From the NCBI GenBank assembly GCA_965216565.1, contig OZ244170.1:928001-992000 (forward strand): a stretch of DNA of 64,000 bases. The letters are read 5' to 3'. Under the pieces are notes generated by a model. The model was not told where the DNA came from. It saw only the letters and a list, made by a program, of their open reading frames with translations, and did no database searches. Below are positions 1 through 64,000 of the stretch, piece by piece (within the stretch, counting starts at the first letter, position 1; each line of letters opens with the position of its first letter). Made by a program: the position numbers and the translations under genes. The stretch is from Bythopirellula sp. Its GTDB lineage: Bacteria > Planctomycetota > Planctomycetia > Pirellulales > Lacipirellulaceae.

Positions 1-3000
1 TTTGGCGGGGTGACCGACCTCGACACGGGCGATCAGCGCGCGGTCGAACTGGTCGACAATCAAGGTGCGTCCGTCACCTTTAGCAATCTGATGGCTACTT
101 CAGATTCGACGACCGAAACTTTCCTCGTCGAAGGTGGCGGCACGATTACCGTGAACGACGATCCGAACAACGAAGGATTCATTAACAATACCGACACCGG
201 CGATGCGGTGGTCATTTCTGGTGACAACGGCGCCGGCACGGGGAATCCTAATGTGACTATCGACGCAAATATCAATAACTCTGGCGGTGGTTTGGCGGTC
301 AATGTGCAGGACATGACCGGCGGCTCGGTCGACATCAATGGTGATGTCAGCGATCCAAACGCCGATGGCATGGGTATTCTGGTCCAGGACAATGCGGACA
401 CGACCGTTTCGTTTGATGGTCTCACTAATCTCGATACCGGCACAAGTAATGCGGTTACGCTGCGAGATAACGATAATACGTCGATCACCTTCAACAATCT
501 CAAGGCCACTTCCGAATCTGGAGACGAGACCTTCCTGGTTGAGGGCGCTGGCAACATCACGGTCAGCAACGATCCGAACGATGAAGGCTTCATAAACAAC
601 ACGGGCACCGGCTCGGCGGTTATCATCTCTGGAGATGGCGGCGCAGGAACCGGCAATCCCAATGTGCAGATTGATGTGGATATCAACAATTCCGGCGGCG
701 GTCTAGCGGTCGACATTCAAGATATGACGGGCGGTTCCGTAGACATCAATGGCGACGTAACCGACAACGATACCAACGGCATGGGCATCCTGGTCGAAGA
801 CAATGCGGACACCACGATCACCTTTGACGGGGAAACGAATCTCGACACTGGAACTAACAATGCGGTGACGCTAAGAAACAACGACACATCGACTATTAGC
901 TTCAACAATCTGATGGCCACGTCGTCCTCGGCAAGCGAGACTTTCCTGGTCGAGGGTGGCGGCACTATTAGCGTCCTCGATCCAAACGATACAGCGCTCA
1001 TCGAGAACACGGGCGCGGGATCGGCGTTTGTTGCACGGGGAGATAGCGACGCCGGTTCAACTGGAGATCCAGATATCACCGTCCTAGCAGACATTACGAA
1101 CTCTGGTGGCGGACAAGTTGTCGATATCCAAGACTTCACCGGCGGTTCGGTTGTCATCACGGGTGATGTGACCGACAACGATACCAACGGTATGGGCATC
1201 CTCTTGCAAGAGAATTCTGGTGGAACCTTCTCCTTTGCAGGCGAAACCACCCTGGATACCGCAGGCAACAATGCCGTGACACTCAACAGCAACGATGGTG
1301 CCACGATTTCATTTAGTACACTCAATGCAACCGCAGAAGATGGCGATACATTTGCCGTTCGAGGTGGCGGAACCATTTCGGTGACTGATCCTAATAGCGT
1401 CATCGAAAATACTGGTACCGGCATCGCTTTGTTCGTTGATCCTAATTCAAACGGCGATCCGAACATGACCATCAACGCTGATATTGTGAATACTGGCGGC
1501 GGCATGTCGGTGGTGATTCAAGATCTCAATGGAGAGGGCGTGGCCATCAACGGCGAGGTCAACGATACCGACGGCGGTGTGCTGGTTCAGAACAACAACG
1601 GTGGTGCCGTAATTGAGTTCAATGATACCGTTACTGTCGATGCTGGTGGAGGCGTTCTAGTCCAGAACAATGGCGGCGGCGCCATGATTCAGTTCAACGA
1701 CACCGTCACTGTCGATACTGATAGTAACAATGCGGTCGAAGTCTCCGGTAATGCGAACGCGATTATTGACTTCAACGGCCTAGACCTGGAAACGAATAGT
1801 GGAAACACCGGTTTCTCGGCGACTGGCGGCGGAACGCTCACGGTCAGCAACACCAATCCCACTTCTGTGCAACAAGAGGGAGCGGGTTCTGCCATTGAAA
1901 TAACGAATATGACAATCGGTGCCGGTGGCGTCGCTTTCGATACCGTCAACGTCACCGGTGGAACCTCGGACTCAGTAATCCTCGAGGATTTGAATGGTAC
2001 GGGTCTGGTTACGATCGGTTCTGCCACCGATCCGAATATTGCTGGCGAAATTACGACAGCGGGTACGGGGATCGCTGTAGACAACGTTGCCAATCTCGCC
2101 GTGAACAACATCACGATCGATCAATCTTCGACAGCAGGCGATGGCATCGAGATTACCAATCAATCTGGAACTTCCACCGCCTCGTTTAACGACGTAACCG
2201 TCAACAACTCACTTGGAGACGGCATACTCGTCAATAACAACAACGCCGGCAGCACTATTGCCTTCAACACCACGACCGTCACCTCAACCTTCACCGGAGA
2301 TTCGGTTGTCAATACAGACAATACCGATGCCTCGATCACCTATACTGAACTCACCGCTTCGGCTGTGGGCGGCGATACATTCACTGTCCAAGGCGGGGGT
2401 GAAATTAGCGTTCTTAATGGGTCAGGCGGGAGCACGATCGATAACATCGGCACGGGTTCGGCGTTGGTGGTCCAAGGCGATGACGACGACGGTGGATCAA
2501 ACTTCGTCGGCGATCCCAACCTGGCAGTCGAAGCGGATATCACCAACTCGGGTGGTGGATTTGCGGCCAGTATTCGCAGGCTCGCCGGTGGTGACGTGAA
2601 TATCGCAGGCAATGTTAGTGATTCGGATCCCAATGCCATTGGTATGGGCATTCTGATCGAAGACAACAGTGGTGGCACTATTACTTTCCGTGGCGATGTC
2701 ACTCTAAACACTGGAGACAACGACGCCCTAACGATTCAAGACAACGCTACGGCCAACACGGTGACTTTCAACGGTGCCAGTCAGCTTGATATTGATACCG
2801 CCGACGGTCGCGGCATCGTGATCGCTGATACCGGGACAGTGAATATTCTCGGTACCGGCAATACGGTCGACACGGGCGATAGCGTAGGTATTGATATTGA
2901 TGACGTTCGCAATCTAACGGTGAACAACACCACGGTCAGTAACGACCCGAACGGGACGAATTCGGCTATAAATCTTGTCCATACAAGCACTGCCAATTCC

Positions 3001-3669
3001 ATCATCAGGTTCAACAGTACAACAATCAATTCATCCGGAGACACGGCTGTCAACCTACTAGCCAACGGCAGCGGTTTGTTCGACATCGAGATGGACGATG
3101 CAGATATCAACATTGGCGATGTTAAGGGCATCTTACTCGATACTGGGGCTGCAGCCGACCGTGTCAACTTTACTCTAACCAATAGTGAAATTACTGTTGG
3201 GGACGAAAACGCAATCCAGGCAGTGCTTGACGACACGAATACAGCTGACGTTCGGTTCTTGCTGCTCGATAACGATCCGATTGCTAACAACAGTGCTACC
3301 GCAGCGACTGTTGATCTGCGAGTCCTAAGTGGTCTATCGTTCAACGCTACCGTAGGCAATGGGCCGAATGATAATTCGCTACCAGCGGCTCCTCTTGGCG
3401 ATGAAAATCGCTTTGTGAATGCTTCCTCCGGTGACGCATTCTTTGCCGAGTTGAATGATCCCAATGCGGGGGGAACGTTCAATCTCGACTTGCGAGACAA
3501 TACAGCTCAGAGTGGTGGTCCTGACGACTTCGAGCTCGAAAATAACGGCGGTACGTTCAATCTGGTCGACAGAGATGATACGATCAATGATGTCAACAAC
3601 GTCGGAAACGTAGACGTGAACGACCCGAATGCGTTTGGTGATATCGCCGCACCGTTAGCTCAGCCCTAA
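1..3669 (+). CDS. Large repetitive acidic extracellular/surface protein, probable beta-helix adhesin-like (5' end outside the window)
   Basis: Frame is open from position 1. Rich in D/N/G/T with no Cys or Trp. A 137-aa repeat has its LDT(G/A) anchor codons at 19, 430, 841 and 1252 (411-nt period). Confidence 0.8.
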   Translation, partial: FGGVTDLDTGDQRAVELVDNQGASVTFSNLMATSDSTTETFLVEGGGTITVNDDPNNEGFINNTDTGDAVVISGDNGAGTGNPNVTIDANINNSGGGLAVNVQDMTGGSVDINGDVSDPNADGMGILVQDNADTTVSFDGLTNLDTGTSNAVTLRDNDNTSITFNNLKATSESGDETFLVEGAGNITVSNDPNDEGFINNTGTGSAVIISGDGGAGTGNPNVQIDVDINNSGGGLAVDIQDMTGGSVDINGDVTDNDTNGMGILVEDNADTTITFDGETNLDTGTNNAVTLRNNDTSTISFNNLMATSSSASETFLVEGGGTISVLDPNDTALIENTGAGSAFVARGDSDAGSTGDPDITVLADITNSGGGQVVDIQDFTGGSVVITGDVTDNDTNGMGILLQENSGGTFSFAGETTLDTAGNNAVTLNSNDGATISFSTLNATAEDGDTFAVRGGGTISVTDPNSVIENTGTGIALFVDPNSNGDPNMTINADIVNTGGGMSVVIQDLNGEGVAINGEVNDTDGGVLVQNNNGGAVIEFNDTVTVDAGGGVLVQNNGGGAMIQFNDTVTVDTDSNNAVEVSGNANAIIDFNGLDLETNSGNTGFSATGGGTLTVSNTNPTSVQQEGAGSAIEITNMTIGAGGVAFDTVNVTGGTSDSVILEDLNGTGLVTIGSATDPNIAGEITTAGTGIAVDNVANLAVNNITIDQSSTAGDGIEITNQSGTSTASFNDVTVNNSLGDGILVNNNNAGSTIAFNTTTVTSTFTGDSVVNTDNTDASITYTELTASAVGGDTFTVQGGGEISVLNGSGGSTIDNIGTGSALVVQGDDDDGGSNFVGDPNLAVEADITNSGGGFAASIRRLAGGDVNIAGNVSDSDPNAIGMGILIEDNSGGTITFRGDVTLNTGDNDALTIQDNATANTVTFNGASQLDIDTADGRGIVIADTGTVNILGTGNTVDTGDSVGIDIDDVRNLTVNNTTVSNDPNGTNSAINLVHTSTANSIIRFNSTTINSSGDTAVNLLANGSGLFDIEMDDADINIGDVKGILLDTGAAADRVNFTLTNSEITVGDENAIQAVLDDTNTADVRFLLLDNDPIANNSATAATVDLRVLSGLSFNATVGNGPNDNSLPAAPLGDENRFVNASSGDAFFAELNDPNAGGTFNLDLRDNTAQSGGPDDFELENNGGTFNLVDRDDTINDVNNVGNVDVNDPNAFGDIAAPLAQP

Positions 3670-3692
3670 GCCTTTTACTCTTGCTGCCGTCC

Positions 3693-4163
3693 ATGCTTGC
3701 CGCAACTCTGTGCTGTGAAGAATGTGGTTGGCAAACGGTTTGTGGGCAGCGCGAGTTGGAACAGCGCTTGCGCAAGCTGGGTCTGCTCAGACGAGCCTCG
3801 CATCCGCCCGAAGAGATGGTGAGCGAATTGCTCACCATGCACTTGTGCCGGCTTGCTTGCGACAGTTGCCAAGCTGTAGGGCTCTTGATTGTCCCCGACG
3901 AGGGGACTGGTCGCGACGATGATTGGCAGCAGGCCGTGGTCTGTGAGGTTTGCCATGAGCCGATCGATCCCGAGCGGCTGGAGATCTTCCCCAGCGCCAC
4001 ACATTGCGTCGGTTGCCAAACCGCCGAGGACAAAGGGGAGCAAAAGGAAGAATTCGATTTCTGCTCCAAATGTGGGGCCCTCTTGGAACTTCGCGTCAGC
4101 CGTGCCGGCGGGATCACCCGCTACAAGCAGTTCTGCACGGGCAATCCGCCCTGTCGCCTCTAG
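3693..4163 (+). CDS. Multi-zinc-finger protein with a DksA/TraR-type C4 finger
   Basis: CEVCHEPIDPERLEIFPSATHCVGCQ matches the DksA/TraR C4 finger. Extra CxxC pairs: CEEC, CDSC, CSKC. ATG at 3693. Confidence 0.75.
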   Translation: MLAATLCCEECGWQTVCGQRELEQRLRKLGLLRRASHPPEEMVSELLTMHLCRLACDSCQAVGLLIVPDEGTGRDDDWQQAVVCEVCHEPIDPERLEIFPSATHCVGCQTAEDKGEQKEEFDFCSKCGALLELRVSRAGGITRYKQFCTGNPPCRL

Positions 4164-4198
4164 CGGATGTCGATATCGTAAGCCATGATGGGGTCCCG

Positions 4199-4225
4199 GC
4201 GATCCATCGGATCGCGGCTTTTTTT
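4199..4225 (+). terminator. Possible intrinsic terminator
   Basis: GCGATCC-atc-GGATCGC hairpin followed after 3 nt by T7. Confidence 0.4.
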
Positions 4226-4260
4226 GATTCCCTCCAGCCTCCGGCCTACTGCCTCCTTAA

Positions 4261-6417
4261 ATGCACCAACTTGTTGCTACCAGCGCCTTCGGGCTCGAAG
4301 CCGTCGTGGTGCGTGAACTTCAAGACTTGGGATACGAGTCCAAGATCACCCGCCCGGGACGCATCGAATTCGCTGGTAACGACTCTGCCATTTGTCGGGC
4401 CAATCTGTGGTTGCGAAGTGCCGACCGCGTGCTGGTGCAATTGGCAAAATTCCCAGCGGCCGACTTCGACGCACTCTTCGACACCACCAAGGAATTGCCG
4501 TGGGAGCAATGGATCTCGAGTGAAGCGGCGATTCCTGTCCGCGGCCGTTCGCGCAAGTCGCAGCTAACTAGTGTCCCTGCTTGTCAGCGTTCGGTTAAGA
4601 AGGCGATCGTCGAGAGGCTCGGTGATAAGTACTCGTGTACAGAATTGCCTGAAACCGGTCCGCCAGTACCGGTGGAAGTCGCGCTGTTGGAAGACGAAGC
4701 CACGCTTTCGATCGATACCACTGGCGACGGACTGCACAAGCGCGGCTATCGGAAACTCGCTGGCCCGGCACAACTCCGCGAGACGTTGGCGGCGGCGCTG
4801 GTTCAACTTAGCTTTTGGAGATCAGGCCGCCCACTAATCGATCCCTTTTGCGGGACTGGCACAGTATTGATCGAAGCGGTGATGGTCGCGCGCCGCATGG
4901 CACCCGGTCGAGCTCGGGAGTTTGCCGCGGAGGCGTGGGAGGCGATTCCCGCCAACACTTGGAAGCAAGCGCGCGAAGAAGCTGAAGATCTGATCCTGCC
5001 AAAACTGGAAGAGCGGCCGCTGGGCACCGACATCGATCCCGAAGCGTTGAAACTCGCCCGCTATCACGCGGCTCAAGCCGGGGTGGAAGACGACATCCAC
5101 TTTCAGCAGGGAGCGTTTGCCGATCTGCGTTCGTCGCGCGAGTATGGCTGCACCATCATGAACCCGCCTTACGGTGTACGGATGGGCCGCGACGACGAGA
5201 TCGAGCAACTGTACCGCACGTTGCCAGAGGTCCTCAGGCGTTTGAAAACCTGGTCGCACTTTATCTTTTCGGCTCGGGGAGATTTGGAAAAGCTAGTTGG
5301 CCAAACGGCTGACCGGCGTCGCAAATTGTACAACGCACAGATTGCCTGCACGTACTATCAGTTTTTTGGACCCAAGGAGCCGAAATCTGGTCGGGGGAGT
5401 GAGGCCGCGCCGGCGAAACCGCAAGCGGTGGGTGACGAAGCTTCGCCAGCTTTTGGTGGATTGCGGACCGAGGCTTTGCGCCAGGCTGAGGAGTTTTCCA
5501 ATCGGTTGCGTAAACGGGCCCGTCACTTAAGACGCTGGCCAACCAAACGGGGCATTACATGTTATCGACTTTATGAACGCGATATCCCCGAAGTGCCGCT
5601 GGTGGTCGATCGCTACGAAGACGCGTTACACCTGGCCGAGTTCGAACGCCCCCACCAACGGACTGCCGCCGAGCATGCCGACTGGCTCGATCTGATGGTC
5701 GCTACCGCTGCCGAGACGTTGGAGGTAGAGCGCGATCACGTTTTCCTCAAGCATCGCACCCCCCAGCGTGGCACGCAGCAGTACACGCGAGAATCGGAGG
5801 CGGGGAAGAAAAAAATCGTGCAGGAGGGGGGGCTGCAGTTTGTGGTGAACTTATCCGACTACCTCGATACCGGCTTGTTCCTCGACCACCGCAACACACG
5901 GGCGATGGTTCGCGATGCAGGAGAGGGAAAACGCTTTTTGAATCTATTCGCCTACACGGGCACGTTCTCGGTGTATGCCGCCGCGGGCGGGGCGGCGGAA
6001 ACCACCACCGTCGATCTTTCGGCCAACTACCTGAGTTGGGCGGAGGAGAATCTACGCCTGAACGGATTCACCGGCCACAGCCATCAGCTTGTAAGGAGCG
6101 ACGCCGGCGAGTTCCTCGCAAACTTGCCGGCAGATGCCCAGTTTGATTTGGTCGTCGTCGATCCGCCCACATTTTCCAACAGCAAAGGGCTCGAGCACGA
6201 TTGGGATGTACAGCGCGACCATGCCAGGCTGTTCCAGCGGTTGCAGAAGCACGTCCCCACCGACGGTATCGTGTACTTTTCCACCAACTCCCGCCGCTTC
6301 AAGCTCGACGAGTCGGCTCTCACGGACTGGGATATCCGCGAAATCAGCCAAAAGACTGTCCCCGAAGACTTCCGCAACAAACGCATCCACCGCTGCTGGC
6401 GACTAACGCGGAAGTGA
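4261..6417 (+). CDS. rlmL: Bifunctional 23S rRNA m2G2445/m7G2069 methyltransferase RlmKL
   Basis: THUMP-type N terminus, LHKRGYR, LRETLAAA, DPFCGTGT and NPPYG. The second MTase domain has DYLDTGLFLDHR, FLNLFAYTG and DPPTFSNSK. Confidence 0.95.
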   Translation: MHQLVATSAFGLEAVVVRELQDLGYESKITRPGRIEFAGNDSAICRANLWLRSADRVLVQLAKFPAADFDALFDTTKELPWEQWISSEAAIPVRGRSRKSQLTSVPACQRSVKKAIVERLGDKYSCTELPETGPPVPVEVALLEDEATLSIDTTGDGLHKRGYRKLAGPAQLRETLAAALVQLSFWRSGRPLIDPFCGTGTVLIEAVMVARRMAPGRAREFAAEAWEAIPANTWKQAREEAEDLILPKLEERPLGTDIDPEALKLARYHAAQAGVEDDIHFQQGAFADLRSSREYGCTIMNPPYGVRMGRDDEIEQLYRTLPEVLRRLKTWSHFIFSARGDLEKLVGQTADRRRKLYNAQIACTYYQFFGPKEPKSGRGSEAAPAKPQAVGDEASPAFGGLRTEALRQAEEFSNRLRKRARHLRRWPTKRGITCYRLYERDIPEVPLVVDRYEDALHLAEFERPHQRTAAEHADWLDLMVATAAETLEVERDHVFLKHRTPQRGTQQYTRESEAGKKKIVQEGGLQFVVNLSDYLDTGLFLDHRNTRAMVRDAGEGKRFLNLFAYTGTFSVYAAAGGAAETTTVDLSANYLSWAEENLRLNGFTGHSHQLVRSDAGEFLANLPADAQFDLVVVDPPTFSNSKGLEHDWDVQRDHARLFQRLQKHVPTDGIVYFSTNSRRFKLDESALTDWDIREISQKTVPEDFRNKRIHRCWRLTRK

Positions 6418-6458
6418 GAAATTTGAAGTTTGACTGTTGAAGTGGGACCCGCATGATA

Positions 6459-6477
6459 CATCGCTTGCGGTTTAGCG
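6459..6477 (-). repeat. Short dispersed repeat CGCTAAACCGCAAGCGATG, overlapping the nadE stop codon
   Basis: Identical 19-mer at 13899-13917 (+). Variants at 9776-9793 and 9823-9839. Confidence 0.65.
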
Positions 6478-8466
6478 CAACCCCCGCACATGCTCCCGCA
6501 ACTCCTCCAGCTCGCGCTCGAACCCACCCGAGAGAATCGGGAACCGGCACCAGGTTTTGGGGTCCAGGTTTTCATCATCCAAGTGGAACGAGGGGGCGTA
6601 GCGTTCGCGTTTCCACTGGTTGCGGCACCAAAGCCGGAAGAAGCGCTCGACCCACTCGCCAAGTTGCGCGGTGGAGTGTTCGTCGTATTCGTTGCGTAAG
6701 GCTGCAAAAACTTCCACCGGCGTCTGTTTATCTCGAATGGCAAATCGCTCGATCGCGTCGAGCACCGCATACGGCATCAAGTCGCCCTCGTCCGTTTGGC
6801 TCTGCTGGGGAGGACGCAATTCGGCGGTTGGCTGTTGGCTGGTGATCACGGATAACGTTGACAGAGGTCCCACTCCTTGCGGTCCCGTCGCTTCCATCCA
6901 GGCAAGCCACTCGAGCAGGAATGCTTTGTCGATTCCCGTGATGGGCGCGAGTCCCCCGCAGGTATCGCCGTCCATGGTGGCATAGCCCACCGCCGCTTCG
7001 CTGCGATTGCTAGTCGAAAGTAACAGGGCCCCGGTGAGATTCGCCAACAGCCACACCCCGGGGCCACGAGCGCGGGCTTGAATGTTCTGTAGCGCCACGT
7101 CGTCGGTTTCCCAGGCAAGCTCGCGACCGATGGCCGCAGACACCGTCTCCACGTAGTCTTCCACCAGTCCATCCACATCCCAGCGAAGAAACTGCGACCC
7201 CAGGGCCTCGGCCAACGTCTCGGCGGCATGGGAAGTCGTCTCGCCACTGTTGCGGGTGGATTGATAGACGCAGGTGAGCAACCGACGGACAATCGCTTGT
7301 TCGTCTTTCTTATCAAGAGCGGGCTGAAGGTAGCTAAGCTTCTTCGCAAATCCTGCCAACCCCAAGTCTTCGACGCCCAACTTTGCCATCAACCAAATCA
7401 ACGTCGCCACCGTCGCGGAATCGGCCCCGCCGCTGAGCGACACGATGAAACCCTGAGCGCGGCTTTTCCGCAGATAGTCGAACAACGCCAATGGCACAGC
7501 GCGGGCGAACTCCTCCTCCTTGGCAGGTGGCGACGTATCCCAAGCGGGCGGCTGCGTCGGTGATTGCGGAGTAGTTGGCGTCGGCGGTAAGAAAGAGGAT
7601 TGAATGACGTTTCCAGCGAAACCCTCCCCACCGTCGACCATTGGCTTCGCCTCTTCGCGTGCCCGACGGTTTGCCTCAATGTCGATGTCAGCCAACGTCA
7701 GCACAACGTTGCGGTACGAAAATCGGGGACCCACGGCCACCATCTCATCGCCCGTTGCAATCAGCGAACCGCCGTCATAGATGGCCCGCCCCGACTCGTT
7801 GCCCAAGAGATTGGCGTATGCATAGCCCAGGTGATGTTCCCTGGCCGCATCGAGAACGATCCGTCGCCGCGTTTCCTGCTTAAAGAAAGCAAAGTGACTG
7901 GCACTGGGGTTCAAAATGAGATCAACGTCCGCTGCCGCAAGCCGCGGGGCAGGGCGGTTGGGAACCCAGGCATCGCGGCAAATCTCCAGCCCGACCTTGA
8001 TCCCTCCACATTCGAATAGCAGATCGCCAAACGGATAATTCTTCCCGGCGACGGAAAGCTCCGTCACCTTGCCCGCGGGCCAGGGGTCGAACCAGCGCGG
8101 TTCGTAATGAATGCCATCGCCGGCCAGATACTGCTTGGCAACAAAGCCCAGCAGTTCCCCGTCTGCCACCACCGCACATGCGTTGTACAGTTTGTGCTCC
8201 ACGGGAACGGCGAGTCCCAGGCAAGTGACCAACCCCGCTGTATGGGGCAGAATTTCGTGCAGCAGTTCGAGCGAAGTCTGGTGCAGGCCGGCAGAAAAGT
8301 ATTGGTCCTCGCAACCGTAACCGCTGATGCACAACTCCGGCAAACAGAGCACGCCGACTTCGTTCTCCTGTGCCTCGCCCAGTGCAGCGACAATGTGATC
8401 GCGGTTCTCGTCCCACGCCAGTGGCGTTTGGTTCAGGGCGGCAGCGGCGAGACGAATTTGAGTCAT
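6472..8466 (-). CDS. nadE: Glutamine-dependent NAD+ synthetase
   Basis: Nitrilase-type glutaminase domain (LPELCISGY, K, EIC) plus synthetase motifs SLSGGADS, QNIQARAR, NRSEAAVGYATMDGD, PTAEL and NQWKR. Confidence 0.95.
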   Translation of the reverse strand: MTQIRLAAAALNQTPLAWDENRDHIVAALGEAQENEVGVLCLPELCISGYGCEDQYFSAGLHQTSLELLHEILPHTAGLVTCLGLAVPVEHKLYNACAVVADGELLGFVAKQYLAGDGIHYEPRWFDPWPAGKVTELSVAGKNYPFGDLLFECGGIKVGLEICRDAWVPNRPAPRLAAADVDLILNPSASHFAFFKQETRRRIVLDAAREHHLGYAYANLLGNESGRAIYDGGSLIATGDEMVAVGPRFSYRNVVLTLADIDIEANRRAREEAKPMVDGGEGFAGNVIQSSFLPPTPTTPQSPTQPPAWDTSPPAKEEEFARAVPLALFDYLRKSRAQGFIVSLSGGADSATVATLIWLMAKLGVEDLGLAGFAKKLSYLQPALDKKDEQAIVRRLLTCVYQSTRNSGETTSHAAETLAEALGSQFLRWDVDGLVEDYVETVSAAIGRELAWETDDVALQNIQARARGPGVWLLANLTGALLLSTSNRSEAAVGYATMDGDTCGGLAPITGIDKAFLLEWLAWMEATGPQGVGPLSTLSVITSQQPTAELRPPQQSQTDEGDLMPYAVLDAIERFAIRDKQTPVEVFAALRNEYDEHSTAQLGEWVERFFRLWCRNQWKRERYAPSFHLDDENLDPKTWCRFPILSGGFERELEELREHVRGLR

Positions 8467-9707
8467 ACGGGATCTTTAAGTAGGTGAAGCCGCAGAGCGT
8501 TGAGCGCTTGCTTGGCGGACCGCGCCAGCTTGATGGCTGGGTGCGACGCACACCCAAAACGCAGTTGATGCGTTTGCTCGGCCGTTGCTACAGAGACATG
8601 CAAATGCGAGTCGGGGTTCTCGGTATAGACTGGATACGCCGCCACCCCCAGGCCAAAATCGGATCCGTACTCCTCGCGTACCGCCTCGGCCAACATCTTC
8701 GCTGTTGCGGCGCTGTCGGGTTCAAAGTCTGCGGGCAAAGCGTTCATTCCTGCCAATTGCTGCACGTCCTGCTTGCTGCCGATGGCTCGGGAACCCAGGT
8801 AGGTTTGATTGCCTTCGGAGGCTTCCTCCAGCCAGCGTTCGATCAACCCTTCAGTCGCCCATTCGGCAATTGCCAACGTTTGATTTCGCTCTTCCAACAG
8901 TCTTATTACGACGTGTTCCAAGCCTTCCGTGTCTTCGCCGTAGATCAGTTGCCCGAGTTTTTCATAGATGATCGCGGCGGTTGGTTCCATGGCGAGCAAA
9001 CACTCTTGCTCGTCGCGACCGCTGGCAGTGATTCGCAGGGTGATGGTCGCATCGCTGGCGGTAATGCCGACTCGGGGAATCCGGCCCCGGGCCACGAGGT
9101 CGGGGAGCATCGCTTCAAGCTGACTTTCGCCAATGCCAAAACAACGGATCGACCGATGACGAGTTACCCGCGGTTCGGGCTGAAGTTTGGCAATCACCGG
9201 GGCCACCGTCGCCTGCCACATCTCGTGCATCTCAGCAGGTACGCCGGGGAGTGCAAACACGGCACACTTTCCCGATCCGCCTTCCACGTGCATCTCAATC
9301 CCAGGAGCGGTTCCGTGGGGATTGGGAATTTGAATCGAGCCGACTGGAAAATCGGCTTGCACCGCGTTTCGCTCTGGCATCGTTCGACCACGGCTTTCGA
9401 ACAATTGCCGAATGTGCTGAACGACCGCTTCGTCTCGCTCGAGTTCCACGCCAACCGTTTTTGCCAGGGCGTCTCTGGTGAGATCGTCCGCCGTGGGCCC
9501 CAAGCCTCCGGTGATGGTCACAATCTCAGCCCGGACAATCGCGGCTCGCAGCACCGCCAGATTGTCGTCGAGGTCGTCGCCAACAGTTGTGTGAAATGCG
9601 ACGTCGATGCCCATGTCGCCCAGTTGCTGGCTGATCCATTGGCTATTGGTATCCAGCCGTTGGCCGCTGGTGAGTTCGTCTCCGATGGCAATCACTTCTG
9701 CACGCAT
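8463..9707 (-). CDS. cinA: CinA-family protein: MoCF-like pyrophosphatase domain plus a degenerate PncC domain
   Basis: IGDELTSG..DTNS, GGLGPTADDLTR and LPGVPAEM. The C-terminal CinA domain reads LAIAEWATEG. Overlaps the nadE start by 4 nt. Confidence 0.9.
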   Translation of the reverse strand: MRAEVIAIGDELTSGQRLDTNSQWISQQLGDMGIDVAFHTTVGDDLDDNLAVLRAAIVRAEIVTITGGLGPTADDLTRDALAKTVGVELERDEAVVQHIRQLFESRGRTMPERNAVQADFPVGSIQIPNPHGTAPGIEMHVEGGSGKCAVFALPGVPAEMHEMWQATVAPVIAKLQPEPRVTRHRSIRCFGIGESQLEAMLPDLVARGRIPRVGITASDATITLRITASGRDEQECLLAMEPTAAIIYEKLGQLIYGEDTEGLEHVVIRLLEERNQTLAIAEWATEGLIERWLEEASEGNQTYLGSRAIGSKQDVQQLAGMNALPADFEPDSAATAKMLAEAVREEYGSDFGLGVAAYPVYTENPDSHLHVSVATAEQTHQLRFGCASHPAIKLARSAKQALNALRLHLLKDPV

Positions 9708-9775
9708 AGATGCAAGTGTGATCGCATCGCAGCCACTTGGGAAGGGGCGAGAACGATTTCGGATTCACCAATCGA

Positions 9776-9895
9776 CATCGCTTGCGGTTCCACAACGGCG
9801 AGCCGAGGCGTCCCCGCCCCCGGCTAAGCCGCAAGCGATTCTTGCTCAGGTCTCTGGACCAGGTCTCTGGACTCTCAACTCTAGTCTCTCACCTC
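9776..9895. repeat. Composite intergenic repeat cluster
   Basis: ATCGCTTGCGG...CCGCAAGCGAT inverted pair around GCGAGCCGAGGCGTCCCCGCCCCCGG (a copy with 2 mismatches lies at 14873-14898), followed by CTCTGGA/CTCTAGT-type heptamers. Confidence 0.6.
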
Positions 9896-9898
9896 AAC

Positions 9899-10543
9899 TC
9901 ACTTCACAATCGAAAACCCAAAGCTCGTCCGCGGGCGTCGACGGGCGTGGTGATAGTAACCGAAGTGCGGGCTGCAGTGCAGCGGACCACAAGGGGGCGG
10001 GCCGTAGTAGTGCTCTTCGACCACCACGGGCGGCGGAACCGAGGCGACGGCCGTGCGGGCCGGTGGGTTTTGCATGACGGTAATCACGTCGGTCGAGACG
10101 CCATTGTTATGCAGAAAGATTACGTCGTCGGCAGAGAGGGGCCGCTGGACGCCCGACGTGCGGACGTAATTCTTGATTAACTGCGGATCGACGCCCGTGC
10201 GCGTCATCGCTACCACTTCGTCCATGGTGGCTGCGCCCGACTGGACTTGTCGTCCGAGTTGGGCGGCAATCTCGGCCCGGTTACGCGCCTGCAATTCGTC
10301 CATCGACTCGCCAACAGCGGCGCCAGTTAGGGCACCGAGTCCGGCACCGATGAGCGCGCCTGTACCCGCACTGCCGCCGGTGGCGTCGCCAATAATTGCT
10401 CCCGCCCCGGCTCCCGCCAGGGCCCCTACTCCGGCACCGCGGTCGGCATAATAGGGCGAACGGCAACCAACACTCACAAGTGTCAAAGCAACAACCAGGT
10501 GCGCGAACGCATTGTTGCGACAGCGGGACTTGAGCCAAGACAT
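9899..10543 (-). CDS. Glycine-zipper lipoprotein
   Basis: ATG at 10543, lipobox LVSVG-C, GAGVGALAGAGAGAIIG / GALIGAGLGALTGAAVG zipper and a Pro/His/Tyr-rich tail. Confidence 0.8.
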   Translation of the reverse strand: MSWLKSRCRNNAFAHLVVALTLVSVGCRSPYYADRGAGVGALAGAGAGAIIGDATGGSAGTGALIGAGLGALTGAAVGESMDELQARNRAEIAAQLGRQVQSGAATMDEVVAMTRTGVDPQLIKNYVRTSGVQRPLSADDVIFLHNNGVSTDVITVMQNPPARTAVASVPPPVVVEEHYYGPPPCGPLHCSPHFGYYHHARRRPRTSFGFSIVK

Positions 10544-10751
10544 AGCAATACCACAGCAGGAGTCGACGGGTGAAGAAATTACGGGGCGGGAATGGTCCCA
10601 GTCCGCAGGGCAAGGGTCAATAGCGACCTGGTGCATTCGCTGGTTTGCCACAGAGATCACAGAGGGCACAGAGTCGGGGGGGATGTTGTGCTAGCCTTGC
10701 TGGTAGAACGGGTTAGTAGGCAGTCTGCTACCAGAAGAATTGCCAATATCG

Positions 10752-10903
10752 GAGTCTGTTTAGGGATTTAAATCGCGACTCACAAACTCAAAGCGAATTG
10801 TCACGCCGAGGTCTGCCGAGGGGTCTAGCCAGATTCCTCGGCAGACCTCGGAATGACAGCAACTGTCGTTGCTGAGTCCCGATTTAAGTTCCTGGACACA
10901 CTC
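10752..10903. mobile_element. Putative MITE with 31-bp terminal inverted repeats, carrying a REP-like hairpin
   Basis: GAGTCTGTTTAGGGATTTAAATCGCGACTCA and TGAGTCCCGATTTAAGTTCCTGGACACACTC are 25/31 complementary. No ORF inside. Confidence 0.6.
10799..10858. repeat. 60-bp palindromic REP-like element (TGTCA...CCGAG...CTCGGAATGACA), copy 1
   Basis: Long hairpin, 56/60 identical to 57625-57684. Confidence 0.85.
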
Positions 10904-11052
10904 AAGAAACTAGCCAGAAAGCAGCCCCGTTTTAATCTCTTTCATCTCTGTGAACTCGGTGGCTAATCTGCGAACTCGGTGGCGAATCGTTCATTCTATT
11001 CGTAAAGTGCAAGCCATTTGCCCAGAGTTTCGCAGCCATAGTCGGGTTGTGC

Positions 11053-11081
11053 TTGCATATCCAGCCGCCCCGGCGTACAAT
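11053..11081 (+). promoter_or_regulatory. Sigma70-type promoter of the met genes
   Basis: TTGCAT-N17-TACAAT immediately upstream of the riboswitch-like motif. Confidence 0.7.
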
Positions 11082-11091
11082 TTAGAGCAAC

Positions 11092-11134
11092 TCGGGATTT
11101 GTGGCCGCTTGCAGCCGACACTGCTAAAGAGCCA
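11092..11134 (+). ncRNA. SAM-II-class riboswitch aptamer (compact H-type pseudoknot)
   Basis: TCGG-GATTTG-TGGC-CG-CTTGCAG-CCGA-CA-CTGCTAAAG-A-GCCA. P1 is TCGG/CCGA, GCAG pairs with CTGC and TGGC pairs with GCCA. The GATTT, TTGCA and GCTAAA motifs match SAM-II as I recall it, and the element lies upstream of a Met biosynthesis gene. Confidence 0.75.
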
Positions 11135-11191
11135 ACGCCAAACACTGAAAAGTCAGTGCGAGGCAACAATTCAGCTAGCTGGTTTATCAAG

Positions 11192-11225
11192 AGCCGCATT
11201 TGCCGAGAGTGAATGCGGTTTTTTT
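11192..11225 (+). terminator. Leader intrinsic terminator (probable riboswitch expression platform)
   Basis: AGCCGCATTT...GAATGCGGTT hairpin plus T7, about 50 nt before the ATG at 11275. Confidence 0.75.
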
Positions 11226-11274
11226 ATTGCGCTATATTTCCGACCACTCCCCCCTGACCCCCTCGCCTCTCACT

Positions 11275-12525
11275 ATGAGCCAGCTCGAAATGAAAAACCC
11301 ACCCGGCGATACCCAACCCGATGGTGATTCTTCGACCAAGCTAGACCACGATAAATTCCCCGAGGATTTTTCGACGCTCTCGGTCCACGCCGGCGAAGCA
11401 CGGCAGAAGCCGGGCAACTCGATCACCGATCCGATTTTCTGCGCGTCGACCTATTCTTTCGAAAGCACGCAGGCGGTGATCGACTTCATCGAGCAAAAGC
11501 AAACCCGGGAGGAGTACGGTCGCTACGGCAATCCGGGGGAACGGATTGTCGAGCGCAAGCTGGCTGCACTCGAAGGTGGCGAAGATGCGGTGCTTTATTC
11601 CAGCGGCATGGCGGCGATCGTCGGGCTGCTGATGTCGAAGCTAAGCAGTTGCGACGAGGTGATATTCTTCGACGAATGTTATCACCGCAGCCGCGAGTTT
11701 TGCACCAAACACCTGTCACGCTTCGGCGTGGTCACTCGGCAGGTGCGTGCCTGCGACTACGAGGCGATGGAAGCGGCCATCACGCCGCACACCAAAATGC
11801 TCATCAGCGAGTCGCCCACCAATCCGCACCTTAGTTGCGTCGACCTCGGTCGCTTTGCCGACATCGGTAAGCGGCATGGCGTGGAAACGCTGATCGATGC
11901 CACGCTGGCGACGCCTTACAACCTGCGACCCATCGATGCGGGGATCGACTACGTTTTGCACTCGGCCACCAAGTATCTTGGCGGACACAACGATCTACTG
12001 GCCGGCGTGGTGGTCGGTACGACCGAGCAGCTCGAACCAGTTCGCAATCTGCGCGGCATCATGGGTGCGGTCAACGGGCCGCAGAATGTGTATCTGCTCG
12101 CTCGGGGGCTAAAGACATTCGAACTTCGCATGCAACGGCATAACGAAAACGGACAAAAGATAGCCGAGTTCCTGGAGAGTCATCCTCGCGTCGAGCGGGT
12201 TTATTACCCGGGGCTCGAGTCGCATCCGTATCACGAAGTGGCCAAGCAAACAATGCGTGGCTACGGCGGGCTAGTCACGTTTCTGGTGAAAGACGCCGAC
12301 TGGCGGCAAACAGCCAACATCGTCGACGCCGCGAAAATCCCCCGCATCGCCCCCAGCTTGGGCGGCGTGGAATCGCTGATCGAACAACCGCTCGTAATGA
12401 GCTATTACCAGTGCACACCCGAAGAACGCAAACAGTTCGGCATCCCAGACAACATGATCCGCTTGTCAGCTGGGGTGGAGAACTCAGCCGATCTAGTTGC
12501 GGATTTAGAACAAGCACTGAGTTAG
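11275..12525 (+). CDS. metB: Cystathionine gamma-synthase (Cys/Met PLP-dependent family, plant-CGS-like)
   Basis: [26 protein letters not shown] (PLP Lys) and IAPSLGGVESL. ATG at 11275. Confidence 0.8.
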   Translation: MSQLEMKNPPGDTQPDGDSSTKLDHDKFPEDFSTLSVHAGEARQKPGNSITDPIFCASTYSFESTQAVIDFIEQKQTREEYGRYGNPGERIVERKLAALEGGEDAVLYSSGMAAIVGLLMSKLSSCDEVIFFDECYHRSREFCTKHLSRFGVVTRQVRACDYEAMEAAITPHTKMLISESPTNPHLSCVDLGRFADIGKRHGVETLIDATLATPYNLRPIDAGIDYVLHSATKYLGGHNDLLAGVVVGTTEQLEPVRNLRGIMGAVNGPQNVYLLARGLKTFELRMQRHNENGQKIAEFLESHPRVERVYYPGLESHPYHEVAKQTMRGYGGLVTFLVKDADWRQTANIVDAAKIPRIAPSLGGVESLIEQPLVMSYYQCTPEERKQFGIPDNMIRLSAGVENSADLVADLEQALS

Positions 12526-12531
12526 TTTCTA

Positions 12532-12708
12532 ACCACAGAGGACACAGAGGACACGGAGATTGTCTTAAACAGGTTGCGATAGCGACACACTAAGCTGAAG
12601 GACACCTGATCGATCTATTTCTCTACTTCTTGAATTCAATCCTGTCGATCGGTCGAATCCCGTAATCCTGTCTTAACTATTCTCCATGCCCTCCGTGTCC
12701 TCTGTGGT
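12532..12708. repeat. Inverted-repeat element built from 9-mers, between the two transsulfuration genes
   Basis: ACCACAGAGGACACAGAGGACACGGAG and CTCCATGCCCTCCGTGTCCTCTGTGGT are 24/27 complementary. AATCCTGTC-type units lie inside. Confidence 0.8.
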
Positions 12709-12727
12709 AATTTGAACAAGAATAACC

Positions 12728-13885
12728 ATGAGCAATCAACGTTTCCGAACACGCGCTATCCACGTTGGCAACGAAAAGTGTGCTGAGACCGGCGCCGTTG
12801 TGCCGCCGTTGCATTTGGCGTCGACGTTCGTGCAACCGGGGGCCGGGGATTGGGGGGAATTCGATTACTCTCGCAGCGGCAACCCGACGCGGAAGAATTT
12901 GGAAACCACGCTCACTTCGCTCGAAAACGGGGTCGGCGCGCTCGCCTTTGCCAGCGGGATGGCGGCGACCCATTGCGTGGCAAGCATGCTTAGCGCCGGC
13001 GACCATATCGTTGCCGGCAGCGATATCTACGGCGGCACTTATCGTCTTCTGCACAAAGTTACCAACCGCGCGGGCATCGAAGTCTCGCTTGTCGACGCCA
13101 CCCAGCCCGAGCGATTAAGGGAAACGCTCACCCCGGCGACCAAACTAGTTTGGATCGAAAGCCCAGGAAATCCGTTGCTCTCCATCACCGATATCGCGAA
13201 ATGTGCAGAGATTGCGCATCAGCACGGGGCCTTGCTTGGCGTCGATAGCACCTTCGCTACGCCCGTTTTAACGCGTCCCCTGGAGTTGGGAGCCGATATC
13301 GTGATGCATTCGGCCACAAAATATCTGGGTGGCCATAGCGATTTGGTCGGCGGCGCGTTGGTGGTGAAAGATCAGCAGCTTTACGACGAATTATATTTCG
13401 TTCAAAACTCCACCGGCGCGATTATGGGTCCGCTGGAAGCATTTCTCTGTTCCCGCGGCATCAAAACTTTGGAACTGCGCGTCCGCGAACAATGCCGCAC
13501 CACTACCCAATTGGCTGAGTGGTTGAACCAGCACCCGCGAGTCGAACGTGTTCTTTATCCGGGCATCGCCACGCACCCAGGACACGAACTCGCCAGCCGA
13601 CAGATGGACGGGGCCTTTGGAGCGATGCTTGCCTTTGAAATCCAAGGCGACTATTCGGCAGCAAAGAGATTTGCGGAGTCGACCGAGTTATTCCAATTGG
13701 CAGTAAGTCTCGGGGCGGTAGAATCCCTCATCGAACAACCCGCCTCGATGTCGCACGCCAGCTACGACGCCGCGGACCGTGCGAAACATGGTATCTCCGA
13801 TGGACTCATTCGCTTGTCGGTTGGTTTGGAAGCGGTGGAAGACTTACGGGCCGACCTGGAATTGGCTTTTAGTAAAATGGATTAA
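12728..13885 (+). CDS. Cystathionine beta/gamma-lyase family PLP enzyme
   Basis: [30 protein letters not shown] and [11 protein letters not shown]. Confidence 0.88.
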
Positions 13886-13961
13886 ATTGATTTTTCACCG
13901 CTAAACCGCAAGCGATGAATTGAGCGATTAGCAACTAACGACTAACAACAAACAAAATCCT

Positions 13962-14873
13962 ATGCAACTAGGCTTCGTCAGCGCGATTTTCGGTGATCTT
14001 ACCTTCGAGGAAGTGCTGCGTCATGCCGCGGAGATTGGCTACGACTGCGTCGAGGTGATGTGCTGGCCGCCGGGCGGACCCGACCGCAAGTATGGCGGCG
14101 TCATGCATTTGGACGTCACCAACTTCACGCCCAGCAAGGCCGACGACACCCGGGCGCTCTGCGAAGAGCACGGTGTTTCGATCTCCGCTCTCGGTTATTA
14201 TTCGGTGCTGTTGTCCGCCGAGGCGGATCAAGCCCAAGCCGCACGGGAACATCTGCCTAAGGTCGTCGATGCCGCCGCCATGTTGGGGCTATCGACAGTC
14301 AATACGTTTGCCGGTGCCAACTATCAGCTTGGGCTGGAAGAAAATCTCAAGCTGTTTGCCGAGGTCTGGCCCGACCAGATTCGTCACGCGGAAGACAAGG
14401 GCATTCGCATCGCGATTGAAAATTGCCCAATGCTTTTTGAAAACACCTGGCCGTTCGGACTCAACCTGGCCCACTCCCCGGCGGTATGGCGACGGATGTT
14501 CAATCTGATACCCTCGGAAAGCTTTGGGCTGAACTACGATCCGTCTCATCTTAAAATGCAATTGATGGACCCCATCGCGCCGATCCGCGAATTTGGCCCG
14601 CGTATTTTTCACACGCACGCCAAAGACATGCTGGTCGATCCGCTTCGCCTGAACGACGTGGGATCACTCGCCCTGCCGATGGACCGCAGCATCGCGAGAA
14701 TCCCCGGCGCAGGCGACATCGATTGGCAAGCCTGGCTCGCGGCACTCACCGAAGTGGGCTACGATGGACCGGTGTGCGTAGAAGTGGAAGACGAAGAGTT
14801 CGAAGGCTCTCTCGACCTCCGACGCAAATCGCTAGAACTAAGCCACGCCGCTCTCCGGCCGTTGCTCACCTAG
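13962..14873 (+). CDS. Sugar phosphate isomerase/epimerase (xylose isomerase-like TIM barrel)
   Basis: IAIENCPM, GLNYDPSH, HTHAKD, PGAGDIDW and VCVEVED metal-binding motifs. Confidence 0.88.
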   Translation: MQLGFVSAIFGDLTFEEVLRHAAEIGYDCVEVMCWPPGGPDRKYGGVMHLDVTNFTPSKADDTRALCEEHGVSISALGYYSVLLSAEADQAQAAREHLPKVVDAAAMLGLSTVNTFAGANYQLGLEENLKLFAEVWPDQIRHAEDKGIRIAIENCPMLFENTWPFGLNLAHSPAVWRRMFNLIPSESFGLNYDPSHLKMQLMDPIAPIREFGPRIFHTHAKDMLVDPLRLNDVGSLALPMDRSIARIPGAGDIDWQAWLAALTEVGYDGPVCVEVEDEEFEGSLDLRRKSLELSHAALRPLLT

Positions 14874-14923
14874 CGAGCCGAGGCGTCCCCACCCCTGGCA
14901 GATTTGCAATTGATTGGTTCCCA

Positions 14924-15592
14924 TCACCTAAAGCTCACCGGCAACCCAAGCGCCGCTTCCAACCGCTCCAGGTAATCGTCTCTAGAAATCTCCAGCACCC
15001 CTAGCCGCCCTGTGTGCGGGGTCCATTGTTGCACGTCCAGAAGTTGATAGCCGCGCTGGTTGAGATGCTCCACCAATGTCGCCAGCGCGACTTTCGAGGC
15101 GTCGCGCGAGCGGTAGAACATGCTCTCGGCGGCAAAGAATCCGCCGATGCCGACGCCATAAGTTCCGCCTACCAGTTTGCCATCCTTCCATGCTTCCACA
15201 CTGTGGGCATGGCCGTGGGTGTGCAGATCGGTGTATGCGTCGATCATTTCGGCCGTCAGCCAGGTGCCCCCCTGTCGGCCCGGTCCCTTAGCACAGGCGC
15301 GAATCACTTTGCCGAAGGCTTCATTGAATGTCACGCGGAACTCGCCATTACGCATCCGGCGCTGGACCCGTCGAGAGACATACATTCCGTCCAAGGGGAG
15401 AATCGCCCGGGGATCGGGCGACCACCATAGCATGGGATCTTCCTCATACACGGGCCAGGGAAAGATTCCGTGACGATAAGCGTCCAGTAATCGATCAATT
15501 GTCAAATCTCCACCGATCGCAACCAGTCCATCCGGCGTAGAACTCTCCGGAGGCGGGAAAAACCGCGAAGGGGTGGCAGAGGAAGGGTCCAA
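14924..15592 (-). CDS. aat: Leucyl/phenylalanyl-tRNA--protein transferase
   Basis: GGDL...LLDAYRHGIFPW, WWSPDPR, GHAHSVEAW, ESMF..SRDASKVAL and LLDVQ. Confidence 0.93.
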   Translation of the reverse strand: MDPSSATPSRFFPPPESSTPDGLVAIGGDLTIDRLLDAYRHGIFPWPVYEEDPMLWWSPDPRAILPLDGMYVSRRVQRRMRNGEFRVTFNEAFGKVIRACAKGPGRQGGTWLTAEMIDAYTDLHTHGHAHSVEAWKDGKLVGGTYGVGIGGFFAAESMFYRSRDASKVALATLVEHLNQRGYQLLDVQQWTPHTGRLGVLEISRDDYLERLEAALGLPVSFR

Positions 15593-15772
15593 GAGTTTGT
15601 ATCTTAGGTTACTTGGCTAGTTGACTTTTGGGCAGAAAACCGGGGAACATAGTATAATCGAAACTGGCGACGGGCCCTGACGGCGGGCCCTGTTCCGTGG
15701 ACTCTGGGTTGAGACGAGTGTAGAGACGAGTGGGGATTTGCCCCTATTCGTCAGTAGGACTAGGAATTTCAA

Positions 15773-16963
15773 ATGCTCGATAATGATCAAGCTCCTTTGT
15801 TTCCGAACAAAACGGTCTCCACCCCTATTGTGGACCAGCAGCCAAAAACCGTCCAGCAAATTCAAGATCCGCTGCAGTCATCCCGTTTGGCCCGCTTGCT
15901 GCTGATTTTTGCCCTGTTGTTCATTGTGCTAGTAACGCCCTCGGTTGTCGAACGCGTTCAATATTCGATCACCGCGGCCAAGGAACGCGCCAAATACGAC
16001 GTGGCCAAGGAATATCAGGAGGATCTGAACCTCAATCAAGTCTCCAATGCGTCGCGGTTGCTGGCGAATTTTGTTGGCCCCAGTGTGGTTAACGTGCGAA
16101 CCAGCATGAGGACAGGCCATGGACAAGGTTCCGGCGTGATTGTCGATGATAGTGGTTACATCATTACCAACAACCACGTTGTTCGCGGAGTGAATTCGGT
16201 TGAAATCCAGCTCAGCGACGGTCGCCGTGGTTCGGCAACTGTGGTCGGACGCGACACCCTGTTGGACGTGGCCGTGCTGAAAACCGAGTTGGAAAACTTA
16301 GTTGCCGCCGAATGGGGCGATAGCGATCAACTTGATGTAGGCGACATCGTGTGGGCTCTCGGGAGTCCGTTTGGTTTGCAGAAAAGCATCACCTTTGGCA
16401 TTCTCAGCGCTAAGGAACGTCGGGGGATCAATCCTGGAAGGGATTCGATTTACCAGGAGTACCTACAAACCGATGCGGCTGTGAACCCTGGCAATAGCGG
16501 CGGTCCTTTGGTCAACACCGAAGGGCAAATTGTCGGCATCAACACGGCCATCATCGGCGATTCGTACCAGGGAATAAGTTTTTCCATTCCTAGCACGGTC
16601 GCGAAAGAAGCTTACGAAAAGCTTCGTACCGTTGGCTATGTGGAACGGGGTTACCTGGGCGTGGAGCCCCATCGAGTTTCCGACCGCATGGCACGTCGAT
16701 TGGGCATCAAACGAGACGAGGGCGTTCTGATTACTAAGGTGGAGCCAAACACACCGGCGCATGAGGCAGGCCTACAAATTGGCGACGTCTTGATTTCTTG
16801 GGATGGGGTCGCCTACTCCGATCCCACGGTGCTCAGCCAGGCGATTGCCGGCACACCAATCGGCACCCGCGTACCCGTGGAAGTGCTAAGGTATGACCAA
16901 AAAGAGGCTCAGGAGCTCGACTTAGAAGTGGTGGTTGCCCTGAGACCTAATCGCTCGCAATAA
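15773..16963 (+). CDS. HtrA/DegP-like membrane-anchored serine protease with one PDZ domain
   Basis: N-terminal TM segment, ITNNHVV, DVAV, QTDAAVNPGNSGGPL and a C-terminal PDZ. Confidence 0.92.
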   Translation: MLDNDQAPLFPNKTVSTPIVDQQPKTVQQIQDPLQSSRLARLLLIFALLFIVLVTPSVVERVQYSITAAKERAKYDVAKEYQEDLNLNQVSNASRLLANFVGPSVVNVRTSMRTGHGQGSGVIVDDSGYIITNNHVVRGVNSVEIQLSDGRRGSATVVGRDTLLDVAVLKTELENLVAAEWGDSDQLDVGDIVWALGSPFGLQKSITFGILSAKERRGINPGRDSIYQEYLQTDAAVNPGNSGGPLVNTEGQIVGINTAIIGDSYQGISFSIPSTVAKEAYEKLRTVGYVERGYLGVEPHRVSDRMARRLGIKRDEGVLITKVEPNTPAHEAGLQIGDVLISWDGVAYSDPTVLSQAIAGTPIGTRVPVEVLRYDQKEAQELDLEVVVALRPNRSQ

Positions 16964-16967
16964 TCTC

Positions 16968-17094
16968 AGAGATAAGAGATGAGTGTCCAGAGTCCAGAGA
17001 GACCTACGTAGGGTGTGCCAAAGCAAAGCGGCGGCACACCGTTTTGGTTGATTTGGTGCCCGACCAATCGGTGGGCCTGACGGCACCACCCCAC
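16968..17094. repeat. Heptamer remnant plus GTAG-type REP doublet
   Basis: GTCCAGAGTCCAGAG heptamers, then GTAGGGTGTGCC...GGCACACC and GGTGCC...GGCACCACCCCAC hairpins. Confidence 0.55.
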
Positions 17095-17201
17095 AGGTTG
17101 AATTTCAACGTAGCCTAGAGACGAGAAAAACAGTCGATTGCGTTTCAAAAACTAGATGTTTTTCGTCTCTCGACTAAAAAATCCAAAGGATTCCCTCCAA
17201 C

Positions 17202-19103
17202 GTGGCTTCCGATTTGCAGGATGTGAAGGAGCAAGTGCGACAGGCCACAGATATTGTGGAACTGGTCGGCAGCTACTCCACGCTGCGCCGCCAAGGAAGA
17301 AATTACGTAGCGCTGTGCCCCTGGCACGACGACTCGCGACCTAGTCTGCAGGTGAATCCCGATCGACAGTCATTCAAGTGTTGGGTGTGCGACATCGGTG
17401 GCGATGTGTTCAGCTTTCTCATGCGAATGGAAAGCCTAGAGTTTCGCGAAGCACTCGAGATGCTCGCTGATCGGGCGAGCATCGAGCTCAAGCCCACTCG
17501 CGGTTCGGGCGGCGAGTCGAGCGAGTTCGATCGCCGCAATCTGCTAGCGGCAATGGCTTGGGCTGAACGTCAGTTTTGTGAGTGCCTCGCCCACTCACCC
17601 GAAGCCCAGCCTGCCCGCGATTATCTTCGTGAGCGCGATGTCAGTAGCGAGAGTATTGCCAAGTTTCATATGGGCTTTGCCCCCGACCGGTGGGATTGGC
17701 TACTCGGCAAGGCACAACGCGAAGGCTATTCGCCGGCCGTGCTCGAACGAGTAGGTTTGGTCTCTCCACGCCAATCGGGCGAAGGTTTTTACGATCGCTT
17801 CCGTGGACGACTCATGTTTTCGATTCGCGATGTCCGTTCGCGTCCGATTGCCTGTGGAGGTCGTGTCTTGCCCGGCGTGGGGAAAAGCGATCCCGATCGC
17901 ACTGAGGCAAAATACACTGAGGCCAAATACATCAACAGCCCAGAGACGCCCCTGTTTAGCAAGAGTGCCGAGCTCTACGCCTTAGATGTGGCACGTGCTG
18001 GCATCACGCAAGAAAACGGGTTGGTCGTGATGGAGGGCTATACTGACGTCATCGCGGCACACCAGCATGGCATCGACAACGCGGTGGCAGTTTTGGGCAC
18101 CGCGTTGGGTGAACGTCATGTGGGTTTGATGCGTCGTTATACAGATCGCGTGACGTTGGTGCTTGATGGCGACGAAGCAGGTCAACGCCGCACCATGCAG
18201 ATCCTGGACGAACTGCTAGCACTCTTCGTAGAAAATGAAATAGATTTACGGATTCTGACCTTGCAATCGGGGTGCGATCCATGTGATGTTATTCAGACGC
18301 AAGGAAGCGACGCGTTTCGACAATTACTATCCACTTCGGTGGATGCCCTCGAACACAAGATAAACGCTGTGACCAACGGATTGGCATCGGCCCCAGGCAC
18401 TCATCGTTCCGCACAAGCGGTAGAGCAATTGCTCACGGCGCTGGCTCGTGCATTGCCCCAGCAACTGCTCAGCTCATCAGCCGCTTATTTGCGTGAGCAA
18501 CAAATCATGTCGCGGCTCTCGCGAGAATTCGGCTTGAGCGAAGAGGTGCTTCGCACTCGGCTCGCCGCCCACCGCCAAGAGTTGGCCACCAGCAACCGCC
18601 GCTCGCTCATCAGAGACACGCAGAGCGAAGAAAATACAGCACACCCCACGGCCCGCATTGAACTAAGTCCTTGGGAACGCGAGCTACTAGAGTTGCTCAT
18701 CCATCAGCCCGATTTCTTGCCTCGCCTGGCCCAGGACGTGGCCCCCGAAGACATTCCCAACGCGTCGTGCCGCATGTTTTACGCACGCGCATTGGAACTG
18801 ATGCACGATGGGCAAATTCCAACCTACGACGAATTGTCTCTCGTCACCGATAACCCAGCCGAGCAGAACTTGCTTGTGGATTGCGACGAAAGTGGCCGCG
18901 CCAAGCAAGACAGCGACGCCGATCGTCGCGTCGAAGATTTCTTGGCTTGGTTTGCAAACTCAAAAGAACAAACTCGCCAACAATCGCAGTTGGCAGAATT
19001 GAAACAACAGCGCTTGGATCCCGAGCACGAACAGGAGGTACTCGCAGAACTTTTTCACGACCTAAAGCGTCGTCAATCAGGTTCCACACCCACGGATGGG
19101 TGA
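17202..19103 (+). CDS. dnaG: DNA primase
   Basis: CHC2 finger CPWHDD..CWVC, YDRFRGRLMF, KYINSPET and the TOPRIM motifs MEGYTDV and LDGDEAG. Confidence 0.96.
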   Translation: MASDLQDVKEQVRQATDIVELVGSYSTLRRQGRNYVALCPWHDDSRPSLQVNPDRQSFKCWVCDIGGDVFSFLMRMESLEFREALEMLADRASIELKPTRGSGGESSEFDRRNLLAAMAWAERQFCECLAHSPEAQPARDYLRERDVSSESIAKFHMGFAPDRWDWLLGKAQREGYSPAVLERVGLVSPRQSGEGFYDRFRGRLMFSIRDVRSRPIACGGRVLPGVGKSDPDRTEAKYTEAKYINSPETPLFSKSAELYALDVARAGITQENGLVVMEGYTDVIAAHQHGIDNAVAVLGTALGERHVGLMRRYTDRVTLVLDGDEAGQRRTMQILDELLALFVENEIDLRILTLQSGCDPCDVIQTQGSDAFRQLLSTSVDALEHKINAVTNGLASAPGTHRSAQAVEQLLTALARALPQQLLSSSAAYLREQQIMSRLSREFGLSEEVLRTRLAAHRQELATSNRRSLIRDTQSEENTAHPTARIELSPWERELLELLIHQPDFLPRLAQDVAPEDIPNASCRMFYARALELMHDGQIPTYDELSLVTDNPAEQNLLVDCDESGRAKQDSDADRRVEDFLAWFANSKEQTRQQSQLAELKQQRLDPEHEQEVLAELFHDLKRRQSGSTPTDG

Positions 19104-19260
19104 GGTGATTGTCGACGAGAGAACACAAGAGTTACTGCTTCGCTAAAAACCCGCACGTAGCCACACCCCAGAAAGTGGCTCAATGACCCGCAGCGAACAG
19201 TCTCTTGAGTTCCAATCCGATTTACTTTCTCGAGCACATGAGGTGCCAGAGAGGTTCCCG

Positions 19261-20949
19261 ATGAACGCAGAAAAGATTTCTTACACGCAGCTTGTCGAAC
19301 TAGCCAAGACCCAGGGCTTTCTTACTTACGAACAAGCCAACGATTTTCTTCCCGACGAAGCAGAAGACTCCCGCCAGGTAGGAGTGATCCTCGATCTCGT
19401 CGACCGACTTGGAATCGAATTCCACGATACGAAGCGATATTCCCAACCCGTGGAACTCGACTCCCCGCAAGAGAACGACGGCGAGCGTCTATTTGCCGAA
19501 GAGCTTCCCAAGCTCACAGACGATCCGATTCGAATGTACCTCTCGCAAATGTGTCAGATTCCACTGTTGTCGCGAGAAGAGGAAATCACACTGGCCAAGA
19601 AGATTGAGCTGAGCCGCAAGCTGTTCCGTCGCGATTTGCTCCGCTCGTTCTTTGCTCTCGCATCGACGGTCGAAACCCTACAGCGAGTTCACGATGGCGA
19701 GTTGCCCTTTGACCGAACGATTAAGGTTTCGCTCACCGAGCGATTGACCAAAGAGCAGATTTCGGCACGTATGCCACAAAATCTCTCGACGCTTAATCAT
19801 CTGATGCAGCAGCAGCGTCAATATTTTGCTGTACTCACGAGTCGCTCGGCTTCCGCTGAAGCCAAGCAAGAAGCCCGCCAGAACTATCTCCGCGGCCGCA
19901 ACAAGATGCTGGAGCTAGCCGAAGAGTTGAGCCTGCGAACGCGTCGCGTACTCCCACTCATGGCTCAGCTGGAAGTGCTTTCTGAAAGAATGGACCGACT
20001 GCAGAAGCTGTTGGCCCAACTTCGAGAAGAAGGTGCCAGTGCATCGCGCATCGAGCCAGTGCGTCAAGAACTGCGAGATTTGATGATGCAGACGCTCGAG
20101 ACCCCATCAAGCCTCCGCAACCGCTGCAAGCGTCTCCGCAAGGCCCTGATCGAGTTTGAGCGTGTGAAGCGCGAGCTTTCCAGTGGAAATCTGCGCTTGG
20201 TTGTTTCCATCGCCAAGAAATACCGCAACCGTGGCATGAGCTTTTTGGATTTGATCCAAGAGGGCAACACAGGCCTGATGCGAGCGGTAGATAAATACGA
20301 GTATCGCCGTGGCTTCAAGTTTTCCACTTACGCTACCTGGTGGATCCGCCAGGCAATTACTCGTGCAATTGCCGATCAAGCCCGGACGATTCGTATCCCA
20401 GTGCATATGATCGACGTGCTCAGTAAGTTGCAACAAACCGCCAAGCGATTGCAGCACGAACTGGGTCGACTGCCGACCAACGAAGAAACGGCAAAGGCCG
20501 CGGGCATCGATCTGGAAGAGAGCCTGCACGTAATGGACATTGGTCGCACACCCGTTAGCCTTGATCGTCCCATTGGCGAAGGCGAAGACTGCAGCTTCGG
20601 CGAATTCGTCGAAGACTCCCACACCGAGAATCCTTTGAAGCTGGCCAATAACGGTTTGCTCCGCGAGAAAATTGAAGAACTGCTCAAGACGCTTACCTTC
20701 CGCGAGCGAGAAATCGTCCGGCTACGGTACGGCTTGACCGACGGCTACTGCTACACGCTGGAAGAGGTGGGCCGTATTTTCAAGGTGACCCGCGAGCGTG
20801 TTCGTCAAATCGAAGCCAAGGCGGTTGCCAAACTGCAGCACCCGGTTAGAAGTTCTGAACTCTCCGAGTACGTGGTGGATAGCCCTGTGATCTCCGAAGA
20901 AGAGGTTTGGGAAGAAGTCCCGGCAGAGCCGATCGCTGCCGCGGCTTAA
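19261..20949 (+). CDS. rpoD: RpoD-type primary sigma70 factor (alternative start at 19183)
   Basis: Region 1.1-like [56 protein letters not shown] and [16 protein letters not shown]. Follows dnaG. GAGG lies upstream of the ATG at 19261. Confidence 0.9.
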
Positions 20950-21007
20950 CGCAGTTTGGTTCCGTTCTTCGATTTTCCGTTCTTCAACTTCATAGCTAAG
21001 CACTAGC

Positions 21008-21047
21008 AACGTAGCCCCTCGAGTCTGTCGGGGGGCTACGTTTTTTT
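21008..21047 (+). terminator. Intrinsic terminator after rpoD
   Basis: AACGTAGCCCCTCGA / TCGGGGGGCTACGTT hairpin plus T7. Confidence 0.85.
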
Positions 21048-21359
21048 ATGCGGCAAATCTAGCGTTGCAGCAGGGAACTAGAACGCAGGGAACTAAAACT
21101 CCAACAAAAGCCGGAGACACACCTACACTAGCCGGAGGCACACATGCCTCCGGAGTCAACCAGCCCACGTCGCAATCCGTCGAATGCCACCCAAAGAGTG
21201 AAGAATGGTACTAGTCTCAATCAAGCGGGATTTGATGGGGCCTATTTCAAAACGAATTGGTCGCTACAATGAACGATTCACGCCCCAATCGAAAGCGGCG
21301 GCCAAGGGTGAGCCCAGCAAGGGTATGCCCAGACCTGGACCGCATCGAATATTCGGAGA

Positions 21360-22070
21360 ATGGTAATGACTGTTTCTGCTGCAGTGCTTCGCGAATTGCA
21401 CCGCATTCATCGTCAGCTTGCGGATTTGCGCGAGCGGCTCGACCGTGGTCCTCGGCAAATCAAAGCGCGAGAGGCCAATGTTCTCCAATGCGAGGCAAAC
21501 CTGGAATCTGCCGAGGAGAACGTCAAGCAAACCAAGTTGGCTTCGGATCAGAAACAGCTCGACCTGAAGTCGGGCGAACAGAAAATCGAAGACCTCAAGG
21601 CGAAACTCAATACCTCAAGTAGCAACACCGAGTATCAATCCTTCCTCGAACAAATTGCTGCCGCTGAAATGGCGAACAGTGTTCTGGCCGACGAAATCAT
21701 CGAAGCGCTTGAGAAGACCGACGAGTTAGAAGGAATCGTCGATGAAAGAAAGAAGCAAGTGGAATCCGCCAAGACCGAGCTGAGCAAATGCCGGGACTCG
21801 GTCACCAGCGAGTCGGAACTCATTCGCGCCGATATCGCACGACTAGAAGGCGAGCTAATCGAGATCGAAAAAGAGATTCCCGGCGAAGCCAAGGAAGACT
21901 ACCGCCGTGTAATCCGCAGCAAAGGGGCCGATGGGATGGCCGAGGCTCAGGATTGCGTATGCCTAGGTTGCGGCAACAAAATTACGCTCAACATGCAAAA
22001 TGAATTAATGCTTTCCAAACCGGTATTCTGCAAGTCTTGCGGCTGCCTGCTCTACACGGGTGAAGAGTAG
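21360..22070 (+). CDS. Coiled-coil protein with a C-terminal C4 zinc ribbon (DUF164-like)
   Basis: Long heptad coiled coil ending in CLGC...CKSCG. Confidence 0.85.
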   Translation: MVMTVSAAVLRELHRIHRQLADLRERLDRGPRQIKAREANVLQCEANLESAEENVKQTKLASDQKQLDLKSGEQKIEDLKAKLNTSSSNTEYQSFLEQIAAAEMANSVLADEIIEALEKTDELEGIVDERKKQVESAKTELSKCRDSVTSESELIRADIARLEGELIEIEKEIPGEAKEDYRRVIRSKGADGMAEAQDCVCLGCGNKITLNMQNELMLSKPVFCKSCGCLLYTGEE

Positions 22071-22130
22071 GTTTCGAGAGAGGAAAGCGGACCAGCCCGC
22101 GACTGCCGCCCTAGGCCCCAAAAAATTGGC

Positions 22131-22159
22131 TTTACACCGGTTCTCGCAAGCGGCACAAT
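22131..22159 (+). promoter_or_regulatory. Sigma70-type promoter of greA
   Basis: TTTACA-N17-CACAAT. Confidence 0.6.
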
Positions 22160-22187
22160 AGTAACTTCAAATGGTGCGATTTAGATT

Positions 22188-22218
22188 AGGTCTTCCGCAA
22201 GGGAGGCCTGTTTTATTT
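22188..22218 (+). terminator. Leader terminator/attenuator upstream of greA
   Basis: AGGTCTTCC-GCAA-GGGAGGCCT hairpin followed by GTTTTATTT, between the promoter and the RBS. Confidence 0.6.
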
Positions 22219-22239
22219 GATACTAGCAAGAGGTTTTTT

Positions 22240-22719
22240 ATGTCCGATAGCATGCCCATGACCCGCACTGGTTACGACAAACTGAGGGCGGAACTTAATG
22301 ATATGGAAAACGAACAAATGCCGCTGATCGAAAAGCGGATTGCTGCGGCACGTGCCGAGGGCGACCTCAGCGAGAACGCAGAGTACCACGGCGCTCGCGA
22401 AAGCCAAGGCATGCTGCAAGCTAAGATCAACCTTCTGAAAGACAAGCTGAATCGAGCCGAAATCGTCGACATGTCTACACTTCCAAAAGATCAGGTCGTG
22501 TTTGGCGTAACCGTCAAAGTGAAAGACTTGGAATTTGGTGACGACGAAGAGTTCACCCTCGTCGGTGCGGGCGAGGAGGACTACGACAACGGCAAGATCC
22601 TGATCACCAGCCCCTTAGGCCAAGGTCTGATAGGTAAGAAAGTCGGCGATGTTGCCGAAATCGAAGTCCCGGCTGGCACCAACCGCTTCGAGATCCTCGA
22701 ATTGCGGTTTGACGAGTAA
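22240..22719 (+). CDS. greA: Transcription elongation factor GreA
   Basis: [14 protein letters not shown] and [23 protein letters not shown] before the ATG at 22240. Confidence 0.96.
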
Positions 22720-22825
22720 GTCGGAGCCTCGGGCTTTGCGCTACGACTCATCGCGAATTCAATTCTTAGCGTAAGAACACTCGCGATCCGACGGATCCCC
22801 GGGCTGTCGTTTCATCTCCCGACAT

Positions 22826-22859
22826 AAAAAAACGGTTGGCTGCTTCATGCAACCAACCG
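22826..22859 (-). terminator. Intrinsic terminator after the PEP-CTERM gene
   Basis: CGGTTGG...CCAACCG hairpin preceded by A7 on the + strand. Confidence 0.7.
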
Positions 22860-22897
22860 CAGGGGAAAAAAGAGTTTTTGCACTCTCAATGGGCTAC

Positions 22898-23575
22898 TTA
22901 ACAGCGACGTCGGGTCACTGGGACTGCCATTAGGCCAGCAAAAAGTAAAGCGATGCTGGCAGGTTCAGGAACAAATAGCTGGCCAACGTTCGGGGCACCT
23001 GGAGTTTGAAGTAGGTCTTCTACCCAGAAGAAATCGGCAGCTGCTTGACCAGGGCCACCTGTAAGACCAAGTGACAATCCGGCTACCGTACTAGTAGTTT
23101 CTTCGACACCAATGTCGGTCGAGGTTTCACCAGCAGCAATGCCACCGCTGTTAGGATCTGCAGTGAAGGCACCTTCGTACGACAAGAATTGAACAACACT
23201 GTTGTTCACAACGTCTACCAGGGCAATGCCATCGGGACTACCATTCTGAATACCAGAAACCAATTCGGTGTAAAACGTGAACGTGTTGGCTCCCACAGTA
23301 AGAGGATTGATCACACTGAAAGTGTCAAGCGTGCCTGTAGTGTTATAGAGGCTGCCGTTAGATCCGTTATAGAATTCCAAAGCATAGCTAGAAGCGGTCT
23401 CGCCACTACCATTTGGCGTTCGAATCACGACTTCAACTTGCTCGTTGACATCTGCTCCGGCGTTATCGTAGTGAATTTCGTTGATCCAGATGTGGTCAGC
23501 TAAAGCTGTACCGGCGATGAGTGGCAGGCACAGAAGTGCTGCGACTATAGGTTTCACAGAATTTCCAAATCGCAT
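22898..23575 (-). CDS. PEP-CTERM surface protein with a lamin-tail-like domain
   Basis: Signal peptide, WINEIHYDNAGAD.E.VE motif and C-terminal VPEPAS-TM-RRR. ATG at 23575 with GAGGGAG RBS. Confidence 0.88.
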   Translation of the reverse strand: MRFGNSVKPIVAALLCLPLIAGTALADHIWINEIHYDNAGADVNEQVEVVIRTPNGSGETASSYALEFYNGSNGSLYNTTGTLDTFSVINPLTVGANTFTFYTELVSGIQNGSPDGIALVDVVNNSVVQFLSYEGAFTADPNSGGIAAGETSTDIGVEETTSTVAGLSLGLTGGPGQAAADFFWVEDLLQTPGAPNVGQLFVPEPASIALLFAGLMAVPVTRRRC

Positions 23576-23955
23576 GTTTGGCTCCCTCATTAACAGGTTC
23601 CTAAAAAGGCAAACTGACAAAGTAGAGATTAGATCAATCTCAGTAGAAAACTTCGTCTTATTAGGAAGTACGCAACTGCTTCGCAAACAGATGCAACTAA
23701 TTGCCACATATATTCGGAAAGATAAATACTACTTGCAGAAAGAGTGTGTAAGCGCAGGCGACAATTTGTCGTGATAGATCCTGACAAACGTTTGTCTCAA
23801 ACCGCTCCGCAAACTTAGACGTCGCGAACACAAATAGCACTACAACACTATTGTTTGTTCGTATGGTGCACTAATCACTTCGTATTCAGATCCTATGCGC
23901 GAGATATAGCTTGCACATTTAGAGACGGCCCAGGATGATAACTTCTGGCGAACCG

Positions 23956-24954
23956 TTATTCCACCGAAAACCCATACACGCATACGTGCCGATATGTTTC
24001 CCCTGGCCGTAGCACGGTCGACGGGAAGTCTGGCTTGTTGGGCGAATCAGGAAAGTGTTGTGTCTCTAGACAGAACGCCGAGTGACCGGGATAAGTTTTT
24101 CCCGCCTTAGCAGTCTGACCCGCCAGGAAGTTCCCCGTGTAAAACTGCACACCAGGTTGGTCAGTTTCGACGGTGAGCACGCGGCCTGACTTCGGCGCGC
24201 AGACCTCGGCAATCTTCCGAACGGTCCCGACTTTGCCGTTGAGAACGTAGTTGTGGTCGTAACCGCCCGCAGGTGTTTCGACAAGTTCGCCGATGCGAGC
24301 ACCGATTTTCAAGGGAGTACGGAAGTCAAACGGGGTGCCGTCAACTTTTGCTATCTCGCCGGTTGGAATTGAAGTGTCGTCAGTCGGTGTATAACGATCC
24401 GCGTCGATCCAAACCACGTGGTCCAGGATATCGCCTTCGCCGTGGCCAGCCAGATTGAAGTAACTGTGATTAGTTAAATTCACGATCGTCGGTTTGTCGG
24501 TAGTTGCGGTGTACTCGATCTGTACTGCATTTTCGTCGGTGAGCGTATAGGTCACTTCCACATTGAGCGTACCCGGGAACGATTCCTGGCCGTCGGGGCT
24601 CGTGTAGTTGAACTTCACGCCGTTGCCATCTGCGAGAGGCTCGCCTTGCCACTCGACCTTGTCGAGCGCCTCGTTCGGTCCGCCGTGTAGGTGGTTGGGT
24701 CCATTGTTAATGGCTAGCTGATACTCCGTGCCGTCCAACTCAAATTTTCCGTTAGCAATGCGGTTGGCATAGCGACCGGTGGTGGCGCCGAAGTGCTGGT
24801 TCGCTTTGGTGGAGTAGCCCGATGCATCGTCGAAACCCAATACGACGTCCGCGAGGTTGCCATCACGGTCTGGCACATGCAGTTCGGTAAGCGTCGCTCC
24901 GCGACTGATCCATTTGGCCTTGGTTCCGTGTGAGTTGGTAGCCGTGAATTCCAT
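23956..24954 (-). CDS. galM: Aldose 1-epimerase (galactose mutarotase)
   Basis: GRYANRI, NHLHGG, NLTNHSYFNL, GYDHNY, QFYTGN and CLETQHFPDSPN. Confidence 0.93.
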   Translation of the reverse strand: MEFTATNSHGTKAKWISRGATLTELHVPDRDGNLADVVLGFDDASGYSTKANQHFGATTGRYANRIANGKFELDGTEYQLAINNGPNHLHGGPNEALDKVEWQGEPLADGNGVKFNYTSPDGQESFPGTLNVEVTYTLTDENAVQIEYTATTDKPTIVNLTNHSYFNLAGHGEGDILDHVVWIDADRYTPTDDTSIPTGEIAKVDGTPFDFRTPLKIGARIGELVETPAGGYDHNYVLNGKVGTVRKIAEVCAPKSGRVLTVETDQPGVQFYTGNFLAGQTAKAGKTYPGHSAFCLETQHFPDSPNKPDFPSTVLRPGETYRHVCVYGFSVE

Positions 24955-25000
24955 AGTCAACCTGAGGTGATTCGATTAGTGCTGAAGTTGGTTTCAATAG

Positions 25001-25089
25001 TCCCTCTCCTCATGGGGAGAGGTTAGAAGAGGAATGCGAAGCATAAAAAGCTCTACACTCCCCTAAAACCTCCCTGGAAGGGAAGGGGA
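25001..25089. repeat. CCCTCTCC...GGGAGAGG-type palindromic repeat doublet
   Basis: Two purine/pyrimidine-rich hairpins with the same architecture as 45146-45237. Confidence 0.6.
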
Positions 25090-25137
25090 TTTGACTAGTC
25101 GGATTATCACGCAAGTGAGGTTGTGTACGCAACTGCC

Positions 25138-25172
25138 AAAAAAAAGAGCCGTGGCAGATGTGCCACGGCTCT
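25138..25172 (-). terminator. Intrinsic terminator after the RTX gene
   Basis: Perfect 12-bp stem AGAGCCGTGGCA-gatg-TGCCACGGCTCT with A8 on the + strand. Confidence 0.88.
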
Positions 25173-25202
25173 CTCAAGATCGCTATCCTAGACTAGCAAC
25201 TA

Positions 25203-26735
25203 CTAGACGAACACGTCGAACGGATCGACATCGAAGCCATCCAGGTTGTCGACCAACAAGAAGTCGACTTCGCCGTCAGCGGCATCGAGCTTGTCTTCGC
25301 CCGCGTCGCCGGCCATGTAGTCGGTGCCCGACCCGCCGTGCAACGCATCGCTACCGCGACCGCCACTCAGGCTGTCGTTCCCCGAGCCACCTCGGAGTAC
25401 GTCGCCGTGCAAGCCACCTTCGACGATGTCGTTGCCACGTCCGCCGAAGAGGCGATCGTTGCCACGCATGCCGCGAATGGTATCGTTGCCAGCCGCACCG
25501 ACCATCAGGTCGTTGCCAACGCCGCCATCCATCACGTCGTTTCCAGCACCGCCGTGCATGGCGTCATCGCCACCGTCGCCAAACATCGTATCATCTCCCC
25601 ACATGCCGAGGAGAATGTCGTTGCCGCGACCGCCGTAGATGACATCATTGCCGAGAATCTGCTCCGTCACCGAACTTGCCAATACCGAGGACATCTCGGC
25701 ATCGATCGCTCGGAACACCTCATCGGCTTCTGGGAGGCCTTCGCGAACGATCTCAGCCTCGACTGCAGGCTCTTCGATCGGGTCGCCGGGCGAGTCGTCT
25801 AAGGCATGGAACGGATCGCCCACGATCACATCGTGACCCAGTCCGCCGCTGAGCTTATCACTGCCAAACCCACCGAGAATAAAGTCGCCGTGTCCGCCGC
25901 CACGAACACCATCGTCGCCCATGCCACCGACAATAATGTCGGCACCATTCCCACCGTAGGCAAGATCATCGCCATTGCCAGTGAGGATAATGTCGTGTCC
26001 GTCGCCGCCCATCACCAAGTCTTCGCCGGTATTCGTGTTGGTGTAATTGAGCGCGTAATGAACGAGACCCTGGTAATCGTCCGGCACATCGTTCGTAGCA
26101 TCGCCGAACAGCCAGTCGTTGCCAATGCCTCCATTGACATTGTCGTTACCGGCACCGCCAGCAATGGCATCGTCTCCCTGGCCTCCACGCAGGTTGTCGT
26201 CGCCCATACCACCCGCGATAGCATCGTTGCCGAGCCCGCCATTGATGTTGTCGTTGCCAGCACCGCCAATGATCAGATCGTTTCCGGCACCTCCACCAAT
26301 GCGGTCGTTATCTGCACCTCCACGGATGTAGTCGTGTCCAGAGCCGCCGACGATGGTGTCCTCACCCTCGCCACCGAAGATTTGAGTCCATTGGAAGACG
26401 CTTTCATCGATGCCAACATGGTCGTTGCCACCCTTGGCGAGGACATAGATTCCGTCGATGTCGTCGCTGTTGAAAGTGCTTGCCTCGCCGTTGACGACTA
26501 CGTGCAGGACATTTTCATCGTCGACAAACGCGCGAATGACGTCGTCTCCCTCGGTACCCTCGGCAATCACCACCCCGATGGGTGGGTCTTCGAGATCGAC
26601 TTCGATAAATTGTTCCGCATCGGTAACTGCCAGATCGGCAGCGAGTAAAGCGCGAGTTTCAAGAGATTCGAATCGTGCCTTTCGGTTAGCGAAAGAAGAG
26701 AAAGATTTTCGCGATGAGAAATTGGACTTAGACAT
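25203..26735 (-). CDS. Calcium-binding RTX (GGxGxD) repeat protein with a planctomycete-type LExRxLLA leader
   Basis: Numerous GGxGND nonapeptides and N-terminal RKARFESLETRALLA. ATG at 26735 with GGAG RBS. Confidence 0.9.
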   Translation of the reverse strand: MSKSNFSSRKSFSSFANRKARFESLETRALLAADLAVTDAEQFIEVDLEDPPIGVVIAEGTEGDDVIRAFVDDENVLHVVVNGEASTFNSDDIDGIYVLAKGGNDHVGIDESVFQWTQIFGGEGEDTIVGGSGHDYIRGGADNDRIGGGAGNDLIIGGAGNDNINGGLGNDAIAGGMGDDNLRGGQGDDAIAGGAGNDNVNGGIGNDWLFGDATNDVPDDYQGLVHYALNYTNTNTGEDLVMGGDGHDIILTGNGDDLAYGGNGADIIVGGMGDDGVRGGGHGDFILGGFGSDKLSGGLGHDVIVGDPFHALDDSPGDPIEEPAVEAEIVREGLPEADEVFRAIDAEMSSVLASSVTEQILGNDVIYGGRGNDILLGMWGDDTMFGDGGDDAMHGGAGNDVMDGGVGNDLMVGAAGNDTIRGMRGNDRLFGGRGNDIVEGGLHGDVLRGGSGNDSLSGGRGSDALHGGSGTDYMAGDAGEDKLDAADGEVDFLLVDNLDGFDVDPFDVFV

Positions 26736-26951
26736 TTGGGTAGTTCTCCGTTCAAAGTTAACCCCAGATAGTTTGCCCCAGATTTCCGTTGCCATTGGCT
26801 CTGCGCGTACCGGTAGCGCAAAACAATTCGCAATTTTTTCGTCGCAGCTGAGTAGCGCTAGCTTCACGTATAGAAACTAAGCGCAGTTACCCGTTCCGTA
26901 ATGCTGCTACTTGATGAAACACGCATTGAGCGAAGAAGTTGCGAACCTTGC

Positions 26952-27110
26952 AAAAAAAAGCCAATCGCCCCGACTGACCTATCTCTCTCGGCAGACCGCT
27001 GAGCCCCCGTCCATGCTGTCTGCAGTGCACTAGAACGTGCTTATTGGTTCAGATCCGCGCCCCCGTTGCGCGACCTGAAGTGAAAAGTGCCAGCACCGAA
27101 GTGCCGTACT
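26952..27110 (-). ncRNA. Candidate structured small RNA or leader RNA, family unknown
   Basis: Lies between a near-consensus promoter and a hairpin+T8 terminator. Five predicted hairpins, including a C(UUCG)G tetraloop and three CGGGG-containing loops. Confidence 0.6.
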
Positions 27111-27116
27111 ATTTTG

Positions 27117-27145
27117 ATAGTATTTTCTGCCACTTCCTAAGTCAA
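27117..27145 (-). promoter_or_regulatory. Sigma70-type promoter
   Basis: TTGACT-N17-TACTAT on the minus strand. Confidence 0.7.
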
Positions 27146-27163
27146 GAGAAATGATGGAAGTTT

Positions 27164-27298
27164 ATAGAACCAGTTTCAGAATTCAAAATAGCCCTATGTG
27201 AGCCGACGGCGCTAGCCGCAGGTAGCCTAGGTCTAAGTGTTATTCTGGTGCTACCCGACGCTAGCGCGTTCGGCTCATTGATTTGGAACTGCTTCTAG
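27164..27298. mobile_element. MITE-like element, copy A (TAGAA.CAGTTTC...AACTGCTTCTAG) with an internal REP-like hairpin
   Basis: Terminal inverted repeats with (A/C)TAG ends. About 85% identical by manual alignment to 45255-45390. Confidence 0.8.
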
Positions 27299-27459
27299 AG
27301 AAAAATAAGTATAGCCATCAGCCAGATCGCAGGGTTCCAACCTAGACCTAGGGCGGCGTTACACTTGCCCCAGGCTACGGTGAGAGAAGCCGTCGGCCAA
27401 AAACACATTCCATCGAATTTGAATTTTGAACCCACTTCAACCTTCAAAATTCGAACTTC

Positions 27460-28521
27460 TCACTTCGTCATCGCAGCTTGGGAGATCTTGTCGCCGATCA
27501 TCGCAATCTTCTGGTCCCGCAGTCGCTTTTCGTTGAGCCAGTAAGGACTAGTGATTTCTTTGAAGGCATAGATTGCGGCCTGAATACCCTCGGCCCAGGC
27601 GACGGTCACTAGCTTGATATCGCCATGCACATCTCCGACCGCAAAGATGCCTCGCCGGCTCGTTTCGAAGTAGGGATCGACAGCAATGCTGCCGTCCTCG
27701 TTCAGCCGTAAGTCGAGACGCTGAAAGGTTTCTTTGGCTGAAAGAAACCCGATTTGCACAATGATGTAATCAGCTTCGAGTTGCTGATCGTCTGACGTGG
27801 CAAGCGCAATTTCGCCGGCTTCGTACCACGCCTTCGAAACCTCGCAGTTCAGATGAACTTTTCCGCCCGAACTTTGCACCCGGGCGACCGAATCGGACTT
27901 GGCTAGCGGAACATCCTCACGGACAAGCACATTGACCTTGGCATTTCGCTCCAGTGCCATCACGGCTGCGTCGAAGGCCGAGTCGCCGCCACCTACGACG
28001 ACAACCTGCTTCTCGCTATAGTCACCAATCTTGGGCACCTTGTAATAGACGCTCTTCGATTGAAGCTCGTCCAGCACTGGCAACTTCCGCGGATAGTGCA
28101 GCAAGCCGCAAGCGATGATCACCTTGCGGCACAGGTACTCACCGTTCTTCGTGATGACGCGTTTGAGCAACTCGTCTTTTTCCGTTTGATCCGTCTCTTC
28201 AATGGCCACCAACTCGTCGTTGAAGCGAAATTGCACCATGGCATCGACGGCCTGCCGATAGGTCCGATCGCTTAGTTCTTCGCCGCTAATGCCGTCGGGA
28301 AATCCGGGGATGTCGACAATCTTTTTGTCGGCATACAAAAACTGTGGCTGACCTCCCGGCTTGTCCTTCGCCTCGATCACCAGCGTGGTGAGGGCCCGAT
28401 GGGCTGTCGTCAGGCTCGCCGCCAGGCCTGCTGGACCGGCGCCGATAATCACCACATCCCAATAGGCAAGTTTGTCGAAGTCTAACTCGTGATCTAACTC
28501 AGTGACCTTAAAGTCGGCCAT
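27460..28521 (-). CDS. TrxR-fold FAD/NAD(P)H oxidoreductase lacking CxxC (ferredoxin--NADP reductase-like)
   Basis: IIGAGPAG, VVGGGDSAFD and GIFAVGD. No redox-active CxxC in the NADPH domain. Confidence 0.8.
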   Translation of the reverse strand: MADFKVTELDHELDFDKLAYWDVVIIGAGPAGLAASLTTAHRALTTLVIEAKDKPGGQPQFLYADKKIVDIPGFPDGISGEELSDRTYRQAVDAMVQFRFNDELVAIEETDQTEKDELLKRVITKNGEYLCRKVIIACGLLHYPRKLPVLDELQSKSVYYKVPKIGDYSEKQVVVVGGGDSAFDAAVMALERNAKVNVLVREDVPLAKSDSVARVQSSGGKVHLNCEVSKAWYEAGEIALATSDDQQLEADYIIVQIGFLSAKETFQRLDLRLNEDGSIAVDPYFETSRRGIFAVGDVHGDIKLVTVAWAEGIQAAIYAFKEITSPYWLNEKRLRDQKIAMIGDKISQAAMTK

Positions 28522-28745
28522 AGTTCAGTTCCTTGTCTTATCATGGTGACACCCGCTAGCCGCATTGGTTCGCAGTAGAATTTGCCATCGCCACGCCGCC
28601 GCAGTCCAACCGCCCCTGAAGACGCCGCAAGGCTCAGAATCCGTTTCGCCCGAACCTCGATTTAACGTATAATGACAGAGGTCAAGCGGCTTGCAAATAG
28701 GCCGCGGATTATCCGAGGCACTGGAGCAGTCCGCTGGAGAGAATT

Positions 28746-29474
28746 GTGGTAGCAACGAATCGAATCGCAGTCCTGCTGACCGTGATGACCATACTGTTCG
28801 CGGTACAGCAATCTCTCGCGCAGGGTCAATTCCAAGCGAACAATCGCTTTCAAACAGGTATCCCAGGCGCCGCTGGAGTGGGTGCGGACAATAATCAATT
28901 TGGCAATTCCCAAAACGGTTTCGGCCGCCAAGGCGGATTTGGCCAGAATCAGTTTGGCCAGCAGGGTCAACCGGGAGCCTTCGGCCAAGGTGGGCTACAA
29001 CAGGCTGCTCCTGGATCCGCTGAGGCCATGCGAAACGCATTTCAAAACATGTCTGGGCGTCAGCGACGACGAGCGACGTTCGATTTCGTCGTCGAGAGCC
29101 TCAACGAAATGCGCGATCAACGCCGTGAACGTAGGGAACGTCGCCGCAGGCCCGACGCCATTCGCATTCGAATTCGCCCGGCATTCACAGTCGCGCCGGT
29201 CGATGCGACACAGTTGGGTGCCGATTTGAAAGACAATCTGGACAAGTCGATTGAACTCCAAGGCTCATCGGCAGTGGCAGACGTCACGCTGGAAGGCGGC
29301 CGGGCCACGCTTACTGGCACCGTGGCCGACGATCACGAGGGAGCTGTCCTGGCAAGAATGCTCTCGATGCAACCGGGAGTTTCCGACGTCGACAACCAAC
29401 TGGTAGTTCAATCGCTGCAGACCGAAGCCCCGAGTTCGCCCGAACCAGTGTTGCCTGGCGCTGCTGAGCGATAA
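28746..29474 (+). CDS. Secreted BON-domain protein with a Gly/Gln/Phe-rich region
   Basis: Signal peptide, GQ-rich low-complexity stretch and C-terminal ATLTGTV...PGVSDVDNQLVV. Confidence 0.8.
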   Translation: MVATNRIAVLLTVMTILFAVQQSLAQGQFQANNRFQTGIPGAAGVGADNNQFGNSQNGFGRQGGFGQNQFGQQGQPGAFGQGGLQQAAPGSAEAMRNAFQNMSGRQRRRATFDFVVESLNEMRDQRRERRERRRRPDAIRIRIRPAFTVAPVDATQLGADLKDNLDKSIELQGSSAVADVTLEGGRATLTGTVADDHEGAVLARMLSMQPGVSDVDNQLVVQSLQTEAPSSPEPVLPGAAER

Positions 29475-29490
29475 CAGTAGGTGAGCTGTC

Positions 29491-31140
29491 TCATTCTAGA
29501 GTGACCGGTCCATCGAGGCCCAAGGCAGCCCCGTAGTCCGCTCTGGCAATGTGATACTCCAAGAGGGCTGCAACTTTCTCAGATGCCGCCTCCGCCGCTT
29601 GCTTCTCTCGGATGTTGAGATTGAATAGCGTGCTTTGCCCTAATTCAAATCGCTGCTGCTCTGCCTCCTGCATTTGCTGGGCAAGCTCGTAGCTTTCCGT
29701 CGCTCGGATCACGCGTTGATGGGCTGCTTCTATCGCCGCACGTGCAATTTGAACTTCGGCTGAGATTTTGTCAGCGGTAAACCGGTTCTTGGCTCGAACC
29801 TGTGCGAGCTTGCCCTGCAGGCTGCGGATCTTTCCATACGCTTTGCGGCGTTCAATAGGGACTGAGACCGTCATCAACGCTTCTAACTCAAACTCCGACT
29901 TATCGCGTTTGGCACTGGTTGGTTCCCCTACGTCTTGTTTGACGAACACCCCGGCATCGACATCGGGTAGCGTCTCATTATTGGCTTGGCGAAGTGCAAC
30001 GCGAAGTTGCTGACTCACGATTTGCAGCTCCGTGAGCTCAGGGCGCCTAGCAAGGGCCAGATTGATATCGTCAGGATCAAGAATCAGGTTCGCTACATCG
30101 TTGCTTTGGAGCGTCTGGGAGTAGAACCCATTGCGGAACGAGTTGGGATCGACGAGCACTGGGTCGCCACCGTAGGTCCGGTAGAACAAGGATAGCTTTA
30201 CGGTAGCCTGTTGCAACTTGCGCTGAGCGTCAATGAGCTTTGCCTCGCGAGAGACAATGATCCGTCGGTTATCGACAAGATCGATTGGGGCTTTCTCTTG
30301 AGCTTCGACTTGAGCTTCCAGTGCTTCGGTGCGCTCTTCAGCCAGCTCGAGCAAATCGATGGCAATCTGCTCGTTCGCCCCAGCGCCTACCCATTGCCAA
30401 TAGGCCACGCTGCCATCGCGAACATATCGGATAACTTGGGCCAGAATCTCAGGCTCGACCCGACTGCGTTCCAGTTGAGCCTGCCACAGTTCTGATCGAT
30501 TGGAGTCTATGTCCCGATCACGAATCACCGGTGCCAAGAAGCCCGCCTTGAACTCGCCCCCTTTATTTGTTTCACGTTCCAGGTACCAGGGCTCGAACAC
30601 TCCCCGTCCGATCCGATAGCCAGCAAAGGTCTGTCCGCCCCAAGTTGTATCTCGCTTGACTCCGATGCTGTGGCGGTAGTTCTCATAAAAATCGAGTGGC
30701 TGCGATTCCGTAAAGGCTTCCAGCTTATGATCAAATGCACCCGAAGCAGACAGAGCCTGGCCCGAAGCGATCCGGCGTTCGGCGATCGCTTGCATGATCA
30801 GCGGGAAATGATTGCGGACCGATTCGGTGACCGATTGAAGTGAGATGTCTGTTGGGATCGGAGTAGCAACTACTTCCGGCAACGGTTCTAAATCAGCTGG
30901 TAACAGAGAGTCTGCATCGTCCGGCTCTCTGAACTCCGGCATCCCTGAATCTTCAGACTGAAATGCGACCGGCAAGATGGTTGGCGACTGCACGCTTGAA
31001 GTCGGAACGTCCGTTCCCACTGTCTGGGCGGTAGTCGTACTGCTGGGGAAATCAGCTTGCCGCTTCGCGCCTGATCTGCAGCCCACCGCGCATAACGCGA
31101 GCGCAATGGTAATACAGGTCCTAGCACTTATCGATAGCAC
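29491..31140 (-). CDS. TolC-family outer membrane efflux lipoprotein (start uncertain, 31140-31176)
   Basis: Lipobox CAVG-C, OEP helical repeats and EQQRFELGQSTLF..N.RE. Lies downstream of the HlyD gene. Confidence 0.85.
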   Translation of the reverse strand: MLSISARTCITIALALCAVGCRSGAKRQADFPSSTTTAQTVGTDVPTSSVQSPTILPVAFQSEDSGMPEFREPDDADSLLPADLEPLPEVVATPIPTDISLQSVTESVRNHFPLIMQAIAERRIASGQALSASGAFDHKLEAFTESQPLDFYENYRHSIGVKRDTTWGGQTFAGYRIGRGVFEPWYLERETNKGGEFKAGFLAPVIRDRDIDSNRSELWQAQLERSRVEPEILAQVIRYVRDGSVAYWQWVGAGANEQIAIDLLELAEERTEALEAQVEAQEKAPIDLVDNRRIIVSREAKLIDAQRKLQQATVKLSLFYRTYGGDPVLVDPNSFRNGFYSQTLQSNDVANLILDPDDINLALARRPELTELQIVSQQLRVALRQANNETLPDVDAGVFVKQDVGEPTSAKRDKSEFELEALMTVSVPIERRKAYGKIRSLQGKLAQVRAKNRFTADKISAEVQIARAAIEAAHQRVIRATESYELAQQMQEAEQQRFELGQSTLFNLNIREKQAAEAASEKVAALLEYHIARADYGAALGLDGPVTLE

Positions 31141-31291
31141 GAATCCAACCTCTTGATAGCATTCCGGGTCCGCCAACCCAGACGAAAAGACGCAATCGTA
31201 TTTGGTAATTATCGGCCTCAGGCCGCGGAAATTAGCGGTGGAAACTCATTTTTAAACGTTCCCAGCCAAGAGAATTGGCCCCAAGTGATAG

Positions 31292-32743
31292 CTAGAGCTT
31301 CACTTTGGGTGGCTTAGACGCTTTTTGGTCGTTTTTCGATTTCAGCGACTGTGGGAATCCGTTCATCCGGCGCCACAACTCGTAGCCCAGCGGAACTTGG
31401 TCCAACAGTACCCAGCCATGGACCCGCACCCCTTGGCGTAGATAAGGATACTCGGGCCAAGGGTTGTCATCTTCGTCGGGGACGACCACCACGCGAAACT
31501 TACCAGCTCCGTCGTCCGTCGGATCGACCAATGCAACTGTTCCGCCAAATGTGCCAATCGCCACACTAGGCCAGCCAGAGAATTGGGCTGCAGGCCAACC
31601 TTCAAACTGCAACCGTACGGGACGACCTGGATCGATCAACGGGGCATCGTTGCCGTTCACCCAAATCTGAACAGCAGGTTTGTCTGTCTCTGGAACGATC
31701 GTGAACAAGGGATCGCCTTGTTTAACAATTGCCGATTTGTCGTAGGCGACAAGACGCATGATATAACCGTCACGGGGAGCAACAACTTCTTGAGTCTCCT
31801 GGCGAGCTAGCTGTGTTTCGAGCTTCGCAAGCGAATTCTTCGTTTTGCTGATCTCTTCACGTGTCTTGGTGATCTCGATCTCTGCCTTGGAGACATCGCT
31901 CTTCGACTTCTCAAGCTCGGACAAGACTTTGTTAATTTTCCCTTCCCATTCTTGACGCTTAGCTTCACGGTCCTTTTGCTTCGCCGAGACTTCATTTTCC
32001 GCGGCATTCACATATTGCTGGGCCATTGCCTGCTTGGCTTTTGCTTGGCGAAGTTTTAGATCCGCTTCTTGAAATTTAAGCCCCGTCTCTAGACCTTTCT
32101 CGCTCAATTGCTTCTTGCGCTGAAAGTCCAGGTCGGCCTGCCAAACCGCGTCCGTTGCGGCTTGTAGCCCTTCGCGTTCAGCGGCGAGTTTATTCGTTGC
32201 CATCTCCACATAGGCTGCGGCAGCCGAAAGTGATTCTATCTGGCCCGCTCGGACAGACGAAATCTCTTCTTCCTTGGCGGCAACCACTCGCGTGTTTGCC
32301 GATAGCTGCTCGGTAGTTCGCTCTAACCTCTGCTTAGCTGCATCCAGCTGATCTTGCGTATTGGTAACTTGCTCGCGGAGCCGCGACAGGTATTGGGGAT
32401 CTTGGTCGGCGATTCGATAAATCAATTGCCCTTTCGTTACCCGTGCGTTCTCGGCAACTCCTTCGCCAATTTCAGCGATCACTCCTTTGACAGGAGCTTG
32501 CACAGCTTGCGGTCGATTGACGGGATCGAAGGCCACTACCGACCCGTCTCCTTTGATGTTCTGCTGCCAGGGTGCAAACACCATCGCAACGAGAGCAATC
32601 ACCATGAATAGAACCAGCCACTTCGCAACGCGACGAGCGAGCCGCACGGAGCGCGCCAACCGCAACGCCGGAAATTCGTGCTCGCTATAGGCGACCTCCG
32701 CCAAAGCCTCGCTGGCTTGTTGTTGTTCGGCTGCAGTGCTCAT
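31292..32743 (-). CDS. HlyD-family membrane fusion protein
   Basis: N-terminal TM segment ending in PWQQ, lipoyl half-motifs (APVKGVI, APRDGYI), a long coiled coil and VRLQFEGWPA. Confidence 0.9.
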   Translation of the reverse strand: MSTAAEQQQASEALAEVAYSEHEFPALRLARSVRLARRVAKWLVLFMVIALVAMVFAPWQQNIKGDGSVVAFDPVNRPQAVQAPVKGVIAEIGEGVAENARVTKGQLIYRIADQDPQYLSRLREQVTNTQDQLDAAKQRLERTTEQLSANTRVVAAKEEEISSVRAGQIESLSAAAAYVEMATNKLAAEREGLQAATDAVWQADLDFQRKKQLSEKGLETGLKFQEADLKLRQAKAKQAMAQQYVNAAENEVSAKQKDREAKRQEWEGKINKVLSELEKSKSDVSKAEIEITKTREEISKTKNSLAKLETQLARQETQEVVAPRDGYIMRLVAYDKSAIVKQGDPLFTIVPETDKPAVQIWVNGNDAPLIDPGRPVRLQFEGWPAAQFSGWPSVAIGTFGGTVALVDPTDDGAGKFRVVVVPDEDDNPWPEYPYLRQGVRVHGWVLLDQVPLGYELWRRMNGFPQSLKSKNDQKASKPPKVKL

Positions 32744-34884
32744 GCCACAACTCCTGAATCCGAACTTGGTTTGCTCTTTGCTGAATCGGCCGGCGAATCG
32801 ATCAAAATAACCTTGGCGAACTGCTCCGCCACAGCACGTCGATTTGTCGCGACAAGCAGGGTAAATTGCTGTGCTTCATCTTGGAGCATTTCGCACACTC
32901 CCTGAAGCTGAACATCTGCCAGAACGTCCAACGCACCATCAATGAGTAACAATCGTGGCCGACCAGCGATTGCCCGCGCCAGCATCAGCAATTGCCGATG
33001 AGTTGCCAGTAGCTTTAAACCAGCGGGCTTCAGTTGAGTATCGAGCCCATCGGGAAGTCGCAACACATCGTCCAACAAGCCGACAGCATACAAAGCACTT
33101 CGCACGTCGGTCATGCTGATGGCCGCACGTCCTAGTTGGATGTTCTCTGCAATAGTGCCTTCAAAAATCTCGATGCCTCGTACCAACGTGACTGCCTTGC
33201 GGAGAACATCGGGGCGTAAGTCGCGCGGATCGGCATTTTCGATGACCACATGTCCCGTATCTGCGGCTCGCAACCCGTAGAGAATATCGAAAAGGTCATT
33301 GGACCCTGCATTTTCCGAACTCAGCAAAGCAACATGATCGCCCGCCTCCATTTCCAGAGATAGCCCTTTCGCTAACCAGGCACCGGCATCATTGTCGCTT
33401 ACATCCGTAATCCTCAAACGCACTCCTTCATCGGTGCGAAAGGCTAGCAAGCCATCTTGGGGCTCAATTCTCAAGTCGAATAGATAGCCAAGTTTGTCGA
33501 CCGATGCGACCACATCGTAGAAGCCCTCGATGTGTTTTCCCATCTTTGTCAAAGAGTTGAGAATCGTTGCAACAATCAGTTCTGCCGCGACTAGCTGCCC
33601 GATAGTTAGTTGTCCTTGAATTACGAGCCAGCCACCAAACCCAAGCAAGATTGTGCCGGCGAACGCTTGCAATCCTAAAAGGAATAGGAGCTGACGAAAT
33701 AGCACCTTGAAATGACTTCGGCGCGTATCGAGGTAGGCGGAGGTGACCAGATTGGCCCGATCCAAGGCAAACTCCGCAGCTCCGGAAGACTTAAAGGTGA
33801 TGGAGCAACGCATCAAGTCTTCCAGCCAACTGGCCAGACGATATTTCTCCTTCGATTCGTCGATCCCCGTGCTAATGGCACCCCGGCCTAGAGCCACCAA
33901 GCCACCTGAAACAATCAGCAAAAGGAGCACATCAAAACCAAGTAACCAAGGATGATAAAATGCCAGCACCGCCATACCAACAATCGTTGCCAAAACAATG
34001 GTTATGCCGTCCAGCAACAACTGAGCGACAACCTTCTGGAGGGTAACAATATCGAAAAAGCGATTCGCCAACTCTGGCCCATACTTCCCATCTAGGGAAG
34101 ATTGGCTGACGCGAGGAAATCGATAGGCCAAGTCTGCCGCAACCCGCGCAAACAGCCTGCGCTGGATGATTTCGACGAGAAATGTTTGCACCGCTTTCAT
34201 CAAGCCGGCGAATGTAAGAAACCCGAATAGCATGAGCGACAAGATCACCAGAGGCTGAATCAGCCGGCCAAAGGTCACCATGTTCACCAGCGATTCCACG
34301 GCAATTGGAGTGGCCAAGCTGAGCACGCTGGCGAAGAAGGCGAAAACGCCGATCACCCACATGTCAGACCATTCTGGCTTGAGGAGAGCGGCGAAACGAG
34401 CGATCGGTCGGTGATGGAACGAGGCAGTTGGCTCGTGGCTTACTTCCAAGTCTTCAACAATCAGCCAGCGAAATGTCGTTTCTGAAGAATCTGCGGAAAC
34501 GAGTGCGGCAAACTCTCCATTTGCTCGCACGACTTTCTTTTCCTTATCTGCGCAAGCAACCCGTACTTTTTTCCCATCGGAATCGAGCACAATGATGGCC
34601 GCTTGTTGGTCGTGCGAGTACCCTACAACCAGGGCCCCGTCTTCCACCAAACTCAATGCGTCCTCAAGAGATAGCTCTGCAAGTTTCGATCTGAGCTCCA
34701 AGCACCGCAGACCTTCCGCTAGCCACTTCGGCCACAGCTTGCTGGGTTCACCGGGCCACGCCTCTTGCGCCTCGGCAATTAGCTGCTCCGCGCGAAGACG
34801 CTCAATACCGATGCCCCGCTCTCTGGTAATCCGAACCAAAGTGGCTGCTAGATTAGAACCGGTTTGGCTAGCATCTGATGACAT
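32740..34884 (-). CDS. Type I secretion-type ABC transporter (N-terminal accessory domain, TMD, degenerate NBD)
   Basis: ABC membrane domain (ELANRFFDI, GQLVAAELIV). The NBD retains IFEGTIAENI and LARAI..P.LLLID, but Walker A and B are degenerate. Confidence 0.88.
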   Translation of the reverse strand: MSSDASQTGSNLAATLVRITRERGIGIERLRAEQLIAEAQEAWPGEPSKLWPKWLAEGLRCLELRSKLAELSLEDALSLVEDGALVVGYSHDQQAAIIVLDSDGKKVRVACADKEKKVVRANGEFAALVSADSSETTFRWLIVEDLEVSHEPTASFHHRPIARFAALLKPEWSDMWVIGVFAFFASVLSLATPIAVESLVNMVTFGRLIQPLVILSLMLFGFLTFAGLMKAVQTFLVEIIQRRLFARVAADLAYRFPRVSQSSLDGKYGPELANRFFDIVTLQKVVAQLLLDGITIVLATIVGMAVLAFYHPWLLGFDVLLLLIVSGGLVALGRGAISTGIDESKEKYRLASWLEDLMRCSITFKSSGAAEFALDRANLVTSAYLDTRRSHFKVLFRQLLFLLGLQAFAGTILLGFGGWLVIQGQLTIGQLVAAELIVATILNSLTKMGKHIEGFYDVVASVDKLGYLFDLRIEPQDGLLAFRTDEGVRLRITDVSDNDAGAWLAKGLSLEMEAGDHVALLSSENAGSNDLFDILYGLRAADTGHVVIENADPRDLRPDVLRKAVTLVRGIEIFEGTIAENIQLGRAAISMTDVRSALYAVGLLDDVLRLPDGLDTQLKPAGLKLLATHRQLLMLARAIAGRPRLLLIDGALDVLADVQLQGVCEMLQDEAQQFTLLVATNRRAVAEQFAKVILIDSPADSAKSKPSSDSGVVA

Positions 34885-35268
34885 TCGTGTGAAACTTCTA
34901 CTGATTTGAGCTGTACACTTCGATGATCAAGGTAAGTGCACAGAGTTTGGGGTGGGATCTTGGCGAGGCAAGTTGGTTAGCGATGCGAATTCTCGTCAAT
35001 GATCTAAGTTTAGTCTTTCCAAGGGGTGGCATAAACACTGAATCGACTGGCTAGACACTCAGGTTGACACACCCGAGCGAATCTTGGTCTTCTTTTTGAA
35101 CTTATCTAGCAGGCAAATAGAGGCAGCTTCAATAGATCCTTGGACCTTTCATAAGTGCTGAACGTTTCCTGGACACTACCTGGCACAAGCTTTGTAATCC
35201 TCGTGCGGAATATTGGTTAATCAAAGTCGTCAGCCTGAAATCGTTCACATGTGTGTTCGACTTGCCAG

Positions 35269-36015
35269 TTATTTTCCCTGCCGCAGCCTCTCGGCAAGCG
35301 ATGCGGCAGGACTATCTTTACCTAGCCGTTTTGGCAGGCGGATGCTGGTCGTTTGTAGTTCTCGCTTTTGCCCTTGCGGAATCGTCTGCAGCGACTTGCG
35401 GAGTTCTTCGATCGAAGCGGTCGACTCTTGGAAGTTGGTGAGTTGGACGCCGTCGTCAGAGAGCGTTGTGGGGGCCTTGCTTTCGGCGAGCTGATGCCCG
35501 GGCAGGAGGTGGCTGGTTTGATCGCCGACTATCAGCGGCCCGCCGCGGGGTTCGAATCGTGCGATCAGGCTCACGTTTTTCATGCTGCCCCCTACTTCGT
35601 CCCAGGGCAGCCAGACGCTGTAGGATGGCCCCAGCGAACTTTCGCTTTGATGTTTCACGAATTGAGCGGCCGGAAAGATATACCGTCGGGTCGGTTCAGC
35701 GGTGCTCGGGTTGCCATCCGACTCGTCGTAGGCGTAGACGACCAACTGGCCATCGACGGGCACAGGCTCTTTCCCCTCGCGGGTGAAGAACATGATGCGA
35801 CCACCAAATCCTCTCTTAGATTGCTGGCCCGGGACGTTTAGAATGGTGTCGGTCCAAGTGCTGACCAAGCGTGCCGGAACCTGCGGATCGGCCTTGTCGG
35901 CCTTCCACCACATAACCTTGCTGACGCTCATACTCGGGGCCTTGAGCGAACTACATCCGCTTGTGATAGCAAAGAGCAGCAGCAGGCGGGTCGAAAAACG
36001 GAAATATCGTTTCAT
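35269..36015 (-). CDS. Lipoprotein downstream of the secretin (possible pilotin/accessory factor)
   Basis: Lipobox ITSG-C; starts 9 nt after the gspD stop. Confidence 0.7.
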   Translation of the reverse strand: MKRYFRFSTRLLLLFAITSGCSSLKAPSMSVSKVMWWKADKADPQVPARLVSTWTDTILNVPGQQSKRGFGGRIMFFTREGKEPVPVDGQLVVYAYDESDGNPSTAEPTRRYIFPAAQFVKHQSESSLGPSYSVWLPWDEVGGSMKNVSLIARFEPRGGPLIVGDQTSHLLPGHQLAESKAPTTLSDDGVQLTNFQESTASIEELRKSLQTIPQGQKRELQTTSIRLPKRLGKDSPAASLAERLRQGK

Positions 36016-36023
36016 GATTTACA

Positions 36024-39000
36024 CTACGGGTTGTGTGCCTCGTTTTCGGGGACACTAAATGTAGGCATCATCTCTTCAGTCGGTACTGCATCGGGGTAGA
36101 TCGTTTCCGCCTGGGCGGCACCAGCCCGATCGCTCCGACTCCGCAATCCTGCCGGCCCATGCAGATCGACCACATCGCTAAGGCACCAGCTCATCCGGGC
36201 CGATTCCACCTGATTGAGCATTTCATTCTCGAATCGGCTCCGCACGACATGGGGGGTGAGGACGATCAAGAGCTCCCGACGATCGGTCGATACCGAATCG
36301 AACCGGAAGAGATCGCCCAGCAGGGGAATATCGGCCAAAATCGGCACCCGGCGATGCAGGGCGTTGTCTTCCTTGGTAATCAATCCGCTCAGCACCACGG
36401 TCTGTCCACTCACGGCGCTGACAGTGGTTTCCGCAGCGATACTATCCACGATCGGGGACAAAATCGGATCGCCATTCGGGGCGATTGCCACGGGAACACC
36501 TTGATTCAACGGCAAGAGCCGATCGTTGGTGGCTAACACTCGCATCACCACGAGGTTATCGGGGCTAATGCGGGGCGTGACATTTAGGTTCAAACCCACC
36601 TGTTGCCGATCGATAGTGTTTTGCGGCGTCCCTGCCAGGCTAATTTCGCTGCCTGTGATAAAGGGAACAATCTGTCCGACGAACGCTGATCCGGTTTGAT
36701 TATCCAACGCCATAATTTGCGGGCGGCTCAATACTTCCATCCGCCGCGATTCTTGCAGGGCACGCAGCAACATATTCACGCTATTGCTACTGGCCGAGAG
36801 CACCAAGCCGCCAAACCCGCCTTCGCTGCTCACGCGATTGACGCCGAAACTGGAAAGTCCCTGCGCTCCCACAGATCCAGCAGTGGCCAGCGAGGTATTG
36901 CTTCCTGAGTTCCCCAGAGCTGTGCCGGGATCGCCAAAGTTAAATCCTGGAGTCAATGTAGCCGCTTGAATTATGTCTTGGGTGACGGTATTCAAGTTTC
37001 CGCCATCTTGGATAGAGGTTGTGTTGGTCGTGGTGACCAATTCCCCCAATAAGCTGCGGTCGAATAACACCGAGTCCTGCAAACCAAGTTCGACGCCAAA
37101 TTCGTCGAGATCGCCGAGCGATATCTCAGCGATGAGAACCTGGATCATGACCATCGCATCTTGCTTGTCGATTTCAGCAATCAGCCGGGCGACCTCTTCG
37201 TAGTATCTTGGCGTCGCCGAAACAATCAAGCTATTGCTGGAAGGCTCGGCGACGATCACGACTTCTCGCTCTATTTGCTGGAATGGACTGGCGAGGCCCG
37301 GGGCGGTGCCTTGCACCTGAGATTCGGCACGCAACCAGGCGTTGAGAGCTACCGCCACCTCATCAGCAAACTTGTTCTTCAGTCGATAGACCCGATTCTG
37401 CCGTTGTCGAGTATCTGCCGAATCGAGTGTTCGGAGGATTGCCTCCACCGTGATTAGGTCCTCATTGCTTCCAGCGGCAATGATACTATTGGTACGTTCG
37501 TCGACTTCCACGCGCAGTGCGTTCAGATCTTGCTCGTCGTTATTTCCGCCACCTTCTTCGCCAGAGCCGAAGATCCCCATCAACATTTCCGATAGCGAAA
37601 CCGCGTCGCCATTGACCACCGTGAAGACCCGCAGTTCTATTCCCACCTCTGGAACTTGATCGAGTTGAGTGATCAACGATTCGAGCAAATCCATGGTTTT
37701 GGGGGGTGCCGAGACGATCAAAGCGTTGGCACCACTATTGGCGGTCACCCGAGAACCAGCCAACACGCCAGACTTGAGTTGCTCGCGGCCTGCGGCGTCG
37801 ATGGTAGTAAATTGCAATAGCTGCGAGAGGTTTGCCCCGTCCGTGTCGTCGTCACGTTCAAAGGCGTCTTGCAATACGTCCTCAAGTTCTTCAGCCAGCA
37901 CATTCTTCAATCTGAATACGCGAAGTTCATTGACGGTATCGCTACCTTCGCGATCAAGATCTTTTATTAACGCCCGGATTTCGTGCATGTCGCGAGGACT
38001 CGCACGTACGATCAACGAATTGGTCCGGCTATCGGCAATGACCAACGCCTTGGGCCCTAAGGTTGTGGTGCCTTCGCTGGGCTGGCTGGCGAACAAGTCG
38101 GCCAATACTTCTTGTGCATCGCTGGCCTGGGCGAACTCCAAGCGAAAAAGCTCGTACTGGGTTAGTTCTTTGCCCGGCTTATCGAGTTGTTTCAAGATCT
38201 CTAGCGCCTTATCTACCGTCGTGGGCGAGCCAACCAGCAGCACCGCATTCGGATTCACCAGCGGTACGACGACCAGGTTTCCGTAGCCGTACCGTCTTGT
38301 GAGGGATTCATCGAAGACATTTTGGAGCAGCGCGGCCAGGGCTTGCGATTCGACAAACTGAAGCTCGACAACATCCACTCTCGGCTCGCTTACGGCCGAT
38401 AAGCGTTCGATGTCCCGAATCACATTCATCACGCGCTCGGTGTCAGCCGCATTGCCGCGGATTACGAGAATATCGGTACCATCAACGGTCTCAACTTGTA
38501 CAGGACCGAGGAGACTATCTGTTTGCTGGGTATTGCTACCTTCAGTTTGTGCTTGAACGGTTTGAGCAATCGGCCGTTGTCGGAGGACATCGATCGCTTG
38601 TTTTGTCTTGCCCGCCTTATCTTTGGAGGTGGCAATAAGCTCTGTCTTTGTTCCCGGTTTGCTGGGGGTGTCGAGAACCGTTAGGACTCGCTTCCAAGAG
38701 GCGACACGTTCCGCCGAGCCATGAATCTGTACTTCGCCCGTCTGTTTACTCGCCCATAGATAGACCGACTCTTGCTGTTCCAGTCCGACGTAGAAACCAA
38801 GCCATTGTTTCGTCGGATCGGATTTGACAGAAATCGGCTTACCGGTGACTCTTTCCAACCGACTATGGAGTTCCACGGCACCGAGGGTCTCTAGCTTGAT
38901 AGTCTCAGACACAGTTTGTGGCTTTTCATTAGCCACATCGAATCGGCTGACGATTGTGGCAATCTTTTCATGAATCCGCGCAGGGGCTGCGATGATCAAA

Positions 39001-39308
39001 CGATTCGCAGCTTCGTCGGCGAGTAGCTGTGCTAGGGATGCATCGTCGGCCAGAGCCTCCGTGATATGTTTCTGGGCTTCTACTGGTTTCAAATGGCTGA
39101 GGGCGTAGACGCGTGTTTCCGTCGGAGGAGGTGGCGCAGGCAGTAGGGCTGGCTGTGCGTAGGTCTGCAGCACCATTTGAGCCAGGCCAGCAAATACCAG
39201 CGCAGCTACAAAGATGCGTTTAGAACTAAGTCGGGACGAACAAATTGTGCCTGGTAACGGCAACATACCAAGTTCCTGCGTCTGAGGTACTGCAGAGCCG
39301 TCGCGCAC
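36024..39308 (-). CDS. gspD: Type II secretion secretin (start uncertain)
   Basis: Multiple N3-type repeats (ADSRTNSLIV, DERTNSII), VMIQVLIAE, VLSRPQIMALDNQ and VPILADIPLLGDLFR..RELLIVLTPHVV. Confidence 0.92.
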   Translation of the reverse strand: MRDGSAVPQTQELGMLPLPGTICSSRLSSKRIFVAALVFAGLAQMVLQTYAQPALLPAPPPPTETRVYALSHLKPVEAQKHITEALADDASLAQLLADEAANRLIIAAPARIHEKIATIVSRFDVANEKPQTVSETIKLETLGAVELHSRLERVTGKPISVKSDPTKQWLGFYVGLEQQESVYLWASKQTGEVQIHGSAERVASWKRVLTVLDTPSKPGTKTELIATSKDKAGKTKQAIDVLRQRPIAQTVQAQTEGSNTQQTDSLLGPVQVETVDGTDILVIRGNAADTERVMNVIRDIERLSAVSEPRVDVVELQFVESQALAALLQNVFDESLTRRYGYGNLVVVPLVNPNAVLLVGSPTTVDKALEILKQLDKPGKELTQYELFRLEFAQASDAQEVLADLFASQPSEGTTTLGPKALVIADSRTNSLIVRASPRDMHEIRALIKDLDREGSDTVNELRVFRLKNVLAEELEDVLQDAFERDDDTDGANLSQLLQFTTIDAAGREQLKSGVLAGSRVTANSGANALIVSAPPKTMDLLESLITQLDQVPEVGIELRVFTVVNGDAVSLSEMLMGIFGSGEEGGGNNDEQDLNALRVEVDERTNSIIAAGSNEDLITVEAILRTLDSADTRQRQNRVYRLKNKFADEVAVALNAWLRAESQVQGTAPGLASPFQQIEREVVIVAEPSSNSLIVSATPRYYEEVARLIAEIDKQDAMVMIQVLIAEISLGDLDEFGVELGLQDSVLFDRSLLGELVTTTNTTSIQDGGNLNTVTQDIIQAATLTPGFNFGDPGTALGNSGSNTSLATAGSVGAQGLSSFGVNRVSSEGGFGGLVLSASSNSVNMLLRALQESRRMEVLSRPQIMALDNQTGSAFVGQIVPFITGSEISLAGTPQNTIDRQQVGLNLNVTPRISPDNLVVMRVLATNDRLLPLNQGVPVAIAPNGDPILSPIVDSIAAETTVSAVSGQTVVLSGLITKEDNALHRRVPILADIPLLGDLFRFDSVSTDRRELLIVLTPHVVRSRFENEMLNQVESARMSWCLSDVVDLHGPAGLRSRSDRAGAAQAETIYPDAVPTEEMMPTFSVPENEAHNP

Positions 39309-39476
39309 TGCGCCTACCGGTCGCTACAAACGGTATATTCGTCAAGGTTTACCAACCGACGCCAGCATATTCGCGGGAGGAGGAAGGTTTTAAGCGGAAG
39401 CAAACCTTGCCGAATGCAATGAATGCACCGTAACGACGCTGACGCTCGAGAAAGGAGCTCGAATCGAACGTGGATG

Positions 39477-40421
39477 CTAGCTGTCGTGGTCTGCAGGCAG
39501 TTGTCGGGCCTGGCTGAGATTCTGGCCCAGCACTAGTTCGTGCCGCCCCTGATCGTTTGAGATTATGACTCTTCGACCGTCTAGTTCTGCAATCTCGCCT
39601 GAGAAGCGGCCGATCTCGATGCGATCACCGCGGCGGAAGTAACGCAGTTTGCCCGACTCGCTCAAACGAATCGACATTTGCCACCCACCGGCACCATACG
39701 TCATGCCCGTGATAAAGGCACCCTCAGCCTCAGCATCAGGAGCCTCCTCGTCTGGTTTAGAAGCTTCAGCGAGAACCTCCGGTTGTTCAGGTTCTGGAGG
39801 GCGGTAAGCCACGAAAATGTTGCGGCCCACAAGTTCATCCTTTACTTCTTCCAATGAGTCAGAGATCGTCTCGCTAGAGCCTTCTGCCAGTTGATCGGTG
39901 CGATTCGACTCGGGAAGCGAAATGGCATCCACCGTCAAACTGATATTCAACGACTGGCGATCGGAAGTGGGGACGAGCGTTGCTGCCGATATTCGGTGCA
40001 GGTGATTCGATTGGTAAAACTCATAGAGGAAAGCGGTTAACTGTTCCATGTTTCCTTTAGCGGTGACGATGAATGTCGCCTGACGGTACACACTGCGGGA
40101 AACTCGAGGCGACTGTTCTCGGATGTCTTGCACTTCGAGTTTTGCCTCGGTGAGCTCCTGGCGTAACCAATCTTGATAGAGAGACTTTGCGATATCCAAA
40201 TTCGTAGGCAAAGCCTGACGTTGCCAATTGCGGAGTTTTCGCTGAGCGTTGCGGCCACGCAGTGCCGCAGTTTTCACGCGACTGAGATCTCCTTGAGTGC
40301 TCAGGGCTAGGTTCTCGTTGCGATCACGTGCTTCGCGATAGCGCTTTAGTCCGACAGTACTTCCCCACAGCAGGACTGCCAATGCGACTAAACCAGTGAG
40401 TAATTTCTCGCGCTGACTCAT
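39477..40421 (-). CDS. T2SS inner-membrane platform protein (GspM/PilO-like with a C-terminal extension)
   Basis: MSQREK-TM start, G.MEQL..FLY motif and position in the gsp operon. Confidence 0.65.
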   Translation of the reverse strand: MSQREKLLTGLVALAVLLWGSTVGLKRYREARDRNENLALSTQGDLSRVKTAALRGRNAQRKLRNWQRQALPTNLDIAKSLYQDWLRQELTEAKLEVQDIREQSPRVSRSVYRQATFIVTAKGNMEQLTAFLYEFYQSNHLHRISAATLVPTSDRQSLNISLTVDAISLPESNRTDQLAEGSSETISDSLEEVKDELVGRNIFVAYRPPEPEQPEVLAEASKPDEEAPDAEAEGAFITGMTYGAGGWQMSIRLSESGKLRYFRRGDRIEIGRFSGEIAELDGRRVIISNDQGRHELVLGQNLSQARQLPADHDS

Positions 40422-41869
40422 AGCTCACCACCCTCGACTTGGGTGCCGTCGGTTACGTCGACAATTGCAGTGAACTTCACGGGGTAACCGTTTACTTCCT
40501 CGGCACGTGAAGTTTCACCACGTCGCACGCGGTGTTTCCCATCTCGAAGACGGTATTCCACAGGCTGTAGATCGGAAGTGTCCTTAGCATAGGCTTCGAT
40601 TGTGAATTGCCGGTTCCGCATTTCGATCTTGCCCACGACAATGTCGTCTTCTACGTCAAAGGACTCGGAGTCGAGAGGTTCACTGCGGACGTGTTTGGCA
40701 ATCAATCGCATTTCACTGAGCAAATTGACAGAGCTATCAAGCCAGGCACGAATCGAGGCCACTTCGCCCTCGGCTTGGCGCAGCTCGTCAGCCGATTCTT
40801 CGTAGAGATCGATTTCCGCTTGCATCTCTGCCGCGCGTTCTAGTGGCTCCTGCACGTTGCGGTAAGCTTGCCAGCCCACGAGTGCAAACAGTGCTAGGGC
40901 TGCCGCTGCGGCGAGGTAGTATGTCTGCAGACGAGTTGCAGGGGCGGGAGGAGCGTGGGGATTGATCAGATCGACCAACGGCGACTCACCGGCCAGCGCG
41001 GCGGAGGCTAAAGCGAGAATGGGCTCTTCCACTGCCGGGGAAGACGCGGCCTGGACCACCTCAAACGGACTTGCCGGGATTTCGATGTGACTATTCAGCT
41101 GTGCAGACAACTTAGTACCGAGTGCGGTAAGTTGCTGCGAGGCACTACCGATGAGATAAGTTGTCGTGTTATCGATCTTGGGAAACCGCTGGCTCAAGGC
41201 AATCTCGGTTCGCTTGAGCTGAGTGGCTACAGCTGCCGAAAAATCTGGCGAATCGCTAGCGGGAAGTTGCAATTGCCTGAACAGAACTACTTGATTGTCA
41301 ACTTGATACCAAATTGCGGGCTCGTTTCCTAAAGGTCCCACACAAAGTTGGGCGCTCTCCGGTATGGCTTGCCCATCTGCATAAACTGGCCAGCCCAACA
41401 CTGCGGGGATGACATGATCTGCTGAAAGGTCGGCAGCAGAAAGCACTTGCTTGACTTTGGTAAGTTGGCTGGGGGCGAGCGCAATGCTCCAAACTTGGCG
41501 CGGCTCTTCCGACCCGCCTTCGAGAGTTAGAAAGTCGAGGCCGCTTGCGTCTCCAACTCCGTTGGAAGTGTAGTCGGATTGCAGGCGAACAAGTTGTGGC
41601 AACTCTTCGTCAGGGCAGGGGGGCAATTGCAGGTGTTGCCAATCTAAGGAATCTCGACCGACGGCGACGATCACCTTGGCCCGTTGAGGAGAATAACCTG
41701 CCACCGCTGATCCAAGCTGTTGCCCCAATTCGGCAGAAGAGGCAGACGGGTCCAATTGGGTAACCGACTCGACCTCAAGTTTGGAGCTCGAACCGCGCAG
41801 GACAATGGCGCGACAATCAGCAGGTTTCCAGTGGAGGATGATCACTCGGTTCATCGAAGTGGGCGGCAA
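40418..41869 (-). CDS. GspL / PilM-PilN-like protein
   Basis: Actin-like cytoplasmic domain (LQLPP...EELPQLVR), DLINP-TM-coiled coil and operon position. Confidence 0.7.
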   Translation of the reverse strand: MPPTSMNRVIILHWKPADCRAIVLRGSSSKLEVESVTQLDPSASSAELGQQLGSAVAGYSPQRAKVIVAVGRDSLDWQHLQLPPCPDEELPQLVRLQSDYTSNGVGDASGLDFLTLEGGSEEPRQVWSIALAPSQLTKVKQVLSAADLSADHVIPAVLGWPVYADGQAIPESAQLCVGPLGNEPAIWYQVDNQVVLFRQLQLPASDSPDFSAAVATQLKRTEIALSQRFPKIDNTTTYLIGSASQQLTALGTKLSAQLNSHIEIPASPFEVVQAASSPAVEEPILALASAALAGESPLVDLINPHAPPAPATRLQTYYLAAAAALALFALVGWQAYRNVQEPLERAAEMQAEIDLYEESADELRQAEGEVASIRAWLDSSVNLLSEMRLIAKHVRSEPLDSESFDVEDDIVVGKIEMRNRQFTIEAYAKDTSDLQPVEYRLRDGKHRVRRGETSRAEEVNGYPVKFTAIVDVTDGTQVEGGEL

Positions 41870-41999
41870 GTTAATAGTGTCGCGAGTTAGCGGAAGCTTG
41901 GGTCCAGTTAGTCGTCTTGGACGCTTCTATTGTACACACCCTGTACGGGTGAGGGTGGCCTGGAAAATTGGATGGAGTCTACAAGCTCGAAGCGTTTGG

Positions 42000-43691
42000 T
42001 CATTGAGACGGTGTTGACGCCACGCCAAGGAGCGCCTGCTTGGCAAACCCAGGTCCAAGTTCGCTCAAGTCGTGCCAGCCGACGAGTTTTGTCGTTTCGG
42101 ACGTCCGCTCGAGAACAATTTCCAACCGAGACTGCCCCGGTGCCGATTCGAAGAAACCAATCACCTGCCCACTGTAGACATTGCCGCCGGCGTTGAGATA
42201 GGGATCGAGGGCTTTCATTTCCTCCAGCTCGACAATGCCTTCGGCCAACAGCCACACGGCATGGCGATGCGTATGAGTAGTCGAATCGGTAATCGGCAGG
42301 CGACGACTAATGATCTGATCTGCAATCAAGGTGGTCATCCCTGGCACCGTTCTGAGCACGGCTCTGGAAGCAGCGTTTACGTTCACTCGTCCGACGATTG
42401 GGCCGGTTGACTGGACGGTGGTGCGGTCCAGAAGTTCGAGCAAATCCTGGCTGCCTCCTGCGTTAACTTCTTGCCAAGGCGACTCGATTAATTCTGCAGG
42501 ACTCTGTTCATCTTTCTTGTAAGACACTTTGGCACCAACAAGATCCAGTAGCGAGCCAATGCTGCTCTTGGCGTCTTTATCGAAATCTATTTTTAATGCC
42601 CCAGCTTTCACTGTTTTTCCCGTCTCGTTTTCTCCAGCAGCACCAAACTGACGGTACGCAATGATAAATTTGGCCTCGGCGGCGCCAATCGCAGTGGTTA
42701 ATTTGCTACTGAGTTGTTTTAGATTGTTGGAGTTGACGTCGATTTTATCTTCGCCATCGGGAGCCTGGTTTTGCTCCGCAGAGCTAAGCGTAAGATACGC
42801 CGACCATCCTCGGTCGAGTTGCCCATTGTAATTCTCGATTAATGTCAGAGCCCCCCGCGGTGTTTCGTGGGTCTCGAGCACAAAATTGCGATTCGAGTCT
42901 TGGCCGTAAAGCAGTTCCGGCGTTACTCCGCGTACCTGCAAGAGTTCGTCGAGAGAACTAATCGGGCCGTTACGCGGTTCGTAGGCCGGGTTCAAGCTCT
43001 GGTAGTAAGAGGCTTCAGCTCCAAGTGGGCGCGCTGTATCGTCGTCGTCAATCCAATCGAGAATTGCGTCGGCGATGTCTTCGGTCATGCCGGGAAGAGA
43101 TAGAAGGCGTTTTCTAGGATTGTCTTTTGGTTGCGAAGAGCCAGCACCACTCGTGCCTGTACTACTCGATCCAGATGCACCACCTGAACCAGACCCTCCG
43201 GGAGCACCGGGGATTCCTGCAGGACCAGCGCCGGCTGAACCATTTCTCGATGAACCGCGCTTGTCTTGCAGAATAGCGTTGAGATTGAGCTTGGCTGACT
43301 CGTCTTCTAGTCCAAACTGAAAGCCCGAGTAGTAACCCAGCGACATATCTGGGGCGACAACGGTGAAGCGACCGCGAAAATCTTCAATCACATCGTCAGA
43401 GACGAGGATCGCTTGCATCGAATTGGTGTTTTCTTGAATACCACCTTGCACGGCGATGTTTTCATCCGTCTGCGCTAGAAACACCTTGAGATACTCGACG
43501 CCCGATTCCGCCAGCATTCGAGTTTGCACATAATTGCCAGAATACCGAGTGGCAGTATGTTCGTTATGCATGGAGACCAAGTAAGTGCCGGTCGTGAGCG
43601 ACATGATGGCCACCACGACCAACACCAGAAGCAAGACACTTGCTTGGCGATTTTGTGGGAGTCCACTCTTAGTCCTGAGACTAGTTGTCAC
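42000..43691 (-). CDS. gspK: Minor pseudopilin GspK (probable GTG start at 43691)
   Basis: RQASVLLLVLVVV, DESAKLNLN, IADAILDWIDDD, PRNGP..SLDELLQVRGVT and NVNAAS..VL. Confidence 0.88.
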   Translation of the reverse strand: MTTSLRTKSGLPQNRQASVLLLVLVVVAIMSLTTGTYLVSMHNEHTATRYSGNYVQTRMLAESGVEYLKVFLAQTDENIAVQGGIQENTNSMQAILVSDDVIEDFRGRFTVVAPDMSLGYYSGFQFGLEDESAKLNLNAILQDKRGSSRNGSAGAGPAGIPGAPGGSGSGGASGSSSTGTSGAGSSQPKDNPRKRLLSLPGMTEDIADAILDWIDDDDTARPLGAEASYYQSLNPAYEPRNGPISSLDELLQVRGVTPELLYGQDSNRNFVLETHETPRGALTLIENYNGQLDRGWSAYLTLSSAEQNQAPDGEDKIDVNSNNLKQLSSKLTTAIGAAEAKFIIAYRQFGAAGENETGKTVKAGALKIDFDKDAKSSIGSLLDLVGAKVSYKKDEQSPAELIESPWQEVNAGGSQDLLELLDRTTVQSTGPIVGRVNVNAASRAVLRTVPGMTTLIADQIISRRLPITDSTTHTHRHAVWLLAEGIVELEEMKALDPYLNAGGNVYSGQVIGFFESAPGQSRLEIVLERTSETTKLVGWHDLSELGPGFAKQALLGVASTPSQ

Positions 43692-44640
43692 TGCCAGAGC
43701 CTCCTGTGGGAGCTTGGCTTCCACCATTGCCACCTGACCCCTGCGAGGGACTGCTTGAACTGGATTGGGTTGGCTGGCGACGCTCGGGAACTCGTACAAA
43801 CAACGTATACTTCACTTCGTTTTCGCTCTTGCTCAGTTCAACGTCGCGTTCCTGCTCGCTGGCGGCAAGTGCCAGATCGAAGGGCTCCTTGAGAAACGTG
43901 AGCCGAATCTCAATTGCCACGGGCAAGCCTTTCTGAGCGGCTGAGTCCCAAGAGTCCAACAGTTGCTGTCCATCGTAGTAGGCAAACTCCAGTGCGAGCA
44001 CCTCGGGAGCCAGGAGCTGAGGCTCCGAAGCAGTATTGCTTGTGAGATTGATCCCTCTTGAGTTGTTCTGGTAGAGCCACGCTGGCGTGGGCGACTGCTG
44101 GCGATACAGTCCCGCGTATCCCGGCAATGCCGAGTCCGTGAGGACACCCATGGCCGCCAATTGGTCTGCCAACAGAGTGTTGCCATCGTTGAATACATAG
44201 GCCACGGTCGTCGGCATCTCTTCTGCCGATGTGGGTTGGACGGGATCGATTTGTCGAGAGGTGCGGGCCCAATTCCAACGGGCACCACGATCGATTCTCA
44301 ACTCGGTTTCTGTCCCAAAGATGCCATGCACCTGATTTGCCGATTCGCTACTACCCTGAGAGCTGCTAGAGCCAGAGGCGTTAGCACCTGTCCGCGCTGA
44401 CGAAGAATTCTCAGGAGCATAGTACCGAGCAGAGCGGATGTCGTCGGCGATTTGGCCGAGCAACGTCCGCGCAAGTTGTGCCGCTTCGACTTTGCTACGA
44501 TTCGCATCCACGCGCACCAAATACAAATCAATCGCAGTAGCAAGTAGGGCGAGCAAAGTCCCGGTGAGCCCGATAGCTAGTACGACTTCTAGCAACGTGA
44601 ATCCACGATTGCGTCTCTTACCCCACGAGGTGCTAGGCAT
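43681..44640 (-). CDS. gspJ: Minor pseudopilin, GspJ-like
   Basis: RG|FTLLEVVLA prepilin motif and C-terminal W....GLPVAIEI. Confidence 0.8.
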   Translation of the reverse strand: MPSTSWGKRRNRGFTLLEVVLAIGLTGTLLALLATAIDLYLVRVDANRSKVEAAQLARTLLGQIADDIRSARYYAPENSSSARTGANASGSSSSQGSSESANQVHGIFGTETELRIDRGARWNWARTSRQIDPVQPTSAEEMPTTVAYVFNDGNTLLADQLAAMGVLTDSALPGYAGLYRQQSPTPAWLYQNNSRGINLTSNTASEPQLLAPEVLALEFAYYDGQQLLDSWDSAAQKGLPVAIEIRLTFLKEPFDLALAASEQERDVELSKSENEVKYTLFVRVPERRQPTQSSSSSPSQGSGGNGGSQAPTGGSGSDN

Positions 44641-45415
44641 CGCTTCCCCCCGTGCTAGAGCTGCTCGAATCGCTATCTTGCTCGCTGCTAGAGTCCTCCG
44701 CAGATTCATCGGCTGGACCAACCCAACGCACGAGGCGGAACTTCACCGGATCGAACTTCTGTTCCAGGTCTTGCTCAACGAGCAGTTCGATGGAAGAAAT
44801 CCCTTGGATTGTGGTGGGGCTGATGGTCACGGAATAAACCCAAGGCACCGAGTCCTCCACTTCCATTGGCGCTCGGGCCTGGTCGGTGGACTCGATCGCT
44901 CCACAGAGGATCTTGTCCATCAAAGAAGAAGCCAGCTGCTGCGCACGTGTTTCAGCTTGGGCGTCGGAGGCACTGCGGTCTGCCGAGCTCATAATCTCGC
45001 CAAGAATGGCCAGTGCGCCGGCCAAGATTGCTAACGCCAGAACCACTTCAATCAGCGTGAAGGCATCGCGGCAGCGAGAGTCTGGAATCGAGCGTAGTTT
45101 GCAAGACTGACCAGGGTGGCAACAGCCTGCATTACGAAAATCTTTTCCCTCCCCTCGATGGGGAGGGTTAGGGAGGGGTGCCACCGAACCACGAACAGTC
45201 GCCCCCCTCCCCAGCCCTCCCCACAAGGGGGAAGGAGCCATGGAGCTCAATTCTCTAGAATCAGTTTCAATAATCAGAAAAGTCCCATGTGAGCCGACGG
45301 CGCTAGCCGCGGGTAGCGTTTGGCTAGGTGTTGTTCTGATACTACCCGACGCTAGCGCGTTCGGCTCATTGATTTTAAAACTGCTTCTAGGCGCCTTCGT
45401 TATCGAATTCGACAT
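44633..45415 (-). CDS. gspI: Minor pseudopilin, GspI-like, with a repeat-expanded leader of 118 aa
   Basis: DA|FTLIEVVLALAI at residues 118/119. The ATG is 10 nt after the gspH stop; an alternative ATG lies at 45241. Confidence 0.75.
   Translation of the reverse strand: MSNSITKAPRSSFKINEPNALASGSIRTTPSQTLPAASAVGSHGTFLIIETDSRELSSMAPSPLWGGLGRGATVRGSVAPLPNPPHRGEGKDFRNAGCCHPGQSCKLRSIPDSRCRDAFTLIEVVLALAILAGALAILGEIMSSADRSASDAQAETRAQQLASSLMDKILCGAIESTDQARAPMEVEDSVPWVYSVTISPTTIQGISSIELLVEQDLEQKFDPVKFRLVRWVGPADESAEDSSSEQDSDSSSSSTGGSDA
45146..45237. repeat. CCCTCCCC...GGGGAGGG palindromic repeat doublet within the gspI leader
   Basis: Two hairpins that translate as PSPLWGGLGRG...PLPNPPHRGEG. Confidence 0.8.
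45255..45390. mobile_element. MITE-like element, copy B, in frame within the gspI leader
   Basis: CTAG at 45255 and 45387, 132 nt apart. Terminal inverted repeats present. Homologous to 27164-27298. Confidence 0.85.
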
Positions 45416-45424
45416 CGCATCGCC

Positions 45425-46048
45425 CTATCGCCCAGTCTTGAGTTTAGATTCTTCGAGCGTTATCACCTCGCTTGCTCGGCCGATGCCCGTCAAGCCGCGC
45501 AGCGTAACTCGCTGCACAAGGCCACGCTCGTTCCGGAGTAGTAGACTCGCTTCGGTCGAAGAGCCATCGGGGAAGAAGACGATCGGCTCTGCCCAATTCG
45601 AGTTGGCGGCATCGCTCAGCGTTCGAACGGTTGGCTGCTCGCCGGATTCATACAAAAGTGATTCGCCTTCGGCAAATTCGATGTCGGCGGGCAATTCGCC
45701 CTCGTAGGGTTGCCACTCTCCGTAATCGACCGTTCCCTCGGCGCCGGGTTCTTCGATCAGCGAACTATCCGTCTGCTCAATCTGCAAACCTTGCCAGGGC
45801 TTGAGGCTGTATGCGCCCGACTCAGATTGGAAGAGGAATTGATGCGGCTCGCCCGATTGAATCGCTTGGATGCGTAGCTCGCTCCAGGCGGTGAGGACGC
45901 GGTCGGAGCCACGTTTAAGACGCAAGGTTGAAAACGCGCCGTCGAAAATAGGCTTAGCCATGCTGCTAATCACGACGAGTAGCACCAAGACTAGCAAGAG
46001 TTCAAAGAGCGTCATTCCCGCGGGTTGTTTTTTTGCAATAGCCTTCAC
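45425..46048 (-). CDS. gspH: Minor pseudopilin, GspH/FimT-like
   Basis: AG|MTLFELLLVL and IVFFPDGSS. Confidence 0.8.
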   Translation of the reverse strand: MKAIAKKQPAGMTLFELLLVLVLLVVISSMAKPIFDGAFSTLRLKRGSDRVLTAWSELRIQAIQSGEPHQFLFQSESGAYSLKPWQGLQIEQTDSSLIEEPGAEGTVDYGEWQPYEGELPADIEFAEGESLLYESGEQPTVRTLSDAANSNWAEPIVFFPDGSSTEASLLLRNERGLVQRVTLRGLTGIGRASEVITLEESKLKTGR

Positions 46049-46073
46049 TCAGATTCCCCTCGACTCCTTCCGC

Positions 46074-46517
46074 CTAGGAAGAAGATTCCCAATTTCCAAT
46101 ATCGTCGTCAGTGCCGCTCTTGCCGTCGGGGCCGTTCGACCAGAAGTCGAATTTGTCAGGGTTGTTCTTGCCTTCGGGAGAATACTGATAAGCGTTGCCC
46201 CAGGGGTCGTTTTTCAGTTTCTCGGTGTAAGGCCCGGACCACTTTTTAGCCATCTCCGCGTCACTGGGTTTTTCCCACAGATCTTCCAACTTGGGCGGAT
46301 ACTTGTTCAAGTCGAGACGGTATCGACTGATCGGTTCTCCCAGCAATCCAACCTGCGCCTTCGCCGCATTCATGTTGGCCTTGTCCTGCGTCCCCGTAAA
46401 TACATTCACCGCAAGCGATCCTAAGATGACAAGGATGATGAGAACCAGCAGTACCTCGATAAGAGTAAATCCTTTACGGTTGGTAGAGCGAGTGCATTTG
46501 TGCGATCGCTGAAACAT
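46074..46517 (-). CDS. gspG: Major pseudopilin GspG
   Basis: KG|FTLIEVLLVL, W.GPY...DPWGNAYQY and S.GPDG..GT.DDIGNW. Confidence 0.95.
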   Translation of the reverse strand: MFQRSHKCTRSTNRKGFTLIEVLLVLIILVILGSLAVNVFTGTQDKANMNAAKAQVGLLGEPISRYRLDLNKYPPKLEDLWEKPSDAEMAKKWSGPYTEKLKNDPWGNAYQYSPEGKNNPDKFDFWSNGPDGKSGTDDDIGNWESSS

Positions 46518-46566
46518 GGGGAGTCTCCTTTTTCTCTGTTACTTTTTTGTGTTTAAAGTGTTTCGT

Positions 46567-47769
46567 TTACAAAGCCGTTGCCGACTTGAGCATGGGTAAT
46601 AGTAGGGCGACGACGATTACCAGTACCGCCGAGGCCATTACCAGCAACATCACGGGTTCCACAAGCCGCACCAGTAGGTCTAGACGCCGCCATGTTTGTC
46701 GCTCGAGCGTCTCGGCGATATTTGTTAATACGGTTTCCAGAGTATTCGATTGTTCAGCCACGCCCACCATTTCGACGACGTCCGGCGGAAAATGGCCGCT
46801 AGCTTTGAGGGGTGTCGCCAAGGATTCGCCAGCGGTGATATTGTCTGCCGCTTTGTTTACCGCTTCGGCTAGGACTCGGTTACCCGTGGAATCGGAGCTA
46901 ATCTTTAATGCCCTGACGATGGGCACTCCGCCGCTGAGCAAAGTTCCCAGCACCCGGCAAAAGCGTGATACGGCCAAGTTGCGATAAATTTGCCCGGCCT
47001 GGGGAGCTCGTAAACGCCAGCGATCGAGAAGCCAACGTCCCGACTCCGTGGCGAGTTTCGCCCGAGCAATCATCACCACAGCTGCCAAAGCGAGAAAGAT
47101 CAGTAAGCCGTAATTCGCCACGGTGTCGCTCACCCACAGCAGCCAATCAGTAAGAAATGGCAATTCCCCCCGAGCGCGAAGACGACCAAACAAGGCCTCA
47201 AACTTTGGCACGAAGAAAATTACTAGGACACAAACAATGCCTACGCTAAACACGGCCAGAAAAATGGGATAGGCCAAAGCCCCCATCACACGACTTTTCA
47301 ATTCGGCTTGTTGGTCGGTAAATTTTGCGACGCGTTCCAGAGCTTCTTCCAAGAATCCACCTTCACTGCCGGCACGGACAATGCTCGTGGCGAGTTCGCT
47401 AAAAGCTTTGGGATGGCGCTGCATGGCTTCGGATAGCGATTGGCCGTCAGTCACCCGGGAGTAGAGATCATTCACTGCATGTTTCAGCGCCGGATTGGTG
47501 GATTGGTCGCCGATCACTTCTAAGGATCGGAGTAGTGGTACGCCACTTCGTAGCAACGCAGCCAACTGCAGGTAAAACTGGGCCATCGCTTGCGGACGGA
47601 CGCGTTTGCCCGCGGAATTCTGCACGGCACCTGTGGCTGGCTTCACCTCCGTAGGAAAGAGTTGCCGAGTGGCTAGTGACGCAATCGCCTCGCGCTCCGA
47701 TCCAGCCGAAAGTACACCTTCCTCGACAGTTCCACCTGCATTTCGGGCGATGTAGGCAAAGTCGGGCAT
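46567..47769 (-). CDS. gspF: T2SS inner-membrane protein GspF/PilC
   Basis: QLAALLRSGVPL, ALAYP, FFVPKF, LGTLLSGGVPI and LVEP. Confidence 0.93.
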   Translation of the reverse strand: MPDFAYIARNAGGTVEEGVLSAGSEREAIASLATRQLFPTEVKPATGAVQNSAGKRVRPQAMAQFYLQLAALLRSGVPLLRSLEVIGDQSTNPALKHAVNDLYSRVTDGQSLSEAMQRHPKAFSELATSIVRAGSEGGFLEEALERVAKFTDQQAELKSRVMGALAYPIFLAVFSVGIVCVLVIFFVPKFEALFGRLRARGELPFLTDWLLWVSDTVANYGLLIFLALAAVVMIARAKLATESGRWLLDRWRLRAPQAGQIYRNLAVSRFCRVLGTLLSGGVPIVRALKISSDSTGNRVLAEAVNKAADNITAGESLATPLKASGHFPPDVVEMVGVAEQSNTLETVLTNIAETLERQTWRRLDLLVRLVEPVMLLVMASAVLVIVVALLLPMLKSATAL

Positions 47770-48019
47770 CTGAACCGAAGGGGAAGTGGGGAAGGCTAAA
47801 TAATCAAGAATCCAAGATAATCAAGAATTCAAGTGCGGATAAAACTTGTAGGCGTCTATCTGAATTTTCACTCGCCCAAGTGAGGCGAGCGACTATAGGA
47901 GGGGGCTGATGCGATTTGGAAGGACTTCTAAGTTATTGATGCACTGGGGTAACCGAATTGTTCCTATTTTACGTCGTTTCGGACGAAAAAAACACGCCTG
48001 CTTTTCGTTTAAACTCAAT

Positions 48020-48053
48020 CCAATTTGCGCATTAACCCAATTTGCGCATTAAC
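48020..48053. repeat. Perfect 17-bp tandem duplication
   Basis: CCAATTTGCGCATTAAC twice, at the gspE stop. Confidence 0.85.
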
Positions 48054-49747
48054 TAGGAACGATCGCCCTTGGTTACCCGCAATACCTCGTCCACCGTGGT
48101 TGTCCCGGCTAGTACTTTCAACCAAGCATCCTGACGCAATGTACGCATTCCCCCGGCCAAAGCGGCCTGGCGGATCTCCCAGCTACTGGCCCGATCATGG
48201 GCCAACTGGCGGACGTCGTCGGTTGTGGCACAAAGCTCGAAAATGCCTTGCCGACCCGCAAAACCGAGCTGGCGGCATTCCTTGCAGCCTACGGGCTGGT
48301 ACAGGGGCTCGCCGCGTTGCTGGTAATCTTCCCAGGGGAAATCCTTGGGCAGGTCGTCCTGTTTCGGACTGTAGGCCTGTCGGCACTTCTTGCATAGCGA
48401 GCGCACCAATCGCTGGGCCATCACCGCTTCGATGGTGCTAGCCACCAAAAAGGGTTCGATGCCCATGTCGACCAGCCGCGTGTAGGCACTGGGGGCGTCG
48501 TTGGTGTGCAGAGTGCTAAACACGAGGTGACCGGTGAGCGAAGCTTGAATGGCATTTTCGGCCGTTTCATGGTCGCGTATTTCACCCACCAAGACCACGT
48601 CCGGATCGTGCCGCAGGATGGAACGCAGCGAATGGGCAAAGGTGAGTCCGATTTTTGAATGGACTTGGATTTGGTTGATTCCTTCCAGTTGGTACTCCAC
48701 CGGATCTTCGGTCGTGATGATCTTCGTGTCTTCACTCTTGATTTCTAGTAGCGCGCTGTAAAGCGAGGTAGTTTTTCCTGAGCCCGTAGGACCGGTGACT
48801 AGCACAATTCCGTGCGGCATGCGGATCAGATCGTCGAACCGGCCTTTGAGATCAGGCTCCATGCCTAGCTTTCGAAGTGAAAACTCCATTGCCCCCTTGT
48901 CCAATAGCCGCATCACGATTCCTTCGCCATGCAACATTGGAATCACCGAAACCCGCACGTCGACCTCGCGGCCATGTACCTTCAATTTGATGCGGCCATC
49001 CTGGGGCAGCCGCTTTTCAGCGATGTTCAGTCGAGCCATGATTTTCAAGCGGCTGATGATCGCCGCCTGAAACTGATGAATCTCTGGGGGGACGGGCTGG
49101 GCGTGCAGGATGCCATCGATTCGATAGCGAATGCGAATACCTGATGGCTGCGACTCGATGTGTACGTCGCTCGCTCGCGAGTCGACTGCTTCAATGAGAA
49201 TCTCATTGACGAGACGAACCACGGAAGCCTCTTGGGCCTCGGCAGAAATTTCGTCATCGTCTACGTCTATCTCATCAAGCAATTCGATATCTTCTTCACG
49301 TTGTGCGAGCAAACCTTCGATGGTTTCGCTACCCACGCCCAAGTGAGACTTAATGCGTTTGGCAATCGACCCACTGGTGGCCAATACCGGATCGACCGTC
49401 GCTCCCAACGCTGCCGCCGCTTCGTCGAGCGAATACAAGTCGAGCGGATCCGAAGTGGCGATGACCACGGAGCCATTGTCTCGACTGATGGGAAAGAAGC
49501 CGTGGCGATGAATTAGCTTCTGAGGCAATTCCGAAAGTAGGGAGAGGTCGACCTCGGCGGTATCTAGGTCGATCATGGGAATGCCGAGTTCCTCGCCAAG
49601 TGCTCCCAAGGCCTGCTCTTCCGAAATCAATCCCAGCGCAACGGCCGATTGATCGATGCGGTTGCCATTGGCTTGTGCAGCAGTGGCACGGCTAATGCCC
49701 TCGGCATCGAGCAATCCATGATTCACAAGTATTTGACCGGGGTCCAT
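48053..49747 (-). CDS. gspE: T2SS ATPase GspE/PilB
   Basis: ASDVHIE, RLPQDGR, GPTGSGKTT, LRHDPDVVLVGEIRD, TGHLVFSTLHTN and a tetracysteine motif. Confidence 0.95.
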   Translation of the reverse strand: MDPGQILVNHGLLDAEGISRATAAQANGNRIDQSAVALGLISEEQALGALGEELGIPMIDLDTAEVDLSLLSELPQKLIHRHGFFPISRDNGSVVIATSDPLDLYSLDEAAAALGATVDPVLATSGSIAKRIKSHLGVGSETIEGLLAQREEDIELLDEIDVDDDEISAEAQEASVVRLVNEILIEAVDSRASDVHIESQPSGIRIRYRIDGILHAQPVPPEIHQFQAAIISRLKIMARLNIAEKRLPQDGRIKLKVHGREVDVRVSVIPMLHGEGIVMRLLDKGAMEFSLRKLGMEPDLKGRFDDLIRMPHGIVLVTGPTGSGKTTSLYSALLEIKSEDTKIITTEDPVEYQLEGINQIQVHSKIGLTFAHSLRSILRHDPDVVLVGEIRDHETAENAIQASLTGHLVFSTLHTNDAPSAYTRLVDMGIEPFLVASTIEAVMAQRLVRSLCKKCRQAYSPKQDDLPKDFPWEDYQQRGEPLYQPVGCKECRQLGFAGRQGIFELCATTDDVRQLAHDRASSWEIRQAALAGGMRTLRQDAWLKVLAGTTTVDEVLRVTKGDRS

Positions 49748-50012
49748 GAGATGGCAAATCGCAAGAGTTGCAGGGCAGGTTTATTGGGTAGGGCGTCTTG
49801 TTCGATTATGTCTGCCTGAGGGTCGCGAGGCAAATCGGCTGGGGCGCTCCGCTAGTTCGTTTGTCCTTCGGATAGTACCCACAAAGGCCTTCCTGGCGAG
49901 TTTCGCGCTAGCGGGCTATTACTAGCTTTTGTTATCTTAAGAGCAACGAGTTTTTCACAACTCTCTACAACAACAGACAATTTCAATAAGCAATCACGGT
50001 GAGCCGTCATAG

Positions 50013-50486
50013 ATGATTGAACCAGAAGAGTTAATGAAGCTGGCCATCGAGGCTTGCCAACGCGGGATCGACGCCGGCCAAAGCCCATTTGGTTGTGCTA
50101 TTGCCTTGGGCGACAAAGTGATTGCCCAATCTCACAATACGGTTGTACTGACGACCGACATCACGGCCCATGCCGAAGTGAACGCCTTGCGTGAAGGTTG
50201 CCGCGAAGTGGGCGACATTTTTCTAACCGATGCCGTTGTGGCAACCACTTGCGAACCCTGCCCCATGTGTATGGCCGCCTTGCATTGGGCACGAGTCGAC
50301 ACGGTTTATTACGGTGCGACGATCGCCGATGCCGATGGCTCTGGGTTCAACGAGCTATCGCTCCCTGCGGCTGAACTTCTCAGAATTGGGGGCAGCGAAG
50401 TCAAGTTGCAGGAAGGCCTCATGGTCGAAGAGTGCCGCGAACTGTTCGCCAACTGGCTGAACAACCCAGCTCGCAAGGCATACTAA
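50013..50486 (+). CDS. guaD: CDA-fold nucleobase deaminase, probably guanine deaminase
   Basis: PFG, AHAEVNA, CEPCPMC..A..WAR and a terminal Tyr, as in Bacillus-type GuaD. Confidence 0.75.
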   Translation: MIEPEELMKLAIEACQRGIDAGQSPFGCAIALGDKVIAQSHNTVVLTTDITAHAEVNALREGCREVGDIFLTDAVVATTCEPCPMCMAALHWARVDTVYYGATIADADGSGFNELSLPAAELLRIGGSEVKLQEGLMVEECRELFANWLNNPARKAY

Positions 50487-50511
50487 GTCCGTTGTCGAAA
50501 GTAATTGATTT

Positions 50512-51285
50512 ATGGTAACGAAACTTGATCTCGCAAAAGACTGGCTGCCACGTTATACGGGCATGGAGTTGAAGCAGTTTGGTCGCTACGTTCTGCTCAC
50601 CAATTTTTTCGGTTATGTGCAGCGTTTTGCTGAGAAATTTGATTGCGAAACCTTTGGTCTCGATCGGCCCATGCAGGCGGCGACGAACGATCAAGGCCTA
50701 ACCATTGTCAACTTTGGCATGGGCTCGCCCAACGCGGCGACAATTATGGACTTGCTCACTGCCTACCATCCGGAGGCGGTGCTATTTCTCGGTAAGTGTG
50801 GGGGCTTGAAGCGATCGACAGAGATCGGAAATTTCATTCTGCCCATCGGTGCCATCCGTGGTGAGGGAACTTCCGACGATTATTTGCCTCATCTAGTGCC
50901 GGCTTTGCCGTCGTTTAAGATTCACAAGTTCGTTTCCGAAAAACTCGTCGATCGCCAACTCGAGTATCGTACGGGCGTGGTCTACACCACGAACCGACGC
51001 GTCTGGGAGCACGACGAAGAGTTTAAATTGCGGCTGAAGGAATACACGCCAATTGCCATCGATATGGAATCGGCAACGATCTTTGTGGTGGGTCATCGCA
51101 ACGAAATAGCCCGCGGCGCCCTGTTATTGGTCTCAGATCTTCCGATGACGCACGAAGGCATCAAAACCCAGGCCAGCGACGCCAAGGTAACTAGCCGTTG
51201 GACAGAATTGCATCTGGAAATTGGAATCGAATCCCTCACCGAGATCGGCGAAAAGGGCGAGAAGATCAAGCACTTCCAGTACTAG
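50512..51285 (+). CDS. amn: AMP nucleosidase (short form)
   Basis: WLPRYTG, LLTNF, NFGMGSPNAATIMDLL, IRGEGTSDDY, TTNRRVWE and DMESAT. Confidence 0.88.
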   Translation: MVTKLDLAKDWLPRYTGMELKQFGRYVLLTNFFGYVQRFAEKFDCETFGLDRPMQAATNDQGLTIVNFGMGSPNAATIMDLLTAYHPEAVLFLGKCGGLKRSTEIGNFILPIGAIRGEGTSDDYLPHLVPALPSFKIHKFVSEKLVDRQLEYRTGVVYTTNRRVWEHDEEFKLRLKEYTPIAIDMESATIFVVGHRNEIARGALLLVSDLPMTHEGIKTQASDAKVTSRWTELHLEIGIESLTEIGEKGEKIKHFQY

Positions 51286-51412
51286 GGGATTCCCGAACTC
51301 TACGCTTTTCGCTGGTTCAATCCTCTCTGGCTACTTCGCGGCTCGGCGGCCATCGGCTAGACTGATCTCTTTCCCATTTCTAATCGTTTAGTTCACGAAA
51401 CTGTCTAATATC

Positions 51413-52114
51413 ATGTCCATCGAAAACATTGCCAGCTATATCGATCACACGGTGCTCAAACCCGATGCCACCAAGGAGCAAATCTTGAAGCTCTGCGGTG
51501 AGGCAGCCGAATATGGCTTTGCCTCGGTCTGTGTGAACCCCTGTTACGTAGAGACTTGTGCCGAGCAACTTGCGGATGTCAGTGCCAAGGTATGCACCGT
51601 GGTTGGATTTCCGCTGGGTGCAAATGCCACGGATACTAAGGCGGAAGAAGCTGCCCGAGCGATCCGCGCTGGTGCCCAGGAAATCGACATGGTGCTTAAT
51701 GTATCAGCGCTCAAGAACGGCGACGACCAATATGTTACCGATGACATTGCCGCTGTGGCGAAGGCCAGCCACGATGGAGGTGCTATTTGCAAAGTCATTT
51801 TGGAAACTTGTTTGCTAAACGACGACGAGAAGGTCCGCGCCTGTAAAGCGGCCGTCGCAGCCGGCGCCGATTTTGTGAAGACCTCCACCGGCTTCAGTTC
51901 AGGCGGAGCTACCGTAGAAGACATCCGTCTGATGAGCAAGACCGTGGCCGAAGCCAAGCTCGGAGTGAAAGCGTCTGGCGGGATCCGCAGTTTCGCCGAT
52001 GCTCAGCAGATGATCGAAGCGGGGGCCACGCGAATCGGAGCGAGTGCCGGCGTGCAAATCGTCCAAGAGTCCCAAGGAGCAGCTACAGCTAAGAGTAACC
52101 AGGGAGACTACTAA
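51413..52114 (+). CDS. deoC: Deoxyribose-phosphate aldolase
   Basis: [36 protein letters not shown] and VKASGGIR. Confidence 0.96.
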
Positions 52115-52152
52115 GTTAGGCGCGAACTACGCTCATCACTAAGATCTTTTTT

Positions 52153-52275
52153 CCACGATTGTTGCGAATCATCACGAATGTAAATAAGAGTTGCCTCTCG
52201 GTCCAAAGGTGCCCCATGACTTGTAAGCAACACACTTCCTAACTCTGGTTCGTTTGATTCGATCTATTCGTTGTT
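52153..52275. repeat. Degenerate inverted-repeat element built from 9-mers (CACGAAT type)
   Basis: CCACGATTGTTGCGAATCATCACGAAT paired with TTCGTTTGATTCGATCTATTCGTTGTT. Confidence 0.5.
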
Positions 52276-52319
52276 AATTAACTGAAATATAAGCACTAAG
52301 CAATGTTGAGAGTAAACGG

Positions 52320-53153
52320 ATGCTAGAACTCTACGACCAAATTCAGGAAGTAACCGAAGTTATTCGTAAGCAGTGGGACTTAAAGCCAAGGGCTGGCATC
52401 GTGCTGGGGACTGGCTTGGGGGCTTTGGCCAGCCAGATCACGGATGCCGTCAAAATCGACTACTCCGATCTGCCGCACTTTCCAAGTTCAACCGCAGTGA
52501 GCCATAAAGGCCAATTGGTGTGTGGACTGCTGAACGGCGTGCCTATCGTTGCGATGGAAGGCCGTGTGCACCAGTACGAAGGCTATCCTCTCAAACAAAT
52601 CACTCTGCCAGTTAGGGTGATGAAAGCCTTGGGTGCCGAAACTCTGATCGTAACTCACGCAGTGGGGGGCATGAATCCCAGTTACAAGCCAGGCGATGTG
52701 ATGATTATCGACGATCAGATCAACCTGATGGGCGATAATCCCTTAGTGGGCATCAACGACGATCGACTAGGTCCGCGTTTTCCTGATATGTCGGCGCCCT
52801 ATACGCCCGAGTTGTGCGATGTGGGGCAGGCGATCGCACGTAAGGAAGATTTTGTCGCCCATCGCGGCGTGATGGTGGCAGTGACGGGCCCGAATTTGGA
52901 GACTCGTGCTGAGTACCGTTTTCTGCGGATGATCGGTGCCGATGTGGTCGGCATGTCGACCGTTCCTGAAGTGATCGTTGCTGTCCACAGCGGCATGCGG
53001 GTATTCGGGTTATCAGTAATCACCGACATGTGCCTACCCGATTCGCTGAAGCCGGCTGTGGTTGAAGAAATCGTCGCCACCGCAAATTCAGCCGAGCCAA
53101 AGCTCACGGCATTGGTGCTTGGCGTATTGGCCCACGAAGCGAAGCGAGGTTAG
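52320..53153 (+). CDS. punA: Purine nucleoside phosphorylase, trimeric type, paralog 1 (Asp at the specificity site)
   Basis: VLGTGLG, GRVHQYEGY, GPRFPDMS, GPNLETRAE, VGMSTVPE and SVITD. Confidence 0.9.
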   Translation: MLELYDQIQEVTEVIRKQWDLKPRAGIVLGTGLGALASQITDAVKIDYSDLPHFPSSTAVSHKGQLVCGLLNGVPIVAMEGRVHQYEGYPLKQITLPVRVMKALGAETLIVTHAVGGMNPSYKPGDVMIIDDQINLMGDNPLVGINDDRLGPRFPDMSAPYTPELCDVGQAIARKEDFVAHRGVMVAVTGPNLETRAEYRFLRMIGADVVGMSTVPEVIVAVHSGMRVFGLSVITDMCLPDSLKPAVVEEIVATANSAEPKLTALVLGVLAHEAKRG

Positions 53154-53157
53154 CACG

Positions 53158-53979
53158 ATGCTGGAGCTTGCTGGACAAATTGAAGAGGCCATGGCTGCCG
53201 TAAGCCAGCGCTGGTCGCACACACCCGTTGCTGGAATCGTTCTTGGCTCGGGGCTCGGCGACTTAGCGAACCAAATAGATGCGGAAGAGACGATCGATTA
53301 CGGCGAGATTCCGCATTTCCCCAAGGTTACCGCGATGGGCCACCGTGGGCAGTTAGTTTGCGGCAAACTCGAAGGAAAACCAGTCATCGCTTATCAGGGT
53401 CGGTTTCACATTTACGAAGGGTACACCGCTCAACAAGCGGCTTTGCCTGCCAGACTGTTGAAGGGTTTGGGCGGGAACACATTGATCGTTTCGAACGCTG
53501 CAGGCGGTGTGAACCCCCATTACCAAGTGGGCGATGTCATGCTGATCGACGATCAGATCAATTTGCTTTTCCGTAATCCGCTGATTGGCATCAACGACGA
53601 CAACCTGGGTCCCCGCTTTCCAGATATGTCGGCACCCTACGACAAGCAGTTGGGAGACATTGCTGTTGAAGTGGCACGTCGCGAAGGTTTTACACTGCAC
53701 AGGGGAGTGTATATGTCTTGTCTCGGCCCGACCTACGAAACCCGCGCCGAATACCGCATGGTACGTCAGTTGGGTGCCGATGCCGTGGGAATGTCAACAG
53801 CTCCGGAGGTGATCGCCGCGCGGCATGCCGACATGCGGGTGTTAGGGCTTTCGACAATTACCAACGTCGGTTCGCCCGATGCGCCAAGTGAAACATCGGG
53901 GCACGATGTGCTGAACGCGGCTGCCAGCGCGTCAGAAAAGTTAGTTGCTATCGTCCGTGGTGTGGTGAACGGGTTGTAG
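53158..53979 (+). CDS. punA: Purine nucleoside phosphorylase, trimeric type, paralog 2 (Asn at the specificity site)
   Basis: VLGSGLG, GRFHIYEGY, GPTYETRAE, VGMSTAPE and STITN. ATG at 53158. Confidence 0.9.
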   Translation: MLELAGQIEEAMAAVSQRWSHTPVAGIVLGSGLGDLANQIDAEETIDYGEIPHFPKVTAMGHRGQLVCGKLEGKPVIAYQGRFHIYEGYTAQQAALPARLLKGLGGNTLIVSNAAGGVNPHYQVGDVMLIDDQINLLFRNPLIGINDDNLGPRFPDMSAPYDKQLGDIAVEVARREGFTLHRGVYMSCLGPTYETRAEYRMVRQLGADAVGMSTAPEVIAARHADMRVLGLSTITNVGSPDAPSETSGHDVLNAAASASEKLVAIVRGVVNGL

Positions 53980-54006
53980 CCAGCGAAGAAATTCGGGGAG
54001 TGAAAT

Positions 54007-55290
54007 ATGAATCCTGTTTGGACGATTGCCAAAAAGCGAGATGGCGAAGAACTGACGCCCGAGGAAATTGGCCATTTCATTAGTGGCTATGCCAAGGATG
54101 AAATCCCCGACTATCAAATGTCGGCCATGGCGATGGCCATCTATCTGCAGGGAATGAGCACAGCTGAGATTGCCGCACTGACGGATCACATGCTTGCCTC
54201 CGGGGCTACCTTTCAGTGGCCTGGCAGTACGACTCCCAAAGTGGATAAGCACTCCACCGGCGGCATCGGTGATAAAGTGTCTTTACCCTTGGCACCGATG
54301 CTTGCCTGCTGCGATCTTCATGTGCCGATGATTTCTGGCCGCGGATTGGGCGCTACCGGTGGCACGCTGGATAAGCTTGATTCGATTCCAGGGTATCGCA
54401 CCGATCTTTCGATGGAAGAAATGCAAGCGGTCACCAAATCGGTTGGTTGCGTGATCAGTGGTGCCACGACCGATTTAGTGCCTGCCGACCGCAAGCTCTA
54501 TGCTTTGCGCGACGTGACTGCCACCGTGCCATCCATCCCGCTAATTACCGGCAGCATCATGAGCAAGAAGCTGGCCGAGGGGCTCGATGCTCTGGTGCTC
54601 GACGTGAAGTTCGGCACCGGCGCTTTCATGAAAACTGAGGCCCTAGCAAGAGAGCTTGCCGAGTCGATGGTCAACACCGGCAAACGCATCGGCGTGAAGA
54701 CCACCGCACTACTTACAGACATGAACCAGCCCCTGGGTCGCATGGTGGGCAACGCTGTGGAAGTCGACGAGTCGGTTGCCGCCCTGGAAGGGAACGGGCC
54801 GGAGGATTTGATGGAAGTAACGCTCGCCCTGGGTGCTGAACTCTTGGTTTCGACCGACCGAGCTGATTCGTTGGAGGCGGCTCGTGCTCGATTGCAAAAA
54901 ACAATTGACGATGGTTCCGCAAGAGCCAAGCTGGCTGAGATGGTTGCCGCACAGGGTGGAGATTTGGAAGCTGCCCGCAAAGTGGCACCCGCTAGCGATG
55001 TTCCCGCTCCACAAGCCGGCTTTGTGACAGCGATCGATGCCGAGATGCTCGGCCAGGCGGTCATAGCGATGAAAGGCGGTCGTCAGCAACTGGGCGACAA
55101 GCTGGATCTCTCGACCGGATTCGAAATGCTCGTTCGTCTGGGAGATCGAATCGAAGCTGGCCAACCATTGGCGAAGCTTTTTGCACCGCAGGACGTGGCC
55201 GAAGCTGGCGGCAAAAAGTTGAGCGATGCGATTCGGATCGCAGACGAGTCACCCACCGTCGGCCCATTGATCCTGCAGCGGATCGATTAG
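54007..55290 (+). CDS. deoA: Thymidine/pyrimidine-nucleoside phosphorylase
   Basis: KKRDG, DKHSTGGIGDK, PMISGRGLG.TGGTLDKL, LYALRDVTATV and SIMSKK. Confidence 0.93.
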   Translation: MNPVWTIAKKRDGEELTPEEIGHFISGYAKDEIPDYQMSAMAMAIYLQGMSTAEIAALTDHMLASGATFQWPGSTTPKVDKHSTGGIGDKVSLPLAPMLACCDLHVPMISGRGLGATGGTLDKLDSIPGYRTDLSMEEMQAVTKSVGCVISGATTDLVPADRKLYALRDVTATVPSIPLITGSIMSKKLAEGLDALVLDVKFGTGAFMKTEALARELAESMVNTGKRIGVKTTALLTDMNQPLGRMVGNAVEVDESVAALEGNGPEDLMEVTLALGAELLVSTDRADSLEAARARLQKTIDDGSARAKLAEMVAAQGGDLEAARKVAPASDVPAPQAGFVTAIDAEMLGQAVIAMKGGRQQLGDKLDLSTGFEMLVRLGDRIEAGQPLAKLFAPQDVAEAGGKKLSDAIRIADESPTVGPLILQRID

Positions 55291-55549
55291 GCTAGGGCCC
55301 CCGATGGGGGGCAAAGAGGGTCTTTCTTGTAGCCTGCAGTGGGGGTTTGGGTCCGCGGAACGAGTTTTTTTGCAACGATTCGCTTGTATCGAAGCAATCT
55401 GCTGGAGAAAGGTGGACATTCAGGGTATTTTAATCGTTCACGGTCAATGGAGGCTATCTAGCTTAACCAATAGTTTTTTGCGAAGCGTGACGGGTTCTTG
55501 CGGATGACATTTGCAAGAATCTCCACGGACACCAATAGGGAGCACGCTA

Positions 55550-56368
55550 ATGATTCGACATAAATTGATCTTCACAATTGTGATCTCCGCACTGACGATT
55601 GTGGGAAGCAATGCGCTTGCTGGCCCCATTGTAACTTATGACTTTGATACCGAGGACGACCTTGTTACCCCACTGGCCCATGGCCAGATCGTTGATCCAG
55701 CATTTGACGCACCTGGGTTTAGTGAGTTTGGTAACATCTTCAATGTTAGCTCGACCCAAGATGGTTCTGACGGACATTTGGGCGTGACTGTCTTCGATTC
55801 CGATCTTGCCGGTACTCTGGATCCTGACTTGGAAGTTGGTCGGGGAAACATTCTCATCTTGCAAAACGATAGCCATAGCTCTCGCACTGGCGACTTCTAC
55901 GACAATCCCAACGACGAGGCAAGCCTCGATGACAACGGTAGCATCGTCTTCGACTTTAACTTTCCCGTAGGACCTAAGTCCATTGATATCGTCGATGGCA
56001 ATGGTGGTTTCGGAGCGACGCTGACGCTTACCGACAGTAACAACCTCACTCGAACGTATACTATTCCTGAGAAGTGGACGACGGATGTCACACAGGCTTT
56101 GAATGGTTTTCAGGCGCTCGATCTAACGACGCTCCTACCTCAGGCTTCCGAACCGAATGCAGTAGGAGGCGACGCGACTGCGGTAGAGGATGCTGGATTT
56201 GACGAAACTATGGTTCTCCAGCTTCGCATGGCATTCACAGGTTCAGGTGGTTCGGGGGCAACAACCTCGGGTGGTATCGACAACCTGGTTATCGAAATCC
56301 CAGAACCAGCAACGAGTCTACTGCTCGTTTCAATGCTTCTCGGTTTGGGATGTTCCCGCCGCCGATAA
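55550..56368 (+). CDS. PEP-CTERM surface protein
   Basis: Signal peptide, acidic body and C-terminal IPEPAT-TM-RRR. Confidence 0.88.
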   Translation: MIRHKLIFTIVISALTIVGSNALAGPIVTYDFDTEDDLVTPLAHGQIVDPAFDAPGFSEFGNIFNVSSTQDGSDGHLGVTVFDSDLAGTLDPDLEVGRGNILILQNDSHSSRTGDFYDNPNDEASLDDNGSIVFDFNFPVGPKSIDIVDGNGGFGATLTLTDSNNLTRTYTIPEKWTTDVTQALNGFQALDLTTLLPQASEPNAVGGDATAVEDAGFDETMVLQLRMAFTGSGGSGATTSGGIDNLVIEIPEPATSLLLVSMLLGLGCSRRR

Positions 56369-56398
56369 AGCACTAGACGATTCGGATTAGCTCTATAT

Positions 56399-56433
56399 AA
56401 CGCCTAGGTAATGTCCGTTGCCTGGGCGTTTTT
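56399..56433 (+). terminator. Intrinsic terminator
   Basis: AACGCCTAGGTAA / TTGCCTGGGCGTT hairpin plus T run. Confidence 0.75.
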
Positions 56434-56560
56434 ATGCGCTATTCGTCTAGATACTTGAAATCAGCCCAAAGTGGACTCTCGGCTGATGGCGAGCTATTCT
56501 TTCTAAGACTTGCTGCTGTTATTACGAGGACGAGGTATTTTCACTTCGTAGGAATTGTCC

Positions 56561-57517
56561 ATGGCTCACCATTACAAAAAGGCATTCACTCTGGTGGAAC
56601 TGCTGGTGGTCATCGCCATCTTGGCGTTGCTCGTGGGGCTATTGCTGCCGGCCGTCCAGGCGGCGCGGGAAGCGGCTCGCCGTGCCCAATGCCAGAACAA
56701 CCTCAAACAAATTGGCATTGCGCTGCTAAGCTACGAAGCGGGAAACAAACAGTTCCCACCGGCGGGGACTGATTACGGTTGGTGCCAATACCCAGAAAAC
56801 GGGGGAGCCACCACTGTCCGCAACGGTAACGGACTGATGATGCTATTGCCCTATCTGGAGCAATCGGGGCTCTATGATCGGTTCGATCTAAATGCCGCCT
56901 TTTTCAATCGCATGAAGGGCAACGAACATTGTTGCTCTCCGACCTCGAGCTTGGGCCAACTCTTGGGCGACGCCGAGTCCAGCGGTAACCTGGCCTTGGC
57001 GACTACTCAGCTACCAGTGTTTGTCTGTCCCTCGGATATCGGCGAACTATTCCTCGAGACGGGTGCGGCCAAGACGAACTACGACTTCAGTTCGTCCGAA
57101 CGGTTTCAATGTGCCGAGTGGGAACACGCCGACGCAGACACACGTCGTATGTTTGGCGAAAATAGCACCACTAGTGCTGCCGACGTGAGCGACGGCCTTT
57201 CACACACCGTGGCCCTTGCCGAGACCTTGCGTGATATCTACAGCGGCAGGGCAACTGCCTGGGCCTATCGCGATTGGGTGATGGTAGGCATCGATGTCGG
57301 CAGAAACAACATCAACAGCTGGCAATGGCCCGGCACTATTCAATCCCCTCGCCGTTCGCAGTTGCGCGAGTTTGCCCATGCCGGTAGCCTGCACGGTGAC
57401 GGAGCACTGATGCTCATGGCAGACGGATCAATCCATTTCATGTCGGACACTACCGACCAAGTAGTGCGCGAGAGACTAGCCGTAATGGCCGATGCTCAAT
57501 TGGTGGATTGGCCGTAG
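56561..57517 (+). CDS. DUF1559 prepilin-type protein with an H-X9-DG C-terminal motif
   Basis: [46 protein letters not shown] and [18 protein letters not shown]. Confidence 0.93.
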
Positions 57518-57624
57518 TGAGATTTCCAAGTCACCCTCCCGATTTTCGGGGAGGGGGTATCTTCGCATAAGATGAATAAATCCTCCCGGGTTTTCAGGCC
57601 TAGCTCCTCAGCTACTTAAGTATC

Positions 57625-57684
57625 TGTCATCCCGAGGTCTGCCGAGGGATCTAGCCAGGTTCCTCGGCAGACCTCGGAATGACA
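57625..57684. repeat. 60-bp palindromic REP-like element, copy 2
   Basis: 56/60 identical to 10799-10858; lies between convergent genes. Confidence 0.85.
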
Positions 57685-57771
57685 CAACCCTTCGCGTCTG
57701 CGTACTCCTCTCTGTATACCAGGAAGCATTCAGATAGATTCTTAACGCACCACAGTTTTCTCAGCTCCGAC

Positions 57772-59442
57772 TCAAGAAGGAACACGCACCAGCACAGGCT
57801 TCGAGCGGCGATGGCCGCGGCCGGCGAGGCGGTCGAACCGTTGTCGGCAATGCCAGGCGATTCCTAGGGTTGCAGCGATGCAGAGCACTGCTTCGTAGAA
57901 GTGATACCCCGTTTCAAAGGAGACGGGTTGCCGAAAGTTGACCGCTGATCCTCCGCCGCCGATTTGCTGTAACATCGAACTTGCGATTAGCAAAAGCAGC
58001 ATCGATGCCAATACTAGCAATACTGCGACAATGGAGACCGCGATTTTTACTCCCATCCAGCCGAGTAGCGTGAGTGTGATTGCTCTGCCGGAAGACTTGG
58101 TTGTGAGCGAACTCCACACGCCAATGGCAGACATCACACAGATATACATGGCCGAACTCAGGACCATCATGAAAAATGCATAGAAGGTGATCGACTCCAT
58201 CATAACGCCCAACAGCCAAACTAGTAGAGTTGCGATCAGGAACCAACGAAGTGAATAGAAACTCACAATCATCTTCGCCTTGACGATTTCGCCACCCTCT
58301 AGCGGTGTCATCATCAGCGCATCCCAAGTACCTTGTTCCTTTTCCATTGAGATTCCCGCTGCGGCTCGAATGCCAACTGCCCACTGAATAAGCCAACCCA
58401 GGGGCACTGCTAGGATTCCTATCCATTGCGAAGCGATCGCCAATGTGTTTTGAACGAACAACGGTGGCTGTGGGTTGATCATGGTCCAGAGAAAGAGACT
58501 CATCAGCAGGATGCTACCTCCCAGCATCATTACGAGGGTTAGAAAAATTACCGCACTGAGCAACCGGCCAAATTCGCGTGTCGATTCGATATAAAGCTCT
58601 TTCCATTGAATGGGGTTACTCCCCATCGGAGGGATTTCCCGCTGGCGATTGGAACTCCGGAAGTCACCACCTGCGCGTCGCAAATAGGTTGGCCACAATA
58701 GCCGCAGGGTCAACGTCAGGCTGATGATTGCCATAACAGACCAAACGGCAATCGTGCGAGAGGCGGGAATAATGTCTCCGGAGTAGATCAACCCGGTAAC
58801 ACAAGTATAAGGGTTTAGAGCAATAAGCCATGAGGCCCAGCTGAGATTCAGGCGACCGCCAATCAATATTGGGAGAATCAATAAGAGCAGTCCCACGACG
58901 TACGTCGCAATCAACGCATCGCGGGCACGGGTGAATAGTACGAAGAACAGCAGTGCTAGCCCCGCCACTCCGCTGGCCGTTGCGAACATCAACACCAACA
59001 GGACAAGTAGCGACTCGGTCGTCATTCCGCAAAAGATGCCAAGAAACACAATCGCCGGCAGCCCCGCCAACGAAACAGTCGCCACTTGAACGAGCCGACT
59101 TATGAACCTCGAGTACACGATCTCGCCTGCTGAGAGCCTGGTGCTTAGCAACATGCCCAGGGCCATCCGCTCGGGATCGTCAGAAAATCCGCCCGCCAGT
59201 ACTGCGGGTGATATCAGCAACACGAGGCTGAGGTTCAGGAGGACGAGCGCCGTGACCGATACTGAGAGAATCAGGCTGGGCACGGTTCCTTCATCGACCA
59301 CCTGCATTAGCCAACAGCACCAGGCAGCAAATATTAAAATTCCGAAGCACAAGACGGCAGCCACCGTCCGCATGATAAACACCCACTTTCGTGAGATGGC
59401 CCATCGGCATTCGGGTCCAGCCAATGGGGAGAATGCGAACAT
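57772..59442 (-). CDS. ABC-2-type permease-like polytopic membrane protein with a duplicated domain
   Basis: Many TM segments, ISMEKEQGTWDALMMTPL..EIV..K and NPIQWKE. Confidence 0.75.
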   Translation of the reverse strand: MFAFSPLAGPECRWAISRKWVFIMRTVAAVLCFGILIFAAWCCWLMQVVDEGTVPSLILSVSVTALVLLNLSLVLLISPAVLAGGFSDDPERMALGMLLSTRLSAGEIVYSRFISRLVQVATVSLAGLPAIVFLGIFCGMTTESLLVLLVLMFATASGVAGLALLFFVLFTRARDALIATYVVGLLLLILPILIGGRLNLSWASWLIALNPYTCVTGLIYSGDIIPASRTIAVWSVMAIISLTLTLRLLWPTYLRRAGGDFRSSNRQREIPPMGSNPIQWKELYIESTREFGRLLSAVIFLTLVMMLGGSILLMSLFLWTMINPQPPLFVQNTLAIASQWIGILAVPLGWLIQWAVGIRAAAGISMEKEQGTWDALMMTPLEGGEIVKAKMIVSFYSLRWFLIATLLVWLLGVMMESITFYAFFMMVLSSAMYICVMSAIGVWSSLTTKSSGRAITLTLLGWMGVKIAVSIVAVLLVLASMLLLLIASSMLQQIGGGGSAVNFRQPVSFETGYHFYEAVLCIAATLGIAWHCRQRFDRLAGRGHRRSKPVLVRVPS

Positions 59443-59453
59443 GGCAATTCCAG

Positions 59454-60221
59454 CTACTCGGAGGCGATTTCTTGGAAGTCGTCACGGAAGACAACTTTGA
59501 CGCGCGGCCGAGTGAGAAACCACAAGCACAGCGCTGGGTAAATACATCCTACGAGTAGTGTTATGATTGCCCCGGCAGAGATCATCACTCCTTGCATCGC
59601 AGCTATATCGATAGGCGGAGCCCCGCCTCCCCCAGCATTCATTTGATCAAACATCGCCTGCGCTTGTTTGATTTGTATGGGGACGATCACCGCCAGATTC
59701 ACAGTTTGCAAAATACACAGACGAAGAATTTTCAATCCGGCCGTCCAAACCGCCAGTTTGCGAGCCCATTCCCGCTGCATAAGTAGCCCGACCCCCGAGG
59801 CAAACATCATCAAGTTCAAAACCAACCCCGTCGAACCATCGGCAATCCCGTAGGCGATGATTTTTTTGTCTCTCATCGCCGTGAAGGGATCAAACTGGGG
59901 GGTGTTGAATCTGGCGACTGCGGCCTGCCGCTCGGCCTGGATACTCTGCTTCTCATCCTCCGTTTCGGCCTCGGCTTCCCGTTGATCGAATTCGGCAAGT
60001 TCTGCCTCGTGCTCTTCTTCAATCGCCTGCTGCATCGATTCAAACGTCTCGGCAAAGTATGGCATGAGCAACGCTACGCCCAGTGCATAAGCCGCAAACA
60101 TTCCCGCCATCAGCGAAAAGATGATATTCAGAATGCCAAACACTTTGGGAGTGGTGGCGTCTGGCTCGATGGCCATAGGAACAGGCTCGGTCGCCGAGAA
60201 TCGATCTTCCACGATGAACAC
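59454..60221 (-). CDS. Hypothetical membrane protein
   Basis: About four TM segments and an acidic coiled loop; starts just upstream of the permease. Confidence 0.65.
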   Translation of the reverse strand: MFIVEDRFSATEPVPMAIEPDATTPKVFGILNIIFSLMAGMFAAYALGVALLMPYFAETFESMQQAIEEEHEAELAEFDQREAEAETEDEKQSIQAERQAAVARFNTPQFDPFTAMRDKKIIAYGIADGSTGLVLNLMMFASGVGLLMQREWARKLAVWTAGLKILRLCILQTVNLAVIVPIQIKQAQAMFDQMNAGGGGAPPIDIAAMQGVMISAGAIITLLVGCIYPALCLWFLTRPRVKVVFRDDFQEIASE

Positions 60222-60405
60222 CGTATCAAAGGTTGCTGGAAAAGTGCTTTATATCACATCGTATCTAAAGCAAGGCCACGCACGGCTGCGTTCTAGAGTA
60301 CCACAACAGCGCTTAAAATTCCATTTGAGGCCTGGGGTTATTCGTACAGTATCCAGCAGGTACCATGGACAATCGTCAAACACATCAACTCTCAGGAGCA
60401 AATAG

Positions 60406-60801
60406 ATGAGTGACTCTTCGCAAGACAAATTGGTGCAAGCCGCCCTTGATGTTCGCAGCAATGCTTACGCACCCTATTCGAAGTTTCTCGTGGGTGCCGC
60501 TTTGGTGACTGAAGATGGCACCATTTACACCGGCACAAACGTCGAGAATGCTTCGTACGGGTTAACGATTTGTGCCGAGCGTGTGGCGGCGTGTACCGCA
60601 GCCGCGGCGGGGCATCGCAGGATCTTGGCCGTGGCGGTGGCGACCACCGGCGCCGCCTCACCCTGCGGCGCGTGTCGACAGTTCCTCTCAGAATTCAACG
60701 GCAGCATGCCCGTCTACATGGTCGACGCCGACAAACCTGAGGAAGTGAAAGAGATGTCCTTAGCAGACCTGCTACCAGAGCAGTTTCAGTTGGAGGAATA
60801 G
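60406..60801 (+). CDS. cdd: Cytidine deaminase (homotetrameric type)
   Basis: AYAPYSKF.VGAAL, G.NVENASYGLTICAER and PCGACRQ. Confidence 0.95.
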   Translation: MSDSSQDKLVQAALDVRSNAYAPYSKFLVGAALVTEDGTIYTGTNVENASYGLTICAERVAACTAAAAGHRRILAVAVATTGAASPCGACRQFLSEFNGSMPVYMVDADKPEEVKEMSLADLLPEQFQLEE

Positions 60802-60821
60802 AATTTTTTAGAAGTTAAGAG

Positions 60822-60908
60822 GGACAGGATGACTGGATTGGCGGGATTTACCAGATTTTCTAAGTAAATTTCCATCCAGTAAATCCCGATCATCCAGTTA
60901 TCCTGTCC
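60822..60908. repeat. Inverted-repeat element built from 9-mers (GACAGGAT type), between convergent genes
   Basis: Arms 60822-60851 and 60879-60908 are 26/30 complementary. Confidence 0.8.
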
Positions 60909-60920
60909 TTAATCTCGCGT

Positions 60921-61763
60921 CTAGACCCGGCAGTGCTCAAGCATCTTTTCCGCCGAGCAGACGTAGCTGATTAGGAACGGCCCAAACTCGGCGTAGCGGG
61001 CCGAGGCTTCGTCGAACCGCATACGGTAGACGATGTCTTTGAGATACTCAGGGTTGGCGCCCCAGAGGGTGACGCCCCATTCCCAATCGTCCATGCCCAG
61101 CCCCACGGTGATCAGCTGGCTTACCTTGCCTGCGAACGCCATACCGCTGCGGGCATGTTCGCTCATCAGGGCATTGCGCTGTTCCTTCGTGAGCATGAAC
61201 CAGTTCTCGCCCACTTTGCGTTTCTTATTCATGGGATAGAAACAGGTGCTAGGATATTCGGGAAACTTGGGTGTCAGGCGCTGATGGTTCATTCCGACCA
61301 AACGGTCGGCATAGCCCTTCACCTTGGCTTGGTAGGTGTCCGAGCCTTCCGTCTCGCCCTCGGCAACCAGTCTCTCTCCGTACTGCTCCACTGTGGGGAC
61401 GTACTCGCTAATCTCGGTGACTGAGACGAACGAGTAACCCGGCGTGAGGGCAACGCCCAGGGGCCCTGCCATCAGCCGCTGATGCACGGCATCGACTTTG
61501 AGCGGATCGGGATCCATCAGCATCAAGCTGAAGTCGGCCTTGTGACCGCTCACAACAGAAGTTTGCAGCCTGATCGGGGCGTCACTGCCCGCAGGATCGA
61601 GCGTTTGTATCACGGCGTCGCGACCAGAGGTGATTTGGTCCGCCGGCATCGCCGCGAGCGCGGGCCGATCCCACGTGTAATACAGATGGCTGCAATGCCA
61701 ACCGCCGCCGGCCGGTTCGAGGGAAATTTCGGGAGGTGCTTGAGTGTGGGGAGGACGACTCAT
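60921..61763 (-). CDS. chdC: Coproheme decarboxylase (chlorite dismutase/HemQ family)
   Basis: GHKAD, SVTEISEY, CFYPMNKKR..NW, M.EH, G.DDWEWGVTL and MRFDEASARY. Confidence 0.85.
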   Translation of the reverse strand: MSRPPHTQAPPEISLEPAGGGWHCSHLYYTWDRPALAAMPADQITSGRDAVIQTLDPAGSDAPIRLQTSVVSGHKADFSLMLMDPDPLKVDAVHQRLMAGPLGVALTPGYSFVSVTEISEYVPTVEQYGERLVAEGETEGSDTYQAKVKGYADRLVGMNHQRLTPKFPEYPSTCFYPMNKKRKVGENWFMLTKEQRNALMSEHARSGMAFAGKVSQLITVGLGMDDWEWGVTLWGANPEYLKDIVYRMRFDEASARYAEFGPFLISYVCSAEKMLEHCRV

Positions 61764-61859
61764 AATTGCTGCTGAGGTGGCGAAGGAATTCTATAAAGCG
61801 AGCAAAATCGTTCCGCATCGTAGCACATCTCCCAAGGGGTGAAATAGGGGGGTAATTGG

Positions 61860-62483
61860 CTAGTGTTCGTCCTGATTTGCCTTTTGGGCATCCTTCCACT
61901 TCAACAAATAAGATTCTCGTACCGTCGGATCGAGTCTTTCTGAAAAGTCTTCCGTTAGGCCGAGAGTCTGAATCAGCTTTTGCACATCGTCTAGATCGCC
62001 AACTCGATGCGATTCTTGACCAGATGCGAGCTTCAGTTGAATAATCTCTTCTATGTTCAGGAACTGGCAGCCATCGATTTCAACGGATGAATTGCCAGGA
62101 ACGGGGAATTCAATCGGCCCTGGTTTGCCATCGCCCGGGTATTGCCCGCTAACAAGAAAGTCGATCTTAACGCCCGTCTCAGCATCACGCAGGTTCCTAC
62201 TGTTCTCAAAAGGTTTGACATACCCACGCCCTTCGAGGTTCGCGTGAATCGCCTCCAACCCTTCCGGCGTGACCAACACATCGACATCTTCAGTAAAACG
62301 TCGATACCCGTGAAAGAAGAGGGCCATGCCGCCCGCGATGGCGTAGTCGACATCGAGCTCATCGAGTCGTTGAGAGAGTCTCTTCAGAGTTTTATGAACG
62401 GCGCTCGCGCCCTCGAAATGCATACTTCCCTCGCGGAGGGCCCAATCGAAATCGCGATCGAGTAGCTGTTCGTAAGTGACCAT
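61860..62483 (-). CDS. Pol-beta superfamily nucleotidyltransferase, stand-alone
   Basis: YAIAGGMA...HG..R.TEDVDVLV and C-terminal LKL.....D..D. ATG at 62483. Confidence 0.8.
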   Translation of the reverse strand: MVTYEQLLDRDFDWALREGSMHFEGASAVHKTLKRLSQRLDELDVDYAIAGGMALFFHGYRRFTEDVDVLVTPEGLEAIHANLEGRGYVKPFENSRNLRDAETGVKIDFLVSGQYPGDGKPGPIEFPVPGNSSVEIDGCQFLNIEEIIQLKLASGQESHRVGDLDDVQKLIQTLGLTEDFSERLDPTVRESYLLKWKDAQKANQDEH

Positions 62484-62533
62484 GTACCTTCTATTATCGA
62501 CAGGATTCCGGACTCTGTCGAGCATTAAGATTT

Positions 62534-62632
62534 GGGGAGAGTCCAGAGCTTAGAGTCGAGAGTCCAGAGATCACGGGAGACATGTTCTCAAGCAGTCTCT
62601 GGTCTCTAGTCTCAAGACTCTGGACTCTCCCC
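62534..62632. repeat. Heptamer (GAGTCCA)-based inverted-repeat element
   Basis: 37-nt arms at 62534-62570 and 62596-62632; the outer 15 bp are perfectly complementary. Confidence 0.8.
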
Positions 62633-63120
62633 TAGGGCTTCATGATTTCCTCAACCGTGGCATCAAAATCTTCAACCAGGCGGCCTAATACTTCGTGGGT
62701 GAGAGTGGCCGCGACTCGTGTCCTGGGGGCGGATGTTGTTTTTTCGTATCGGCACAGCTCCACCGAGCCACCTCGGCGTAGCAATAGCTCGTAATAGTAA
62801 CGTCCACTCTCGCCCACCTGTGGGGGACTGCTCCGCATTTGTACCATGCAACCATCGGCGTCGGTTTCGATTGGCGAGATGGGTTCGAGCAGATAATTTA
62901 CCCGCTGGCAAAGCGACTTGCTGGCGGACTCCAATGTCGCCAGGTCAATCCCGGCCAGCTCAGGCGTCTCCAGCAAAAACTGAGACACTCCCACGGCCAG
63001 TGCTTCACACTGCTCGACTGCTACGCGTACAGTGCGCGGGCCCTCGCTCACATCGAGCTGTTGTTGCTGTTGGCCAATGATTTGCTTGAGTTCGTCTAAT
63101 AGTTGATCGCGGAGGTTCAT
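62632..63120 (-). CDS. Hypothetical protein translationally coupled to spoVR
   Basis: 162-aa ORF whose ATG overlaps the spoVR stop (ATGA). Confidence 0.75.
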   Translation of the reverse strand: MNLRDQLLDELKQIIGQQQQQLDVSEGPRTVRVAVEQCEALAVGVSQFLLETPELAGIDLATLESASKSLCQRVNYLLEPISPIETDADGCMVQMRSSPPQVGESGRYYYELLLRRGGSVELCRYEKTTSAPRTRVAATLTHEVLGRLVEDFDATVEEIMKP

Positions 63121-64000
63121 GCCACGGCCTCTTCTTCGTCGATTTCGACTAGCTCGCCTTGATCCAACTCATGTTCCGAGCCATTGAACGAAAGGACAAC
63201 TTTGGAATCCTCTAGAACTGTTTCCAAATGGACAGGTCGGTTCCAGATGCGTTGCAGGTTTTCTAGCGTGTCGCGAGCATAATCAAGCTGCAACTCCACA
63301 CCAGAGAAATCGTGCTCCAAATAGAGTTCGCCACGATTCTTGTAGTTGCCGTCCACCACCGCAATCATCGGACGGCCCCGGTTGGTCAGGCTTTGCAGTA
63401 GTTGCTGCTTGACCTTGGGGAACTCGCGGCTTTCGATTTCATAAGCTTCAGAGTTTTCGTTGTACCCGAAGCGGAAAAATTTGTGTTCTCGCACAAAGTC
63501 GAGCGTGAAGAACGTATCGATGAATGTCAGATCGTTGTGGATCCGCCGGACTTCAAAAATCTTCTCACGGCCCAACCCAGCATTTGTATTCCAATGTTTC
63601 CGCTCTTGGTAGTCATCGCAATCGTCGAACTCCGAGCCAAACGCACCGCGATTCCAACGGTCTTCGATATTGCGGAATAGCTCAATGCCAACCTTGTAAG
63701 GGTTGAGCTGCGTGGGTGAGCTGGCCATGGTGCCACTATGATGATCGCAGTAATTCACGATGTCGGCCCCGGTGAGGCCCTGGCGAATCATGATGGTCGA
63801 ATGCCAATAGCTGGCCCAACCTTCGTTCATAATCTTGGTCTGAGCCTGCGGGGCAAAGTAATATGCCTCGTCACGAATGATCGCCAGCACGTCCCGTTGC
63901 CAACCTTTGAGCGGAGCGTGTTCTAGCAGGAACAGCATGACATCGCGTTCAGGACGAACGGGATACTTACTGGCGGGCTGTTCTTCCACCGCTTCCCCAT
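63117..64000 (-). CDS. spoVR: SpoVR/YcgB family protein (5' end outside the window)
   Basis: WQRDVL.IIRDEAYYFAPQ.QTKIMNEGWASYWH and NPYK.G. The frame stays open to the window edge. Confidence 0.92.
   Translation of the reverse strand, partial: GEAVEEQPASKYPVRPERDVMLFLLEHAPLKGWQRDVLAIIRDEAYYFAPQAQTKIMNEGWASYWHSTIMIRQGLTGADIVNYCDHHSGTMASSPTQLNPYKVGIELFRNIEDRWNRGAFGSEFDDCDDYQERKHWNTNAGLGREKIFEVRRIHNDLTFIDTFFTLDFVREHKFFRFGYNENSEAYEIESREFPKVKQQLLQSLTNRGRPMIAVVDGNYKNRGELYLEHDFSGVELQLDYARDTLENLQRIWNRPVHLETVLEDSKVVLSFNGSEHELDQGELVEIDEEEAVA

Follow-up and report, generated by a model that had tools for sequence, protein, structure and literature searches.

A compact SAM-II-type riboswitch variant, likely SAM-binding, upstream of methionine-pathway genes in Pirellulales

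A compact SAM-II variant is conserved across most of the order Pirellulales and is invisible to standard RNA-family models. The window, the whole 64,000-nucleotide stretch of Bythopirellula sp. DNA analysed here, carries it at 11092..11134 of the forward strand, as a predicted H-type pseudoknot. It is likely that this RNA binds SAM and that, at the window locus, it shuts off the transsulfuration genes through early termination; sequence comparison and folding models give us considerable confidence in this reading. From the sequence, its conservation, the gene context and the complementarity, which were observed directly, we infer the pseudoknot, the ligand, the transcription start site and the switching. 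The ligand, the pocket and the logic of termination are already known. The element also fills a gap in annotation: in about four in five sampled Pirellulales genomes there is a likely SAM riboswitch left uncalled by Rfam.

The predicted aptamer consists of helix P1 (11092-11095 with 11115-11118), the third strand L1 (11096-11101), P2a (11102-11105 with 11131-11134), P2b (11109-11114 with 11121-11127, in which 11125 would be the unpaired U that pairs with SAM) and loop L3 (11119-11120), all on the forward strand. This assignment draws on the alignment to RF00521, conservation, pair counts and covariance model R1, on which the window aptamer scored 67.6 bits. The first-pass annotation had named a promoter, the aptamer pairings, a CACTGA-AAAG-TCAGTG hairpin, a T7 terminator and an ATG at 11275, all of which were found in place, and the planctomycete host that it suspected holds. 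The check that it proposed against SAM-II and SAM-V covariance models returned a weak signal for SAM_alpha (RF00521), 13.3 bits for 11083-11147 with a cut-off of 36 (E-value 0.51 in a 121-nt search), and no match to the window for SAM-V (RF01826) or RF01726. The RF00521 alignment of the window retains the three pocket motifs, with deletions that remove the outer pairs of P1 together with most of L3. The nested fold of the aptamer is unremarkable (z 0.30 versus shuffles). Since neither the Rfam score nor the nested fold is significant alone, it is conservation that places the aptamer beyond chance.

The leader is single-copy in the host genome: model R1 matched it once, the next best score being 19.2 bits, and a loose motif scan of the genome returned many chance strings. 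The four-way junction aptamer of SAM-I (RF00162) had no match anywhere in the host genome, with the control positive in 3 of 14 genomes. Other Rfam matches in the region were to miRNA and snoRNA families and were rejected as chance. A palindromic intergenic repeat at 10778-10880, for which BLAST gave about 50 matches in other parts of the genome, explains the chance miRNA matches. Another, weaker repeat is present at 12526-12727.

When 41 genomes were searched at the protein level, 30 orthologue loci were obtained, and 11 genomes were not returned as loci. The motif lies upstream of the cystathionine gamma-synthase-like gene at 27 of the 30 loci, that is, at 27 of the 27 with enough upstream DNA; at the three loci without it, the contig ends no more than about 210 nt upstream. 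The comparison of leaders across relatives suggested by the first-pass annotation therefore bore out conservation ahead of the orthologous gene. Its assignment to the SAM-II type is supported as well, because the nucleotides of the SAM pocket are identical at all 27 loci of this protein-search set, and it stands in the comparative and folding tests.

A pattern scan of a genome collection yielded at least 120 matches; among the matches listed, 72 of the 80 titled ones were from Planctomycetota and 4 from Spirochaetia. The member set of 133 was obtained from 147 rows after removal of 4 duplicates and 10 matches of non-Pirellulales type. Four of these removed rows are absent from alignment A1 too: L048, L072 and L108, which look like chance matches, and L085, which has a weak SAM_alpha match. 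For members found by pattern, invariance is partly built in, as the scan pattern fixed several core pairs, and the members are kin, so their counts are not independent. The same downstream gene homologue is present in 117 of the 133 members, and the remaining 16 records hold no more than 300 nt there.

The covariance model matches 113 of 141 Pirellulales genomes, 1 weakly, with one strong copy each. One Pirellulales family (f14) shows no match in 13 genomes. In G037, a member of f14 and one of the 11 genomes not returned by the protein search, the gene is present and no motif was found upstream of it. In a pattern search, 9 of 12 Pirellulales genomes were hit; the remainder of the class gave 0 of 41 and the remainder of the phylum 1 of 348, and with the pattern reversed nothing matched. 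None of 101 Pirellulales genomes passed the RF00521 cut-off and none of 14 control genomes did either, and a scan of 20 member loci made no call for any SAM family.

Judged from the predicted pairs, the main departure of the element is the family-wide shortening of P1 to 2-4 pairs, along with a correspondingly short loop. The 133 members comprise 39 with 2 P1 pairs, 48 with 3, 39 with 4 and 7 with 5-6, so that 126 have 2-4; the mean is 3.1 versus 2.66 in permutations. What remains of L3 is mostly 1-5 nt. The loop of about 2 nt that the first-pass annotation found unusual is present, as a symptom of the shortened P1, which is the actual difference.

Among 127 distinct rows, 96.1% of the pair cells of the proposed pseudoknot pair, a level reached by 0 of 500 shuffles, and 46 cells are changed on both sides versus 22.3 in shuffles. 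Pairing registers that were slid pair at 24-60%. The third P1 pair covaries (AU in 50, CG in 22 and UA in 10 of the 127 rows), and P2a shows compensatory changes. Changes on both sides occur at 3 of the 12 core pairs, and 7 of the 12 are invariant. Because those 7 never vary and some pairs were fixed by the pattern, the support from covariation is confined to the third P1 pair and P2a. The third P1 pair is broken in 39 of the 127 rows, which together with the 39 members having two P1 pairs means that stable folding is not assured.

Comparison with known SAM riboswitches indicated that the closest relative is SAM-II, as represented by RF00521, the metA motif (PMC1273637) and metX. The order of motifs and the pocket nucleotides are alike. 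In metX, the pocket is formed by U10-U44, U11-U21-A45 and U12-A46 (PMC3303485), and the equivalents align and are unchanged in the window. The published description of SAM-II has a promoter right ahead of P1 and a terminator often following P2 (PMC1273637), an arrangement shared by the window together with the methionine genes downstream. Alpha-proteobacterial rows of the published alignment have long core stretches in common with the window.

Unlike SAM-II, the compact element has a P1 of 2-4 rather than about six pairs, an L3 of 1-5 nt in most members, without an A-rich run, in place of an A-rich one of about 10 nt, and an L1 motif that follows P1 directly. Its P2b is predicted to be two pairs longer and unbulged, and the whole element is about 40 nt long. 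By eye, 51 published SAM-II rows have a longer P1 and an A-rich L3, with no planctomycete row among them (PMC2258182, supplement 2). As the canonical P1 and L3 are lacking and the RF00521 score is under the cut-off, the element is placed as a variant within the SAM-II class, not as a plain member.

SAM-II and SAM-V are regarded as types of one class, in a census that left out truncated SAM-II matches (PMC5473149). SAM-V, which excludes SAH, is functional with four pairs in P1, and its P2 has two plain Watson-Crick pairs at the base (PMC6061858); a short P1 and such basal pairs are likewise predicted for the compact element. SAM-V lacks the distal P2a (PMC2704228), whereas the compact element keeps a covarying P2a and pocket letters of the SAM-II type; also unlike SAM-V, the window has no P3 and is terminator-coupled. 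RF01726, the long-loop SAM-II of Bacteroidetes, has an unbulged P2b 3' strand in its consensus, as in the compact element, but has a full P1, extra nucleotides ahead of the L1 motif and an A-rich L3. In its predicted structure, the compact element mixes features of SAM-II and SAM-V.

If SAM binding is true, a SAM-II pocket works with almost no P1, a helix of six pairs that is assumed to be pre-formed in metX (PMC3326309). The loss of most of this helix, and of the A-rich loop of the 51 published rows, could instead mean a riboswitch of SAM-II fold with altered behaviour: much weaker affinity, poor discrimination between SAM and SAH, or a need for a protein or an RNA dimer that offsets the lost P1. 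In favour of a dimer, most members carry a perfect 8-nt palindrome in the P2a/L2 segment, but it is broken in the genus of the window and in several other variants. We consider altered behaviour quite unlikely, as every pocket nucleotide is kept and SAM-V works with its short P1 without accepting SAH.

No published account of the compact variant was found in the literature; a prior listing is possible in supplements or in the full member lists of Rfam. It is not described in the available parts of PMC2864571, PMC4239095, PMC3766115 and PMC8632094. In the HTML alignments of PMC2258182, R. baltica has only two entries, both AdoCbl.

Related forms vary in the parts that are reduced in the window. 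In six genomes (L195 to L200), L3 carries inserts of 33-60 nt that are predicted to form hairpins, equalled in stability by 1-20 of 200 shuffles, and resemble P3 of SAM-V. At L200:1-61, just after the regulated gene, there is a match to the c-di-GMP-I riboswitch above its cut-off. In G274, from another planctomycete class, the form at L202:246-318 shares the core and has a full P1 and an A-rich loop; its SAM_alpha score of 30.1 bits falls just short of the Rfam cut-off. This copy lies ahead of a gene for 173 aa without a Pfam match, and its terminator has the same base.

These forms bear on another reading, in which the conserved sequence would act as DNA, as the operator of a repressor immediately after the promoter, and its likeness to SAM-II would be coincidental. 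Very high invariance, halves arranged as an inverted repeat and a fixed place about 11 nt after the -10 box would suit an operator. A spacer between the halves that varies from 2 to 9 nt across members argues against it, as do the hairpin inserts, the compensatory changes and the SAM_alpha match of the long-P1 form, and we give an operator very little credence.

A predicted promoter precedes the aptamer, with the -35 hexamer at 11053..11058 and the -10 hexamer at 11076..11081, separated by a 17-nt spacer, on the forward strand. The -35 hexamer matches the consensus at only 3 of 6 positions; in relatives, TTG stands 16-18 nt ahead of TAnnnT. This TTG-spacer-TAnnnT arrangement is found ahead of 117 of the 133 members versus 2.3 ± 1.5 in shuffles. 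A consensus scanner reported neither promoter nor terminator at the window locus. Transcription is likely to start at about 11087-11090, a few nucleotides before P1. In 85 of 117 members the predicted -10 box is 10-12 nt ahead of the first conserved G, which leaves little space for a longer P1.

Between the aptamer and the terminator is a variable spacer hairpin (11137..11165, core 11143-11158, forward strand). It is present in every computed folding state, and its sequence and length vary among relatives. The intrinsic terminator follows on the same strand at 11192..11225 (hairpin 11192-11219, T7 11219-11225). Alone, it folds at -16.6 kcal/mol (z -4.75), equalled by 0 of 200 shuffles. The distance of about 140 nt between aptamer and ATG, which the first-pass annotation reported as unusual, is present and is a consequence of the coupling to a terminator. 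Such coupling is common for SAM-II and hence not unusual in itself: in alpha- and beta-Proteobacteria SAM-II is most often terminator-linked (PMC2258182).

In the minimum free energy structure, 11100-11105 pairs with 11193-11198, the 5' base of the terminator, and 11107-11110 with 11188-11191. The predicted antiterminator 5' strand, 11100..11110 on the forward strand, runs from within L1 through P2a into the beginning of P2b. The first of these pairings had been put forward as an antiterminator in the first-pass annotation, and comparative and folding tests uphold it. A strict terminator was called in 64 of the 133 members and not in the other 69. Its base is complementary to the aptamer in 54 of the 64, versus 9 of 395 terminator-like hairpins of the host genome. 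The upper stems differ widely among members, and a base that is fixed while the upper stem varies suggests a third pairing partner. The median for cognate duplexes is -14.6 versus -7.9 kcal/mol for a background derived only from the weaker U-type aptamer of the window. In L121 the terminator base is kept despite an aptamer mismatch to it. For the variant aptamers L042, L056 and L060, a co-evolved downstream partner is suggestive (21-36 of 500 shuffles as good), and these probably represent one lineage; for L071, L122 and L121 such a partner is not significant against 500 shuffles.

Under the proposed mechanism, transcription would start a few bases upstream of the aptamer. At low SAM, the L1/P2a strand would pair with the emerging 5' base of the terminator and the polymerase would read through; with SAM bound, this strand would be held in the pseudoknot triplex and the terminator would be freed. 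The ligand is taken to be SAM because of the pocket and the gene context. When nascent chains were folded, the probability of the antiterminator exceeded 0.5 in 46 of 60, and with the aptamer blocked the probability of the terminator exceeded 0.5 in 56 of 60 members. In the window, the antiterminator probability is 0.99-1.0 for transcripts ending at 11204-11216, 0.44 at 11219 and 0.05 at 11225. Since the terminator wins at full length in folding even without SAM, control would have to be kinetic. As folding predicts the antiterminator in nascent RNA, a kinetic SAM-dependent OFF switch is likely.

A constitutive terminator would also fit the full-length, unconstrained folding, in which 47 of 60 members form the terminator with no ligand present. 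The aptamer would then bind SAM, a short RNA would be made, expression would be capped, and SAM would act on the distant translation start or on RNA stability. There is a reported precedent in the metA SAM-II leader of S. meliloti, which shows that an aptamer and a terminator may be present without being coupled (PMC9373788). The antiterminator duplex of the window is also modest in energy, equalled by 38 of the 395 terminators of the genome and in 230 of 500 shuffles. A constitutive terminator would not call for a fixed base under a free upper stem, nor for an antiterminator that is nearly certain before the 3' arm is complete, and we regard it as unlikely. SAM-dependent termination is the preferred reading at the window locus.

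A different output is indicated in some members. In 8 of 117, an in-frame ATG immediately follows P2a, and 7 of these 8 have no terminator call. An ATG at this position, as the predicted start codon, suggests a translational platform. The eight are L037, L038, L075, L079, L093, L098, L118 and L134, with titles including Rubripirellula, Stieleria and Rhodopirellula.

In folding, the stable helix of the free aptamer is P2, not P1. Tentatively, the P2 hairpin may form first, and a P1 of 2-3 pairs and the L1 triplex may close only on SAM. This would be the smallest natural SAM-II fold, with the order of folding reversed. One sensor of about 40 nt would then drive termination in some Pirellulales lineages and mask the start codon in others, as a type of its own within the SAM-II class, like SAM-V. 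The clade offers a natural series, with P1 from 2 to 6 pairs, L3 from 1 to 60 nt and either terminator or start-codon platforms, in which the needs of the pseudoknot can be tested. A 40-nt SAM sensor would also be a handy biosensor part.

Outside Planctomycetota, a Spirochaetia record (L086:621-1542) has a compact aptamer ahead of a short metK-like gene (265 aa, PF00438). Tandems occur in four Spirochaetales records, three titled and one untitled (L034:1338-1542, L062:1496-1697, L076:1335-1543 and L139:296-491). In each, the compact aptamer comes first; its P2a is compensated, and it has a small terminator-like hairpin. After it comes another aptamer, SAM-II/V-like (21.8-33.6 bits). The second aptamer overlaps the ribosome site, next to the start codon, of a small gene without assigned function. 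A SAM-II/SAM-V tandem has been tabulated for Pelagibacter (PMC2704228).

In the window and in the members, the leader stands at a methionine-pathway gene. The gene at 11275..12525 (forward strand, PF01053) encodes a Cys/Met PLP enzyme, most likely a cystathionine gamma-synthase. Its best solved relative is the cystathionine gamma-synthase 1i41/1qgn (347.7 bits; next 290.5), which we take to be the tobacco enzyme; no NCBIfam cut-off was reached. A second Cys/Met PLP enzyme (12728..13885, forward strand, PF01053) is cystathionine lyase-like, its best solved relatives being cystathionine gamma- and beta-lyases. The two genes are probably co-transcribed, and an adjacent paralogue of the first is present in many relatives. 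Elsewhere in the host genome, no riboswitch copy was found at a metY-like gene, matched in two pieces, or at a distant metA-like gene (G000:C1:2758239-2761173; L205 and L206). These two genes possibly provide a second route to homocysteine.

Follow-up and report, generated by a model that had tools for sequence, protein, structure and literature searches.

Layout of the locus

On the minus strand of the window, by which we mean the whole 64,000-nt stretch of Bythopirellula sp. DNA that was analysed, a predicted sigma70-type promoter and a series of hairpins lie between a thioredoxin-reductase-like gene and an RTX beta-roll gene (Table 1). The RTX product carries a planctomycete-type N-terminal export motif. 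We saw no catalytic domain in it, its predicted fold is a beta-roll, and a fold search with the protein returned only generic RTX beta-roll matches. In a ranking of 2123 genes by closeness of their codon usage to that of ribosomal-protein genes, it stands at place 157. ABC transporter, HlyD and outer-membrane efflux genes, a type I secretion set, lie at 29491-34884 (minus strand), 3-8 kb upstream of the RTX gene; this set was not beside the RTX orthologues in 20 other loci examined. A 171-aa open reading frame at 28525-29040 (minus strand) is probably the shadow of a conserved plus-strand gene.

A sequence-only reading of the window had proposed a small RNA of about 160 nt with its own promoter and terminator or, as a second option, an attenuator leader for the RTX gene. 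The parts that it described were all present on the minus strand: the promoter TTGACT-N17-TACTAT, five hairpins (P1 to P4 and a terminator-like hairpin, T) and eight U residues after the last of them. The motif that it saw twice in the loops recurs as an 8-mer at 27066-27059 and 27010-27003. The proposed leader of the RTX gene measures 376 nt.

Table 1. Features of the RTX leader and its flanking genes in the Bythopirellula sp. window.
Feature	Position	Strand	Remarks
Thioredoxin-reductase-like gene	27460..28521	-	Upstream of the element
Sigma70-type promoter (predicted)	27117..27145 (-35, 27145-27140; -10, 27122-27117)	-	9/12 consensus matches, spacer 17
P1, hairpin of the 5' end	27091..27106	-	Fold and arm-permutation test
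P2, bulged hairpin with a G-run loop	27048..27079	-	Best conserved module; homologue comparison, arm-permutation test
P3, small hairpin	27027..27040	-	Variable middle, without conservation; fold, homologues
P4, second G-loop hairpin	26991..27023	-	G-run/loop comparison
T, terminator-like hairpin (GGGG loop) and U-tract	26952..26979 (hairpin, 26979-26959; U8, 26959-26952)	-	
Switch strand	26968-26959	-	3' arm of T
Downstream leader	26802..26945	-	Conserved GCGC-type palindromes and an A-rich/U-rich hairpin, inside the long-range helix; possible DNA sites too
Long-range strand	26791..26800	-	Complement of the T 3' arm; 9/10 pairs in the Bythopirellula sp. locus
Two ribosome-proximal GGGG runs	26762..26779	-	-44 and -30 from ATG; nearer one kept family-wide
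Shine-Dalgarno GGAG	26746..26749	-	
RTX beta-roll gene	25203..26735	-	510 aa; ATG at 26735

Taken from the Bythopirellula sp. genome alone, the signal of promoter, hairpins and U-tract is modest and barely above chance. The fold of the element had a z of -1.89 against shuffles, with 8 of 200 shuffles folding as well; one promoter-like site was found where shuffles gave 1.4, and two terminator-like sites where they gave 2.2. The element is the sole occurrence in the 5.2-Mb genome of two ACGGGGG on the same strand within 150 nt. A search of the window with Rfam covariance models, which the earlier reading had called for, gave nothing at gathering score (the best E value near the element was 9.9), and the leaders of eight homologous loci had no match at E up to 1 to the Rfam models (T-box, riboswitches, 6S, SRP, Cuckoo and others). 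The element thus has no Rfam match, in agreement with the earlier judgement by eye that it does not resemble SRP or 6S RNA. Its reality was settled by homologues, because these show both G-runs in the loops and pairing of the arms of hairpins 1 and 2 with their own partners.

Conservation of the hairpins and of their G-runs

BLAST against 41 genomes picked up the last hairpin alone, in five members of the genus, and upstream of those five matches lay the same promoter, 5' hairpin and G-loop hairpins. We then anchored the homologue set on the RTX gene, which was found in 30 of 120 Lacipirellulaceae genomes. The unit from promoter to last hairpin was clear in 22 of the 30 orthologous RTX loci, from three genera. 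It measured about 110-290 nt in these 22 loci, with a variable middle, and the whole leader 325-542 nt. A promoter-like site directly 5' of hairpin 1 scored at least 9/12 in 16 of 21 homologues (that of L066, additional to the 21, was chosen by eye). Zero to three extra G-loop hairpins occur in the P4 region, and the UUCG loop and hairpin 3 are local to the Bythopirellula sp. genome. Eight of the 30 loci, which belong to distant genera (L075, L077-L083), had no recognisable G-loop array; a reduced form of it was seen in L075, L080 and L130.

The unit keeps its place before the RTX gene even where the neighbour on its other side differs, the thioredoxin-reductase-like gene being present in 9 of 21 loci, and in one case it has been duplicated together with a tandem RTX paralogue. 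A covariance model of T matched in 21 of the 120 family genomes, once in each and always before the RTX gene. Twenty of these were training genomes (two other training genomes were missed), and the remaining one was a new locus, L193, where the match lies before the gene start with a threefold tandem copy of the G-loop hairpin. The same model had no match in any of the nine genus genomes that lack the RTX gene, four of which are at least 94% complete. An exact-pattern scan of all species genomes returned 19 stretches. Twelve were planctomycete loci before the RTX gene, and we discarded the other seven (Pseudomonas, Chloroflexota, others and one Rhodopirellula), which have neither promoter nor gene, as chance.

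Outside the family, a profile of the RTX N-terminus gave only four weak matches (E about 1e-13) in 301 class genomes. With a P1-P2 model we obtained 13 weak hits, spread over 12 of 151 order genomes; a scripted check found a promoter-like site at none of them, but the model also missed the Bythopirellula sp. locus itself, which makes this negative result a weak one. At one weak P1-P2 match (L222, G134:C1:281349-281408) there are several G-runs and the RTX gene is on another contig; this match may be due to chance. The comparison with related planctomycetes asked for by the sequence-only reading found the element conserved. Its proposal of an unannotated structured RNA with repeated loop motifs gained support from the 22 homologous loci and their co-varying stems, and the high-copy REP/MITE that it had named as a danger was not found, with one copy per genome by blastn, nhmmer and covariance model. 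As judged by comparison of genomes, the element is a conserved, single-copy structured RNA confined to Lacipirellulaceae (Bythopirellula and its kin), directly before one RTX gene.

We compared the pairing of hairpin arms with that of arms permuted among genomes. P1 arms paired at -11.6 kcal/mol with their own partners and at -7.8 kcal/mol with permuted ones, none of 20000 permutations being as good; the halves of P1 were cut from each genome's own fold, which favours own pairing. For P2 the values were -11.0 and -8.1 kcal/mol, again 0/20000, over 20 loci; the genomes compared are kin, so the permutation counts given here overstate significance. Counting co-varying pairs by program on a MAFFT alignment that spanned the entire 5' part, with P2 out of register, gave no clear outcome. 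The expectation of conserved, co-varying stems was borne out for P1 and P2 by the arm permutations and not for the whole array: hairpin 3 is not conserved and the stem of T shows no covariation above that of shuffles. A GGGG run with incomplete Watson-Crick pairing lies in the 3' arm of P1 in 17 of 22 homologues; among the 68 G residues of these runs, 44 are in G-C pairs, 10 in G-U pairs and 14 unpaired.

G-runs recur in the loops. Across the 22 loci 47 of 86 GGGG runs fall in loops of predicted hairpins; in shuffled sequences the figure was 431 of 3586. The base 5' of the run is C in 46, T in 25 and A in 15 of the 86. Because the flanking bases vary, the conserved motif is the G-run itself, of 4-7 G, rather than ACGGGG, and the ACGGGG-type motif of the earlier reading does not generalise to the homologues. 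Most runs (72/86) have four or five G. Loop size ranges from 3 to 7 across homologues, and in L071 the P2 loop is GAAA in place of a G-run. The 22 leaders hold 120 runs of four or more G and seven of four or more C (13.9 and 0.8 per kb). In a set of 931 other upstream regions the corresponding densities were 2.4 and 2.9 per kb, and only five of these regions have five runs.

A further GGGG stands at -28 to -38 from the ATG, about 32 nt before it, in 29 of 30 RTX orthologues, including those of distant genera without the hairpin array; in 19 of 22 loci this start-proximal run lies 12-16 nt before GGAG. The sequence-only reading had overlooked this second place of the motif, by the ribosome-binding site. 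Among other genes GGGG is found at this distance from the start in 40 of 1548 (2.6%) with no genome-wide peak, and near -30 in only 3 of 21 genes with the planctomycete export motif. We therefore rejected a genome-wide G-tract regulon, since GGGG is not enriched before the starts of other genes, which is odd for a dedicated protein. Shine-Dalgarno mimicry by the G-loops was ruled out by inference, as the loops never show GGAGG. An excess of CCCC at -40 to -20 shrank to about 1.4-fold on non-coding upstream regions. Three G-run hairpin loops also occur in the leader of an RRM gene (G000:C1:4454013-4454360, minus strand).

The last hairpin and a proposed second partner

In Bythopirellula sp. the T hairpin has a predicted energy of -10.2 kcal/mol and is predicted to form on the nascent chain with a probability of 0.99. 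Because of this value and the U8 that follows, a short terminated RNA is likely in this genome according to the folding model. Among homologues the U-tract is less constant, with at least five T in the eight bases after the last hairpin in 13 of 22 and a weak tract in 9 of 22. The sequence of the T arms is kept, 83.7% of cells being paired, and their covariation was not above that of shuffles.

A consensus fold from T to the ATG showed that the 3' arm of T can also pair with a conserved strand that lies some 170 nt further on and 50-90 nt ahead of the ATG. The own-genome duplex of these strands had -12.4 kcal/mol compared with -10.7 +/- 0.44 for permuted partners, and none of 20000 permutations was as good. 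Without two near-duplicates the count was 5/20000 and within the genus 128/20000, while two control arms showed no long-range effect (14044 and 13360 of 20000). In the 18 of 22 loci passing a score cut, and hence selected by score, the 180 cells comprise 145 Watson-Crick and 25 G-U pairs (170 paired in all), 3 A-C and 7 other, and three columns of the helix change on both sides. The excess of G-U over A-C points to an RNA on the minus strand. L171, a held-out metagenome locus, has a further compensated change. T is mismatched in L055, L066, L072 and L076, where its 3' arm still fits the downstream strand. Taken one by one, only 12 of 22 loci had a helix above shuffles; it is weak or absent in L059, L061, L063, L065, L067 and L068 and, as judged by eye, in the held-out L193. 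Full-length folding favoured T in 14 of 22 loci and the long-range helix in five; in Bythopirellula sp. the two leader folds came to -125.2 (T) and -122.8 kcal/mol (long-range), a difference of 2.4.

Given this co-variation between the 3' arm of T and part of the RTX 5' UTR, the hairpins and the RTX message most likely share one leader of 325-542 nt, and the small RNA and the leader are probably two products of one promoter. It is also possible that the pairing occurs in trans, between the short RNA and a separately promoted RTX mRNA. Tests against the 76 nt before T gave no co-variation for either of its arms (15626 and 6597 of 20000), so no anti-terminator was found there, and we found no small open reading frame with a Shine-Dalgarno sequence shared among homologues and none in Bythopirellula sp. 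that could serve as a leader peptide. Control of read-through would then need a trans factor or a tertiary fold, because neither an anti-terminator helix nor a leader peptide was found.

Between T and the long-range strand (26802-26945, minus strand), repeated TGC-N7-GCA and GCGC-type palindromes keep their sequence across homologues; they may be RNA hairpins or transcription-factor sites. These conserved palindromes could mark a second promoter. A sigma54 or ECF promoter downstream of T was rejected, the spacing by eye not being constant, and no conserved sigma70-type site was seen there in a site scan, with homologues inspected by eye.

A probable cis-acting leader and its alternatives

Comparison of the loci supports a single sigma70-type promoter followed by P1, one to four G-loop hairpins and hairpin T, whose 3' arm appears to have a second, mutually exclusive partner near the ribosome-binding site. 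The arrangement is most likely a cis control switch of the RTX gene rather than a free small RNA, which agrees with the second option of the earlier reading: the T arm co-varies with the RTX 5' UTR and the linkage to the gene is constant. We think it about an even chance that the element forms the 5' half of a long, attenuator-type leader regulating the RTX gene, in which a trans factor binds the G-tracts to control both termination and translation and the short RNA acts as a decoy. T would be a leaky or conditional terminator, so that the promoter gives both a short RNA of about 160 nt and a read-through mRNA. In the read-through RNA the downstream strand would displace the 5' arm of T and close a domain of 150-280 nt, and this helix would set the G-run of the T loop next to the ribosome-proximal run. 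These sites might be bound by a factor that recognises G-tracts in single-stranded RNA, most likely a protein with multivalent RNA binding. Our best guess is repression, with the factor stabilising T and blocking ribosome loading, and the direction of control is a guess. The terminated G-loop RNA could titrate the factor and so set a threshold. Transcription reaches the downstream strand too late for it to stop termination at T, so this model does not account for the control of read-through.

The CsrB/RsmZ-type small RNA that was proposed is not the best reading, because the loops lack GGA, the element is never apart from the RTX gene and is duplicated with it, the U-tract is weak in 9 of 22 homologues, and T and the 5' UTR co-evolve. 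A broader version, in which an RNA of about 160 nt ends at T and titrates a G-tract binder while the RTX gene is transcribed from a separate promoter among the palindromes and has nothing but the binding motif in common with it, is unlikely. The U8 and the predicted stability of T in Bythopirellula sp., the variable copy number of the loop motif, the palindromes between T and the gene and the same motif by the ribosome-binding site would all suit it, and the co-variation of T with the RTX 5' UTR, the linkage and weak U-tracts just named and, judged partly by eye, the lack of a conserved sigma70-type site downstream of T speak against it. A G-quadruplex switch without protein, in which the long-range helix gathers the G-runs of T and of the ribosome-proximal region into a quadruplex whose cation-dependent folding would compete with T and either hide or expose the ribosome-binding site, seems quite unlikely. 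It would explain why only run length (4-7) is conserved and why G-runs are kept even inside P1 despite wobbles and bulges. Runs of three or more G near T and near the start total at least four in 17 of 22 loci, in 5 of 22 a canonical pattern of four runs extends over part of T, and the T and start counts are negatively correlated (rho -0.57 to -0.40 by window, a post hoc result that is weaker with wider windows). Bythopirellula sp., however, has only three such runs in those windows, the best ViennaRNA fold contains a quadruplex in 1 of 22 loci, G-runs in tetraloops closed by co-varying stems better suit presentation to a partner, and one P2 loop has been replaced by GAAA. In the form of a protein-free ion sensor, a helix-assembled quadruplex responding to K+ or to Ca2+ (the RTX product is expected to bind Ca2+) and switching termination and translation, the idea is rather improbable; if it held, the leader would count as a G-quadruplex riboswitch occurring naturally in bacteria. 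We give a similar chance to a CsrA-type paralogue whose specificity has shifted from GGA to G-tracts and whose decoy array is built into the leader in cis.

The G-runs might instead pair with a C-rich trans small RNA for which the loops are decoys, and this we consider very unlikely. Pure G-runs without A substitutions would fit pairing to C-runs, and RepG-tlpB of Helicobacter pylori offers a precedent (PMC8295292). In that paper, however, a 6-G repeat is reported not to be regulated by RepG, against the 4-5 G of most runs here. A simple scan of one genome gave seven promoter-to-U-tract candidates with C-runs, none convincing (two at tRNA loci, one in the rpsA leader); the rpsA leader was rejected as a C-rich target, its C-runs not being conserved in 23 leaders. 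The rpsA leaders of the genus (L137-L160) do keep a promoter-like site, and their hairpins have a small loop that is conserved as well. That the leader merely sets dosage or stability, P1 protecting the 5' end and T trimming a fixed fraction with no regulated input, is to us likewise very unlikely; the near-consensus promoter, the 5'-end hairpin, the lack of an anti-terminator and the codon usage of the RTX gene would agree with it, and it does not account for why G-runs are so strongly selected in loops and at -32 or why one strand has two alternative partners. Scarcely credible is a DNA-level feature or repeat (REP/MITE or transcription-factor sites) whose hairpins are incidental: in some of the palindromes downstream it is the sequence and not the pairing that is kept, yet the element is single-copy, G-U is far above A-C on the minus strand and stems co-vary.

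The element resembles a Csr-type operator and decoy set or a TRAP-type attenuator and fails the defining features of both. Canonical CsrA needs GGA. As in CsrB/RsmZ and CsrA operators, several hairpins present one short G-rich loop motif and the motif recurs just 5' of the target's Shine-Dalgarno sequence (PMC10729762). The loops differ in being pure G-runs and not A(N)GGA, with six ANGGA in total over 22 RNAs, and the decoy sites are in cis on the target's own leader, with one apparent target and no global regulon. CsrA can bind some RNAs lacking GGA, as described in PMC10729762. Bythopirellula sp. has 12 CsrA matches over the Pfam cut-off (L042-L053), three of them fused to a receiver-like C-terminal domain. 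We know of no RNA partner of these paralogues, and a CsrA paralogue with relaxed specificity would be the leading named candidate for the putative trans factor. Autoregulation of csrA was rejected: one paralogue has GGGG at -22, but it is kept in only two of 19 parsed orthologues (25 fetched). The RRM protein was likewise dropped as binder, since RRM_1 was not found in the element carriers G004, G009 and G018.

The trp leader bound by TRAP and the two-hairpin ANTAR leaders are protein-controlled attenuators with repeated sites, the latter pairing an ANTAR protein with twin hexaloop hairpins. Our element shares with them repeated short leader sites, a terminator-like hairpin and a second site at the ribosome-binding site; unlike in them, no anti-terminator helix was found, its loops range in size as given above, and its T arm pairs with a strand far downstream. 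ANTAR (PF03861) had no match in the Bythopirellula sp. genome, and control genomes were silent too. The guanidine-II (mini-ykkC) riboswitch has two conserved ACGR tetraloops before an exporter gene. Two hairpins with ACGG in their loops recall it in Bythopirellula sp., whereas the AC is not conserved, ACGR tetraloops and an Rfam match are lacking, and RTX is not a guanidine exporter gene. RepG-tlpB shares a homopolymeric G-run in the 5' UTR as regulatory site, with the difference that tlpB has one long phase-variable repeat (6-16 G) pairing a C/U-rich small RNA (PMC8295292), while here there are many short runs in hairpin loops and the simple scan of one genome found no partner RNA. Like the element, the Rhodopirellula-1 motif is a candidate cis-regulatory RNA in planctomycetes; it is described as one long stem with a variable loop and no G-run loops, with 153 representatives over two phyla (PMC2864571). 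The main text of PMC8632094 names no planctomycete. A literature search of titles and abstract openings, with few subscription journals, found no description, and supplement-only motif catalogues may contain the element, so that this RTX leader is apparently undescribed so far.

The comparative evidence argues for a real cis-regulatory leader of narrow range, part of one family and one gene, which limits its general impact. To our knowledge, almost nothing has been described of RNA-level control in planctomycetes; the element is a comparatively supported regulatory RNA of that group, with one motif in loops and at the ribosome-binding site and a helix of two predicted states. A bacterial G-tract-binding regulator and a functional bacterial RNA quadruplex would each answer open questions. 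SpoVG is present once in Bythopirellula sp. (L084, G000:C1:5020411-5021901), with a cysteine-rich insertion and about 1 kb from a csrA paralogue.
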